Origin: a virus
Taxonomy: Duplodnaviria > Heunggongvirae > Uroviricota > Caudoviricetes
Virus record (IMG/VR): IMGVR_UViG_3300029288_000083
Coordinates: 1-30,129 of that record
DNA length: 30,129 bases
Reading direction: 5' to 3' (one strand)
The first letter of the stretch is position 1. The number at the start of each line of letters is the position of its first letter. Position numbers and translations under genes: made by a program. This document shows, piece by piece, positions 1 to 30,129 of the stretch. The notes under the pieces were generated by a model. That model saw only the letters and a program-made list of their open reading frames with translations, was not told the origin of the DNA and did no database searches.

Positions 1-313
1 GATTGTAATAACCGTAGTACCAATAGCCTGATTCGCCTTTATATTTAGTTGAGTAGTTATCTCTAACAGTATAGACTAGTAGTTCGTGTTGGAATTTAAA
101 AGTGAATACGAACACGATGATAAGCCAAGAAAGACAGAATGGTACGGACAGTGTGTACCATAAAAGTCGAACAAGCAGGAATAGAATATTCAGCAAGTTA
201 ATAGGTTTAATAGATGTGATTGACACTTTTGCTGGTTCAATTTGCGTTATAGCAAAACGGCCATCGTATCCTTCATCAGACGAGTATTTATCGCATTGTG
301 GGTAGGCAGACAT
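1..313 (-). CDS. Hypothetical membrane protein, partial (runs off the left edge)
   Basis: ATG at 313, open frame MSAYPQCDKY...LLNILFLLVRLLWYTLSVPFCLSWLIIVFVF... to the window edge. Absent from the ORF track because there is no stop in the window. Confidence 0.6.
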   Translation of the reverse strand, partial: MSAYPQCDKYSSDEGYDGRFAITQIEPAKVSITSIKPINLLNILFLLVRLLWYTLSVPFCLSWLIIVFVFTFKFQHELLVYTVRDNYSTKYKGESGYWYYGYYN

Positions 314-324
314 AGTTGTAATCT

Positions 325-846
325 TTAGTAATTAATATCAGTAATAACAGTTGGCAGAATTTTGTTAATTGTAATTTTGTTTGCAACACCAAGATCTGTT
401 TCATCGTAGTAAACTTGTGAGCCTTTTGGTATTGTGCATTCAACAATTACGTATTCTTTTTGAATGCCAGAATCAATAGCACGTCTAATGGTTTTGTAAA
501 AGTGGAAACCTTTAGCATAAACTGCAAGGCGTTTCTTTTTTAAATATTCGATTCTTTCTGTGTATGACCTAGGTCCCTTTATGTTATAATGGATTCCTAC
601 GATATCATCTGCGTGTGCAGTTGAGCCTGGGTTCAAATCGTTGCTGTCTAAGTCGATTTGCGAAATTCGAGTTTCGTAAAGGTTTCCTAGTATGTATTCA
701 AATCCTTGTGATGAGCTGCTAACTCGTAGTTCATCAGGTTCGTCTTTATCGTTTGTTATAAAGATTGGAAGTCATTCAACTTTTTTATAAACCGTGATAT
801 CTTCGGTAAGGATCTTCGGTGTAATTTGTTTAGTTACAAGACACAT
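325..846 (-). CDS. Phage hypothetical protein (paralog of 19343..19792) with an in-frame TGA at codon 25 (772-774): readthrough or pseudogene
   Basis: ATG at 846: MCLVTKQITPKILTEDITVYKKVE-TGA-LPIF... stays open and in frame into the track ORF 325..636. Both termini match the paralog (MCL.T.Q..P.I.....TVYK..E; GFHF...CTIPKGS.V..D.T.LG..NKI.IN). Confidence 0.75.
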
Positions 847-850
847 GATT

Positions 851-1105
851 TTAGTATTTAGGTTCAGTATTATTTACGTCACGTACGAACATAATTGTTT
901 GGACAAGCATAATGCCAATGATAACGAGTATGTCAGCAACAAGTCCAATGATATAAGCAATGAACAAGTTTAAGATAGAGAAATTTGCAATGCCAATGAT
1001 AATCATAGAGATAACAGGCAGAGCGTGAAGTGCCATTATAAGAGCGACGATAGGTCGTTTAATAATGAATGCTTTAAGTTTAGGATTTTCGATTTTCATT
1101 TTCAT
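851..1105 (-). CDS. Small membrane protein (2 TM)
   Basis: ORF track; two hydrophobic stretches; tightly packed with neighbours. Confidence 0.75.
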   Translation of the reverse strand: MKMKIENPKLKAFIIKRPIVALIMALHALPVISMIIIGIANFSILNLFIAYIIGLVADILVIIGIMLVQTIMFVRDVNNTEPKY

Positions 1106-1313
1106 TCAAGAATTCGTTAAACGTTGGAATTGTTTTTTTTAATGTTGATGGTTCGCATACCGGTGGTTTATTGAATTTCGATGCAAGGAATGCTATGAAA
1201 AACATAAACGGTAATATCGGCCAGAACATACCAGCAGCAGGTTCAATGTCAAAGAATACTCCAATAAATAGTACGACTAGCAAATAGCCAAGTATGAATA
1301 ATTCAGTTATCAT
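1080..1313 (-). CDS. Small membrane protein
   Basis: ORF track; hydrophobic N-terminal half including FWPILP. Confidence 0.75.
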   Translation of the reverse strand: MITELFILGYLLVVLFIGVFFDIEPAAGMFWPILPFMFFIAFLASKFNKPPVCEPSTLKKTIPTFNEFLNENENRKS

Positions 1314-1322
1314 AAGTAGAAT

Positions 1323-1676
1323 TTAAAATTTATACCAAGCGTTACATTTTTTAGTTTTAGCAGAAGGAGTTCGATGTTTAAGATTATCATAGTACATCGC
1401 AGTATCATTATCAATTGTATGTAAACGATAAAGTATTTTGAATTTAAAAACATTATCAATTGAGTAATGTTCTTCGACCTTGTTTGGTTTAGATGCCCAT
1501 AGATAAGGTCGGTCTCTATCGCCATTGTAGTATTTAATTTCAGGTTGGCCCATTATGAATGTATCAACTTGGCCGAAGTCAGTTGAGTTATGAGTTACCT
1601 CAACAAGGTTGACAGGACCATCGTATGGCGCGCATGCAAACAGAAAAAGTGGTAAAAGAAATAATAGCAGTTTCAT
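1323..1676 (-). CDS. Putative lipoprotein (paralog of 2303..2608)
   Basis: Signal peptide with lipobox LFAC; shared C..YDGP, DT.I.G.P and V..FKIL motifs. Confidence 0.75.
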   Translation of the reverse strand: MKLLLFLLPLFLFACAPYDGPVNLVEVTHNSTDFGQVDTFIMGQPEIKYYNGDRDRPYLWASKPNKVEEHYSIDNVFKFKILYRLHTIDNDTAMYYDNLKHRTPSAKTKKCNAWYKF

Positions 1677-1682
1677 AGTTAA

Positions 1683-1904
1683 TTAAATTAGTGCGTCAAT
1701 TATTAAATGAAAAGTTAATGATATCAGGAATACGAATGAGCAACCAAGAAATGCGAAAAAACAAAATTGGAATTGGAACAGCATATCCAATGTTGGGTTA
1801 AAGAATACACATGCAAGTATGAATAGAAGTAAACCGCCAAAGATACAACTAAAGATGCCAACGAATCTAGATACGTGATGCATCATGTTTGAAAGTATTC
1901 CCAT
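1683..1904 (-). CDS. Small membrane protein (2 TM)
   Basis: ORF track; hydrophobic. Confidence 0.7.
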   Translation of the reverse strand: MGILSNMMHHVSRFVGIFSCIFGGLLLFILACVFFNPTLDMLFQFQFCFFAFLGCSFVFLISLTFHLIIDALI

Positions 1905-1907
1905 AGA

Positions 1908-2117
1908 TTAATGAATAAAGATATCAGTTCCGTAAAGGTCAAGTCTTTTTGCTACAGGGTGACAACCTATGCAATGATATGATTGTGGTTTGTCGCCTAA
2001 TTCGATTTCCCAGCGCCAGTCTGTTATTTGTTCGAGCGTTGCGCCACAAGCAACAAGTATTTTCATGAACTGGTTTGCAGAGATTGTTTCGGATAATGAA
2101 AAGTATTTTTGTCCCAT
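1908..2117 (-). CDS. Hypothetical protein
   Basis: Start reassigned to MGQKYF (2117) because the longer track start lies in the promoter/leader. Confidence 0.7.
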   Translation of the reverse strand: MGQKYFSLSETISANQFMKILVACGATLEQITDWRWEIELGDKPQSYHCIGCHPVAKRLDLYGTDIFIH

Positions 2118-2141
2118 GATTATTTGTTTAATTGTTAAAAT

Positions 2142-2172
2142 CAAATATACAACATTATGAATACAATAGCAA
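2142..2172 (-). promoter_or_regulatory. Class I (host-sigma, early-type) promoter, copy 1
   Basis: Minus strand TTGCTATTG...GTTG-TATATTTG = TTG-N20-TAnnTTTG, the Bacteroidota -33/-7 consensus. Confidence 0.8.
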
Positions 2173-2219
2173 TAGTATATGAAATTATTTTTTAAGAATA
2201 TGAAACTATTTTTGAAAAC

Positions 2220-2296
2220 TGTATATAATAACTACTGTGGTTTCGGAAAGGGTAGTATGGAAAGACTATGGCTGAGGTAGTTCCATGACAGCAATT
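2220..2296 (+). ncRNA. Candidate plus-strand small RNA A behind a TGTATATAATA motif
   Basis: 20-nt identity (2217-2236) with 23583-23602; hairpin TATGGAA(2256-2262)/TTCCATG(2281-2287). Confidence 0.4.
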
Positions 2297-2302
2297 CTAG
2301 GA

Positions 2303-2608
2303 TTACTTATGTTCGTAGAAATAACAGTTACGTTTATAATTAACAGCAAGGGCGGAGTCAACATAACGGTCTCGAATTTGGTTTAATATTTTGAATGATC
2401 TAACATTATATATAACCATTGGCATAGCTTGTCCAGGAACATCTGCGGTGAGTTGGTAGTCGCTTAGTTTGGGTATACCTAAAATGAGTGTGTCACGTTG
2501 TTCATTATCTTTGCCTGTGTGCTGAACGACTACACGATAGAGAGGACCGTCATAATCAGAGCATGACGTTAGAATAGCGATTGCAATTGAAAGTAACAAG
2601 TATTTCAT
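2303..2608 (-). CDS. Putative lipoprotein (paralog of 1323..1676)
   Basis: Signal peptide with lipobox LTSC followed by SDYDGP. Confidence 0.75.
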   Translation of the reverse strand: MKYLLLSIAIAILTSCSDYDGPLYRVVVQHTGKDNEQRDTLILGIPKLSDYQLTADVPGQAMPMVIYNVRSFKILNQIRDRYVDSALAVNYKRNCYFYEHK

Positions 2609-2630
2609 ATATCAATAAATTAAAGTTTAA

Positions 2631-2667
2631 CAAAAAAATCCCGTACGCTCACTACAACGCACGGGAT
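2631..2667 (-). terminator. Intrinsic terminator whose loop carries the GTTGTAGTGAGC motif
   Basis: Minus strand ATCCCGT-GC-GTTGTAGTGA-GC-GT-ACGGGAT followed by a T run. Confidence 0.65.
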
Positions 2668-2740
2668 AAAGAAAGGAGTTCACCTAAAGTCGATTAAAGG
2701 TAAACGGATGGTGTCATCACGACATGCATCAAACTTAAAA

Positions 2741-3535
2741 CTATGAGTCTTTAATAACTCTGCCTTTACTCCATCCGTTTGGAATAACATCAGTTATTTT
2801 TATTTTTTTATTTTGTTTCAATTCTATATTGTGAATCCACATAGTTCCATGCTGCGAATTTTTATTGCCTGCTTGTTTCCCTGCGTGCGATTCTCTCATT
2901 TTTTGTTTTGTTTCGTCCGAGTGACATCGATTTGACCATACGTATACATAACCGTTGTCGATTAATGATGGACAATCGTCGATTCCTACTCTAATAACTA
3001 TGCCATCACGCGATACCATATTTACTCTACGTTTTAATTTATCACAAACGTAATGCGAGCCCTTCTTTGTACTTTGCAATGATTTGAGTTCACCTGATAA
3101 ATAACGAGGATCATCAGTATTCACACAAAACACATTACCGTTTGAATCAATAACTGCTACTCTATTTAACGCAATTGGTTTTAATTCGCCGGATGCATAA
3201 CGAGGATCATCAATTTTAATAAGAAACGTATGTCCTTCTGAATTTTTAACCATTACACTACCTATTGTATGAAAGCCATTGAATGGAATATAATAATTCT
3301 CATTTAAAGGATCTTCAATACAATTTGTTATTTCTTCTGTTTCAAACTTTAAAGCATCTTCTCTGCAAATAAAGTCATCTTTAATAATTTCCTTTTTCAA
3401 CTTTGTCTTATCAGGTTTCCAAGTTTTCATTGAACCTAGATAAGAATCTAGAGTAGGATGAACTTCTGAACTTCTGGAACCTATATAGAATTGTTTAGTT
3501 TCTATATGTTCAATTCGATATACATAATGATACAT
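2741..3535 (-). CDS. GIY-YIG (Seg-like) free-standing homing endonuclease 1
   Basis: N-terminal YVY-x10-YIG-SR; two to three DDPRY.SGEL repeats; NUMOD3-like HSDETKQKMRESHAGK; C-terminal WIHN...IPNGW.KGR. Confidence 0.85.
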   Translation of the reverse strand: MYHYVYRIEHIETKQFYIGSRSSEVHPTLDSYLGSMKTWKPDKTKLKKEIIKDDFICREDALKFETEEITNCIEDPLNENYYIPFNGFHTIGSVMVKNSEGHTFLIKIDDPRYASGELKPIALNRVAVIDSNGNVFCVNTDDPRYLSGELKSLQSTKKGSHYVCDKLKRRVNMVSRDGIVIRVGIDDCPSLIDNGYVYVWSNRCHSDETKQKMRESHAGKQAGNKNSQHGTMWIHNIELKQNKKIKITDVIPNGWSKGRVIKDS

Positions 3536-3560
3536 ACATTTAAATATTTTTAATTATTTA

Positions 3561-3571
3561 TATTATATATC
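3561..3571 (-). promoter_or_regulatory. Class II promoter-like motif (GATATATAATA) upstream of endonuclease 1
   Basis: Related motifs precede all four endonucleases and occur at 5130, 16996, 18772 and 28203. Confidence 0.5.
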
Positions 3572-3595
3572 AAAATTGATATAGGAATAAATTAA

Positions 3596-3663
3596 AGTTT
3601 AATATAGGAATCGAACCTATCTCTACCGGACAGCCGGTGCTTCGCCTTCTAAGCTTTCCGAAC
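3596..3663 (-). tRNA. tRNA-like element with shortened anticodon arm and degenerate acceptor 3' strand (pseudo-tRNA)
   Basis: GTTCGGA AA GCTT AGAAGGCG AAGC A CCGG-CTGT-CCGG TAGAG ATAGG TTCGATT CCTAT ATTAAAC; 4-nt anticodon loop. Confidence 0.65.
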
Positions 3664-3682
3664 AATTAGAAAAAAGTAAAAT

Positions 3683-3787
3683 TTATTCGACTTTACTTTT
3701 TTGGTTTTTTGTATACTTACGAGTTCCATAGATAATTAAACCGATGAAAGCAACTGCAAGTACGATTGTTGTTGGTGTTGAGATCAT
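3683..3787 (-). CDS. 34-aa single-TM microprotein
   Basis: MISTPTTIVLAVAFIGLIIYGTRKYTKNQKSKVE*; below the track length cut-off. Confidence 0.55.
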   Translation of the reverse strand: MISTPTTIVLAVAFIGLIIYGTRKYTKNQKSKVE

Positions 3788-3789
3788 AT

Positions 3790-4410
3790 ATTGAGTTATT
3801 AAGTTACAAATAAAAACGAGAGCAGATACATAAACTTACTAGCTTTATATATCCTTAACTGATATTAATCGCCATGGCTCATGTGTACTTTACGGCCGGC
3901 AATAACAGTTGTGCACTCGTTTAACTCTATGGCCTCGTCAACCGCAGCTGTATTTAATTCTTTACCAGTTACAAACCGGTGATTAACTTATGGTCCATTA
4001 CTTTTTTCCACACGTCAATCGAATAGGGTAACACTATGCGCAATACCCAGTACCTTATTAACAGTTAGTACCATCCCGTAGTATCATTGATATGTTATAT
4101 TGCTAAGTGCAGTCCACCTATTTACCTCAACGCCTTTTGTTGAGAACAATACAATAAAACTCAGCACCACCTGTTAGTTTCAACTTTCAACCCCGGATTG
4201 GTGGTCCTAGGTATCTTGTCACATCAGTATCCGCTGGTGAGGGCGTCCGTCTCCCTCATTAATTGAACCGCTGGTCAAACCAAATACCGCGGGCATGCAG
4301 GTGCTTTTAACCTAACTATTTATATCGGACTGAACCGACGCCCATAATCTTTAATAACAATCGCTCCACATGTCTTGGCCATTAAACGACAAGGGCACCG
4401 TGTTCAACGG
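3790..4410 (-). ncRNA. Large structured ncRNA candidate (GOLLD/ROOL-class context)
   Basis: About 620 nt with no credible ORF, GC visibly higher than the flanks, many hairpins (GAGGG/CCCTC, ACCACC/GGTGGT, CTCAAC/GTTGAG, GGGTA/TACCC, ACCGGT/ACTGGT); sits within the tRNA-like cluster. Boundaries approximate. Confidence 0.55.
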
Positions 4411-4453
4411 CAATCCCTCGGATGGACTCGAACCCTCATATGAGGAGGGATTG
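4411..4453 (-). ncRNA. tRNA minihelix (acceptor stem plus T-arm only)
   Basis: CAATCCCTC/GAGGGATTG stem enclosing a 7-nt linker and the T-arm GAGGG TTCGAGT CCATC. Confidence 0.6.
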
Positions 4454-4466
4454 TTATTTTTATTTT

Positions 4467-4585
4467 GTATCGTCGGAGAGATTCGAACTCTAAAAACGCG
4501 AAACGGATTCGAACCGTATTACAACCCAAGCCGCTTTCCTTCACCCTACGCGGGCGGCATCATCCAGATACAATGCTTCACGATA
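4467..4585 (-). ncRNA. Composite tRNA-like element with two T-arms
   Basis: TATCGTG AA GCAT..ATGC, hairpin CGCCC/GGGTG, inner T-arm TACGG TTCGAAT CCGTT, outer T-arm AGAG TTCGAAT CTCT, 3' ACGATA. Confidence 0.6.
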
Positions 4586-4595
4586 TTTATTTTTG

Positions 4596-4670
4596 CTACG
4601 GTAGTAGGGTTCGAACCTACAATGTCATGGCCGATTTGACCAGGCGAATGCGCCAATATTCTGTACCGTT
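4596..4670 (-). tRNA. Pseudo-tRNA with aberrant anticodon loop
   Basis: Acceptor ACGGTA/TACCGT, D-stem GAAT/ATTC, T-arm GTAGG TTCGAAC CCTAC; anticodon arm TGGTC-AAATC-GGCCA has a 5-nt loop and no U33. Confidence 0.65.
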
Positions 4671-4741
4671 ACCGTTTCTGAATTGCTCACTACAACAATT
4701 CAGTAACATTACTTGAATAAACAAGTTTATTAATTGATAAG

Positions 4742-4807
4742 CTTCCGGAATAGGCTCCGACCCTATTTCTCCAACTGGCGCATCAATCCACTTAATGCTT
4801 TCCGGAT
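4742..4807 (-). tRNA. tRNA-like element with near-deleted anticodon arm
   Basis: ATCCGGA AA GCAT TAAGTGGATTG ATGC G CCAGTTGG AGAA ATAGG GTCGGAG CCTAT TCCGGAA G (66 nt). Confidence 0.65.
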
Positions 4808-5129
4808 ACCGTACGGAATTTGCTCACTACAACAAATTCAATACCGGTGTATTAATTGATAAAGTTTTAAAGGCAGTTGAGGTTTCCTTTTGCTATAAAA
4901 CCTCAACCTTGAATGCCTCATGTTAATCTGGAAACAAACCCTCTTGCGATTTATCGTCACAGCAAGTAAGAACGGAATGTCTTAAAGTTATCGAAACAAC
5001 CCAGGTAATACATACAACCTAGCAATTTTTTGAAAGAACAACAGGCAACCTGAAAAAACGCCGAGAGAAATTATGTATAAAAAGCGGCGGTAAAAAAATC
5101 AGGTTCCTGTTGTTAATATTTTAATTTAT

Positions 5130-5140
5130 TATTATATACA
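5130..5140 (-). promoter_or_regulatory. Class II promoter-like motif TGTATATAATA heading the ncRNA/tRNA-like locus
   Basis: Exact motif match, followed by a long hairpin leader. Confidence 0.55.
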
Positions 5141-5180
5141 GAAGTATTTCAAAGTTTCAAATTAATTTTGATTTTATTAA

Positions 5181-5218
5181 AAGGAAAACCTTTAACAAGA
5201 TTATTAAAGGTTTTCCTT
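5181..5218 (-). terminator. Perfect 15-bp inverted repeat, probable terminator
   Basis: AAGGAAAACCTTTAA-8nt-TTAAAGGTTTTCCTT, just downstream of the 5238 stop. Confidence 0.75.
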
Positions 5219-5237
5219 ACAGAACAATTATTGGAAA

Positions 5238-5669
5238 TTATTTAACAGGAGTGATTTTAGTTAAAACAACGTTTCCTTTTTCGTCAACGATATGTTTTAA
5301 TCCACGTTGAGCAAGTTTGTATTCAACCGCCTCTTTTGTTACGAAGTTTGCGTTTCTTTGAGCAAGTTTGTAATCGGCAGAGTTTTTCAATTTGTTTTCT
5401 GCGTTTTTAGCAGCGATAGATTCATTGTATTTTTTTTGGTCAGCGATTTGTTCGTCAAGAGATTTGATACGAGATTCTTCAGTTCTTCTAGCAACCTCAG
5501 CTTTATTTGAACGAAGTGTGTGTTCAAATTCAGAAACAGCTCTACCGAAGTGATCTTTATAACCTTTAGAATTTCCACATTTCATTTTTCCAACAGGAAA
5601 TTCAAATGAGTCAGCAACAGTTTGATTTTGTTTTGCGATTTTCGATTGGATTTTTTTAGAGTTTTTCAT
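5238..5669 (-). CDS. Basic coiled-coil hypothetical protein (early)
   Basis: ORF track; start reassigned to MKNSKK; directly behind promoter copy 2. Confidence 0.75.
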   Translation of the reverse strand: MKNSKKIQSKIAKQNQTVADSFEFPVGKMKCGNSKGYKDHFGRAVSEFEHTLRSNKAEVARRTEESRIKSLDEQIADQKKYNESIAAKNAENKLKNSADYKLAQRNANFVTKEAVEYKLAQRGLKHIVDEKGNVVLTKITPVK

Positions 5670-5718
5670 AATTTTCAAGTTTTTGTAGTGAATGTTTATA
5701 TTTATCAATTATTATATT

Positions 5719-5749
5719 CAAATATACAACAATAATCAGGCAATAGCAA
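5719..5749 (-). promoter_or_regulatory. Class I promoter, copy 2
   Basis: TTG-N20-TATATTTG. Confidence 0.8.
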
Positions 5750-5832
5750 GGGTTTTGTTGTTTTTTTTTACTTTTTTTTAATTTTTTTTTGAAAGAACGG
5801 GTATTAATTTTGTTTTGTTTAATTGTTAAAAT

Positions 5833-5863
5833 CAAATATACAACATTATTGCAGCAATAGCAA
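5833..5863 (-). promoter_or_regulatory. Class I promoter, copy 3 (tandem with copy 2, no gene between)
   Basis: TTG-N20-TATATTTG. Confidence 0.8.
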
Positions 5864-5881
5864 TGGTTTGTGTATTTATTT

Positions 5882-6622
5882 TTAATTATTTTTACTTTTT
5901 ATTTCCATCATTTCAGCTTTTGTTCTTCTTTGCTTTCGTTTGACATAAATCTTCCGTCCTATTAACCAGCCATCTGGTATCTCTGTATCTTTTTTAATCC
6001 TTTTATTTTTTATCAATTCATCGCAGTGAATCCATATAGTGCCATACGTACTAGTCTGTTCGCCCACATACTTTTTATTTGCATCACTTATTTTTATTTT
6101 AGTTGCCAAAGATTTAATGTGTCCTACGTTATAGTGAACTAGTTCGCCATTCGCATATCTAGGATCGTCAATAGATACAATTAATTTATTACCGTTTTCA
6201 TCCTTTACTAATGTTTTTCCTGTTCGCTTTCCTGCATTCATATGTTCGTACTGTCCACTTGTATATAACGGATCATTAATTGAAATTTTAAACAATTTGC
6301 CGTTTTCATCTTTTACCGTTGTCATACCTGCATTTGTATGTTTGCCGGTTTTATAAAAAGCTGTATTCGGAATTGCGTAGTTTTCATTTAATGGATTATT
6401 GATATGCTTACGAATTTCAACTTCTTCAAATTGCAATGCAGATATTCTATCAGAAAAGTTATCTTTAATAATTTCTTTTATTAATTTTGTTTTATCAGGT
6501 TTCCATGTTTTCATTGAACCTACATAGTTAACGTCGTCTATTGGTTTGCAGCTGCAAGTTCGAGATCCAATATAAAATTGATTCGTTTCTATGTGTGTTA
6601 CTTTATATACATAATAATGCAT
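5882..6622 (-). CDS. GIY-YIG homing endonuclease 2
   Basis: YVY-x10-YIG-SR; two VKDENG...DP.Y..G repeats; NUMOD3-like segment; WIH...IPDGWLIGR. Confidence 0.85.
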   Translation of the reverse strand: MHYYVYKVTHIETNQFYIGSRTCSCKPIDDVNYVGSMKTWKPDKTKLIKEIIKDNFSDRISALQFEEVEIRKHINNPLNENYAIPNTAFYKTGKHTNAGMTTVKDENGKLFKISINDPLYTSGQYEHMNAGKRTGKTLVKDENGNKLIVSIDDPRYANGELVHYNVGHIKSLATKIKISDANKKYVGEQTSTYGTIWIHCDELIKNKRIKKDTEIPDGWLIGRKIYVKRKQRRTKAEMMEIKSKNN

Positions 6623-6676
6623 AATCTAAACTTTTTAATTTTGTTTAAATTATATATTCATTTTAGTATGGGTTAT

Positions 6677-6796
6677 TTATAAAGTTACTGGAGAGTTTAT
6701 CCATAGGATTAAAGCACCTAAGATAATTGCAATTCCGCAGTTGATTAAATCCGCTTTTGTAATTTTTGTTTTGGTTGAGGTATTTGTAGTTTCCAT
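6677..6796 (-). CDS. 39-aa single-TM microprotein
   Basis: METTNTSTKTKITKADLINCGIAIILGALILWINSPVTL*, directly behind promoter copy 4. Confidence 0.55.
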   Translation of the reverse strand: METTNTSTKTKITKADLINCGIAIILGALILWINSPVTL

Positions 6797-6825
6797 ATTG
6801 TTTGTTATTATCAATTATGTATATA

Positions 6826-6856
6826 CAAATATAAACTAAAAAGACCTCAATAGCAA
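6826..6856 (-). promoter_or_regulatory. Class I promoter, copy 4 (overlaps an 18-bp inverted repeat)
   Basis: TTG-N20-TATATTTG. Confidence 0.7.
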
Positions 6857-6913
6857 TAGTAATGCAAATTATTTTTCATAAAATGCAATATTTTTTTGCT
6901 ATTGAGGTCTTTT
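6839..6913. repeat. Perfect 18-bp inverted repeat with 39-nt spacer
   Basis: AAAAGACCTCAATAGCAA (6839-6856) / TTGCTATTGAGGTCTTTT (6896-6913). Confidence 0.9.
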
Positions 6914-6922
6914 GATATGATT

Positions 6923-7729
6923 TTAAATGTTGTAGTCCTGCCAGTTTGACTGTTTTTCAGTACTTACAACTTGAAGTCCGAATCTTTTGTTCCATTGTTC
7001 GCACAAATCGTACTCAAATTTTGCACAAAGGTCAAGTGCAGTCTTGTATTTATCAACAACCGACCATAATTTTGGTGGTGTTTTTTCATTTGGGTAACCG
7101 CCGGTACGATAATGGAAGTACTGTAGCATTTGCCAGAACTCTTTTGGGTCGCCGTTGCATTCAACAACATATGCATCATGATGTTTTTTCATCAATGGCC
7201 ATAACGTTGCGTTCAAACGTTGGCGGGTTGTTGCGCATTCATCAAGTAATGATGTGATACGTTTATCCATTGGGAAGTATTCAGGTTCACCTTCAGTAAC
7301 TGTTACGTTAGTATCAAGTGAAAGCAAACGGTTTATTTTATCGTCATTGGTTTGCATGTCGGTGTACAAGTGTTTTCTTGTAGCAGATTTCTTTGCGGAC
7401 GTAAGTGCGTCGGCATCCATTTTTTCTAAAAGATCTTTATCAATTTCAAGGTCGCCGAATAATTTTTTACGACGGATATTTACAAGTTCGAAGAAAAACG
7501 GTTTCGTGATTGAAACATTTTCTTCAAGCAATTCTTTAATCTCTGCCCATGCATCGATTTTAATTGAATCGGATCCTTCACAAATTTCAGTCAGTACAGC
7601 ATTTGCTGATTCCAAAAGTACTTGTGCCTTTTGAACTGTTGAGCGAGGAACTGAATTAAGTTGTGTTAGTTCAACAACTTCTTCTGCGTTTTCACGCATG
7701 CCTTTGGTAATCTTGATTTCTTTCGACAT
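6923..7729 (-). CDS. Hypothetical alpha-helical protein (268 aa)
   Basis: Long ORF; no motif recognised. Confidence 0.85.
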   Translation of the reverse strand: MSKEIKITKGMRENAEEVVELTQLNSVPRSTVQKAQVLLESANAVLTEICEGSDSIKIDAWAEIKELLEENVSITKPFFFELVNIRRKKLFGDLEIDKDLLEKMDADALTSAKKSATRKHLYTDMQTNDDKINRLLSLDTNVTVTEGEPEYFPMDKRITSLLDECATTRQRLNATLWPLMKKHHDAYVVECNGDPKEFWQMLQYFHYRTGGYPNEKTPPKLWSVVDKYKTALDLCAKFEYDLCEQWNKRFGLQVVSTEKQSNWQDYNI

Positions 7730-7757
7730 TAGTTTTAAGTATTAAGTTTAACAATAG

Positions 7758-7830
7758 TGGCGAGGACAGGATTCGAACCTGTTTCTCCGGATACTGAACG
7801 ACCAGGCTTCACCAACAAAGCTTCCTCGCC
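7758..7830 (-). tRNA. tRNA-like gene with UCA anticodon (candidate opal suppressor)
   Basis: GGCGAGG AA GCTT TGTTGGTG AAGC C TGGTC GT-TCA-GT ATCCG GAGAA ACAGG TTCGAAT CCTGT CCTCGCC A; 73 nt, canonical spacing, U33; anticodon stem has two mismatches; no encoded CCA. Confidence 0.7.
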
Positions 7831-7945
7831 ATATCAGTTTTATCTTAAGAACTGAAAAACTCAACCGAACTACGATTCGGACGAAGCTATTTGATTGCTC
7901 AGGGATACTTCGAGTTACGATCTACACGTCTGCAGCCTGCTTATC

Positions 7946-8089
7946 TTATTCCAATTCTGTTTCGACAAAGTCAATGAACTCTTCTAGTTCGTCAGTTGTC
8001 ATGTAATTTCCTAACAACTCTATGACTTTTTCAATTGATTGGTCTTCTAATAGTTCTTTTAACTTGTAAAATGCTGTAACTTTCACCAT
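7946..8089 (-). CDS. 47-aa acidic hypothetical protein
   Basis: MVKVTAFYKLKELLEDQSIEKVIELLGNYMTTDELEEFIDFVETELE*; abuts the upstream gene. Confidence 0.65.
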   Translation of the reverse strand: MVKVTAFYKLKELLEDQSIEKVIELLGNYMTTDELEEFIDFVETELE

Positions 8090-8093
8090 GGGA

Positions 8094-8264
8094 TTACAGT
8101 TTTTCGTATTCTTCCTCGATTAATACACGATGTCTGATGCCATCAATGACTTGACAAAGAATATTTCCACTTTCTAAGACTTGAAAAACGATACATTCAG
8201 TACCGATTGGTATGCCGTGTCCTAAAACATCAGCAATAACTTTTACTTTATCTCCTGTTTGCAT
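8094..8264 (-). CDS. Small SH3-like beta protein
   Basis: Start reassigned to MQTGDKVKV; GDKVKV...IGTECIV pattern typical of small phage beta-barrels. Confidence 0.65.
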   Translation of the reverse strand: MQTGDKVKVIADVLGHGIPIGTECIVFQVLESGNILCQVIDGIRHRVLIEEEYEKL

Positions 8265-8268
8265 ACTT

Positions 8269-8553
8269 TTATTTTTTAAATTTTGCAACTTTAACTTTTT
8301 CACCTATTTGAAATGCACCTAATGTATCTTTAAACGATATGTCAGGATCTTTACTTGCAATTCTTGCAACATATACAGCCAAACGTTCGTCATATCTATC
8401 CACAGTTATGTCTGTAATTTTGTAAACTGAAACTTCAGGCGCCTTGATTACCTCAACTTCAACTTGTTTTTTACAATGAGACCTACCGTTATCCTTCGGA
8501 GCGCAAGGTGACATCAGAATTCCTGCAGTCAATATCAGAAAATACTTTTTCAT
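8269..8553 (-). CDS. Exported or lipoprotein-like hypothetical protein
   Basis: Signal-peptide-like N-terminus with a Cys at position 17. Confidence 0.7.
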   Translation of the reverse strand: MKKYFLILTAGILMSPCAPKDNGRSHCKKQVEVEVIKAPEVSVYKITDITVDRYDERLAVYVARIASKDPDISFKDTLGAFQIGEKVKVAKFKK

Positions 8554-8853
8554 TTATATAACTTTTAATTTGATTAATTCATTTTCCAAATTCTCATAAT
8601 CATCAAGTGTTATTTTGATTCCATCAACATCACCATATTTAGATAACATCATGTCTCGTTGTTTTGATGCAAGCAATTCAGCTTTTGCATTTGCTTCAGA
8701 ATTACTCATTTGCGGATTATGTTCAGGTGATACAAACCATGCAAATGAATCATTGAATAAGTCAGTATAAAATCTTCTAGCTTCTCTAATTATTTCGAGA
8801 GCCTTTATCTCTTTTGAGAAATCTCTTTTTCCGTTTATAATTGTAGGTTCCAT
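8554..8853 (-). CDS. Hypothetical protein
   Basis: Start reassigned to MEPTII, behind promoter copy 5. Confidence 0.75.
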   Translation of the reverse strand: MEPTIINGKRDFSKEIKALEIIREARRFYTDLFNDSFAWFVSPEHNPQMSNSEANAKAELLASKQRDMMLSKYGDVDGIKITLDDYENLENELIKLKVI

Positions 8854-8871
8854 AGCGATTTGTTTTATCAA

Positions 8872-9351
8872 TTAATTAAAATCAAATATACAACATATTT
8901 GAAGCAATAGCAAATTATTCAGAATCTTTTTTGCTATCAAGTTCAAATTCTTTTGCAAACTTTGAATTTTACCCGCCTTTGTTTTATTCCAGTTTTTATC
9001 TGCAACTTGTTGTTCAATTATAAATAAAGAATCTTTGTAACTGTATACTTGCATTTTATATTTGAGATAAACTTTCTGTATTGAATCTGATGCGTATACT
9101 ATATTTAATTTATCGCATATACTTAAGTATTGCGATGCAGTATTATAATCCTTATCATTTATGCATAAACCTATTTTATTTGTATACTCTAATAATTCTT
9201 TGTTTGCTTTTGCTTCGTTTTCTTTATAATCGCGTAATTGATTCTTTTCTGCTTGTTCACTTCTGTAATCAAAGACGTCAATCCATGCTGGCAATGTGCA
9301 AATAAAAATTCCAAAAATAATTATCAGCATTCCTTGTATTTTTCTTTTCAT
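8872..9351 (-). CDS. N-terminally anchored hypothetical protein; its 3' end reads through promoter copy 5
   Basis: N-terminal TM; the last codons (LLLLQICCIFDFN) are encoded by the promoter sequence. Confidence 0.75.
   Translation of the reverse strand: MKRKIQGMLIIIFGIFICTLPAWIDVFDYRSEQAEKNQLRDYKENEAKANKELLEYTNKIGLCINDKDYNTASQYLSICDKLNIVYASDSIQKVYLKYKMQVYSYKDSLFIIEQQVADKNWNKTKAGKIQSLQKNLNLIAKKILNNLLLLQICCIFDFN
8883..8913 (-). promoter_or_regulatory. Class I promoter, copy 5
   Basis: TTG-N20-TATATTTG. Confidence 0.8.
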
Positions 9352-9367
9352 ACATACATCGTTTTAA

Positions 9368-10168
9368 TTAAACTTTTTTTGTGTGTTCCCATCCATCTGG
9401 CAACTGTTCATCTTTACGTATTAACTTTCGTTTTTTTGTTTCGATATTGATAATCCAAATTCGTCCACTTCCTGAACCTTCAATCCAATCATTCGGAACA
9501 GATTCGTCTTTCTTTATTCTTTTCTTTTCATTTGTTAATGGGTTGAATATCCATCTTGTATTATAGCAAGACGTTTCGTTTCCTCTTTTTAATTTATTCT
9601 TGTTACTTATCTTTTTCTTTGTTTCTTCTTTTCGATTTCCAATTATTTGAACTGCTCGTTTTTCTTTTATTTTATCGAGCGCTTTATCTGTATGCTTATA
9701 ACCTTTTTGTATAAACATAACTTCGCCACTTAAATATCTTTCGTCAAAAACAGATACTTGAAATACGTTACCGTTAGTATCTTTTACTGTAACCATATCT
9801 TTATTCATCATAACAAATTCACCAGACAAATATCTAGGATCATCAATCGCAACTGAATAATGTTTTCCGTTTTTATCTTTAACTGTTACTCTACCATTTA
9901 CGCAATATCCAATACCAGGTATATGATAATTCTCATTTAACGGATCATTGATTACTTTTGTTATTTCTTCTGCTTCAAACTTCATTGCATCTTCTCTACA
10001 ATTAAAGTCATCTTTTAGAATTTCTTTTCTTAAATTTGCAACCTTCGGTTTCCAAACCTTCCAAGAACCTAAATAATCATCGAGTTCAGAATTTAACTTT
10101 GTTGAACGAGAACCGATATAGAATTGTCCTGTCTCTATATCGGTAACTTTGTATACGTAATGAATCAT
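9368..10168 (-). CDS. GIY-YIG homing endonuclease 3
   Basis: YVY-x10-YIG-SR; two VTVKD.NG...D.RYLSGE repeats; duplicated C-terminal WI.N...K.I.KDE..P..W module. Confidence 0.85.
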   Translation of the reverse strand: MIHYVYKVTDIETGQFYIGSRSTKLNSELDDYLGSWKVWKPKVANLRKEILKDDFNCREDAMKFEAEEITKVINDPLNENYHIPGIGYCVNGRVTVKDKNGKHYSVAIDDPRYLSGEFVMMNKDMVTVKDTNGNVFQVSVFDERYLSGEVMFIQKGYKHTDKALDKIKEKRAVQIIGNRKEETKKKISNKNKLKRGNETSCYNTRWIFNPLTNEKKRIKKDESVPNDWIEGSGSGRIWIINIETKKRKLIRKDEQLPDGWEHTKKV

Positions 10169-10204
10169 GCTTTATTTTATATATTCATTACGGTTTGGGA
10201 TTAT

Positions 10205-10630
10205 TTAAAGGGAAATTGTTTGCTTAACCAATAAACGATTTATCTCCAACGAATTAGACATACCGTAATGTTTTTGAATATAGGCAATCTTTGTTAATGA
10301 ATAATTTTTGTTGTGAATCAATTTTGCAAAAGATTCAAGTGAACATGTTCGAGTTGAACCTGTTAACACCGGAGTATTATCAATGGTACTTGTTGTTATC
10401 TTTTCACCAGTTTTTGGATTTACCAAAGTTTTTACAATTGTTTTCGCTGGCATCGGTTTAATTTCAGATAACTCAAGCGATGTTGAATCAACAGCCGTTA
10501 CCAAATATTTGTTTTTATCGGTTTCGTAAATTTGATTGACTTTCACATCAGCCATAATACTTGATATACGTTTGTTTAATAAAGATGAATCTAAATAAAC
10601 GTTTTTTTCGATTTTACAATTGTTTTCCAT
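10205..10630 (-). CDS. Hypothetical protein (early)
   Basis: ORF track; behind promoter copy 6. Confidence 0.75.
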   Translation of the reverse strand: MENNCKIEKNVYLDSSLLNKRISSIMADVKVNQIYETDKNKYLVTAVDSTSLELSEIKPMPAKTIVKTLVNPKTGEKITTSTIDNTPVLTGSTRTCSLESFAKLIHNKNYSLTKIAYIQKHYGMSNSLEINRLLVKQTISL

Positions 10631-10672
10631 AGTTTTAAATATTAGCGATTTATATTATCAATTAATTAAAAT

Positions 10673-10703
10673 CAAATATACAACATAATGAAAGCAATAG
10701 CAA
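10673..10703 (-). promoter_or_regulatory. Class I promoter, copy 6
   Basis: TTG-N20-TATATTTG. Confidence 0.8.
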
Positions 10704-10732
10704 TAGTTTTAGCAATTATTTTTAAATTATTT

Positions 10733-11572
10733 TTAAAAAAATTTTCTTCCTATTGTCCAGCCATCTGGAATATCGTCACCTTTTTTTATTAATGCGTTTT
10801 TCTTTGTATCTAAATTATGAATCCAAATTTTACCGCCATTAGCACTTAATTCGCCTTTATGCAATAAAGATTTCATTCTTTGTTTTTCTTTCGTTTCAAT
10901 ACTATGTGATGATCCTTTTTTTATGCCGACAAGTTCACCTGATAAAAATCTTTTATCGTCTTTAGAAACTTTAAAAACGTTTCCGTTATTATCTTTAACA
11001 GTAATTAATCCTTTATGCATTGACACAAGTTCCCCAGATAAATATCGAACATCGGTTTTTGCAACTGATATATTATTTCCTTCCGAATCTTTAACAGTAA
11101 CTAATCCTTTTGCTGTACTAACAAATTCGCCAGACTTAACTCTTGGATCATCAGAATATACAGAATACGTATTGCCATCTTTATCTTTAACTGGCATTTG
11201 CTTTGCTCTTACAAATAACAATTCTCCAGATACGTATCGAGGATCGTCAGTCTTAATTAAAAAAGTTTTGCCTTCTTTGTCTTTAACAACAATATGTCCG
11301 GCAGTATGAAAACTTAATCCTGGGACGCTATAATTTTCATTTAATTTATCGTCTATACAACTTTGTATAATTGCAATTTCTTTCTCTATTGCAGCAGCAC
11401 GTGATTCAAAAGAATCAAATAGAATTTCTTTTATTAATTTTGTTTTATCAGGTTTCCAGGTGCACATCGAACCTAAATAAAGATCTTGGCTTGGCAATAC
11501 GCTGCAGCTTCTTGATCCAATATAATATTGTCCAGTTTCTTTATGCGTTACTTTATATACGTAATGATACAT
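10733..11572 (-). CDS. GIY-YIG homing endonuclease 4
   Basis: YVY-x10-YIG-SR; four ~32-aa VKD..G...D.R..SGE repeats; HSIETKEKQR; WIHN...IPDGWTIGR. Confidence 0.85.
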   Translation of the reverse strand: MYHYVYKVTHKETGQYYIGSRSCSVLPSQDLYLGSMCTWKPDKTKLIKEILFDSFESRAAAIEKEIAIIQSCIDDKLNENYSVPGLSFHTAGHIVVKDKEGKTFLIKTDDPRYVSGELLFVRAKQMPVKDKDGNTYSVYSDDPRVKSGEFVSTAKGLVTVKDSEGNNISVAKTDVRYLSGELVSMHKGLITVKDNNGNVFKVSKDDKRFLSGELVGIKKGSSHSIETKEKQRMKSLLHKGELSANGGKIWIHNLDTKKNALIKKGDDIPDGWTIGRKFF

Positions 11573-11627
11573 AATTAAATTATTTTAATTGTTTATTTAT
11601 ATATCAATGTATCGGTTTCATAAATAT

Positions 11628-11672
11628 CAAATATATGGAACATAAACTACAACATTATTCAAGCAATAGCAA
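11628..11672 (-). promoter_or_regulatory. Class I promoter, copy 7, split by a 14-nt insertion
   Basis: caaata + tatggaacataaac + tacaacattattcaagcaatagcaa on the plus strand. Confidence 0.6.
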
Positions 11673-11702
11673 TAGCAATGACATTTATTTTAAAAAACTT
11701 TT

Positions 11703-12011
11703 CTAATATTTATACGTACCATTGTACTTCCTTCGAACCCAATAACATATGTCGTCAACTATATCCGAATCAAAATCCACTGCGCATATAACTATCCAAC
11801 TTATAAACATTGTTATTAATCCAAATAACACAGTCACTCCACATATCGCACCGACCGTCGGCCTCGCATCTTTTAACAAACTCGGACCAATAAAATACCC
11901 AATTAACATTGCACAACCTATCCATATAGCATACGTAAAAAACCTAATGTTCTCTACAAAAAAATAAATGATAGTATCCAGTATCGCATCGTTATAAATC
12001 TTTCTCATCAT
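11703..12011 (-). CDS. 2-TM membrane protein, paralog array member 5
   Basis: RKIYNDAILDTIIYFFVENI motif. Confidence 0.8.
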   Translation of the reverse strand: MMRKIYNDAILDTIIYFFVENIRFFTYAIWIGCAMLIGYFIGPSLLKDARPTVGAICGVTVLFGLITMFISWIVICAVDFDSDIVDDICYWVRRKYNGTYKY

Positions 12012-12318
12012 ATGTATCTTTAACTTTCATAACAAAATCCGCAAGACGCGTTCTTCCATAATCTATCGTGGCAAAATCGTTCCAGAAACTAATAAACATC
12101 ATAATCAATATTGAAATTCCTCCACCTACTGCCCACGTTAATACTTCTACTTCTTCTGGCTTTCCAAGCCCAGCTAAATAATATCCCAGCGTCATTCCTA
12201 CTGAACAACTTACAACAATCCATAACACGTACATAACACTTTTGATGTTATTCACTACCCAATAAATTAACCCATCAAATACCGAATCGTTAAATATCTT
12301 TCTCATCGCAACTTTCAT
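11992..12318 (-). CDS. 2-TM membrane protein, paralog array member 4
   Basis: RKIFNDSVFDGLIYWVVNNI motif. Confidence 0.8.
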   Translation of the reverse strand: MKVAMRKIFNDSVFDGLIYWVVNNIKSVMYVLWIVVSCSVGMTLGYYLAGLGKPEEVEVLTWAVGGGISILIMMFISFWNDFATIDYGRTRLADFVMKVKDTYDEKDL

Positions 12319-12604
12319 ATTTTGATTTAAACAGCCACTTTACATTATCCAATATTGCACCCTCTGCATCTATAAACGCAAAGAACAACAAAATTACAAA
12401 ACCTACTAATACACTGCTCATCAAAAATACCACAGCATAATCAGCACCACCTACTTTTGCATCAATGAATAACCAATACGATATCCATGTTCCTATCGAA
12501 AAACTTATGCATATTGATATAACGGTAAGTATTGTTGAAATATTCTTTACTATATAATAAATGATGGCATCTATTATCTTGTCATTAAATATCTTTCTTT
12601 TCAT
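12290..12604 (-). CDS. 2-TM membrane protein, paralog array member 3
   Basis: RKIFNDKIIDAIIYYIVKNI motif. Confidence 0.8.
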   Translation of the reverse strand: MKRKIFNDKIIDAIIYYIVKNISTILTVISICISFSIGTWISYWLFIDAKVGGADYAVVFLMSSVLVGFVILLFFAFIDAEGAILDNVKWLFKSKYESCDEKDI

Positions 12605-12607
12605 AAC

Positions 12608-12916
12608 TTACAAATTTTCATACCACTCACTAATCGAACGTTCCCAATATTGCAATAACTCTGTCATCATTAAAAATGCAATCGGCAACAAACAAAACAT
12701 TAATCCTAACAACGTTCCACAACACCATGTTATTACTATCTTACCATCTGGCGGCGTACTGTCGTCCATCGCAATAAAATATCCCATCGTCCATATACCG
12801 CCCGGCATTCCGATTGCTATTATCAACCCAATAACAATTAACATAAACCGATAATATAAAAAATAAATTATCGAATCCATTACCTTGTCATTCGTTATAC
12901 ACTTTACTTTTTCCAT
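12608..12916 (-). CDS. 2-TM membrane protein, paralog array member 2
   Basis: KCITNDKVMDSIIYFLY motif. Confidence 0.75.
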   Translation of the reverse strand: MEKVKCITNDKVMDSIIYFLYYRFMLIVIGLIIAIGMPGGIWTMGYFIAMDDSTPPDGKIVITWCCGTLLGLMFCLLPIAFLMMTELLQYWERSISEWYENL

Positions 12917-12918
12917 AA

Positions 12919-13200
12919 CTAACTATAATAAACTTTTCCAATATACTTATGCAAACTTCTGATGTGAACTCCTATATCAATAGTATCTAATAAACCAATT
13001 GTACCAAGCCCACATATAAATCCAATAATAATTGTTATAAACATATCGCTGTCCGTACTTATTCCAATCGTCAATATACATATACTATAACTTAACAACA
13101 TACATATAGCAACACCTGCAACTGTCATAACTTGCTTTGCATTCGATACAAACCAATATAATAATCGGTCAATTAAATAATCTCCAGTTTTCTCTTTCAT
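12919..13200 (-). CDS. 2-TM membrane protein, paralog array member 1 (most divergent)
   Basis: KTGDYLIDRLLYWFVSNA motif. Confidence 0.7.
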   Translation of the reverse strand: MKEKTGDYLIDRLLYWFVSNAKQVMTVAGVAICMLLSYSICILTIGISTDSDMFITIIIGFICGLGTIGLLDTIDIGVHIRSLHKYIGKVYYS

Positions 13201-13203
13201 ACT

Positions 13204-13416
13204 TTATATCTTTTTAATAAATACCCAATCTATCCAATTAATTATACTAAGAAATATCAAACATAAATCCAATATCGCCATTCCATCCAATCCCGTCTGT
13301 ATCGCTACCCATAAAAACAACGATGCACCTACTGCACTGAATATCCATCCATGCGCAATTTTACGACCTACTAATAACATGCCAATCAACGTGGCAAATG
13401 ATGCAATCCAATCCAT
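13204..13416 (-). CDS. Half-size PnuC-like (nicotinamide riboside transporter-like) membrane protein
   Basis: Three helices; DW.....LIG..L..RK...GW.F...G..L.......GL.G...L.L......I..W..W resembles a PnuC triple-helix repeat. Confidence 0.5.
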   Translation of the reverse strand: MDWIASFATLIGMLLVGRKIAHGWIFSAVGASLFLWVAIQTGLDGMAILDLCLIFLSIINWIDWVFIKKI

Positions 13417-13420
13417 ACTT

Positions 13421-13549
13421 TTATGATATTAATAAAACTCCTATTATCGCCACTATAACAATACCAGCACCTACAAATAAACCTCGTCTCCATCCAATGT
13501 CATGATGAACCGCTTTTAAATGCTCTATTTCCTCATTTGAATATTCCAT
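13421..13549 (-). CDS. 42-aa C-terminal-TM microprotein
   Basis: MEYSNEEIEHLKAVHHDIGWRRGLFVGAGIVIVAIIGVLLIS*; first gene behind promoter copy 8. Confidence 0.6.
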   Translation of the reverse strand: MEYSNEEIEHLKAVHHDIGWRRGLFVGAGIVIVAIIGVLLIS

Positions 13550-13575
13550 AGATTTAATGATTATTAAATTATAGT

Positions 13576-13606
13576 TAAATATACAACATTAATTCTTATA
13601 TAGCAA
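13576..13606 (-). promoter_or_regulatory. Class I promoter, copy 8 (TATATTTA variant)
   Basis: TTG-N20-TATATTTA. Confidence 0.65.
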
Positions 13607-13649
13607 ATAAAAGGACTATTATTTTTCATAAAAAAGTCATATTTTTGGA

Positions 13650-14016
13650 CACAAAATAGCCTTATACCGCAAAATGGGCCATTTTGGGCTATTGTAACCA
13701 TGTGAAAAATGGCCCATTTTGGGCTATACTGGAAGTTCCTTACAGTTAATATGGCCAATTGAATGGCAATAGAACGTGCATGTACGCAAAAAGCCATTAT
13801 AGTACTACCAATATAATAGCAGTGGTATAGCAATGGCATCTACGAGTGGCTTGTGGTAGCTTTATGCTACTGATAGTAGATGCTACTGATGAATGATAGT
13901 GGCTTGCAGTGGTTAGCAGCATTGAGTCATTGGCTGCTGCGGCAGAAATGCAATTATTTAAAAATGCAATTATAAAAAGCTATTGATTTTATATCTATTT
14001 GTTTTGTATATACAAA
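13650..14016. repeat. Non-coding region rich in short direct and palindromic repeats (origin- or terminus-like)
   Basis: 22-nt near-identical repeats 13671-13692 and 13706-13727; ATGCTACTGAT x2; AGTGGCTTG x2; AAATGCAATTAT x2; palindrome TTTGTATATACAAA 14003-14016. Confidence 0.75.
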
Positions 14017-14021
14017 TCTAA

Positions 14022-14170
14022 GGCTTTAGCAAAGCCGTTAGTTCAGAAAGAAATCCGAGATCATAAAGTCACACTTCGAAAATGGACTTCCTAAGTAAAC
14101 GCCTAAGTAAGGAACTTATAGTAATTCTCCAAGTGGAATCTGATTGTTGCAGAATTTAGAGATGACGGCA
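14022..14170 (+). ncRNA. Candidate plus-strand structured RNA
   Basis: Nested pairings GCCGTTA/TGACGGC, TCAGA/TCTGA, CACTT/AAGTG, TTCCT/AGGAA. Confidence 0.4.
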
Positions 14171-14248
14171 CTAGTTGATTTTAAAAAATTTTTTGGGGAA
14201 AAAAAATGTCCACTAAAAATGGACATTCTAAAAAGGTATGATTTTGTT

Positions 14249-14431
14249 TTAAATTACGATTGCAACAATGTTGTTGGTTTCGATTGAATCTTTTACAATA
14301 TAAAGTTCTCTATTGCTAAAAGTATTTAAAAATTCCTCGAGGTTTAAATCAGAAGCGTAAGGAACAATTATTTGATTTCCTTTTGTGATAGTAAAATTAT
14401 TATCTACAAGTTTGTAAAATTTATTTGCCAT
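14249..14431 (-). CDS. Hypothetical protein
   Basis: ORF track. Confidence 0.65.
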   Translation of the reverse strand: MANKFYKLVDNNFTITKGNQIIVPYASDLNLEEFLNTFSNRELYIVKDSIETNNIVAIVI

Positions 14432-14580
14432 AAATGATTCTTTTAAATGATTTATAATGATATGTAAAAAAGTTGATATACAACTATAACATTGTATTTA
14501 AAGTTTATAGAATGATCCTTAGATATCATTGGTATCTACCTGGAGTTATTTGTTGCGGTAGCAACAAACAGATGCCATTA

Positions 14581-14817
14581 CTATTTTTTTGATTTAGGAA
14601 TTGGATTATTATTTACGTATGAGAATTTTCTAAGTAGTTTAAAAAATTCCTCATGTTCTTCGATTGTATTATTGAGGTCAGCAATATGTTTACGTTGATT
14701 TACAATGTAGTACAATAGAAGTTTTTCGTTTTCTGTTTTTTCAGCAATAGGTGAGTTCTGCATGTAATTGATTAACTCGATTGCTTTTTGGTAATTCGGG
14801 TCGTGAAAACTAATCAT
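14581..14817 (-). CDS. Hypothetical coiled-coil protein
   Basis: ORF track; tandem TAG TAA stop. Confidence 0.7.
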   Translation of the reverse strand: MISFHDPNYQKAIELINYMQNSPIAEKTENEKLLLYYIVNQRKHIADLNNTIEEHEEFFKLLRKFSYVNNNPIPKSKK

Positions 14818-14820
14818 TGA

Positions 14821-15081
14821 TTAACCTAGTAAAGAGTCAGTTTTGAAATTACCGTTTTTGTTGTATTTGCTCGTTTGTTCTGAGTACCAATAATCGTATT
14901 CGATTTGGTTAGGGCAATCCATACCGAATCTTTCAACAAAAGAGTTTTTCATAAACGCTGGAATAACTTTTTGTTCAAGTGTTCCGTTTGTTTTTGTAAT
15001 GAATAAACAGAAGTCAGTAACTCCACCTGGTTTGATTACTTCGTTTACGTTTTCGCTAAATGGTGTGTTTGTTTGTTCCAT
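14821..15081 (-). CDS. Hypothetical protein
   Basis: ORF track. Confidence 0.7.
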   Translation of the reverse strand: MEQTNTPFSENVNEVIKPGGVTDFCLFITKTNGTLEQKVIPAFMKNSFVERFGMDCPNQIEYDYWYSEQTSKYNKNGNFKTDSLLG

Positions 15082-15099
15082 GATATTTATTTTTTTATG

Positions 15100-15444
15100 T
15101 TAAAGTAGTTCTGTTATTCTTGCAATGATTTGGTCTCTAGATAAAACGCCAACAGTTCTCATGTTTATTGTTTTGTTTATGTATAGAGCAGTAGGTACAT
15201 TACGTATGTTTAATATTCGTGTTAGTTCCTCGTTTTTTTCAATGTCAATTTTATAGAAGTCAACGTTTGTATAATCTTCTTCAAGATCTTCTAGTTTTGG
15301 TGCTAATACTTTACAGGGTCCACACCAAGTTGCATAGAAGTCAATGACGACAGGTTTTTCTCCTAGAAAATTAATTTCGTTATTTTCGGCTTTATAAATG
15401 TTATAAACGAGTTTGTTAAATTCTTCTGTGTTTATTTCTTTCAT
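15100..15444 (-). CDS. trxA: Thioredoxin
   Basis: VVIDFYATWCGPCK active site and cis-Pro motif VPT. Confidence 0.95.
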   Translation of the reverse strand: MKEINTEEFNKLVYNIYKAENNEINFLGEKPVVIDFYATWCGPCKVLAPKLEDLEEDYTNVDFYKIDIEKNEELTRILNIRNVPTALYINKTINMRTVGVLSRDQIIARITELL

Positions 15445-15662
15445 GATTTATTTTTTTGAAATTTTGAATTAAGTTTTTTAGCGCGGTTTTTTAACGCGTT
15501 AAAATGATTTTGACATTGTCTTTGTTCATTGATGTTATTAAACGAGAACTTTGTATTTTCTAGAAGTTTAACAATTGCAACTAGAGATTCTGTTATCAAT
15601 TTTTGATTTTCATAAATGTCTTTATGAAGTTCATCATGAATTTGTTCAGGATTAGAATTCAT
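15441..15662 (-). CDS. Hypothetical coiled-coil protein
   Basis: Start reassigned to MNSNPEQ; ATGA overlap with trxA. Confidence 0.7.
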   Translation of the reverse strand: MNSNPEQIHDELHKDIYENQKLITESLVAIVKLLENTKFSFNNINEQRQCQNHFNALKNRAKKLNSKFQKNKS

Positions 15663-16020
15663 CTTCAATTCCTGGGATGTCGATTTTTCCTCTTCCATCT
15701 TGTTTCTTTATATGAAGTTGTTTACTCACGAATTCTTTAGCGGCTCTGATGAGGTACGCTTGAATTGCTTTTTGTTGTTCTGCTTCTGTTGCGTTTTCTG
15801 GAAGGATACCCATTAGTGTAAAATCTTCAATAAGTTTTGCAGAAACTTTTGTATGAATGATTGTTTCACCTTCCAATGTTATTTTGTAATAACCGTCTTC
15901 TTCTAGTACTATTTTATAATCATCTGCGGAGGGTGCAGACGGTACGTAGGGTTTTCTTGATGAATTTGTTGTAACGTTGATTAGTTCATCTGAAACAACT
16001 GCTTTTGTTTTGTCTCCCAT
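15652..16020 (-). CDS. Hypothetical protein
   Basis: ORF track. Confidence 0.75.
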   Translation of the reverse strand: MGDKTKAVVSDELINVTTNSSRKPYVPSAPSADDYKIVLEEDGYYKITLEGETIIHTKVSAKLIEDFTLMGILPENATEAEQQKAIQAYLIRAAKEFVSKQLHIKKQDGRGKIDIPGIEDEF

Positions 16021-16027
16021 AAAAAAA

Positions 16028-16393
16028 TTATTTAATGTATCCTTGTGCTTTTAAGAATTCTCTAAAAGCATCAACGACTTCTTTATCGTTGACTGTTAAT
16101 TTCCCTTTTACGTATATGTTGCCATTATTTTCAAATCGCATGAATTCAATTGAATCTTTATCGAATAAAGAAATTAAAGAAGGATTTGGAATGCTAATAG
16201 GAACACTAGCAGGCGTGTAATTAAAAACGGCATCATTAAGTGTAAACGAATTTACACCATCGTCAATCATTTCTCTTAGCGATTTTTCCATTGTGTTAAG
16301 TTCATTATCGTCTAAATTTTTAACGTCCTCAATTGGCATGTTAAAATTTTTTGCAACAAGATATTCTTTTTTGATTCTTTCTGTTGTGTTCAT
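16028..16393 (-). CDS. Hypothetical protein
   Basis: ORF track. Confidence 0.75.
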   Translation of the reverse strand: MNTTERIKKEYLVAKNFNMPIEDVKNLDDNELNTMEKSLREMIDDGVNSFTLNDAVFNYTPASVPISIPNPSLISLFDKDSIEFMRFENNGNIYVKGKLTVNDKEVVDAFREFLKAQGYIK

Positions 16394-16396
16394 TAT

Positions 16397-16945
16397 TTAT
16401 TCTTTTATAATTATGCCATTCCAAGTTCTATCGCTATATTCGATATACGCGCGTACATCTAGGATTGTGTCTTCTTGATATTTTATTCCGAAATTATTTG
16501 GAATGTCGTAAGCAAAATCGTTTTCAAAAAAATCTGTTCTTGATATGGATACTTTATGATATCCCATAACAGAAATGCTATCGCCTGTTCTATTCTTGAA
16601 TTTTATTACAATGTCGAATACTGTTTTTTTGTTGATTATGTTAAGAAGCAAATTTAGTGGGAAAACGTCGAAACCTGCAAGATTGTCGATTATGTTAAGA
16701 TTGAAAACTACGGAATGTTTTTCAATTGCAATTACTTGTTTTCCTAATAGGCTTTTTTGTTCTTCTGTTAATTCATCTGTTATGAATTCAACTTCGAACA
16801 AATTTTTATGGAAAATATCCATAAGACTTGCGATATTTTTATTTTGTACTTCGCATTCATTTTCGATTGCATCAACGATTGCATCGAATGCTGCTTGATT
16901 ATCGAGCGGAATGTTCTTTTTCTTTAGGTCTTGTTTTTTTGCCAT
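16397..16945 (-). CDS. Hypothetical protein
   Basis: ORF track; behind a class II motif at 16996-17006. Confidence 0.8.
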   Translation of the reverse strand: MAKKQDLKKKNIPLDNQAAFDAIVDAIENECEVQNKNIASLMDIFHKNLFEVEFITDELTEEQKSLLGKQVIAIEKHSVVFNLNIIDNLAGFDVFPLNLLLNIINKKTVFDIVIKFKNRTGDSISVMGYHKVSISRTDFFENDFAYDIPNNFGIKYQEDTILDVRAYIEYSDRTWNGIIIKE

Positions 16946-16995
16946 GTTCTTTTATATTTTTATATATTTCTTATAGAAAGTGTTGAACTTTTTTA

Positions 16996-17006
16996 TATTA
17001 TATACA
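16996..17006 (-). promoter_or_regulatory. Class II promoter-like motif TGTATATAATA
   Basis: Exact motif match. Confidence 0.55.
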
Positions 17007-17120
17007 TTCTTTTTGCTATTCAGCTTTCTGAAGATTGTACATAATACTTTTTAAGAAACGGACAAATTTTTAAAGAACCGATTGCTGTTGGCAAAAGGAT
17101 CTGAACGGGACAAACGAAAA

Positions 17121-17220
17121 GCTTTGCCTTGAGATTACAGAAGCAAGACTTTGAGATTATAGAAGCCTTACCTTAAGATTACAGAAGCAAGACTTTGAGA
17201 TTTCTAGCGCACTACCTTAG
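17121..17220. repeat. Tandem 22-nt repeats (4.5 units, alternating A/B types, no spacers)
   Basis: gctttgccttgagattacagaa / gcaagactttgagattatagaa / gccttaccttaagattacagaa / gcaagactttgagatttctagc / gcactaccttag. Confidence 0.9.
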
Positions 17221-17227
17221 ACTGTTT

Positions 17228-17437
17228 TTATTTTGCCTCGGCATCACTTGTCGACTCCGTGTTTTTACGGATGCCATCAAAAATATCAATAAGTTCAGCA
17301 ATTCCGATTAATGCACTTATTCCAATTGCGCCAAAGAAAACGTATGTGGGCTGTACGCTTGACCAAAGTTTCGGTGCAAAATACATTGCTCCTACTATTA
17401 CTAAAATGTATACGATTGTAAATCTAACAGCTCTCAT
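17228..17437 (-). CDS. Small membrane protein (2 TM)
   Basis: ORF track. Confidence 0.75.
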   Translation of the reverse strand: MRAVRFTIVYILVIVGAMYFAPKLWSSVQPTYVFFGAIGISALIGIAELIDIFDGIRKNTESTSDAEAK

Positions 17438-17666
17438 CAGTTTTTTCTTTTTTCTTTTTAAATAATTTCGATATGCGCATTCCTATTGCAATGATTGGCA
17501 TAAATATAATTGCAAATATGTATATGATTCCAATACCGTATGGACCGCCAGTGCCGCCCATATTCTTAATAAGATTACGTGTTAAGTAAACTCCTATTGC
17601 TAAATATATTGCAACCGCAACATACCAAAAATTGATATGTGCGGTAAAATTAATTAGAATATCCAT
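17424..17666 (-). CDS. Small membrane protein (2 TM)
   Basis: ORF track. Confidence 0.75.
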   Translation of the reverse strand: MDILINFTAHINFWYVAVAIYLAIGVYLTRNLIKNMGGTGGPYGIGIIYIFAIIFMPIIAIGMRISKLFKKKKEKTDESC

Positions 17667-18223
17667 TATCGTACGTCACTATATTTTTTATGAATCGCAA
17701 TTAATCTTTCTTTGTGCCCAAAGCAAAATTGATAGTTATCAACTTCATCAATTGTTATGAATCGTGCATCGACAACTTCACCTGGTTCAGAATGTTCGAA
17801 CGTAATTCCTTCACAGAAATTGATAAATTTGTCAAGATCCATGACAGAGTAAAACATGTGATAATGAACAATGTTTTGACGATTTGATGTTGGTAATGAA
17901 TTCACATAGAATGGCTGTCCATCTTCAGTAATTCTTTCAAATTTTGAAACGTCCAAACCAGTTTCCTCGTAGGTTTCGCGAATTGCTGCTTCCTCAGAAG
18001 TTTCGTTTTTGTCAATATATCCACAAGGAATATTCCAGTGACCACGAAAATCTGGAGTTTTTTCACCACGCTGATTAATCAAATATTTTGTTGTGAGCGT
18101 ATCTTTTTTGTAGTCAAGAACATGTATCATTACAACTGATGTAACAGCAACTGAACGACCAATCCAAATTTCTCTGCCGTCTGGCAAAATAATACACTCG
18201 TTATGTACGTTATTGAATTTCAT
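17666..18223 (-). CDS. Nudix hydrolase
   Basis: Nudix box GYIDKNETSEEAAIRETYEETGL. Confidence 0.92.
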   Translation of the reverse strand: MKFNNVHNECIILPDGREIWIGRSVAVTSVVMIHVLDYKKDTLTTKYLINQRGEKTPDFRGHWNIPCGYIDKNETSEEAAIRETYEETGLDVSKFERITEDGQPFYVNSLPTSNRQNIVHYHMFYSVMDLDKFINFCEGITFEHSEPGEVVDARFITIDEVDNYQFCFGHKERLIAIHKKYSDVR

Positions 18224-18254
18224 AATTTTTTATTTAATGATTAATAATTAAAAA

Positions 18255-18285
18255 CAAATATACAACATTTATTATGCATTAGCAA
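18255..18285 (-). promoter_or_regulatory. Class I promoter, copy 9
   Basis: TTG-N20-TATATTTG. Confidence 0.75.
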
Positions 18286-18293
18286 TACTATCG

Positions 18294-18758
18294 TTATTTA
18301 TTTTTAAAACGTTTCTCAATTAATTTTTCTCTGAATGAAATAACACTTTGTGATGTGAAAGTTTTTTCCATTGACTTTAATGCAATGTCAATTCCAAATT
18401 CAACAATGTTATCGGTATCAACAATTTCTAAAAAGTTTTCAAACGGTAATACTTTTGTTGCAAGATTACCTAGCATTAGATTAAAAGACACAAGTCGATT
18501 ATTGAAATCTGTTTCATCTTTTGCATGTCCATTTGGCGATAGTTCGTCGGCAGGAATCATCATACCATTTCCATCAGTTGCAAATACACCAAAATAACCT
18601 GTCCACAAGTCATCTAACTGGTCTGGTGTTATACATGGTTTTTCGCCACCCAATAAAATTGAATCCCAATTATATAAACAGTAAATCATGTGAACATTTG
18701 CAGGTGTCATTTGGTCAATGATTTCTTGTGGTATTTCTTCACGTTTTCCGATTGTCAT
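18294..18758 (-). CDS. Hypothetical protein
   Basis: ORF track; class II motif upstream. Confidence 0.8.
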   Translation of the reverse strand: MTIGKREEIPQEIIDQMTPANVHMIYCLYNWDSILLGGEKPCITPDQLDDLWTGYFGVFATDGNGMMIPADELSPNGHAKDETDFNNRLVSFNLMLGNLATKVLPFENFLEIVDTDNIVEFGIDIALKSMEKTFTSQSVISFREKLIEKRFKNK

Positions 18759-18771
18759 ATTTTCAATTTAT

Positions 18772-18782
18772 TATTATATACA
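18772..18782 (-). promoter_or_regulatory. Class II promoter-like motif TGTATATAATA
   Basis: Exact motif match. Confidence 0.55.
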
Positions 18783-18798
18783 TTAACAAATAATAGTT

Positions 18799-19341
18799 TT
18801 ATTCCAAATCCTGGAATTTTGGTTGGCAGCATTTTTTGTATTTCTTATCAGAACCACAAAGGCATTTATCGTTACGTCCAAGTTTGCGGTACGGTGCGTA
18901 ATCCGCAAGACGTTGGTTACGTTCTGCAATTCTTTTTTCTCTTTCCTCTGTTCTGATTCTTTGGTTTTCTTCATCAATATATTTTTGTCCAGCATCAGCT
19001 TCAACAATTTCGATTCCAATTTCTGGTTCGCTAAACATATGAATGAATTGTTCCATTTGGCTTTGTTGTGATGATTGAAAAAAGCTTTTATATGCCTTTA
19101 TCATTTTTTCTTCTTTGCTTTTGATATAACGTTGACGTTGTTCAGCAAGTTTTTCTTTTGGGATATCTTTAAGCATTACATCAACATGTTCAGTTCCGCA
19201 TTCAGTACAAACCCATCTTTTTGTTTTTGCATTTTCATCTGGAACTGAATCAATAACAACAATCTTTTCGATTTTGAAGAATTCCCAATCTTGACACTTT
19301 GTACACCAATGACGGTACATTATTGTTTTAAAATCTGGCAT
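18799..19341 (-). CDS. Zinc-ribbon plus SEC-C motif protein
   Basis: N-terminal CTKC...CTEC; C-terminal KLGRNDKCLCGSDKKYKKCC. Confidence 0.85.
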   Translation of the reverse strand: MPDFKTIMYRHWCTKCQDWEFFKIEKIVVIDSVPDENAKTKRWVCTECGTEHVDVMLKDIPKEKLAEQRQRYIKSKEEKMIKAYKSFFQSSQQSQMEQFIHMFSEPEIGIEIVEADAGQKYIDEENQRIRTEEREKRIAERNQRLADYAPYRKLGRNDKCLCGSDKKYKKCCQPKFQDLE

Positions 19342-19342
19342 G

Positions 19343-19792
19343 TTATTTAGTTTTAATTTTTGGTGAATTGATAATGATTTTATTTGTAATGCCTAAACCA
19401 GTTTTATCGAAAACCACTTCGGATCCTTTTGGAATTGTACATGACAATATAGTATAATAGTTAGAATGCTGTTTTGCTCGTTTCTTGGTTACGCAGAAAT
19501 GATATCCTTGACCATACGATTGCAAACGTAAAGATTCAAATGATTGTCGTCTTGATGAAGAAGAACCATGTTCGTCTAATCCATACGCAATTGATGCAAT
19601 ATCATCGGAACAACTCATGTCTGTTGTTTTTCTGATTGGTTCATCATACAATTCATCAAGAAGCCATTTCATCGGGTAATACGGCGAGGAATAAATTGTC
19701 TTACCATTTAATGTCCACGTTTCAAACATTTTGTAAACGGTCATTTTTCGCTTCGTGATAATCGGCTCTTTTTGTTCGGTAATTAAACACAT
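19343..19792 (-). CDS. Phage hypothetical protein (paralog of 325..846)
   Basis: MCLITEQ..TVYK; GYHF; CTIPKGS; LGITNKIIIN. Confidence 0.8.
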   Translation of the reverse strand: MCLITEQKEPIITKRKMTVYKMFETWTLNGKTIYSSPYYPMKWLLDELYDEPIRKTTDMSCSDDIASIAYGLDEHGSSSSRRQSFESLRLQSYGQGYHFCVTKKRAKQHSNYYTILSCTIPKGSEVVFDKTGLGITNKIIINSPKIKTK

Positions 19793-19793
19793 G

Positions 19794-20426
19794 TTATACT
19801 AATATAAAGTTTTTAATAATTTCAATTGCTTCAGCAGTATTTCCGTTATTAAACGGTAAAGTTATATCGTGACCGCTATTATCGAATATGATAAAATATT
19901 CATCGGTGCCTTCGTCAAACCCAATTGTGTACTGTGGGTATTCACCGATATGCATAGATGGTCCAAAGTCTTCATCAATTACACGAGTTGTTGTAAAGTG
20001 AAAACCGAATTTTACAGAGCCGCCTTCATTCTCATTTGGAATTGTTGTTTCGGATGTATTGCAATCGAAATTGCTAAACACGAATGTAAACAATTCGCGA
20101 ATAAATTTCTCCATATTAAAAAGATTTAATTTAGATAAAGATTCAATTTGAGGAAAGTTCTTTGCAACAAAATGAACATGCTTAGGAGTGCAATTGATAT
20201 ATGTAACTGATGCATTGTAATTAATCACATGAATCTTGCCTGGGTCATTTTGTAATTTTATAACCAAGTCCGAAAATTTTGTAATCTCGACAGATTCAAC
20301 AATTGGGTTTGCAGCTAATGCTTCAGCACCAGCAAACAAGTTATTCACTGAGATATTTTTTGCAAATGCAGAATCATTTGGTTGTGAATTTTCTGATACT
20401 TTAATTTTTGGGTTCAAGTTTTTCAT
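19794..20426 (-). CDS. Hypothetical protein
   Basis: ORF track. Confidence 0.8.
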   Translation of the reverse strand: MKNLNPKIKVSENSQPNDSAFAKNISVNNLFAGAEALAANPIVESVEITKFSDLVIKLQNDPGKIHVINYNASVTYINCTPKHVHFVAKNFPQIESLSKLNLFNMEKFIRELFTFVFSNFDCNTSETTIPNENEGGSVKFGFHFTTTRVIDEDFGPSMHIGEYPQYTIGFDEGTDEYFIIFDNSGHDITLPFNNGNTAEAIEIIKNFILV

Positions 20427-20438
20427 AGGATAAATTAT

Positions 20439-20615
20439 TTAAGATTTAACATTAAGTTCTTTTAGAAATTGCGATTGAACTTCAACAATCATAAGTTTAA
20501 CTTCATGAGCAGCAGCACCAAATTGTAATCTGTCTATTTCTTTTAAATTTTGCATGCCTTCCATTAACTCCAGATATTGTAATCTGGCATTTAATTTTTC
20601 AAGTAGTTCTTCCAT
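20439..20615 (-). CDS. Hypothetical helical protein
   Basis: Start reassigned to MEELLEK, just after the upstream stop. Confidence 0.7.
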   Translation of the reverse strand: MEELLEKLNARLQYLELMEGMQNLKEIDRLQFGAAAHEVKLMIVEVQSQFLKELNVKS

Positions 20616-20616
20616 A

Positions 20617-21015
20617 TTATTCAGCAATATTTTGTTGAACGAATGCAGCAACTGTTTTGTCAAGAATTGCAACAATTTCGTTATATATGATATTTTTTAT
20701 TTCAGAAGTTATCGATGTTCGGTTACTCATATCAATAATATGATATCTTGAGTAAATTAAGTTGTCTGCAATTTGGTCAGACACATTGCTCACATTGTAA
20801 TTTTGCGGTTCACCATTTGCGCATTCAATTAAAGTTTCAACCCAAGATTCAATGTATTTGAATCGACCTTCATCATTGAATTTTAATCCTTCTTCTTTCA
20901 TTGCAAGTTTAATTAACATCCTTGCAAAATCAGAAATTGACCAAGGTTTAAAAACTGATACCGTAGAACCTTCAAGGATTCCAAATTTTTTGATTGTTGC
21001 TGCAGTGATTTCCAT
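20617..21015 (-). CDS. Hypothetical protein (early)
   Basis: ORF track; behind promoter copy 10. Confidence 0.75.
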   Translation of the reverse strand: MEITAATIKKFGILEGSTVSVFKPWSISDFARMLIKLAMKEEGLKFNDEGRFKYIESWVETLIECANGEPQNYNVSNVSDQIADNLIYSRYHIIDMSNRTSITSEIKNIIYNEIVAILDKTVAAFVQQNIAE

Positions 21016-21045
21016 AATTTGTTTGTTTTATCAATTAATTAAAAT

Positions 21046-21076
21046 TAAATATACAACATTAATGAAGCAATAGCAA
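21046..21076 (-). promoter_or_regulatory. Class I promoter, copy 10 (TATATTTA variant)
   Basis: TTG-N20-TATATTTA. Confidence 0.75.
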
Positions 21077-21099
21077 TAGTTTATGCAATTATTTTTAAA

Positions 21100-21336
21100 T
21101 TAATTTACTCCAGGTTTATAAATGTTAATTAATCTATTAACACGAATTTCAGAAATTAATAAGTCATCAACTTCTTTACATCGTACTTCAGGCGAAATAC
21201 TATTTTGATTTACTGTTAATGCAAATGCAAGTTTCAATAAAACAAGATTTGACATTTCTTCCGCAAGACAGTTAATGTTTAACGGTTTTGAATTTTTCAG
21301 CAATTCTTTGCCTTCGATTATTTCTTTTGTTTCCAT
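21100..21336 (-). CDS. Hypothetical protein
   Basis: Start reassigned to METKEII. Confidence 0.7.
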   Translation of the reverse strand: METKEIIEGKELLKNSKPLNINCLAEEMSNLVLLKLAFALTVNQNSISPEVRCKEVDDLLISEIRVNRLINIYKPGVN

Positions 21337-21340
21337 ATGA

Positions 21341-21874
21341 TTAGTATAAGTCTTCGCTATGTAATCTTTTTCCACGAACGTCATCAATGTCTTTTACCTG
21401 ATTTGCATTTAATGCAATAATCAAACCTTCTTCTCTGCCAACGAATCTGTTTTTGTTTGTTAAGAATCCTTGAATTTCTCTTCCCATTTCATGTTGAGGT
21501 TTTCCTGTTATTGCAACCATTTGGTATAAGCAATTATGATGACGTAATCCAGAGAACACCATTCCGCTATCACAATTCTTCGGACGGCAAAAGCCTTCAG
21601 GAAAATCTTTATCCACAATTGGAAAATCCAAATACCAATTAGCAGCACAAAGAATGTATTCATCTGGCATAATTGTTTTATCAACTAATTCCAATAAATC
21701 ATTTTGTACGTTCTCGCATGTTACTGCTGTGTCAGCAAGTAAATCAATTATTTTTTCTTGTTTACTTTTTGGCCATGTTTTTAATTCTTTTGCAATCGAA
21801 ACAAGTGTCCAAAAAGGTCCTAACTTATTTCTTATCTTTGCAGATAAAGGTTCGATATGTTTTTTGTTTTCCAT
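21341..21874 (-). CDS. Phage hypothetical protein (C-terminal RH..C / QGFLT..NRFV.R.E / SEDLY type)
   Basis: ORF track; motif pattern recalled from widespread phage hypothetical proteins. Confidence 0.8.
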   Translation of the reverse strand: MENKKHIEPLSAKIRNKLGPFWTLVSIAKELKTWPKSKQEKIIDLLADTAVTCENVQNDLLELVDKTIMPDEYILCAANWYLDFPIVDKDFPEGFCRPKNCDSGMVFSGLRHHNCLYQMVAITGKPQHEMGREIQGFLTNKNRFVGREEGLIIALNANQVKDIDDVRGKRLHSEDLY

Positions 21875-22452
21875 TATTTTGAAAATTGATTTAGCATATA
21901 TGTAAATTCGGTTATCATTTTAATTTCTTGCGTTTCTTTATCAATAACAACGCCATCAGAATACTCTACGTAAACAGTTTCAAAATTATAACTTTTAAAC
22001 GATTTACAGAATTCGAGTTGTATGCTTATCGGAATTATTGGTAAACCTGCAAATTCATTAGATGCAGCAACAACTTCATTTGCATCATTAAAAATGTGTT
22101 TGGTTGTTGTTATGATATCTTCACCTATTGATATACTTTCCAAATCAATGCCTTCAGGCGATTTGCAAAGATACACAAATGGCTTAAGATTTAATGATTC
22201 ACTATTACATTTTGTAATGTATGTCTTTCCTTGTTCTGGAATATTTACTGTTGTGTTTAAACAGACAAACAGTTCTTGTCCTAAAGAATACGGAAATCTG
22301 CGAGTTGAAAAAAACATGTTACCACAGTCTTCAGAATTCTTATCAGTATTTCTGTATATGTTCGACTGATTATCTGTATACTTTACAAACATATATGCTT
22401 TAACATATTGTTTGCCATTGCGCATTATAATTTCCATATCTCGTTTTATCAT
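21874..22452 (-). CDS. Hypothetical protein
   Basis: ORF track. Confidence 0.8.
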   Translation of the reverse strand: MIKRDMEIIMRNGKQYVKAYMFVKYTDNQSNIYRNTDKNSEDCGNMFFSTRRFPYSLGQELFVCLNTTVNIPEQGKTYITKCNSESLNLKPFVYLCKSPEGIDLESISIGEDIITTTKHIFNDANEVVAASNEFAGLPIIPISIQLEFCKSFKSYNFETVYVEYSDGVVIDKETQEIKMITEFTYMLNQFSK

Positions 22453-22462
22453 TTTATTTAAT

Positions 22463-22678
22463 TTACTTTATGTATAATTCATTTGTTTCAATTAATCGAC
22501 CGTAATTGCTTCCTTGTTTTTTGCCAATCAATACGGTTCTTGGCAAAGTGTCAGTTGAACACATTTGGTCAAAATCGTTTATGTAATCATCTTCACCTTC
22601 TGCTGTCGAAACTTGTAGCCCAAGTAATTCCGTGTTTTTTACAAGTGTTCCGTAAAAATATGTTTTTAACTTTTCCAT
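22463..22678 (-). CDS. Hypothetical protein
   Basis: Start reassigned to MEKLKTY. Confidence 0.65.
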   Translation of the reverse strand: MEKLKTYFYGTLVKNTELLGLQVSTAEGEDDYINDFDQMCSTDTLPRTVLIGKKQGSNYGRLIETNELYIK

Positions 22679-22679
22679 A

Positions 22680-23057
22680 TTAATTTTTGTAAGGTCTACG
22701 ATAATTTTTTGAATAAACAGAAATGTATGAATCTGCGGTTTTGTCAATTAGTTCATTTTTACTTGTGATTTTGCAAAATCCAATTGCGTAATGTGTTCCA
22801 CATTCCATGCCTTCATCAATTTCCCATGCAATTTCAATAACAACATTCACCCAAGATTTGTTATCAGCTGCAGCTTCACGAGATTTCATTAATGAAGTTC
22901 CATTCAAACCTTTTACATTGTCAATAAGCAATTTTATTTCTGCTGGTATGTTATTTGAATTATACGCATACCCATAATCTGCAGCATCTTTATAAATTCG
23001 ATATTGTTTTGATTCTACAGTTTCAAACGATTTTGCTTCTTCTTTAAATACTCCCAT
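22680..23057 (-). CDS. Hypothetical protein
   Basis: ORF track. Confidence 0.75.
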   Translation of the reverse strand: MGVFKEEAKSFETVESKQYRIYKDAADYGYAYNSNNIPAEIKLLIDNVKGLNGTSLMKSREAAADNKSWVNVVIEIAWEIDEGMECGTHYAIGFCKITSKNELIDKTADSYISVYSKNYRRPYKN

Positions 23058-23091
23058 TGTAGTGAATTTTAAATTTGGATTATGGATTAAA

Positions 23092-23466
23092 TTAAAATAC
23101 GATTAATGAACGGTGAAAACAAAATTCTTTTTTAGAACTTTTTTCAATTGCAAGAATTGCGTTTTTTCTGCTTGGCTTAATTCCAGTTATTGTATAAACT
23201 TTATTTTTAAATATAAAGTCTCTATTAAAATCGGTTAATGCAAGATCATATAATTTATGATATTGTATAAACAAATTTTTATTTGGGTTCACACCTGCAA
23301 TAGTTGCTGTGATTTTAACGGCGCATGTATTATCGTCAAAGTTACAACCTGAATTGGTTAGTGTTACACCTAATTCTTCTTCAAGTGATTTTAAACGTTC
23401 AAGAAATATTTTTTGAATTCTTTCCAATGAACCGTTTGTTCTGTTGAATTTTGTAATTTTTGCCAT
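23092..23466 (-). CDS. Hypothetical protein (early)
   Basis: Start reassigned to MAKITK, behind promoter copy 11. Confidence 0.75.
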   Translation of the reverse strand: MAKITKFNRTNGSLERIQKIFLERLKSLEEELGVTLTNSGCNFDDNTCAVKITATIAGVNPNKNLFIQYHKLYDLALTDFNRDFIFKNKVYTITGIKPSRKNAILAIEKSSKKEFCFHRSLIVF

Positions 23467-23507
23467 GATTGTATTTTTTAAGTTTTTATTTATCAATTAA
23501 TTAAAAT

Positions 23508-23538
23508 CAAATATACAACATTATTAAAGCAATAGCAA
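23508..23538 (-). promoter_or_regulatory. Class I promoter, copy 11
   Basis: TTG-N20-TATATTTG. Confidence 0.8.
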
Positions 23539-23585
23539 TAGTTTATGAAAAAACTTTTAATAAAAATGAAACTATTTTAAATAAC

Positions 23586-23670
23586 TGTATATAATAACTA
23601 CTCAGTGTCCGTAAGGGTTAGTGTAGTAGAGCTGAGACTTAGATTCGTTAAGCAAGTCTAGGTTTTCTTT
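23586..23670 (+). ncRNA. Candidate plus-strand small RNA B behind TGTATATAATA
   Basis: ACTAC/GTAGT stem with a TCC-GTAA-GGG loop; CTTAGAT/GTCTAGG hairpin followed by TTTTCTTT. Confidence 0.45.
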
Positions 23671-23690
23671 TAGCAATTCCATGATTATTT

Positions 23691-24377
23691 TTAGTATGGT
23701 CTATATGTTCGTTTTGCAGGATACTTAAACATATCTTCAACAATAATAGGTCCATTGTATGTATATGATTTATTGTTCTTACCGCATATTGGTAATATGT
23801 ACCAACATATAATTGTGCAGTAGTATCCACGAACATCTTTTGTAAATTCTTTATCTGGATGATTCAATTTATATATGTAAGTTTGAATTTCTTTAAATTT
23901 ACGTCCAGTTTCGCCACCGTCTTTTATGAATTGCAATATCAAAGAATACTTTTTTTGTTTTGTAAATGTTGTTCCTGCCTTTGTTATTCTTCTTGGTGTA
24001 AACTGCACAGTATCATTTGACTTTCTATTAAGTGCAGCATCAGCAAATTTTGATGCAAGTTTATTTTCCAAGTTAACAGGAGTCACATTGTCACTTACAG
24101 TATCGTTAATGATATCATTAATCAATAAGTTGTTTAACGGCACGTCGGTTTCATTGTGTTTCTTTGTTAATTTTGCAATCTGTGAAGAAACATATTTAAC
24201 AGATTCACCACCTTTTGCAATTGTCGGCTTTGGATTATCTCTATTATCAATTAACTGAATTGCACTTTGTATGTCATCTATTTCTGCTTGATTGAATCTC
24301 AAGTTTGAAATTATCGAATTGCGCTTTTCGTATAAACGAGTTAGTTCAGCTAATAGAATTGCTTTTGATGTTTTCAT
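23691..24377 (-). CDS. Coiled-coil protein with a possible C-terminal winged-helix domain
   Basis: N-terminal heptads; ILQFIKDGGETGRKFKEIQTYIY segment. Confidence 0.7.
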   Translation of the reverse strand: MKTSKAILLAELTRLYEKRNSIISNLRFNQAEIDDIQSAIQLIDNRDNPKPTIAKGGESVKYVSSQIAKLTKKHNETDVPLNNLLINDIINDTVSDNVTPVNLENKLASKFADAALNRKSNDTVQFTPRRITKAGTTFTKQKKYSLILQFIKDGGETGRKFKEIQTYIYKLNHPDKEFTKDVRGYYCTIICWYILPICGKNNKSYTYNGPIIVEDMFKYPAKRTYRPY

Positions 24378-24378
24378 A

Positions 24379-25185
24379 TTATTCAAAATTTAATTTTATG
24401 TTATTCAATTGTAAGTAATCTGTAAGAGGTTTGTTGTTTCCATCTTTTGCTATGATTTTGCCGTTGCTTTCAATAAATTGTTTAACAGCACTGAATCCTA
24501 CAAGATGCGCAGCAGCAATCAAACCGCTTACCGTAACAAGATGCATCCCCACGCGTATTCCGCCAGTTTCAGGTATTTGATATTTGATGATTATATCCTG
24601 AAGATACTTATAGTTTATTTTTATCAATTGATTCATTGCCCAGTTTTGTAAAACAGGATTGTTTAAGAATACGTCTTTAGGCATGCTGGTCAATCCAATT
24701 TCTTCTCTTGCCATTGCACCCATCTGATACATTCCCCAATATTGTGTTGACCTATTTTCGCCTTCGTTATAATTTTGTCGTGATTCAAGTAAAGATAATG
24801 ATAACATGAAATTTAAGTTTTCTTCAGGTATTGGATTTTGTCTCATGTCTTGTTCAATTTTTGAAACTTTTTCCCTGATGATTACTTGTTGATGCGTAGG
24901 GCGAATATACATTGCATATGCAAAATAAATAAGTCCAATTAGTAAACCAAATGCGATTATTCGCGATAGTACTTTTTTCCATTTATAAATTGCGCCTAGT
25001 TTAATCTTTTCCCAAACGATGTGTCGAATTAAGTGAAACACATGTCGCAATGTATATTGCAAATGCCATTCAAGTTGTCGAATTTCGCCATCAAGTTTTT
25101 CATTTGTTGGAATTCTAGAATCGTCTGATGTTAAGTTTAAAAACTTTTCAATGAGTTTAATAAATAGACTAAAAATTGCTTTCAT
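24379..25185 (-). CDS. Membrane-anchored lysozyme-like / lytic transglycosylase-like protein
   Basis: Single TM (IIAFGLLIGLIYFAYAMYI), then LLESRQNY...YWGMYQMG and SGLIAAAHLVG, typical of SLT-like folds. Confidence 0.65.
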   Translation of the reverse strand: MKAIFSLFIKLIEKFLNLTSDDSRIPTNEKLDGEIRQLEWHLQYTLRHVFHLIRHIVWEKIKLGAIYKWKKVLSRIIAFGLLIGLIYFAYAMYIRPTHQQVIIREKVSKIEQDMRQNPIPEENLNFMLSLSLLESRQNYNEGENRSTQYWGMYQMGAMAREEIGLTSMPKDVFLNNPVLQNWAMNQLIKINYKYLQDIIIKYQIPETGGIRVGMHLVTVSGLIAAAHLVGFSAVKQFIESNGKIIAKDGNNKPLTDYLQLNNIKLNFE

Positions 25186-25197
25186 AAGTTATATGTT

Positions 25198-25560
25198 TTA
25201 GTTTATACTAGAGTTTCTTTTATTGTTTCGATTTGCATTTCGATTTTCAAGTTTCTTCAGCCAGTCCATTCGTATATCCTCATTGAACATTAATAAATCT
25301 GCATATTCAACTTCGACATTTTTATCTTTGAAATAATCTTCAATCATACATTGCGATAATTTGTCAAGACGAAGAAAGATACCGGCTGCACACCCAGGCC
25401 ACCCGCCATAACCAGTGTATTCATTGATGAACCAGATATTGAAAACTTCGACGTTAAAAATATCAACGTCGGTAGGATATTTTATTTTTGTTTTAGGTTG
25501 TACTAAAGTTATTGTTTTATGTTGTACAAATCCTATTAAATTAAGTAACTTTTTTATCAT
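25198..25560 (-). CDS. Hypothetical protein
   Basis: ORF track. Confidence 0.75.
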   Translation of the reverse strand: MIKKLLNLIGFVQHKTITLVQPKTKIKYPTDVDIFNVEVFNIWFINEYTGYGGWPGCAAGIFLRLDKLSQCMIEDYFKDKNVEVEYADLLMFNEDIRMDWLKKLENRNANRNNKRNSSIN

Positions 25561-25949
25561 GCCGCAGTTTTTTGTTTTGATTTAATTTCATCAACATGTT
25601 TGCAACGTTTGCGAAATGAAAACCCAACGCAATCACAAGCCCATACGCCATTATTGAAAATAATGGCGTATGTTTTTGAACCATCTGATGATTTTACTTG
25701 TTCTGATATTGATTCCGTGTTTTTATTTTTTGTTGATTCATACGTGCCATTTTTGTATGCAATAAGTTCTTCGGTTGAGCAATACATGCCTGGTCCATTT
25801 GCTGGTTTTGAAATTTCACAAACAGAATAAACTTCATCAAGTGTTGTTCCGTTAGGAACCTCAATCCACCCAGGGACAATAAAAGTGCCGTTCTCTAGTT
25901 CAACCAGAGCAGGCGGCACATTTGATTTAAAGGATTTCAATTTATTCAT
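25557..25949 (-). CDS. SWIM zinc-finger protein
   Basis: WACDCVGFSFRKRCKH = CxC-xn-CxH. Confidence 0.85.
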   Translation of the reverse strand: MNKLKSFKSNVPPALVELENGTFIVPGWIEVPNGTTLDEVYSVCEISKPANGPGMYCSTEELIAYKNGTYESTKNKNTESISEQVKSSDGSKTYAIIFNNGVWACDCVGFSFRKRCKHVDEIKSKQKTAA

Positions 25950-25951
25950 GA

Positions 25952-26251
25952 TTAAGATTTTTGAGGTTCACCTTCAGGTAATACAGAATAATAATCGCCA
26001 GAATAACCGTTTGCTGCAGAATTATTTTTTGCGTTATTTAATTGTACGCAAAGAGCAGCAACAGTTTTAGGATTCATATTGATTTTTTTATTACCACGTT
26101 CGTGTTCCCAAGATTTTCCACACTCTAATGTGTATGAACAAGCTTTTATTAATTCAGCAAGGGTGCCTGTTAAATAGTAATAACGGTTTTTAGACGAGAA
26201 TGAACCAGTACTGTGGTTTTCAATTGTAAATATTTTATCAGTTTTTGCCAT
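25952..26251 (-). CDS. Hypothetical protein (early)
   Basis: ORF track; behind promoter copy 12. Confidence 0.8.
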   Translation of the reverse strand: MAKTDKIFTIENHSTGSFSSKNRYYYLTGTLAELIKACSYTLECGKSWEHERGNKKINMNPKTVAALCVQLNNAKNNSAANGYSGDYYSVLPEGEPQKS

Positions 26252-26288
26252 GTCAGTGATTTTTATTTGTTTATCAATTAATTAAAAT

Positions 26289-26319
26289 CAAATATACAAC
26301 ATTATACATCTGATAGCAA
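26289..26319 (-). promoter_or_regulatory. Class I promoter, copy 12
   Basis: TTG-N20-TATATTTG. Confidence 0.75.
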
Positions 26320-26342
26320 TGGTTTTACGAAAAACTTTTGAT

Positions 26343-26504
26343 TTATTTTTCTTTTTTAAGAAATCCCCAAAAAACTATATTGATGATACCTGCTGTTGTT
26401 ATAGCAATTCCCAAAAAGATTTGACTATTATCCCTGTGTATACACAGATTTGCAACGCCAGCAATTAGAAAAACAATGCCGATACAAATATTATATGTTC
26501 TCAT
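26343..26504 (-). CDS. 53-aa 2-TM microprotein
   Basis: MRTYNICIGIVFLIAGVANLCIHRDNSQIFLGIAITTAGIINIVFWGFLKKEK*. Confidence 0.65.
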   Translation of the reverse strand: MRTYNICIGIVFLIAGVANLCIHRDNSQIFLGIAITTAGIINIVFWGFLKKEK

Positions 26505-26521
26505 AATTTAAGATTTTAAGT

Positions 26522-27094
26522 TTATGCGTAATGTGATTCATATTCTGGTCTGCCATCCCATTTACTAAAACTGTAGAATGATTTAGGACTTGATAATCGA
26601 ACTTGTGCGCCGTTTTCTTTAACAGTCAAGTTATACGTATCGCCATTTTCAACAAACGAATCTTTATTCGGAATTGCATGACCACACATAAAACCGGTTT
26701 CAGTATATGTTTTTTTCAATTCGGCAACAGTTATTCTTTTTGCAGATATTTTTGTTACTTGATAAAATTCAATATTGGTTTGTTCATAACCCCATGTATT
26801 AACTAGAATCTCGCCAATCGAAAAATGATCTGCAGCTTTTATTGCAGAATTTGCTTCTTTCTTTTTAACTTTACGTTCAACTGACGATTCATATATTTTA
26901 TTTAACCTATCAGCGTGACGGGTAATTGCAAGGTCAAGTTCCTCCTTTGTTTTGTAACGATAAAAGAAACTAGGTTTCAATGCTTTACCATAATAGCCTT
27001 TAATCGTTAAGTTATTATCATGTATGTAAAGGTTGAAATTTGTTCCACCAAGTTCCCTTGTAAATTCACCAGGCATTCTAGATTTAGTTCTCAT
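26522..27094 (-). CDS. Phage hypothetical protein (GEIL..TWGYEQTNIEFYQV type)
   Basis: ORF track; motif recalled from widespread phage/plasmid hypothetical proteins. Confidence 0.8.
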   Translation of the reverse strand: MRTKSRMPGEFTRELGGTNFNLYIHDNNLTIKGYYGKALKPSFFYRYKTKEELDLAITRHADRLNKIYESSVERKVKKKEANSAIKAADHFSIGEILVNTWGYEQTNIEFYQVTKISAKRITVAELKKTYTETGFMCGHAIPNKDSFVENGDTYNLTVKENGAQVRLSSPKSFYSFSKWDGRPEYESHYA

Positions 27095-27109
27095 AGTTTT
27101 AAGTTTTAT

Positions 27110-27433
27110 TTATTTCGACTTTTCAATTTTTTTAGAGTATTCAATTAGGAAATCTTCAGCAGCTCCACGGTATGAATCTGTTATAAATTCACCATCTGCT
27201 TCTTCGGACATTTGAAGGTGTCCGTATTGGTCAGTGCACTGGTCGTGAATAAATTTTGCAAATTCGGCAAGAACATCTACAGTTATTGTATGTGTTGCAA
27301 CGTATTCTTTAACTTCTTTATATCCTTTTTCTTTTCCTTTTGCCGACATGAATTCCGGCGAACCGCCATCGTACTTTATTTTTTGCAAATCTTTGATTCG
27401 AGAATCGAGCCAATGTATTAATGATTTTTCCAT
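27110..27433 (-). CDS. Hypothetical protein
   Basis: ORF track. Confidence 0.75.
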   Translation of the reverse strand: MEKSLIHWLDSRIKDLQKIKYDGGSPEFMSAKGKEKGYKEVKEYVATHTITVDVLAEFAKFIHDQCTDQYGHLQMSEEADGEFITDSYRGAAEDFLIEYSKKIEKSK

Positions 27434-27444
27434 TTCAATATTTT

Positions 27445-27705
27445 TTAAATTTTAAACTCAACAAGGAAGTGACTGCTTTGTTTTACCGTTGCATCACCAC
27501 GAAACGGTTTCCATATTTTTTCTGTATTTACAATTACAGCATCAGGAAATTGGTTTTTGATTGCTGCCGCATATTTTTCAGCAGTATTTCCATGCGTATA
27601 ATAAAATTCCCAACGAGCAATGAATGTCCCTTTTCTAGTTTTCGATAATATGTCAGGATAAATTCCTTTTTCTTCTAATGTTTCAATTGTAAATTTTGCA
27701 GCCAT
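27445..27705 (-). CDS. Hypothetical protein (early)
   Basis: ORF track; behind promoter copy 13. Confidence 0.8.
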   Translation of the reverse strand: MAAKFTIETLEEKGIYPDILSKTRKGTFIARWEFYYTHGNTAEKYAAAIKNQFPDAVIVNTEKIWKPFRGDATVKQSSHFLVEFKI

Positions 27706-27727
27706 AATATTATCAATTAATTAAAAT

Positions 27728-27758
27728 CAAATATACAACATTTATGAAGCAATAGCAA
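27728..27758 (-). promoter_or_regulatory. Class I promoter, copy 13
   Basis: TTG-N20-TATATTTG. Confidence 0.8.
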
Positions 27759-27832
27759 TGGTAATGACAATTATTTTAAACTAAAAAAACTCTGACATTG
27801 CTGTCAGAGTTTTCATTTGATGATTTGTTGAG

Positions 27833-28171
27833 TTATTCTTTTGTTAACGGTTTTGTTCTTTTCGATTTGAACTGTTCTTTTAATTCAGATACATCTTTTT
27901 TATTTGCATTGTTCTGTAACCCGTCTATAAGTAATCGAATTACAAGTATAATTTTGAACCAAGTCCAATATGCAATTAACGGTAAAGCGTATTGATGAAA
28001 ATCTGGTGTAATTGCAGCATACAGCAAATTCACAGGAATTGCTATAAGTAAGGCAGCAATAACATGCACGGCAATAGCATACAGTGTTCCAAAACACATT
28101 GCAAATACAAGAACAATTAATTTCCAAATAAGGCCAAAGAGAAAAGATAAAATTTTACCAAGTGCTTTCAT
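27833..28171 (-). CDS. Membrane protein
   Basis: ORF track; about three hydrophobic segments. Confidence 0.8.
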   Translation of the reverse strand: MKALGKILSFLFGLIWKLIVLVFAMCFGTLYAIAVHVIAALLIAIPVNLLYAAITPDFHQYALPLIAYWTWFKIILVIRLLIDGLQNNANKKDVSELKEQFKSKRTKPLTKE

Positions 28172-28202
28172 AATATAATTTTAAGTTATTAATTTATTTT
28201 TA

Positions 28203-28213
28203 TATTATATACA
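28203..28213 (-). promoter_or_regulatory. Class II promoter-like motif TGTATATAATA
   Basis: Exact motif match. Confidence 0.55.
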
Positions 28214-28232
28214 GAACTTTTGAATAGTTTTA

Positions 28233-28559
28233 TTATTTGTTGAATAATTTTCCAACTTCTAATTCACGTAAATCCAAGTATGCTTCACGTCTTCCAAATC
28301 TTGTTTGTTCAAATGATTTAACTTCAATTAAACCTGCAAGTATTGCACGTGTGAATTTTTTATTTTTGGCAGTTCTTTTTCCTTCACCTGTTAATTCTGT
28401 AAGCATAACAAAACGTTCGTTAAGTTCAGTTATTTGAAATTTTGTATGCTGTGCATTTTCATAGAATTGTCCGATTTCAAAATTTTCGTCCAATGCTTTT
28501 CTTCTTTTTTCGATTGCTGCGGTACCTAATACCAATGATGCATTTTCTTCTGGTGTCAT
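28233..28559 (-). CDS. Hypothetical protein
   Basis: ORF track. Confidence 0.75.
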   Translation of the reverse strand: MTPEENASLVLGTAAIEKRRKALDENFEIGQFYENAQHTKFQITELNERFVMLTELTGEGKRTAKNKKFTRAILAGLIEVKSFEQTRFGRREAYLDLRELEVGKLFNK

Positions 28560-28569
28560 ATGATTTCTT

Positions 28570-29064
28570 TTAAATTAAATTATGATATACTTCTTTTGAT
28601 TTTTTTGACCACGATGGATTGGGACGATACGTTGAATCTAATAAGTATCGGTATAAATGTTCTCAGTCAGTTTCTGGGTCAAATCCTGCCTTATCATCAA
28701 ACAAAACATTAAAATACAATTTCTGTGTGTAATGTCCAAAAGATCCATGTGCAACAGATATCTCTGGATTTTCATTTACGTAATTAAATTTTATACCATC
28801 ATTATTGAATTGCTTCGTATATACTGCAATTTCAGAAGGATACGATGAAGTATACATAATTAGTATAATATCTTTTCTTTCTGATAATAATTGCAAAACT
28901 TCTTTTGCATACGGATAGTAATCAATTATCGGTTCTATTTTTCTATAATCTGGATATGAAACAGTTCCATGTATGTCGATACACCAATAAGTTTCAAACC
29001 ATTCTTTTTCTTCTGCGTGCGTCAGCATTTTGTGCACCCATTTAATGATTGGCGGAGTTGACAT
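28570..29064 (-). CDS. HAD-superfamily-like protein with an in-frame TGA at 28663-28665 (readthrough form ends at 28570)
   Basis: CIDIHGTV (motif I-like), YTSS (II), FDDKAGFDP (IV). After the TGA the frame continues EHLYRYLLDSTYRPNPSWSKKSKEVYHNLI-TAA, filling the gap to the next gene. Confidence 0.7.
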
Positions 29065-29377
29065 ATTCTAATAGTTTGCGTTGTAATTTTACAATGTTAG
29101 CACATTTTTCGTATTCTTCAATTGAAGCATAGTATGTAAGCATTTTTTTACTTATTGCAATAGAAGCTCGTTTTGACATTGCAACATCGACTTCTATTCC
29201 ACCAAAGCAAACAAAATTGAAACATGGAACTTCATCGTCCATGCTTAGTTCATCATTATTAATTACGTATTCAACAAAAGGGTACAGAATGCCGAAGATA
29301 TATTTGTTATCATCTACAGCGTCATGTATTTCTTGATTACTTTTAAATTCTCTATATATGAATACCGGAGTTTTCAT
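29042..29377 (-). CDS. Hypothetical protein with a C-terminal UVR-like helical motif
   Basis: YYASIEEYEKCANIVKLQRKL. Confidence 0.7.
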   Translation of the reverse strand: MKTPVFIYREFKSNQEIHDAVDDNKYIFGILYPFVEYVINNDELSMDDEVPCFNFVCFGGIEVDVAMSKRASIAISKKMLTYYASIEEYEKCANIVKLQRKLLEYVNSANH

Positions 29378-30129
29378 TCAAATCTTAATTCGTAAAATTC
29401 TTGTTCGTCACAAACAATAAATGTTGTGGTATCATGCTGAACTCTTTTTGAAAAATGGAAATGACCATAACACCAATACTTTATTTCATGGTCATTCTTT
29501 TTCAAATGATCATAAATCATTGTCATGTTATGACGTTCCTTTTCGCATTCGTCTATAAGTCGCCAATCTTCATTGAACCAACCCATGATTCCTGTTTTTG
29601 TTGTTGGGTCAGCAAACTTCGGTGCTGTATGCGTAACAACTACTGTTACTTTATCTGTCAGATTTGCAATTGCAATAGGATCGTATACACATTGTTCATT
29701 TGACCAATATGATGATCCTTCAACGCGTTGCGTTCTGTCGATTGATGTTGCACCGCCAACGAATAAAATATTTGCGGGACCTGTTTCAAGTAAAAAATAG
29801 TCAGGAACTAATTTGATTCGTGAAAACATGTCAACCAATGGAGCCTTGTCGCCTTGAAAATACGATGGGTCATCGTGATTGCCTCGAACCATGAATAACA
29901 CATTATTTGTGTTTTCCAATATTCGATTTAATTTTTTAAATTCATCAAGATAAAATCCTGTCTTTTCAAAACCCATGCCAATATCCCCAGCAATGCAAAT
30001 AACAGAATCACGAATTTTATATCGTTCTCTGATTCTATATCCAAGTTCACCCCATTTGCCATGATTGTCACCAACCACTACAATATGTTGTAATTCTTTA
30101 GCATATGTTAAACGACTATCCGTTGTTGC
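29374..30129 (-). CDS. Calcineurin-like metallophosphoesterase, 5'-partial
   Basis: GDNHG, AGDIG, RGNHD, THTAP and GHFH motifs; the frame is open to the right edge, so the true start lies outside the window. Confidence 0.92.
   Translation of the reverse strand, partial: ATTDSRLTYAKELQHIVVVGDNHGKWGELGYRIRERYKIRDSVICIAGDIGMGFEKTGFYLDEFKKLNRILENTNNVLFMVRGNHDDPSYFQGDKAPLVDMFSRIKLVPDYFLLETGPANILFVGGATSIDRTQRVEGSSYWSNEQCVYDPIAIANLTDKVTVVVTHTAPKFADPTTKTGIMGWFNEDWRLIDECEKERHNMTMIYDHLKKNDHEIKYWCYGHFHFSKRVQHDTTTFIVCDEQEFYELRFE

Follow-up and report, generated by a model that had tools for sequence, protein, structure and literature searches.

An RNA cluster without proteins lies at 3.6-4.84 kb in the genome (about 425 kb) of an uncultured huge phage, within the 30,129-nt stretch of DNA that was analysed (the window). 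It raises the question of whether tRNA-shaped RNAs with damaged anticodon arms are kept by the phage or are the remains of tRNA genes. Phage tRNA genes are usually taken to be codon supplements or substitutes for tRNAs that host defences have destroyed; non-decoding tRNA-shaped RNAs suit neither view. The first-pass annotation read the cluster as a single family with graded loss of the anticodon arm. It is instead a mixed collection, made up of whole tRNA bodies (A and B) together with mosaic or doubtful remnants, and signs of deliberate upkeep are seen in only part of it. All elements are carried on the minus strand, at the coordinates in Table 1.

Table 1. Elements of the RNA cluster and neighbouring features, with positions counted from the first base of the window.
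Feature	Position	Strand	Basis
HNH homing-endonuclease cassette; starts 19 nt behind A, ends in hairpin 3	2638..3577	-	PHROG HNH/homing endonuclease matches
Element A; tRNA look-alike, A8A9, closed anticodon hairpin, weak acceptor	3596..3663	-	Rfam tRNA, 24.3 bits
Mini-ORF; 34 residues, single-pass membrane, followed by AT-rich hairpin 3672-3700	3683..3787	-	ORF scan; hairpin by sequence
Non-coding RNA; about 600 nt, no known family	3800..4410	-	Rfam search, E up to 10
Element E; acceptor-plus-T-arm minihelix	4411..4453	-	Sequence and fold
Element D; mosaic, tRNA-Glu-type frame around a foreign tRNA-like interior	4467..4585	-	Match to tRNA-Glu of L188
Insertion site; 790-bp HNH homing-endonuclease cassette in co-occurring strains	4587..4598	.	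Strain comparison
Element B; best-formed non-decoding tRNA look-alike, 5-nt anticodon loop, C8	4596..4670	-	Rfam tRNA, 24.4 bits
Hairpin 2; GUUGUAGUGAGC core, about 7 nt upstream of B	4678..4703	-	Fold z -5.3
Element C; cloverleaf-shaped RNA, tRNA descent doubtful	4742..4807	-	Fold z -2.1; no covariance-model matches
Hairpin 1; invariant GUUGUAGUGAGC core, 8 nt upstream of C	4816..4839	-	Fold z -3.9
Promoter; phage consensus TTGAAAC, 17-18 nt, TGTATATAAT	5131..5160	-	Upstream of the RNA cluster
tRNA; UCA anticodon, A8A9, U14, anticodon stem shortened to 3-4 bp	7758..7830	-	ARAGORN; Rfam, 39.7 bits

A and B are both matched by the Rfam tRNA model (RF00005), with E-values of about 7e-4 per genome (6.8e-4 for A in the 155-kb record). 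Both, at 24.3 and 24.4 bits, score under the gathering cut-off of this model (29 bits), so that neither is a canonical tRNA by score; the UCA tRNA is above the cut-off and by the same measure is a canonical member. In A the D stem is GCUU/AAGC with GG in the D loop, and the T arm is perfect. The anticodon hairpin of A consists of a 4-bp CCGG/CCGG stem and, in the fold, the 4-nt loop described in the first-pass annotation (CUGU). The acceptor barely exceeds chance, with five of seven pairs formed (three Watson-Crick and two G.U), and the cloverleaf is not the best structure available to A (-8.9 kcal/mol versus -13.3 for the minimum-energy fold). Over 55 nt, A shares 79% identity with the intact tRNA-Asn found in Pseudomonas phages, which in one case has A8A9 too. 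The closest matches of A among 77 tRNAs are 69235-69303, the UCA tRNA and the tetraloop look-alike 64511-64582.

B is better formed. Its stems are intact save for pair 1-72, which leaves six of seven acceptor pairs, and its self-contained cloverleaf coincides with the minimum-energy fold (z -1.9). Five base pairs close the anticodon loop AAAUC, which is 5 nt long as reported earlier; positions 8-9 are C and A. A and B thus have a cloverleaf with a short closed anticodon hairpin, as do 64511-64582 and 69235-69303. The canonical 7-nt loop with U33 on a 5-bp stem is found in none of A to D (4 nt in A, 5 nt in B and D, CC-AGUU-GG in C), and neither is the canonical U8, position 8 being C in element B and A in the other three. 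A and B are unable to decode; their D/T elbows are kept. That no element encodes CCA was observed correctly, but this is typical here: a 3' CCA is encoded by one of the 52 tRNAs called by ARAGORN.

The AA at positions 8-9, singled out beforehand as unusual, is a real signature. Only the UCA tRNA and 69235-69303 are without U8 among the 52 ARAGORN-called tRNAs. In IMG/VR the motif AAGCUU...GAAGC is present in 32 distinct intact phage tRNAs (Lys, Thr, Phe, His), with U14 in 26 of them. The suggested A8-U14 swap holds for the UCA tRNA, which has both A8A9 and U14, but there is no such swap in A, because position 14 is A. The UCA tRNA also differs from its first description in that its anticodon arm is not full length: the stem is shortened, and U30.U40 and C31.A39 are mismatched. 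Five large IMG/VR records with A8A9 tRNAs contain nothing resembling the cluster region, and L059 has no tRNA at the position of the UCA tRNA.

D is built differently. Its frame (acceptor strands, T arm 2 and trailer) surrounds a foreign interior that carries T arm 1, giving two canonical T arms (4503-4517 and 4477-4491). Positions 4454-4490 share 86% identity with an intact tRNA-Glu of the related phage L188, over its 3' end and trailer. The mimic proposal had been set against the case in which homologues are intact tRNAs; for D this is the case, the frame being equal to the tRNA-Glu of L188. The outer stem has 6 bp, three additional bases lie between T arm 2 and the acceptor, and the acceptor has an uncompensated lesion. 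The fold of D has a z of +0.26. Searched with the Rfam tRNA model, D gives T-arm fragments only and no match to the full model; ARAGORN, under relaxed settings only, calls an inner 91-nt tRNA-like fold at 4494-4584. To judge by these matches, D is a mosaic or the cut-down remains of ordinary tRNA genes.

C and E are probably remains of the same sort. E, a sixth piece missed in the first-pass annotation, is a 9-bp stem around GAGGG-UUCGAGU-CCAUC whose T arm matches many tRNAs. E sits on the 5' border of the structured 600-nt RNA and can form two alternative long helices. C has a 6-bp acceptor, AA, CC-AGUU-GG, and a 5-bp stem with a GUCGGAG loop; in its "D arm" 7 bp close a 5-nt loop, and U54 and A58 are gone from the T loop. 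The 5' halves of C and D are similar in sequence. A covariance-model search gives no match to C. The shape of C alone is not significant, because random sequence gives such cloverleafs often (about 60 matches to a simple cloverleaf descriptor per random 155-kb genome), and C is statistically indistinguishable from chance. Descent from tRNA is established for A, B, D and E. The tRNA-like elements first described therefore stand in part: A and B, as Rfam tRNA matches, and the genuine UCA tRNA are retained, but C has only the outline of a tRNA and D is a mosaic. Likewise, the D- and T-arms are intact in A and B, but the T-loop signature of C is lost. Damage is not confined to the anticodon, as had been thought; it extends to the acceptors of A and D and to the T loop of C.

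Some features of the cluster and its surroundings speak for use and against junk. The cluster has one promoter and, in a terminator scan, no internal terminators. The promoter agrees with the sigma-70 consensus at 11 of 12 positions; its extended motif recurs at 39064, 49720, 59772 and 65131, three of these four sites being within the tRNA island. GC content in the cluster is tRNA-like at 41%, whereas the genome has 32% and the flanking spacers 8-20%; within each element it is 47-50%. There are five canonical T arms in 1.1 kb, and AT-rich spacers of 10-13 nt separate B, D and E, as between genes in a tRNA array. The mini-ORF is the sole plausible ORF in 3560-5240, with none ahead of it. In one study, contigs of two metatranscriptome runs cover pieces of the cluster, and one metatranscriptome contig spans hairpin 3672-3700 into A; DNA carry-over is possible in both cases, and the contigs do not give RNA ends, strand or level. 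Three structural variants seen between strains all lie outside A-D: a 118-to-79-nt replacement, the loss of 21 nt at 4708 and the HNH insertion.

The neighbouring features are of several kinds. The 3' domain of the 600-nt RNA (about 3820-3916) has covariation support: comparison with a strain that is about 17% diverged gives four compensatory and four one-sided pair changes, and the probability of four or more compensatory changes is 0.005 with a reference-only fold. A change from G.U to G-C is found at 4397, and the diverged strain has 79 other bases in place of 4232-4349. In 155 kb the GUUGUAGUGAGC core has just three copies, all in this region; hairpin 3 contains one of them together with a U run (terminator scan). 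Hairpins 1 and 2 were considered as stubs of lost HNH cassettes on the basis of a short CCTTTAA..ACTTTA similarity only. This idea is weak, because only one of at least seven HNH genes bears the hairpin. Four HNH genes are found in the first 12 kb and further ones in the tRNA island. In L047, L052 and L124 an HNH cassette sits precisely between B and D, and these sequences are otherwise more than 99.7% identical. At its 5' end the cassette behind A shares 85% identity with the one behind B in these variant strains.

The same genome contains further look-alikes elsewhere. One of these, 69235-69303, is an A8A9 type with a closed anticodon and is kept in the related phage L188 (positions 4597-4665). 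The D and T arms of the two are identical, and each has a 14-nt closed anticodon hairpin. All 20 of 20 pairs are kept, six of them with compensatory changes and none broken, a pattern that clearly points to purifying selection on 69235-69303. The tetraloop look-alike 64511-64582, in the tRNA island, scores 44.5 bits and has a clean cloverleaf fold; it is missing from L188, and tetraloop look-alikes are therefore not all conserved. A third, 54499-54582, also in the island, scores 35 bits, but its minimum-energy fold is not a cloverleaf and its tetraloop comes from reading the sequence only. The anticodon loop is specifically where at least five separate tRNA look-alikes of this genome are disabled. 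In the phage collection 69235-69303 is unmatched, and 54499-54582 has just ordinary tRNA-Ser-like matches. The "tRNA-other" of Bacillus phage G, which is similar to 64511-64582, is a UUA suppressor tRNA and not anticodon-less.

Searches of the phage collection, IMG/VR, and protein and metagenome data gave no diverged homologue of the cluster itself. The collection of cultured and deposited phages has no match to the 1.7-kb region, and no relative came up in IMG/VR when it was scanned with four DNA patterns, a neighbouring protein and a lineage protein of 751 residues. Two neighbouring proteins have just one or two relatives among 5.8 billion proteins, all on contigs shorter than 2.3 kb, and ten neighbouring proteins belong to no informative Pfam family. 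A metagenome scan with the hairpin core led back to the same species alone (L124, which is identical to the L047 variant); a further 75 matches have no hairpin and look like chance. A B-like match in MT836524 falls inside a 619-residue ORF on the opposite strand and is also attributed to chance.

Known RNA families were considered and set aside. ARAGORN finds no tmRNA in the genome, and the Rfam tmRNA matches are only 15-nt and 11-nt pieces of T loop. YrlA or Y RNA (RF02553) has no match at E up to 10 in 3000-8500. A group I intron in a split tRNA does not fit: no intron family matches at E up to 10, and A, B and C have both acceptor strands. There is no model match to a group II intron, and none in Rfam to GOLLD or ROOL at E up to 10, either in 3560-4860 or in 3000-8500. 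RtcB, a CCA-adding enzyme and a TROVE domain were sought in 155 kb, only half of the genome, and none was found there.

The best explanation, held tentatively and at a little less than an even chance, is that the cluster consists of transcribed tRNA-derived modules of unequal standing which are reshuffled by HNH cassettes, and that the RNAs are processed or kept. A long primary transcript would begin at the 5160 promoter, the whole forming one presumed transcription unit. Host RNase P and the 3' tRNA-processing enzymes would recognise acceptor, T arm and elbow, for which an anticodon arm is unneeded, and may cut the transcript at the tRNA-shaped modules. Cutting would release the hairpin RNAs, the 600-nt structured RNA and the mini-ORF message; stable tRNA-shaped RNAs would be left over and may also occupy an elbow-reading factor. 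B would be a whole tRNA body with its anticodon loop closed off, A probably likewise, and both would be of the same kind as 69235-69303. HNH cassettes would land directly behind tRNA-type 3' ends and continually reshuffle the cluster. It is possible, if doubtful, that the phage lineage goes further and keeps A8A9-type closed-anticodon tRNA bodies (69235-69303, A and probably B) as working non-decoding RNAs, which would serve as cut-here signals and perhaps as elbow baits. The HNH cassettes would then copy and move these bodies, and the wreckage would be raw material for new RNA parts. Selection for non-decoding tRNA mimics, as first proposed, is supported in part and stays putative for A-D themselves: the elbows of A and B, the promoter, the GC content and the selection on 69235-69303 favour it, but the acceptor lesions, the tRNA-Glu frame of D and the chance-like C count against it.

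Neutral decay would also account for much of the cluster. An old tRNA array may have been broken into pieces, duplicated in part and written over by homing-endonuclease cassettes, and what is left may be passive in a leader in which only the 600-nt RNA and the mini-ORF are selected. We consider this possible but unlikely. It agrees with the four HNH genes of the first 12 kb and the others in the tRNA island, with a cassette precisely behind B that only some strains carry and its paralogue 19 nt behind A, and with D, whose T arm is duplicated and whose tRNA-Glu frame holds foreign material. In IMG/VR, phage loci commonly have T-arm stumps behind their tRNAs. The graded degeneracy, sub-threshold scores, and acceptor and T-loop lesions suit pseudogenes of differing age, and a single anticodon-loop deletion suffices for a young pseudogene like B. 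However, decay does not sit well with the sharp rise in GC from spacer to element, nor with the essentially perfect stems of B and C, which have no close parent tRNA in the genome or the phage database. The repeated loss of the anticodon loop in one genome and the clear selection on 69235-69303 also count against it. One genome thus presents both sides: one such RNA is clearly preserved by selection, and its neighbours include what look like by-products of selfish endonucleases. An odd tRNA need not be a designed mimic. B, A and 69235-69303 are a testable candidate set for a processing-signal or bait function.

The anticodon nucleases PrrC, RloC, PARIS AriB and PtuAB read the anticodon loop. 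Decoys for such nucleases, one form of the decoys first suggested, are unlikely because the RNAs are without the loop that these enzymes recognise. A wider role as decoys or sponges for tRNA-attacking host defences, with the docking parts kept and the cut part missing, is improbable as well. A, B and D do keep the elbow and T arm with the anticodon loop removed, and defences that strike tRNA outside this loop have been published: Cas12a3 acts on tRNA tails (PMC12851939), P2 OLD amputates the anticodon arm (PMC12445682), and bacterial Schlafen nucleases provide a tRNA defence away from the anticodon loop (PMC13056530). Phage tRNAs are known counter-defences (PMC10264068, PMC11555353), and the shortened anticodon stem of the UCA tRNA is like the design of an OLD-resistant phage tRNA-Thr (PMC12445682). 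However, a cleaved tRNA is not replaceable by a non-decoding RNA, and no defence or anti-defence genes were found near the cluster.

T loops are recurrent tertiary-contact motifs of large RNAs, E borders a structured RNA with its alternative helices, and the region has a single promoter without internal terminators, but it is very unlikely that the T-arm modules are T-loop domains within a single large RNA, at least 1.2 kb long and folded as a whole: the whole-region fold is no better than shuffles (z -1.6), the B cloverleaf is self-contained, and strains tolerate a 790-bp gene between B and D that would split the fold.

Several known systems resemble the modules proposed here. T4 SegB-type phage tRNA clusters (PMC2330249) likewise have tight one-strand tRNA-type genes with inserted, variably present endonuclease genes; in contrast, the endonucleases here are of the HNH type and flank non-decoding or mosaic elements, and the real tRNA island is 40 kb away. 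Nuclease-evading phage tRNAs (PMC10264068, PMC12445682) likewise concentrate changes in the anticodon arm, where a shortened stem is a documented resistance feature. However, these tRNAs decode, and A and B, with loops of 4-5 nt, cannot. mascRNA (MALAT1 3' end, RF01684) and mitochondrial tRNA punctuation share the proposed principle, in which RNase P or Z cuts at an anticodon-free tRNA-like fold; they are eukaryotic or organellar, whereas cleavage here is only proposed, and RF01684 is unmatched in the window. A Band-7-associated b7a-tRNA was reportedly predicted by Burroughs and Aravind in 2016. YrlA and other bacterial Y RNAs and the predicted b7a-tRNA are likewise non-decoding mimics with a D/T elbow and no anticodon loop (bioRxiv 10.1101/312249). 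Unlike those of YrlA, the acceptor ends here are open and not loop-closed; the RF02553 model finds nothing in 3000-8500, and neither Ro60/TROVE nor RtcB was detected in the 155 kb searched. The phage carries a Band-7 flotillin, and in a relative Band-7 adjoins an Rnl2 RNA ligase and a Thg1-like gene.

The tRNA-like elements of the 3.6-4.84 kb cluster are a heterogeneous set and not the single family with graded loss of the anticodon arm that the first-pass annotation proposed: B and A are tRNA bodies, D is a mosaic relic, and C is not demonstrably tRNA-derived. The window covers the first 30 kb of a viral record that spans 155.6 kb (estimated ~49% complete); a 425-kb contig also encodes identical proteins. 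Gene orientation is minus throughout. There are 54 tRNA matches above the Rfam cut-off in the record, nearly all in a 46-72 kb island, and suppressor-type tRNAs (UCA, CUA) are among them. The cluster sits in a stretch (~3590-5230) which has no ORF of at least 60 residues and has small unknown genes and genes for HNH homing endonucleases at its borders.

Coordinates and structure of the tRNA-like elements
Element	Position	Strand	Structure
A	3663-3596	-	A8A9; D arm intact with GG; T arm perfect; CCGG-CUGU-CCGG hairpin replacing anticodon arm
B	4670-4596	-	clean cloverleaf, the minimum-energy structure (z -1.9)
C	4807-4742	-	good fold (z -2.1)
D	4585-4467	-	two consensus T arms
E	4453-4411	-	minihelix of acceptor and T arm
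Sister look-alike	69235-69303 (L058:9235-9303)	-	A8A9; 14-nt closed anticodon hairpin; homologue at L188:4597-4665

A diverged copy of the cluster was looked for and none was found. An 11.8-kb contig of a related phage (L188), recovered with the phage flotillin as bait, shows synteny to the tRNA island (65-95% identity) and contains a homologue of the sister look-alike. The D and T arms of the two copies are 100% identical. All 20 of 20 pairs are kept and none is broken; six of them, four acceptor pairs and two pairs of the short hairpin, change on both sides, and the 7-nt loop is missing from both copies. This is direct evidence for selection maintaining a non-decoding, closed-anticodon tRNA body in this lineage. 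The second tetraloop look-alike of the island (64511-64582) has no counterpart in L188.

In the entire record, A and B alone match the tRNA model below its cut-off (Rfam; 24.3 and 24.4 bits, E ~7e-4); C has no model match. B has C8, a single mismatch (at 1-72), and an anticodon stem of 5 bp capped by AAAUC, the 5-nt loop already described from the sequence; it fits the selected non-decoding class. A belongs there less surely. Two of its acceptor pairs are mismatched and two more are G.U, and its cloverleaf lies 4.4 kcal/mol above the best fold; its top global matches among 77 tRNAs are the sister look-alike, the UCA tRNA (7758-7830, minus strand) and the second tetraloop look-alike.

Contrary to what had been supposed, damage is not aimed at the anticodon only: the acceptor is mismatched in A and damaged in D, and the T loop is altered in C. 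Retention of D and T arms holds for A but not for C, in which a 7-bp hairpin stands as the 'D arm' and the T loop is without U54 and A58. Since a plain cloverleaf descriptor also finds ~60 such shapes per random genome of 155-kb size, C cannot be called tRNA-derived with confidence, although it has a D-like 5' half (AAGCAUU...UGGAU.GAUGC.GCC). The fold of D is not better than those of shuffles. Its 3' part (second T arm, 3' acceptor strand and trailer) shares 86% identity with the end of an intact tRNA-Glu of a related phage, and its 5' strand resembles that of the same tRNA minus one base; the interior is unrelated. D is therefore a mosaic relic with a damaged acceptor, and for this element the observation is the one that the first-pass annotation itself named as a refutation.

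In co-occurring strains that are otherwise >99.7% identical, a 790-bp HNH cassette lies precisely at the junction of B and D; at its 5' end it shares 85% identity with the HNH cassette starting 19 nt behind A. D is wreckage from endonuclease traffic; E probably is, and C perhaps. Other phage loci often contain T-arm stumps and double-T-arm tRNA-likes. tRNA-like genes with the acceptor AGUCAGG/CCUGACU and two T arms occur in IMG/VR phages (L062, L084, L094, L098, L061, L075 and L076); in some, a second T-arm-like hairpin occupies the place of the anticodon arm.

The absence of U8 is indeed unusual, being confined to the UCA tRNA and the sister look-alike among 52 ARAGORN tRNAs. However, a pattern scan of IMG/VR found AAGCUU...GAAGC in 32 different tRNAs, all intact (22 Lys, 6 Thr, 3 Phe, 1 His; L009-L046), and a Pseudomonas phage tRNA-Asn, 79% identical to A, likewise has A8A9; by these sequences, A8 alone is no mark of decay. 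U14 is present in 26 of the 32, as though the tertiary pair U8-A14 had been swapped. The swap holds for the UCA tRNA but not for A, which has A14, and the U14 of C and D pairs within a long hairpin. Although the UCA tRNA is genuine, its supposedly full-length anticodon arm has a stem of only 3-4 pairs, with mismatches at U30.U40 and C31.A39. Such shortening of the anticodon stem has been described for phage tRNAs resisting P2 OLD nuclease (PMC12445682). A tRNA of the relative (L188:3140-3213, 51 bits) has a 6-nt anticodon loop, GUUCAA.

The GC content of the cluster is 41%; the genome as a whole has 32% and the adjacent spacers 8-20%. A promoter at 5160-5131 (minus strand) matches 11/12 consensus positions; the extended motif (TTGAAAC, 17 nt, TGTATATAAT) repeats at 39064, 49720, 59772 and 65131 (minus). 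This phage promoter family, TTTGAAACT...TGTATATAAT, is strongly conserved, and several members head tRNA-island segments. Two metatranscriptome runs of a single study gave contigs of a related strain, possibly from DNA carry-over, which cover parts of the cluster. Over C and what is covered of A and B they are identical to the window, and over the covered part of D nearly so (at most 3 differences in 4350-4555); 21 nt of spacer are missing at 4708, 79 other bases replace 4232-4349, and 3775-3916 is ~17% diverged. In the 3' domain of the ~600-nt RNA (3820-3916, minus), this divergence includes four compensatory and four one-sided pair changes. Random substitutions give a mean of 0.8 both-sided changes (P = 0.005, on the fold of the reference alone), and no pair is broken on the joint fold. 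The neighbour, which matches no Rfam family, is thus a real structured RNA, so that the locus is probably a functioning RNA operon. The sole coding sequence of the cluster is a 34-residue single-pass membrane mini-ORF (3683-3787, minus), whose residue 5 changes from P to S in the diverged strain.

Acceptor, T arm and elbow suffice for RNase P and 3' processing enzymes. A role as processing signals for these enzymes is favoured because the tRNA-shaped modules keep all that is needed and are placed, like array genes, between RNAs that would have to be separated. It is possible that they are bait for enzymes acting on tRNA tails or elbows (PMC12851939, PMC13056530). Decoys for anticodon nucleases had also been suggested. 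These nucleases read the anticodon loop, which is gone, so that role is unlikely.

Directly upstream of the sister look-alike (G000:C1:69304-69362; L188:4520-4596) are a T arm, a closed acceptor-type hairpin and a D arm, a YrlA-like order; the pairs of the hairpin co-vary between both phages. Alternatively, two tRNA stumps may abut here. A related phage-like contig (L186:5721-11587, JAPZCB010000025.1) carries a Band-7 flotillin just downstream of Thg1-like, metallophosphatase, GIY-YIG endonuclease and Rnl2-type RNA ligase genes, one unnamed 199-residue gene separating it from the ligase; this order echoes the published association of Band-7 proteins with RNA repair.

Three hairpins (4816-4839, 4678-4703 and 2638-2667, minus) with unrelated stems share the core GUUGUAGUGAGC, of which the 155 kb contain no further copy. 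At L188:4552 the same UUGUAGUG is the loop of a hairpin whose stem joins a tRNA 3' acceptor strand to the next 5' acceptor strand. The shared loop may serve as a protein-binding site.

Follow-up and report, generated by a model that had tools for sequence, protein, structure and literature searches.

UGA is read by the tRNA-Trp(UCA) of code-4 bacteria (Mycoplasma, Spiroplasma) and by the opal suppressors derived from E. coli tRNA-Trp, and in phage Q-beta, programmed UGA read-through by the host tRNA-Trp extends the coat protein into the A1 protein. Recoding of TGA to Trp and of TAG to Gln has been described in many phage clades, with suppressor tRNAs present in 35-40% of the recoded phage genomes (Borges et al., bioRxiv 10.1101/2021.08.26.457843). 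The Agate and Jade phages are TGA-recoded, and a standard-code relative of Agate has acquired a TGA suppressor; TAG recoding is known in the Lak and crAss-like phages (bioRxiv 10.1101/2021.08.26.457843). The path proposed for these transitions leads from low GC content to rare TGA and TAG stops, then to the acquisition of a suppressor tRNA and finally to the accumulation of in-frame stops (bioRxiv 10.1101/2021.08.26.457843). In nature, intermediates on the way from the standard code to stop codon reassignment are seldom caught.

Here we describe a 30,129-nt stretch of DNA (hereinafter the window) that comprises nucleotides 1-30,129 of a 155,559-nt linear IMG/VR virus record (hereinafter the contig). 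The window contains a tRNA-shaped gene whose positions 34-36 are UCA, hereinafter tRNA(UCA), and two genes that, as comparison with homologs shows, are each interrupted by an in-frame TGA, with no wider recoding in the roughly 180 kb examined (Table 1). Both interrupted genes are small and accessory and are located on either side of tRNA(UCA), 7 and 21 kb away. Our preferred reading, to which we give an even chance, is that a weak opal suppressor encoded by the phage rescues the two accessory genes. Under this scenario, tRNA(UCA) would be an opal suppressor, probably weak and probably inserting Trp, with the help of which ribosomes would read through the TGA codon in each of the two genes, which are intact in all other respects; the phage would be at an early stage, with the suppressor acquired and the first in-frame stops tolerated, and with TGA still ending 18 other genes. 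Given that no other decoder of the contig is as atypical as tRNA(UCA) and that no ortholog was found, its processing, charging and decoding of UGA, the inserted residue and the rescue of both genes are what we infer from the comparisons described below.

Table 1. Features of the window (positions in window coordinates)
Feature	Position	Strand	Basis or remark
tRNA-shaped gene, anticodon UCA	7758..7830	-	ARAGORN; Rfam RF00005; RNAfold; comparison with the 51 other contig tRNAs
Terminator-like hairpin and T-run	7865..7880	-	34 nt upstream of tRNA(UCA)
268-aa gene	6923..7729	-	starts 28 nt past the tRNA(UCA) 3' end
Gene of 173 codons, family N-terminus MCLVT.Q	325..846	-	TGA at codon 25
In-frame TGA no. 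1, context GAA TGA CTT	772..774	-	homolog alignment
HAD-like phosphatase-family gene (PHROG 1238), 164 codons	28570..29064	-	TGA at codon 134
In-frame TGA no. 2, context GAC TGA GAA	28663..28665	-	alignment; three phage homologs
Terminal TGA, ATGA overlap, TGA AAG AAA TAA	15441..15443	-	ordinary stop
Terminal TGA, ATGA overlap, TGA TAA	25557..25559	-	ordinary stop
Terminal TGA, ATGA overlap	29374..29376	-	next in-frame stop is TAG, 19 codons on
tRNA-like element	3596..3663	-	eye and alignment
tRNA-like element, two T arms	4467..4585	-	eye and alignment
tRNA-like element, 9-nt loop	4596..4670	-	about 24 bits with the tRNA model
tRNA-like element	4742..4807	-	eye and alignment
HNH homing-endonuclease paralogs (four)	2741-3535, 5882-6622, 9368-10168, 10733-11572		
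TATATTTG octamer, intergenic	2142, 5719, 5833, 6826, 8883, 10673	-	
TATATTTG octamer, further sites	11628, 18255, 23508, 26289, 27728	-	

The phage and its probable host

The contig is 49% complete as estimated by CheckV, with a GC content of 32% and about 97% of the genes on the minus strand. Among the encoded proteins are a tail sheath protein, a T4-type large terminase, topoisomerase II, an SbcC-like nuclease and an NAD-dependent ligase. Other assemblies contain contigs of this phage of 379 kb and 425 kb, from which the full genome size is put at about 400 kb; the phage is a very large myovirus. Its terminase is closest to those of the uncultured huge phages LR756500 (462 kb, 44% identity) and LR756501 (735 kb, 35% identity) and is related to the single clade that unites the largest phages with the TAG-recoded Lak phages (Al-Shayeb et al., PMC7162821). 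The phage is present in landfill, groundwater and wastewater runs of several studies.

The host probably belongs to Bacteroidota, as suggested by a phage protein that has a T9SS sorting domain and by the recurrent intergenic TATATTTG boxes on the minus strand (Table 1). This octamer matches the Bacteroidota -7 promoter box TAnnTTTG; the total count of TAnnTTTG is 65 vs 51 in shuffled sequences, which is only a slight excess. Four paralogous HNH genes for homing endonucleases are present (Table 1), and insertions of this kind vary between strains, with one of about 790 nt at window positions 4587-4592 in L015 and another of about 727 nt at contig positions 30416/30417 in L012 and L013.

An atypical tRNA gene with a UCA anticodon

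ARAGORN identifies a single tRNA in the window (7757-7830, minus strand, anticodon tca at position 34), and the same element matches the Rfam tRNA family RF00005 (7830..7758, minus strand, 39.7 bits, E 3e-5) above the gathering score of 29. Both calls agree with the 73-nt cloverleaf with U33 and TCA at positions 34-36 that was proposed in the initial annotation, and place it on the minus strand. The acceptor (7/7), D (4/4) and T (5/5, with a TTCGAAT loop) stems are all perfect, the elbow is kept (G18G19 and T54T55C56), and the anticodon loop is GUUCAGU. Together, the two calls with U33 and UCA, the perfect helices and the kept elbow favour the suppressor reading. The variable loop consists of 5 nt, the acceptor and T stems are in the 7/5 arrangement, and CCA is not encoded.

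ARAGORN labels the gene 'SeC', and the label rests solely on the UCA anticodon, the only feature that speaks for selenocysteine insertion. Bacterial tRNA-Sec has a long variable arm and the 8/5 acceptor/T form, neither of which is compatible with a 73-nt tRNA with a 5-nt variable loop and the 7/5 arrangement. Furthermore, the TGA at 28663-28665 corresponds to an invariant Trp rather than to Cys or Sec and is not followed by a stable hairpin (z = 0.33), so that we consider the probability of selenocysteine insertion to be negligible.

The weakest part of the molecule is the anticodon arm. Only 3 of the 5 pairs of the anticodon stem are standard, with adjacent U30.U40 and C31.A39 mismatches, exactly as described at the outset; the Rfam model passes over the entire arm, and in the minimum-energy fold obtained with RNAfold, the arm has a 4-bp stem (26-29/41-44) and an 11-nt loop. 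The identity of bacterial tRNA-Trp is determined by the discriminator G73 along with C35 and A36. In tRNA(UCA), C35 and A36 are combined with A73 and G1-C72, whereas the phage's own tRNA-Trp(CCA) has G73 and A1-U72, which bears out the earlier caveat that A73 is not the usual tRNA-Trp discriminator.

Among the 52 contig tRNAs found by ARAGORN, none deviates as strongly as tRNA(UCA). Its score of 39.7 bits, against a median near 59, falls in the lowest tenth of the 54 contig matches to RF00005. All anticodon-stem positions are paired in 44 of the 52 tRNAs, one is unpaired in 7, and tRNA(UCA) alone has two; among the contig tRNAs with A36, it is also the only one with G37 instead of A37. The nearest paralog is a tRNA-Met(CAU) at contig positions 66342-66415 (72% identity), which has an identical acceptor 5' strand and the same rare G32; tRNA(UCA) shows about 70% identity to many tRNAs, and apart from the shared acceptor strand, there is no decisive indication of its ancestry.

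The poor anticodon arm, G37, the non-Trp identity elements and the low score all weigh against suppression. The main alternative is a tRNA-like RNA that does not decode, or else a decaying copy of a tRNA of the CAU type, with UCA in the loop by chance; the two TGA codons would then be recent, tolerated nonsense mutations in dispensable accessory genes or would be read at a low level by tRNA-Trp(CCA). We regard this as less likely than suppression, even though the lowest-tier score, the arm skipped by the Rfam model, and the unique combination of two adjacent stem mismatches with G37 are what would be expected of a non-decoding RNA, and the acceptor strand and G32 shared with tRNA-Met(CAU) are what would be expected of a decayed copy. 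The three perfect helices are at odds with decay, as is the presence of A8/U14 in place of the U8-A14 tertiary pair, which reads as a two-sided swap rather than random loss. Moreover, the D arm with A8A9 and GCTT/AAGC is common among normal phage decoders: we detected it at 33 IMG/VR phage loci (L041-L073) among otherwise ordinary tRNAs (Met, Lys, Arg, Trp, Ala and Thr) of uncultured phages, many of which are very large; A there replaces the near-universal U8 and is combined with A14. Hence A8 alone is no marker of a non-decoder. At four of these loci, a tRNA(CUA) is encoded as well.

The immediate neighbourhood of tRNA(UCA) contains additional tRNA-like elements. On the minus strand, positions 3536-5240 make up a 1.7-kb region without ORFs that is packed with T-arm-like modules and tRNA-like elements (Table 1), none of which reaches an Rfam threshold, the best scores with the tRNA model being about 24 bits (3596-3663 and 4596-4670). 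The elements at 3596-3663, 4467-4585 and 4742-4807 have A8A9 and a GCWT/AWGC D stem as in tRNA(UCA), whereas those at 3596-3663, 4596-4670 and 4742-4807 keep the D and T arms next to a shrunken or expanded anticodon arm. The existence of such sub-threshold RNAs with reduced anticodon arms and shared features only 2.5-4 kb away counts against the suppressor reading and in favour of a non-decoding RNA or a decayed copy. In retaining the D and T arms with an aberrant anticodon arm and A8A9, tRNA(UCA) resembles both these elements and the YrlA-type Y RNAs. It differs from both in possessing a full 7-bp acceptor stem with a discriminator and, provided that both mismatches are stacked, an anticodon loop of 7 nt that includes U33, and from the local elements (about 24 bits) also in exceeding the Rfam tRNA threshold. 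It is conceivable, albeit improbable in our estimate, that the phage remodelled a CAU-type tRNA into an opal decoder with a deliberately loosened anticodon arm, that this decoder is part of a local family of re-engineered tRNA-like RNAs, and that its weak or timed expression gates a small set of nearby TGA-interrupted accessory genes as a regulatory read-through switch, in place of a code change.

Searches for orthologs of tRNA(UCA) yielded none, which is compatible with a non-decoding or decayed copy and weighs against a suppressor. No matches were obtained in IMG/VR with a pattern of the anticodon arm and T arm or in the JGI metagenomes with a pattern of the D arm, UCA and T arm. A relaxed pattern gave one match, located inside a GC-rich ORF and dismissed as a chance hit. 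Nothing was found by blastn against 50,697 phage records, and in LR756500 and LR756501, searched both at the DNA level and with patterns, only ordinary tRNAs and no tRNA(UCA) ortholog came up. All these patterns are narrow, so that the negatives are weak. In LR756501, at about 204.2 kb (L040:1486-1576), ARAGORN reports a 91-nt tRNA-like gene with the four-base anticodon ttac that adjoins a tRNA-Trp. In the only relative found for the gene 6923..7729 (57% identity), there is no tRNA at the syntenic upstream spot, which again disfavours suppression.

Between the terminator-like hairpin and tRNA(UCA), there is no sigma-70-type or TAnnTTTG box. RNA sequencing runs cover a small share, or fewer than five words, of the tRNA(UCA) stretch, too few to bear on expression.

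Two TGA-interrupted genes and the stop codons of the contig

Comparison with homologs shows that both genes span the TGA, as initially annotated. In the HAD-like phosphatase-family gene, the TGA aligns with Trp in all 39 aligned metagenomic homologs (48-69% identity) and in the three phage homologs that were read directly, and is one transition away from TGG. Past the TGA, there are 30 more codons in which the invariant W152 is retained along with the near-invariant P148 and K155; the frame closes 10 nt short of the next gene. In the gene 325..846, the 24 codons ahead of the TGA encode the conserved N-terminus of the family, which is also present in four metagenomic homologs and in a paralog encoded in the window (19343-19792). 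There is no start codon within 45 codons past this TGA, although that stretch scores high as coding. The residue aligned with the TGA varies, being Leu in a 65%-identical ortholog and Val, Gly and Val in others, and the paralog has Trp one position further on. The 70 nt of minus-strand sequence from this TGA (705-774) fold better than shuffled sequences (z = -2.7), with an A/U-rich hairpin that begins 10 nt past the TGA. Because gene callers that assume code 11 truncate both genes, public protein sets contain only the truncated products, of 103 and 121 aa.

We carried out three scans for in-frame stops, namely of same-frame neighbours, of ORFs with TGA or TAG as sense, and of intergenic gaps, over about 180 kb (the 155-kb record and about 25 kb walked into in other assemblies). 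The TGAs at 772-774 and 28663-28665 are the only convincing in-frame stops, affecting 2 of about 205 genes, and no in-frame TAA or TAG was found in the sequence scanned. Three other TGAs were rejected as read-through sites: the one at contig position 42865 has a Met start 10 codons past it, the one at 48739 overlaps a tRNA, and L029:10394-10396, 6.8 kb beyond the window start, is a true stop given that 722 homologs end there. A possible, weak third candidate is contig 78182-78184 (L006:8182-8184, minus strand), where, inside a 94-nt gap, a TGA separates an 18-codon ORF from an 85-aa gene (77905-78162).

That both genes span the TGA, one of them at an invariant Trp, and that the only in-frame stops are of the kind that matches the anticodon, favours the suppressor reading. 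The exact coincidence of one stop with an invariant Trp, the integrity of both downstream frames in an AT-rich genome, and the lack of any other pseudogene-like in-frame stop in the roughly 180 kb all count against tolerated nonsense. Under the codon usage of this genome, the probability that two random nonsense changes both yield TGA is about 0.066; a TGA nonsense change falls on a Trp codon in about 8-15% of the cases; and a random loop triplet is UCA with the probability of 1/64. Taken together, these values favour a functional connection between the tRNA and the TGA codons over a non-decoding or decayed copy, for which the UCA triplet and the match of both stops (the stops alone accounting for the 0.066) are chance events. 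However, very many windows were scanned, so such coincidences are expected somewhere, a point on the side of a non-decoding RNA or a decayed copy.

Across at least five independent assemblies (ENA, Logan, JGI and megahit; different samples), tRNA(UCA) and the two TGAs do not differ by a single letter and therefore are not assembly errors. Specifically, the TGA at 772-774 is identical in four other assemblies, and the TGA at 28663-28665 along with the entire gene is letter-identical in L012-L014. The possibility, considered initially, that TGG (or TTA) was misread as TGA in sequencing or assembly is refuted at the assembly level, given that different samples yield the identical sequence with megahit, Logan and JGI, and we attach next to no weight to it. 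Elsewhere, these assemblies, which come from landfill, groundwater and other samples, do show SNPs and insertions of homing endonucleases, and the identity of tRNA(UCA) and both TGAs against this background speaks for suppression. Outside these insertions, the strains are 99.8-100% identical. With all strains at least 99.8% identical, conservation is uninformative on selection, and the nonsense mutations could be recent; this lack of evolutionary depth weighs against suppression and suits a non-decoding or decayed copy.

A genome-wide code change (code 4) is absent: only 2 of about 205 genes contain an in-frame TGA, treating TGA as sense confers no density advantage over the other stops, and 18 TGAs are terminal. 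The coding density increases from 0.805 under code 11 to 0.833 with TGA as sense, no more than with TAG or TAA as sense, and most of the gain comes from spurious plus-strand ORFs; thus, the comparison of code 11 with code 4 suggested in the initial annotation does not support recoding. Among the 205 ORFs of the contig, 172 end with TAA (84%), 18 with a true terminal TGA (9%; the raw count of 19 includes the in-frame TGA at 28663) and 14 with TAG (7%), and 55 of the 63 ORFs in the window end with TAA, in line with the predominance of TAA noted originally. The contexts originally quoted for the three terminal TGAs of the window, all of them ATGA overlaps, are also correct (Table 1), but the claim that terminal TGAs are avoided or backed up is not supported across the contig. 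After TGA, a further in-frame stop follows at a median of 5 codons, vs 6 after TAA, and in seven cases, the next stop after a terminal TGA is another TGA. The absence of adaptation of the terminal TGAs to suppression disfavours a suppressor, and so does the lack of TrpRS (PF00579), release factor (PF00472) and CCA-adding enzyme (PF01743) genes in the 155-kb record, which is 49% complete (CheckV).

The earlier proposal of partial UGA decoding or incipient recoding is supported in part: it fits the coexistence of a UCA tRNA with two in-frame TGAs, one of which is at an invariant Trp, and the lack of in-frame TAA or TAG in the sequence scanned. An alignment of in-frame TGAs with conserved residues is found at 28663-28665 and not at 772-774, where the residue varies, and there are no further cases in about 180 kb.

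A second suppressor-type tRNA, with the anticodon CUA, is encoded at contig positions 124588-124661 (L008:14588-14661, minus strand). It is canonical (63.1 bits), with a single A31.C39 mismatch, and is closest to tRNA-Lys(UUU); with no in-frame TAG in the roughly 180 kb, it has no visible target in the phage. Thus, the stop-reading anticodons of the contig are UCA and CUA, with none for UAA. This combination could be taken to mean that the two tRNAs disturb UGA and UAG termination in the host or in competing phages at takeover, with the phage itself protected by TAA and the in-frame TGAs being harmless by-products. The 84% share of TAA among the phage stops and the well-formed tRNA(CUA) without an in-frame TAG target in the part examined are compatible with this possibility, which we nevertheless hold to be doubtful: the 18 TGA and 14 TAG gene ends without back-up stops imply that the phage is not shielded from its own suppressors, and tRNA(UCA) looks like a poor decoder.

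Relation to recoded phages and implications

The suppressor reading draws further support from the low GC content, the 84% share of TAA and the second suppressor-type tRNA(CUA), all of which fit the path proposed by Borges et al. For a standard-code phage with an acquired suppressor, the relevant observations here are GC of 32%, stop codon shares of 84% TAA, 9% TGA and 7% TAG, the presence of tRNA(UCA) and tRNA(CUA), and two in-frame TGAs. The phage accordingly fits the intermediate stage in that scheme, an idea that is already known (Borges et al., bioRxiv 10.1101/2021.08.26.457843). It resembles the recoded phages in the low GC, the TAA-dominated stops and the stop-reading tRNA, in the in-frame stops of the matching kind, one of them at a Trp as in TGA-to-Trp recoding, and in the probable host, which is a standard-code one, probably of Bacteroidota. 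It differs from them in several respects: 2 of about 205 genes are affected here, as opposed to a large share in the recoded phages; both are small, accessory and near the tRNA rather than structural, late or lysis genes; 18 genes still end at TGA; the anticodon arm of tRNA(UCA) appears defective and its architecture is unusual; the 155 kb contain no 'code change module' with TrpRS or RF1; and the well-formed tRNA(CUA) occurs without an in-frame TAG in the part examined.

With the tRNA-Trp(UCA) of code-4 bacteria and the E. coli opal suppressors, tRNA(UCA) would share the use of a UCA anticodon for UGA, probably decoded as Trp. Unlike those, it is not a tRNA-Trp derivative, having A73 and G1-C72 in place of G73 and A1-U72, and its nearest paralog is of the CAU type (72%) rather than the phage tRNA-Trp(CCA). 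The likeness to Q-beta is that a full-length phage product would require occasional decoding of UGA as Trp. Q-beta, however, relies on a host tRNA and its short product is functional too, whereas here a dedicated tRNA gene is present and the truncated products would miss conserved parts.

If tRNA(UCA) works, UGA decoding would be compatible with mismatches in the anticodon stem, with G37 and with an acceptor identity other than that of Trp, and this phage would exemplify the first step predicted for stop codon reassignment, in which the suppressor is present and the first in-frame stops are fixed while TGA still terminates other genes.
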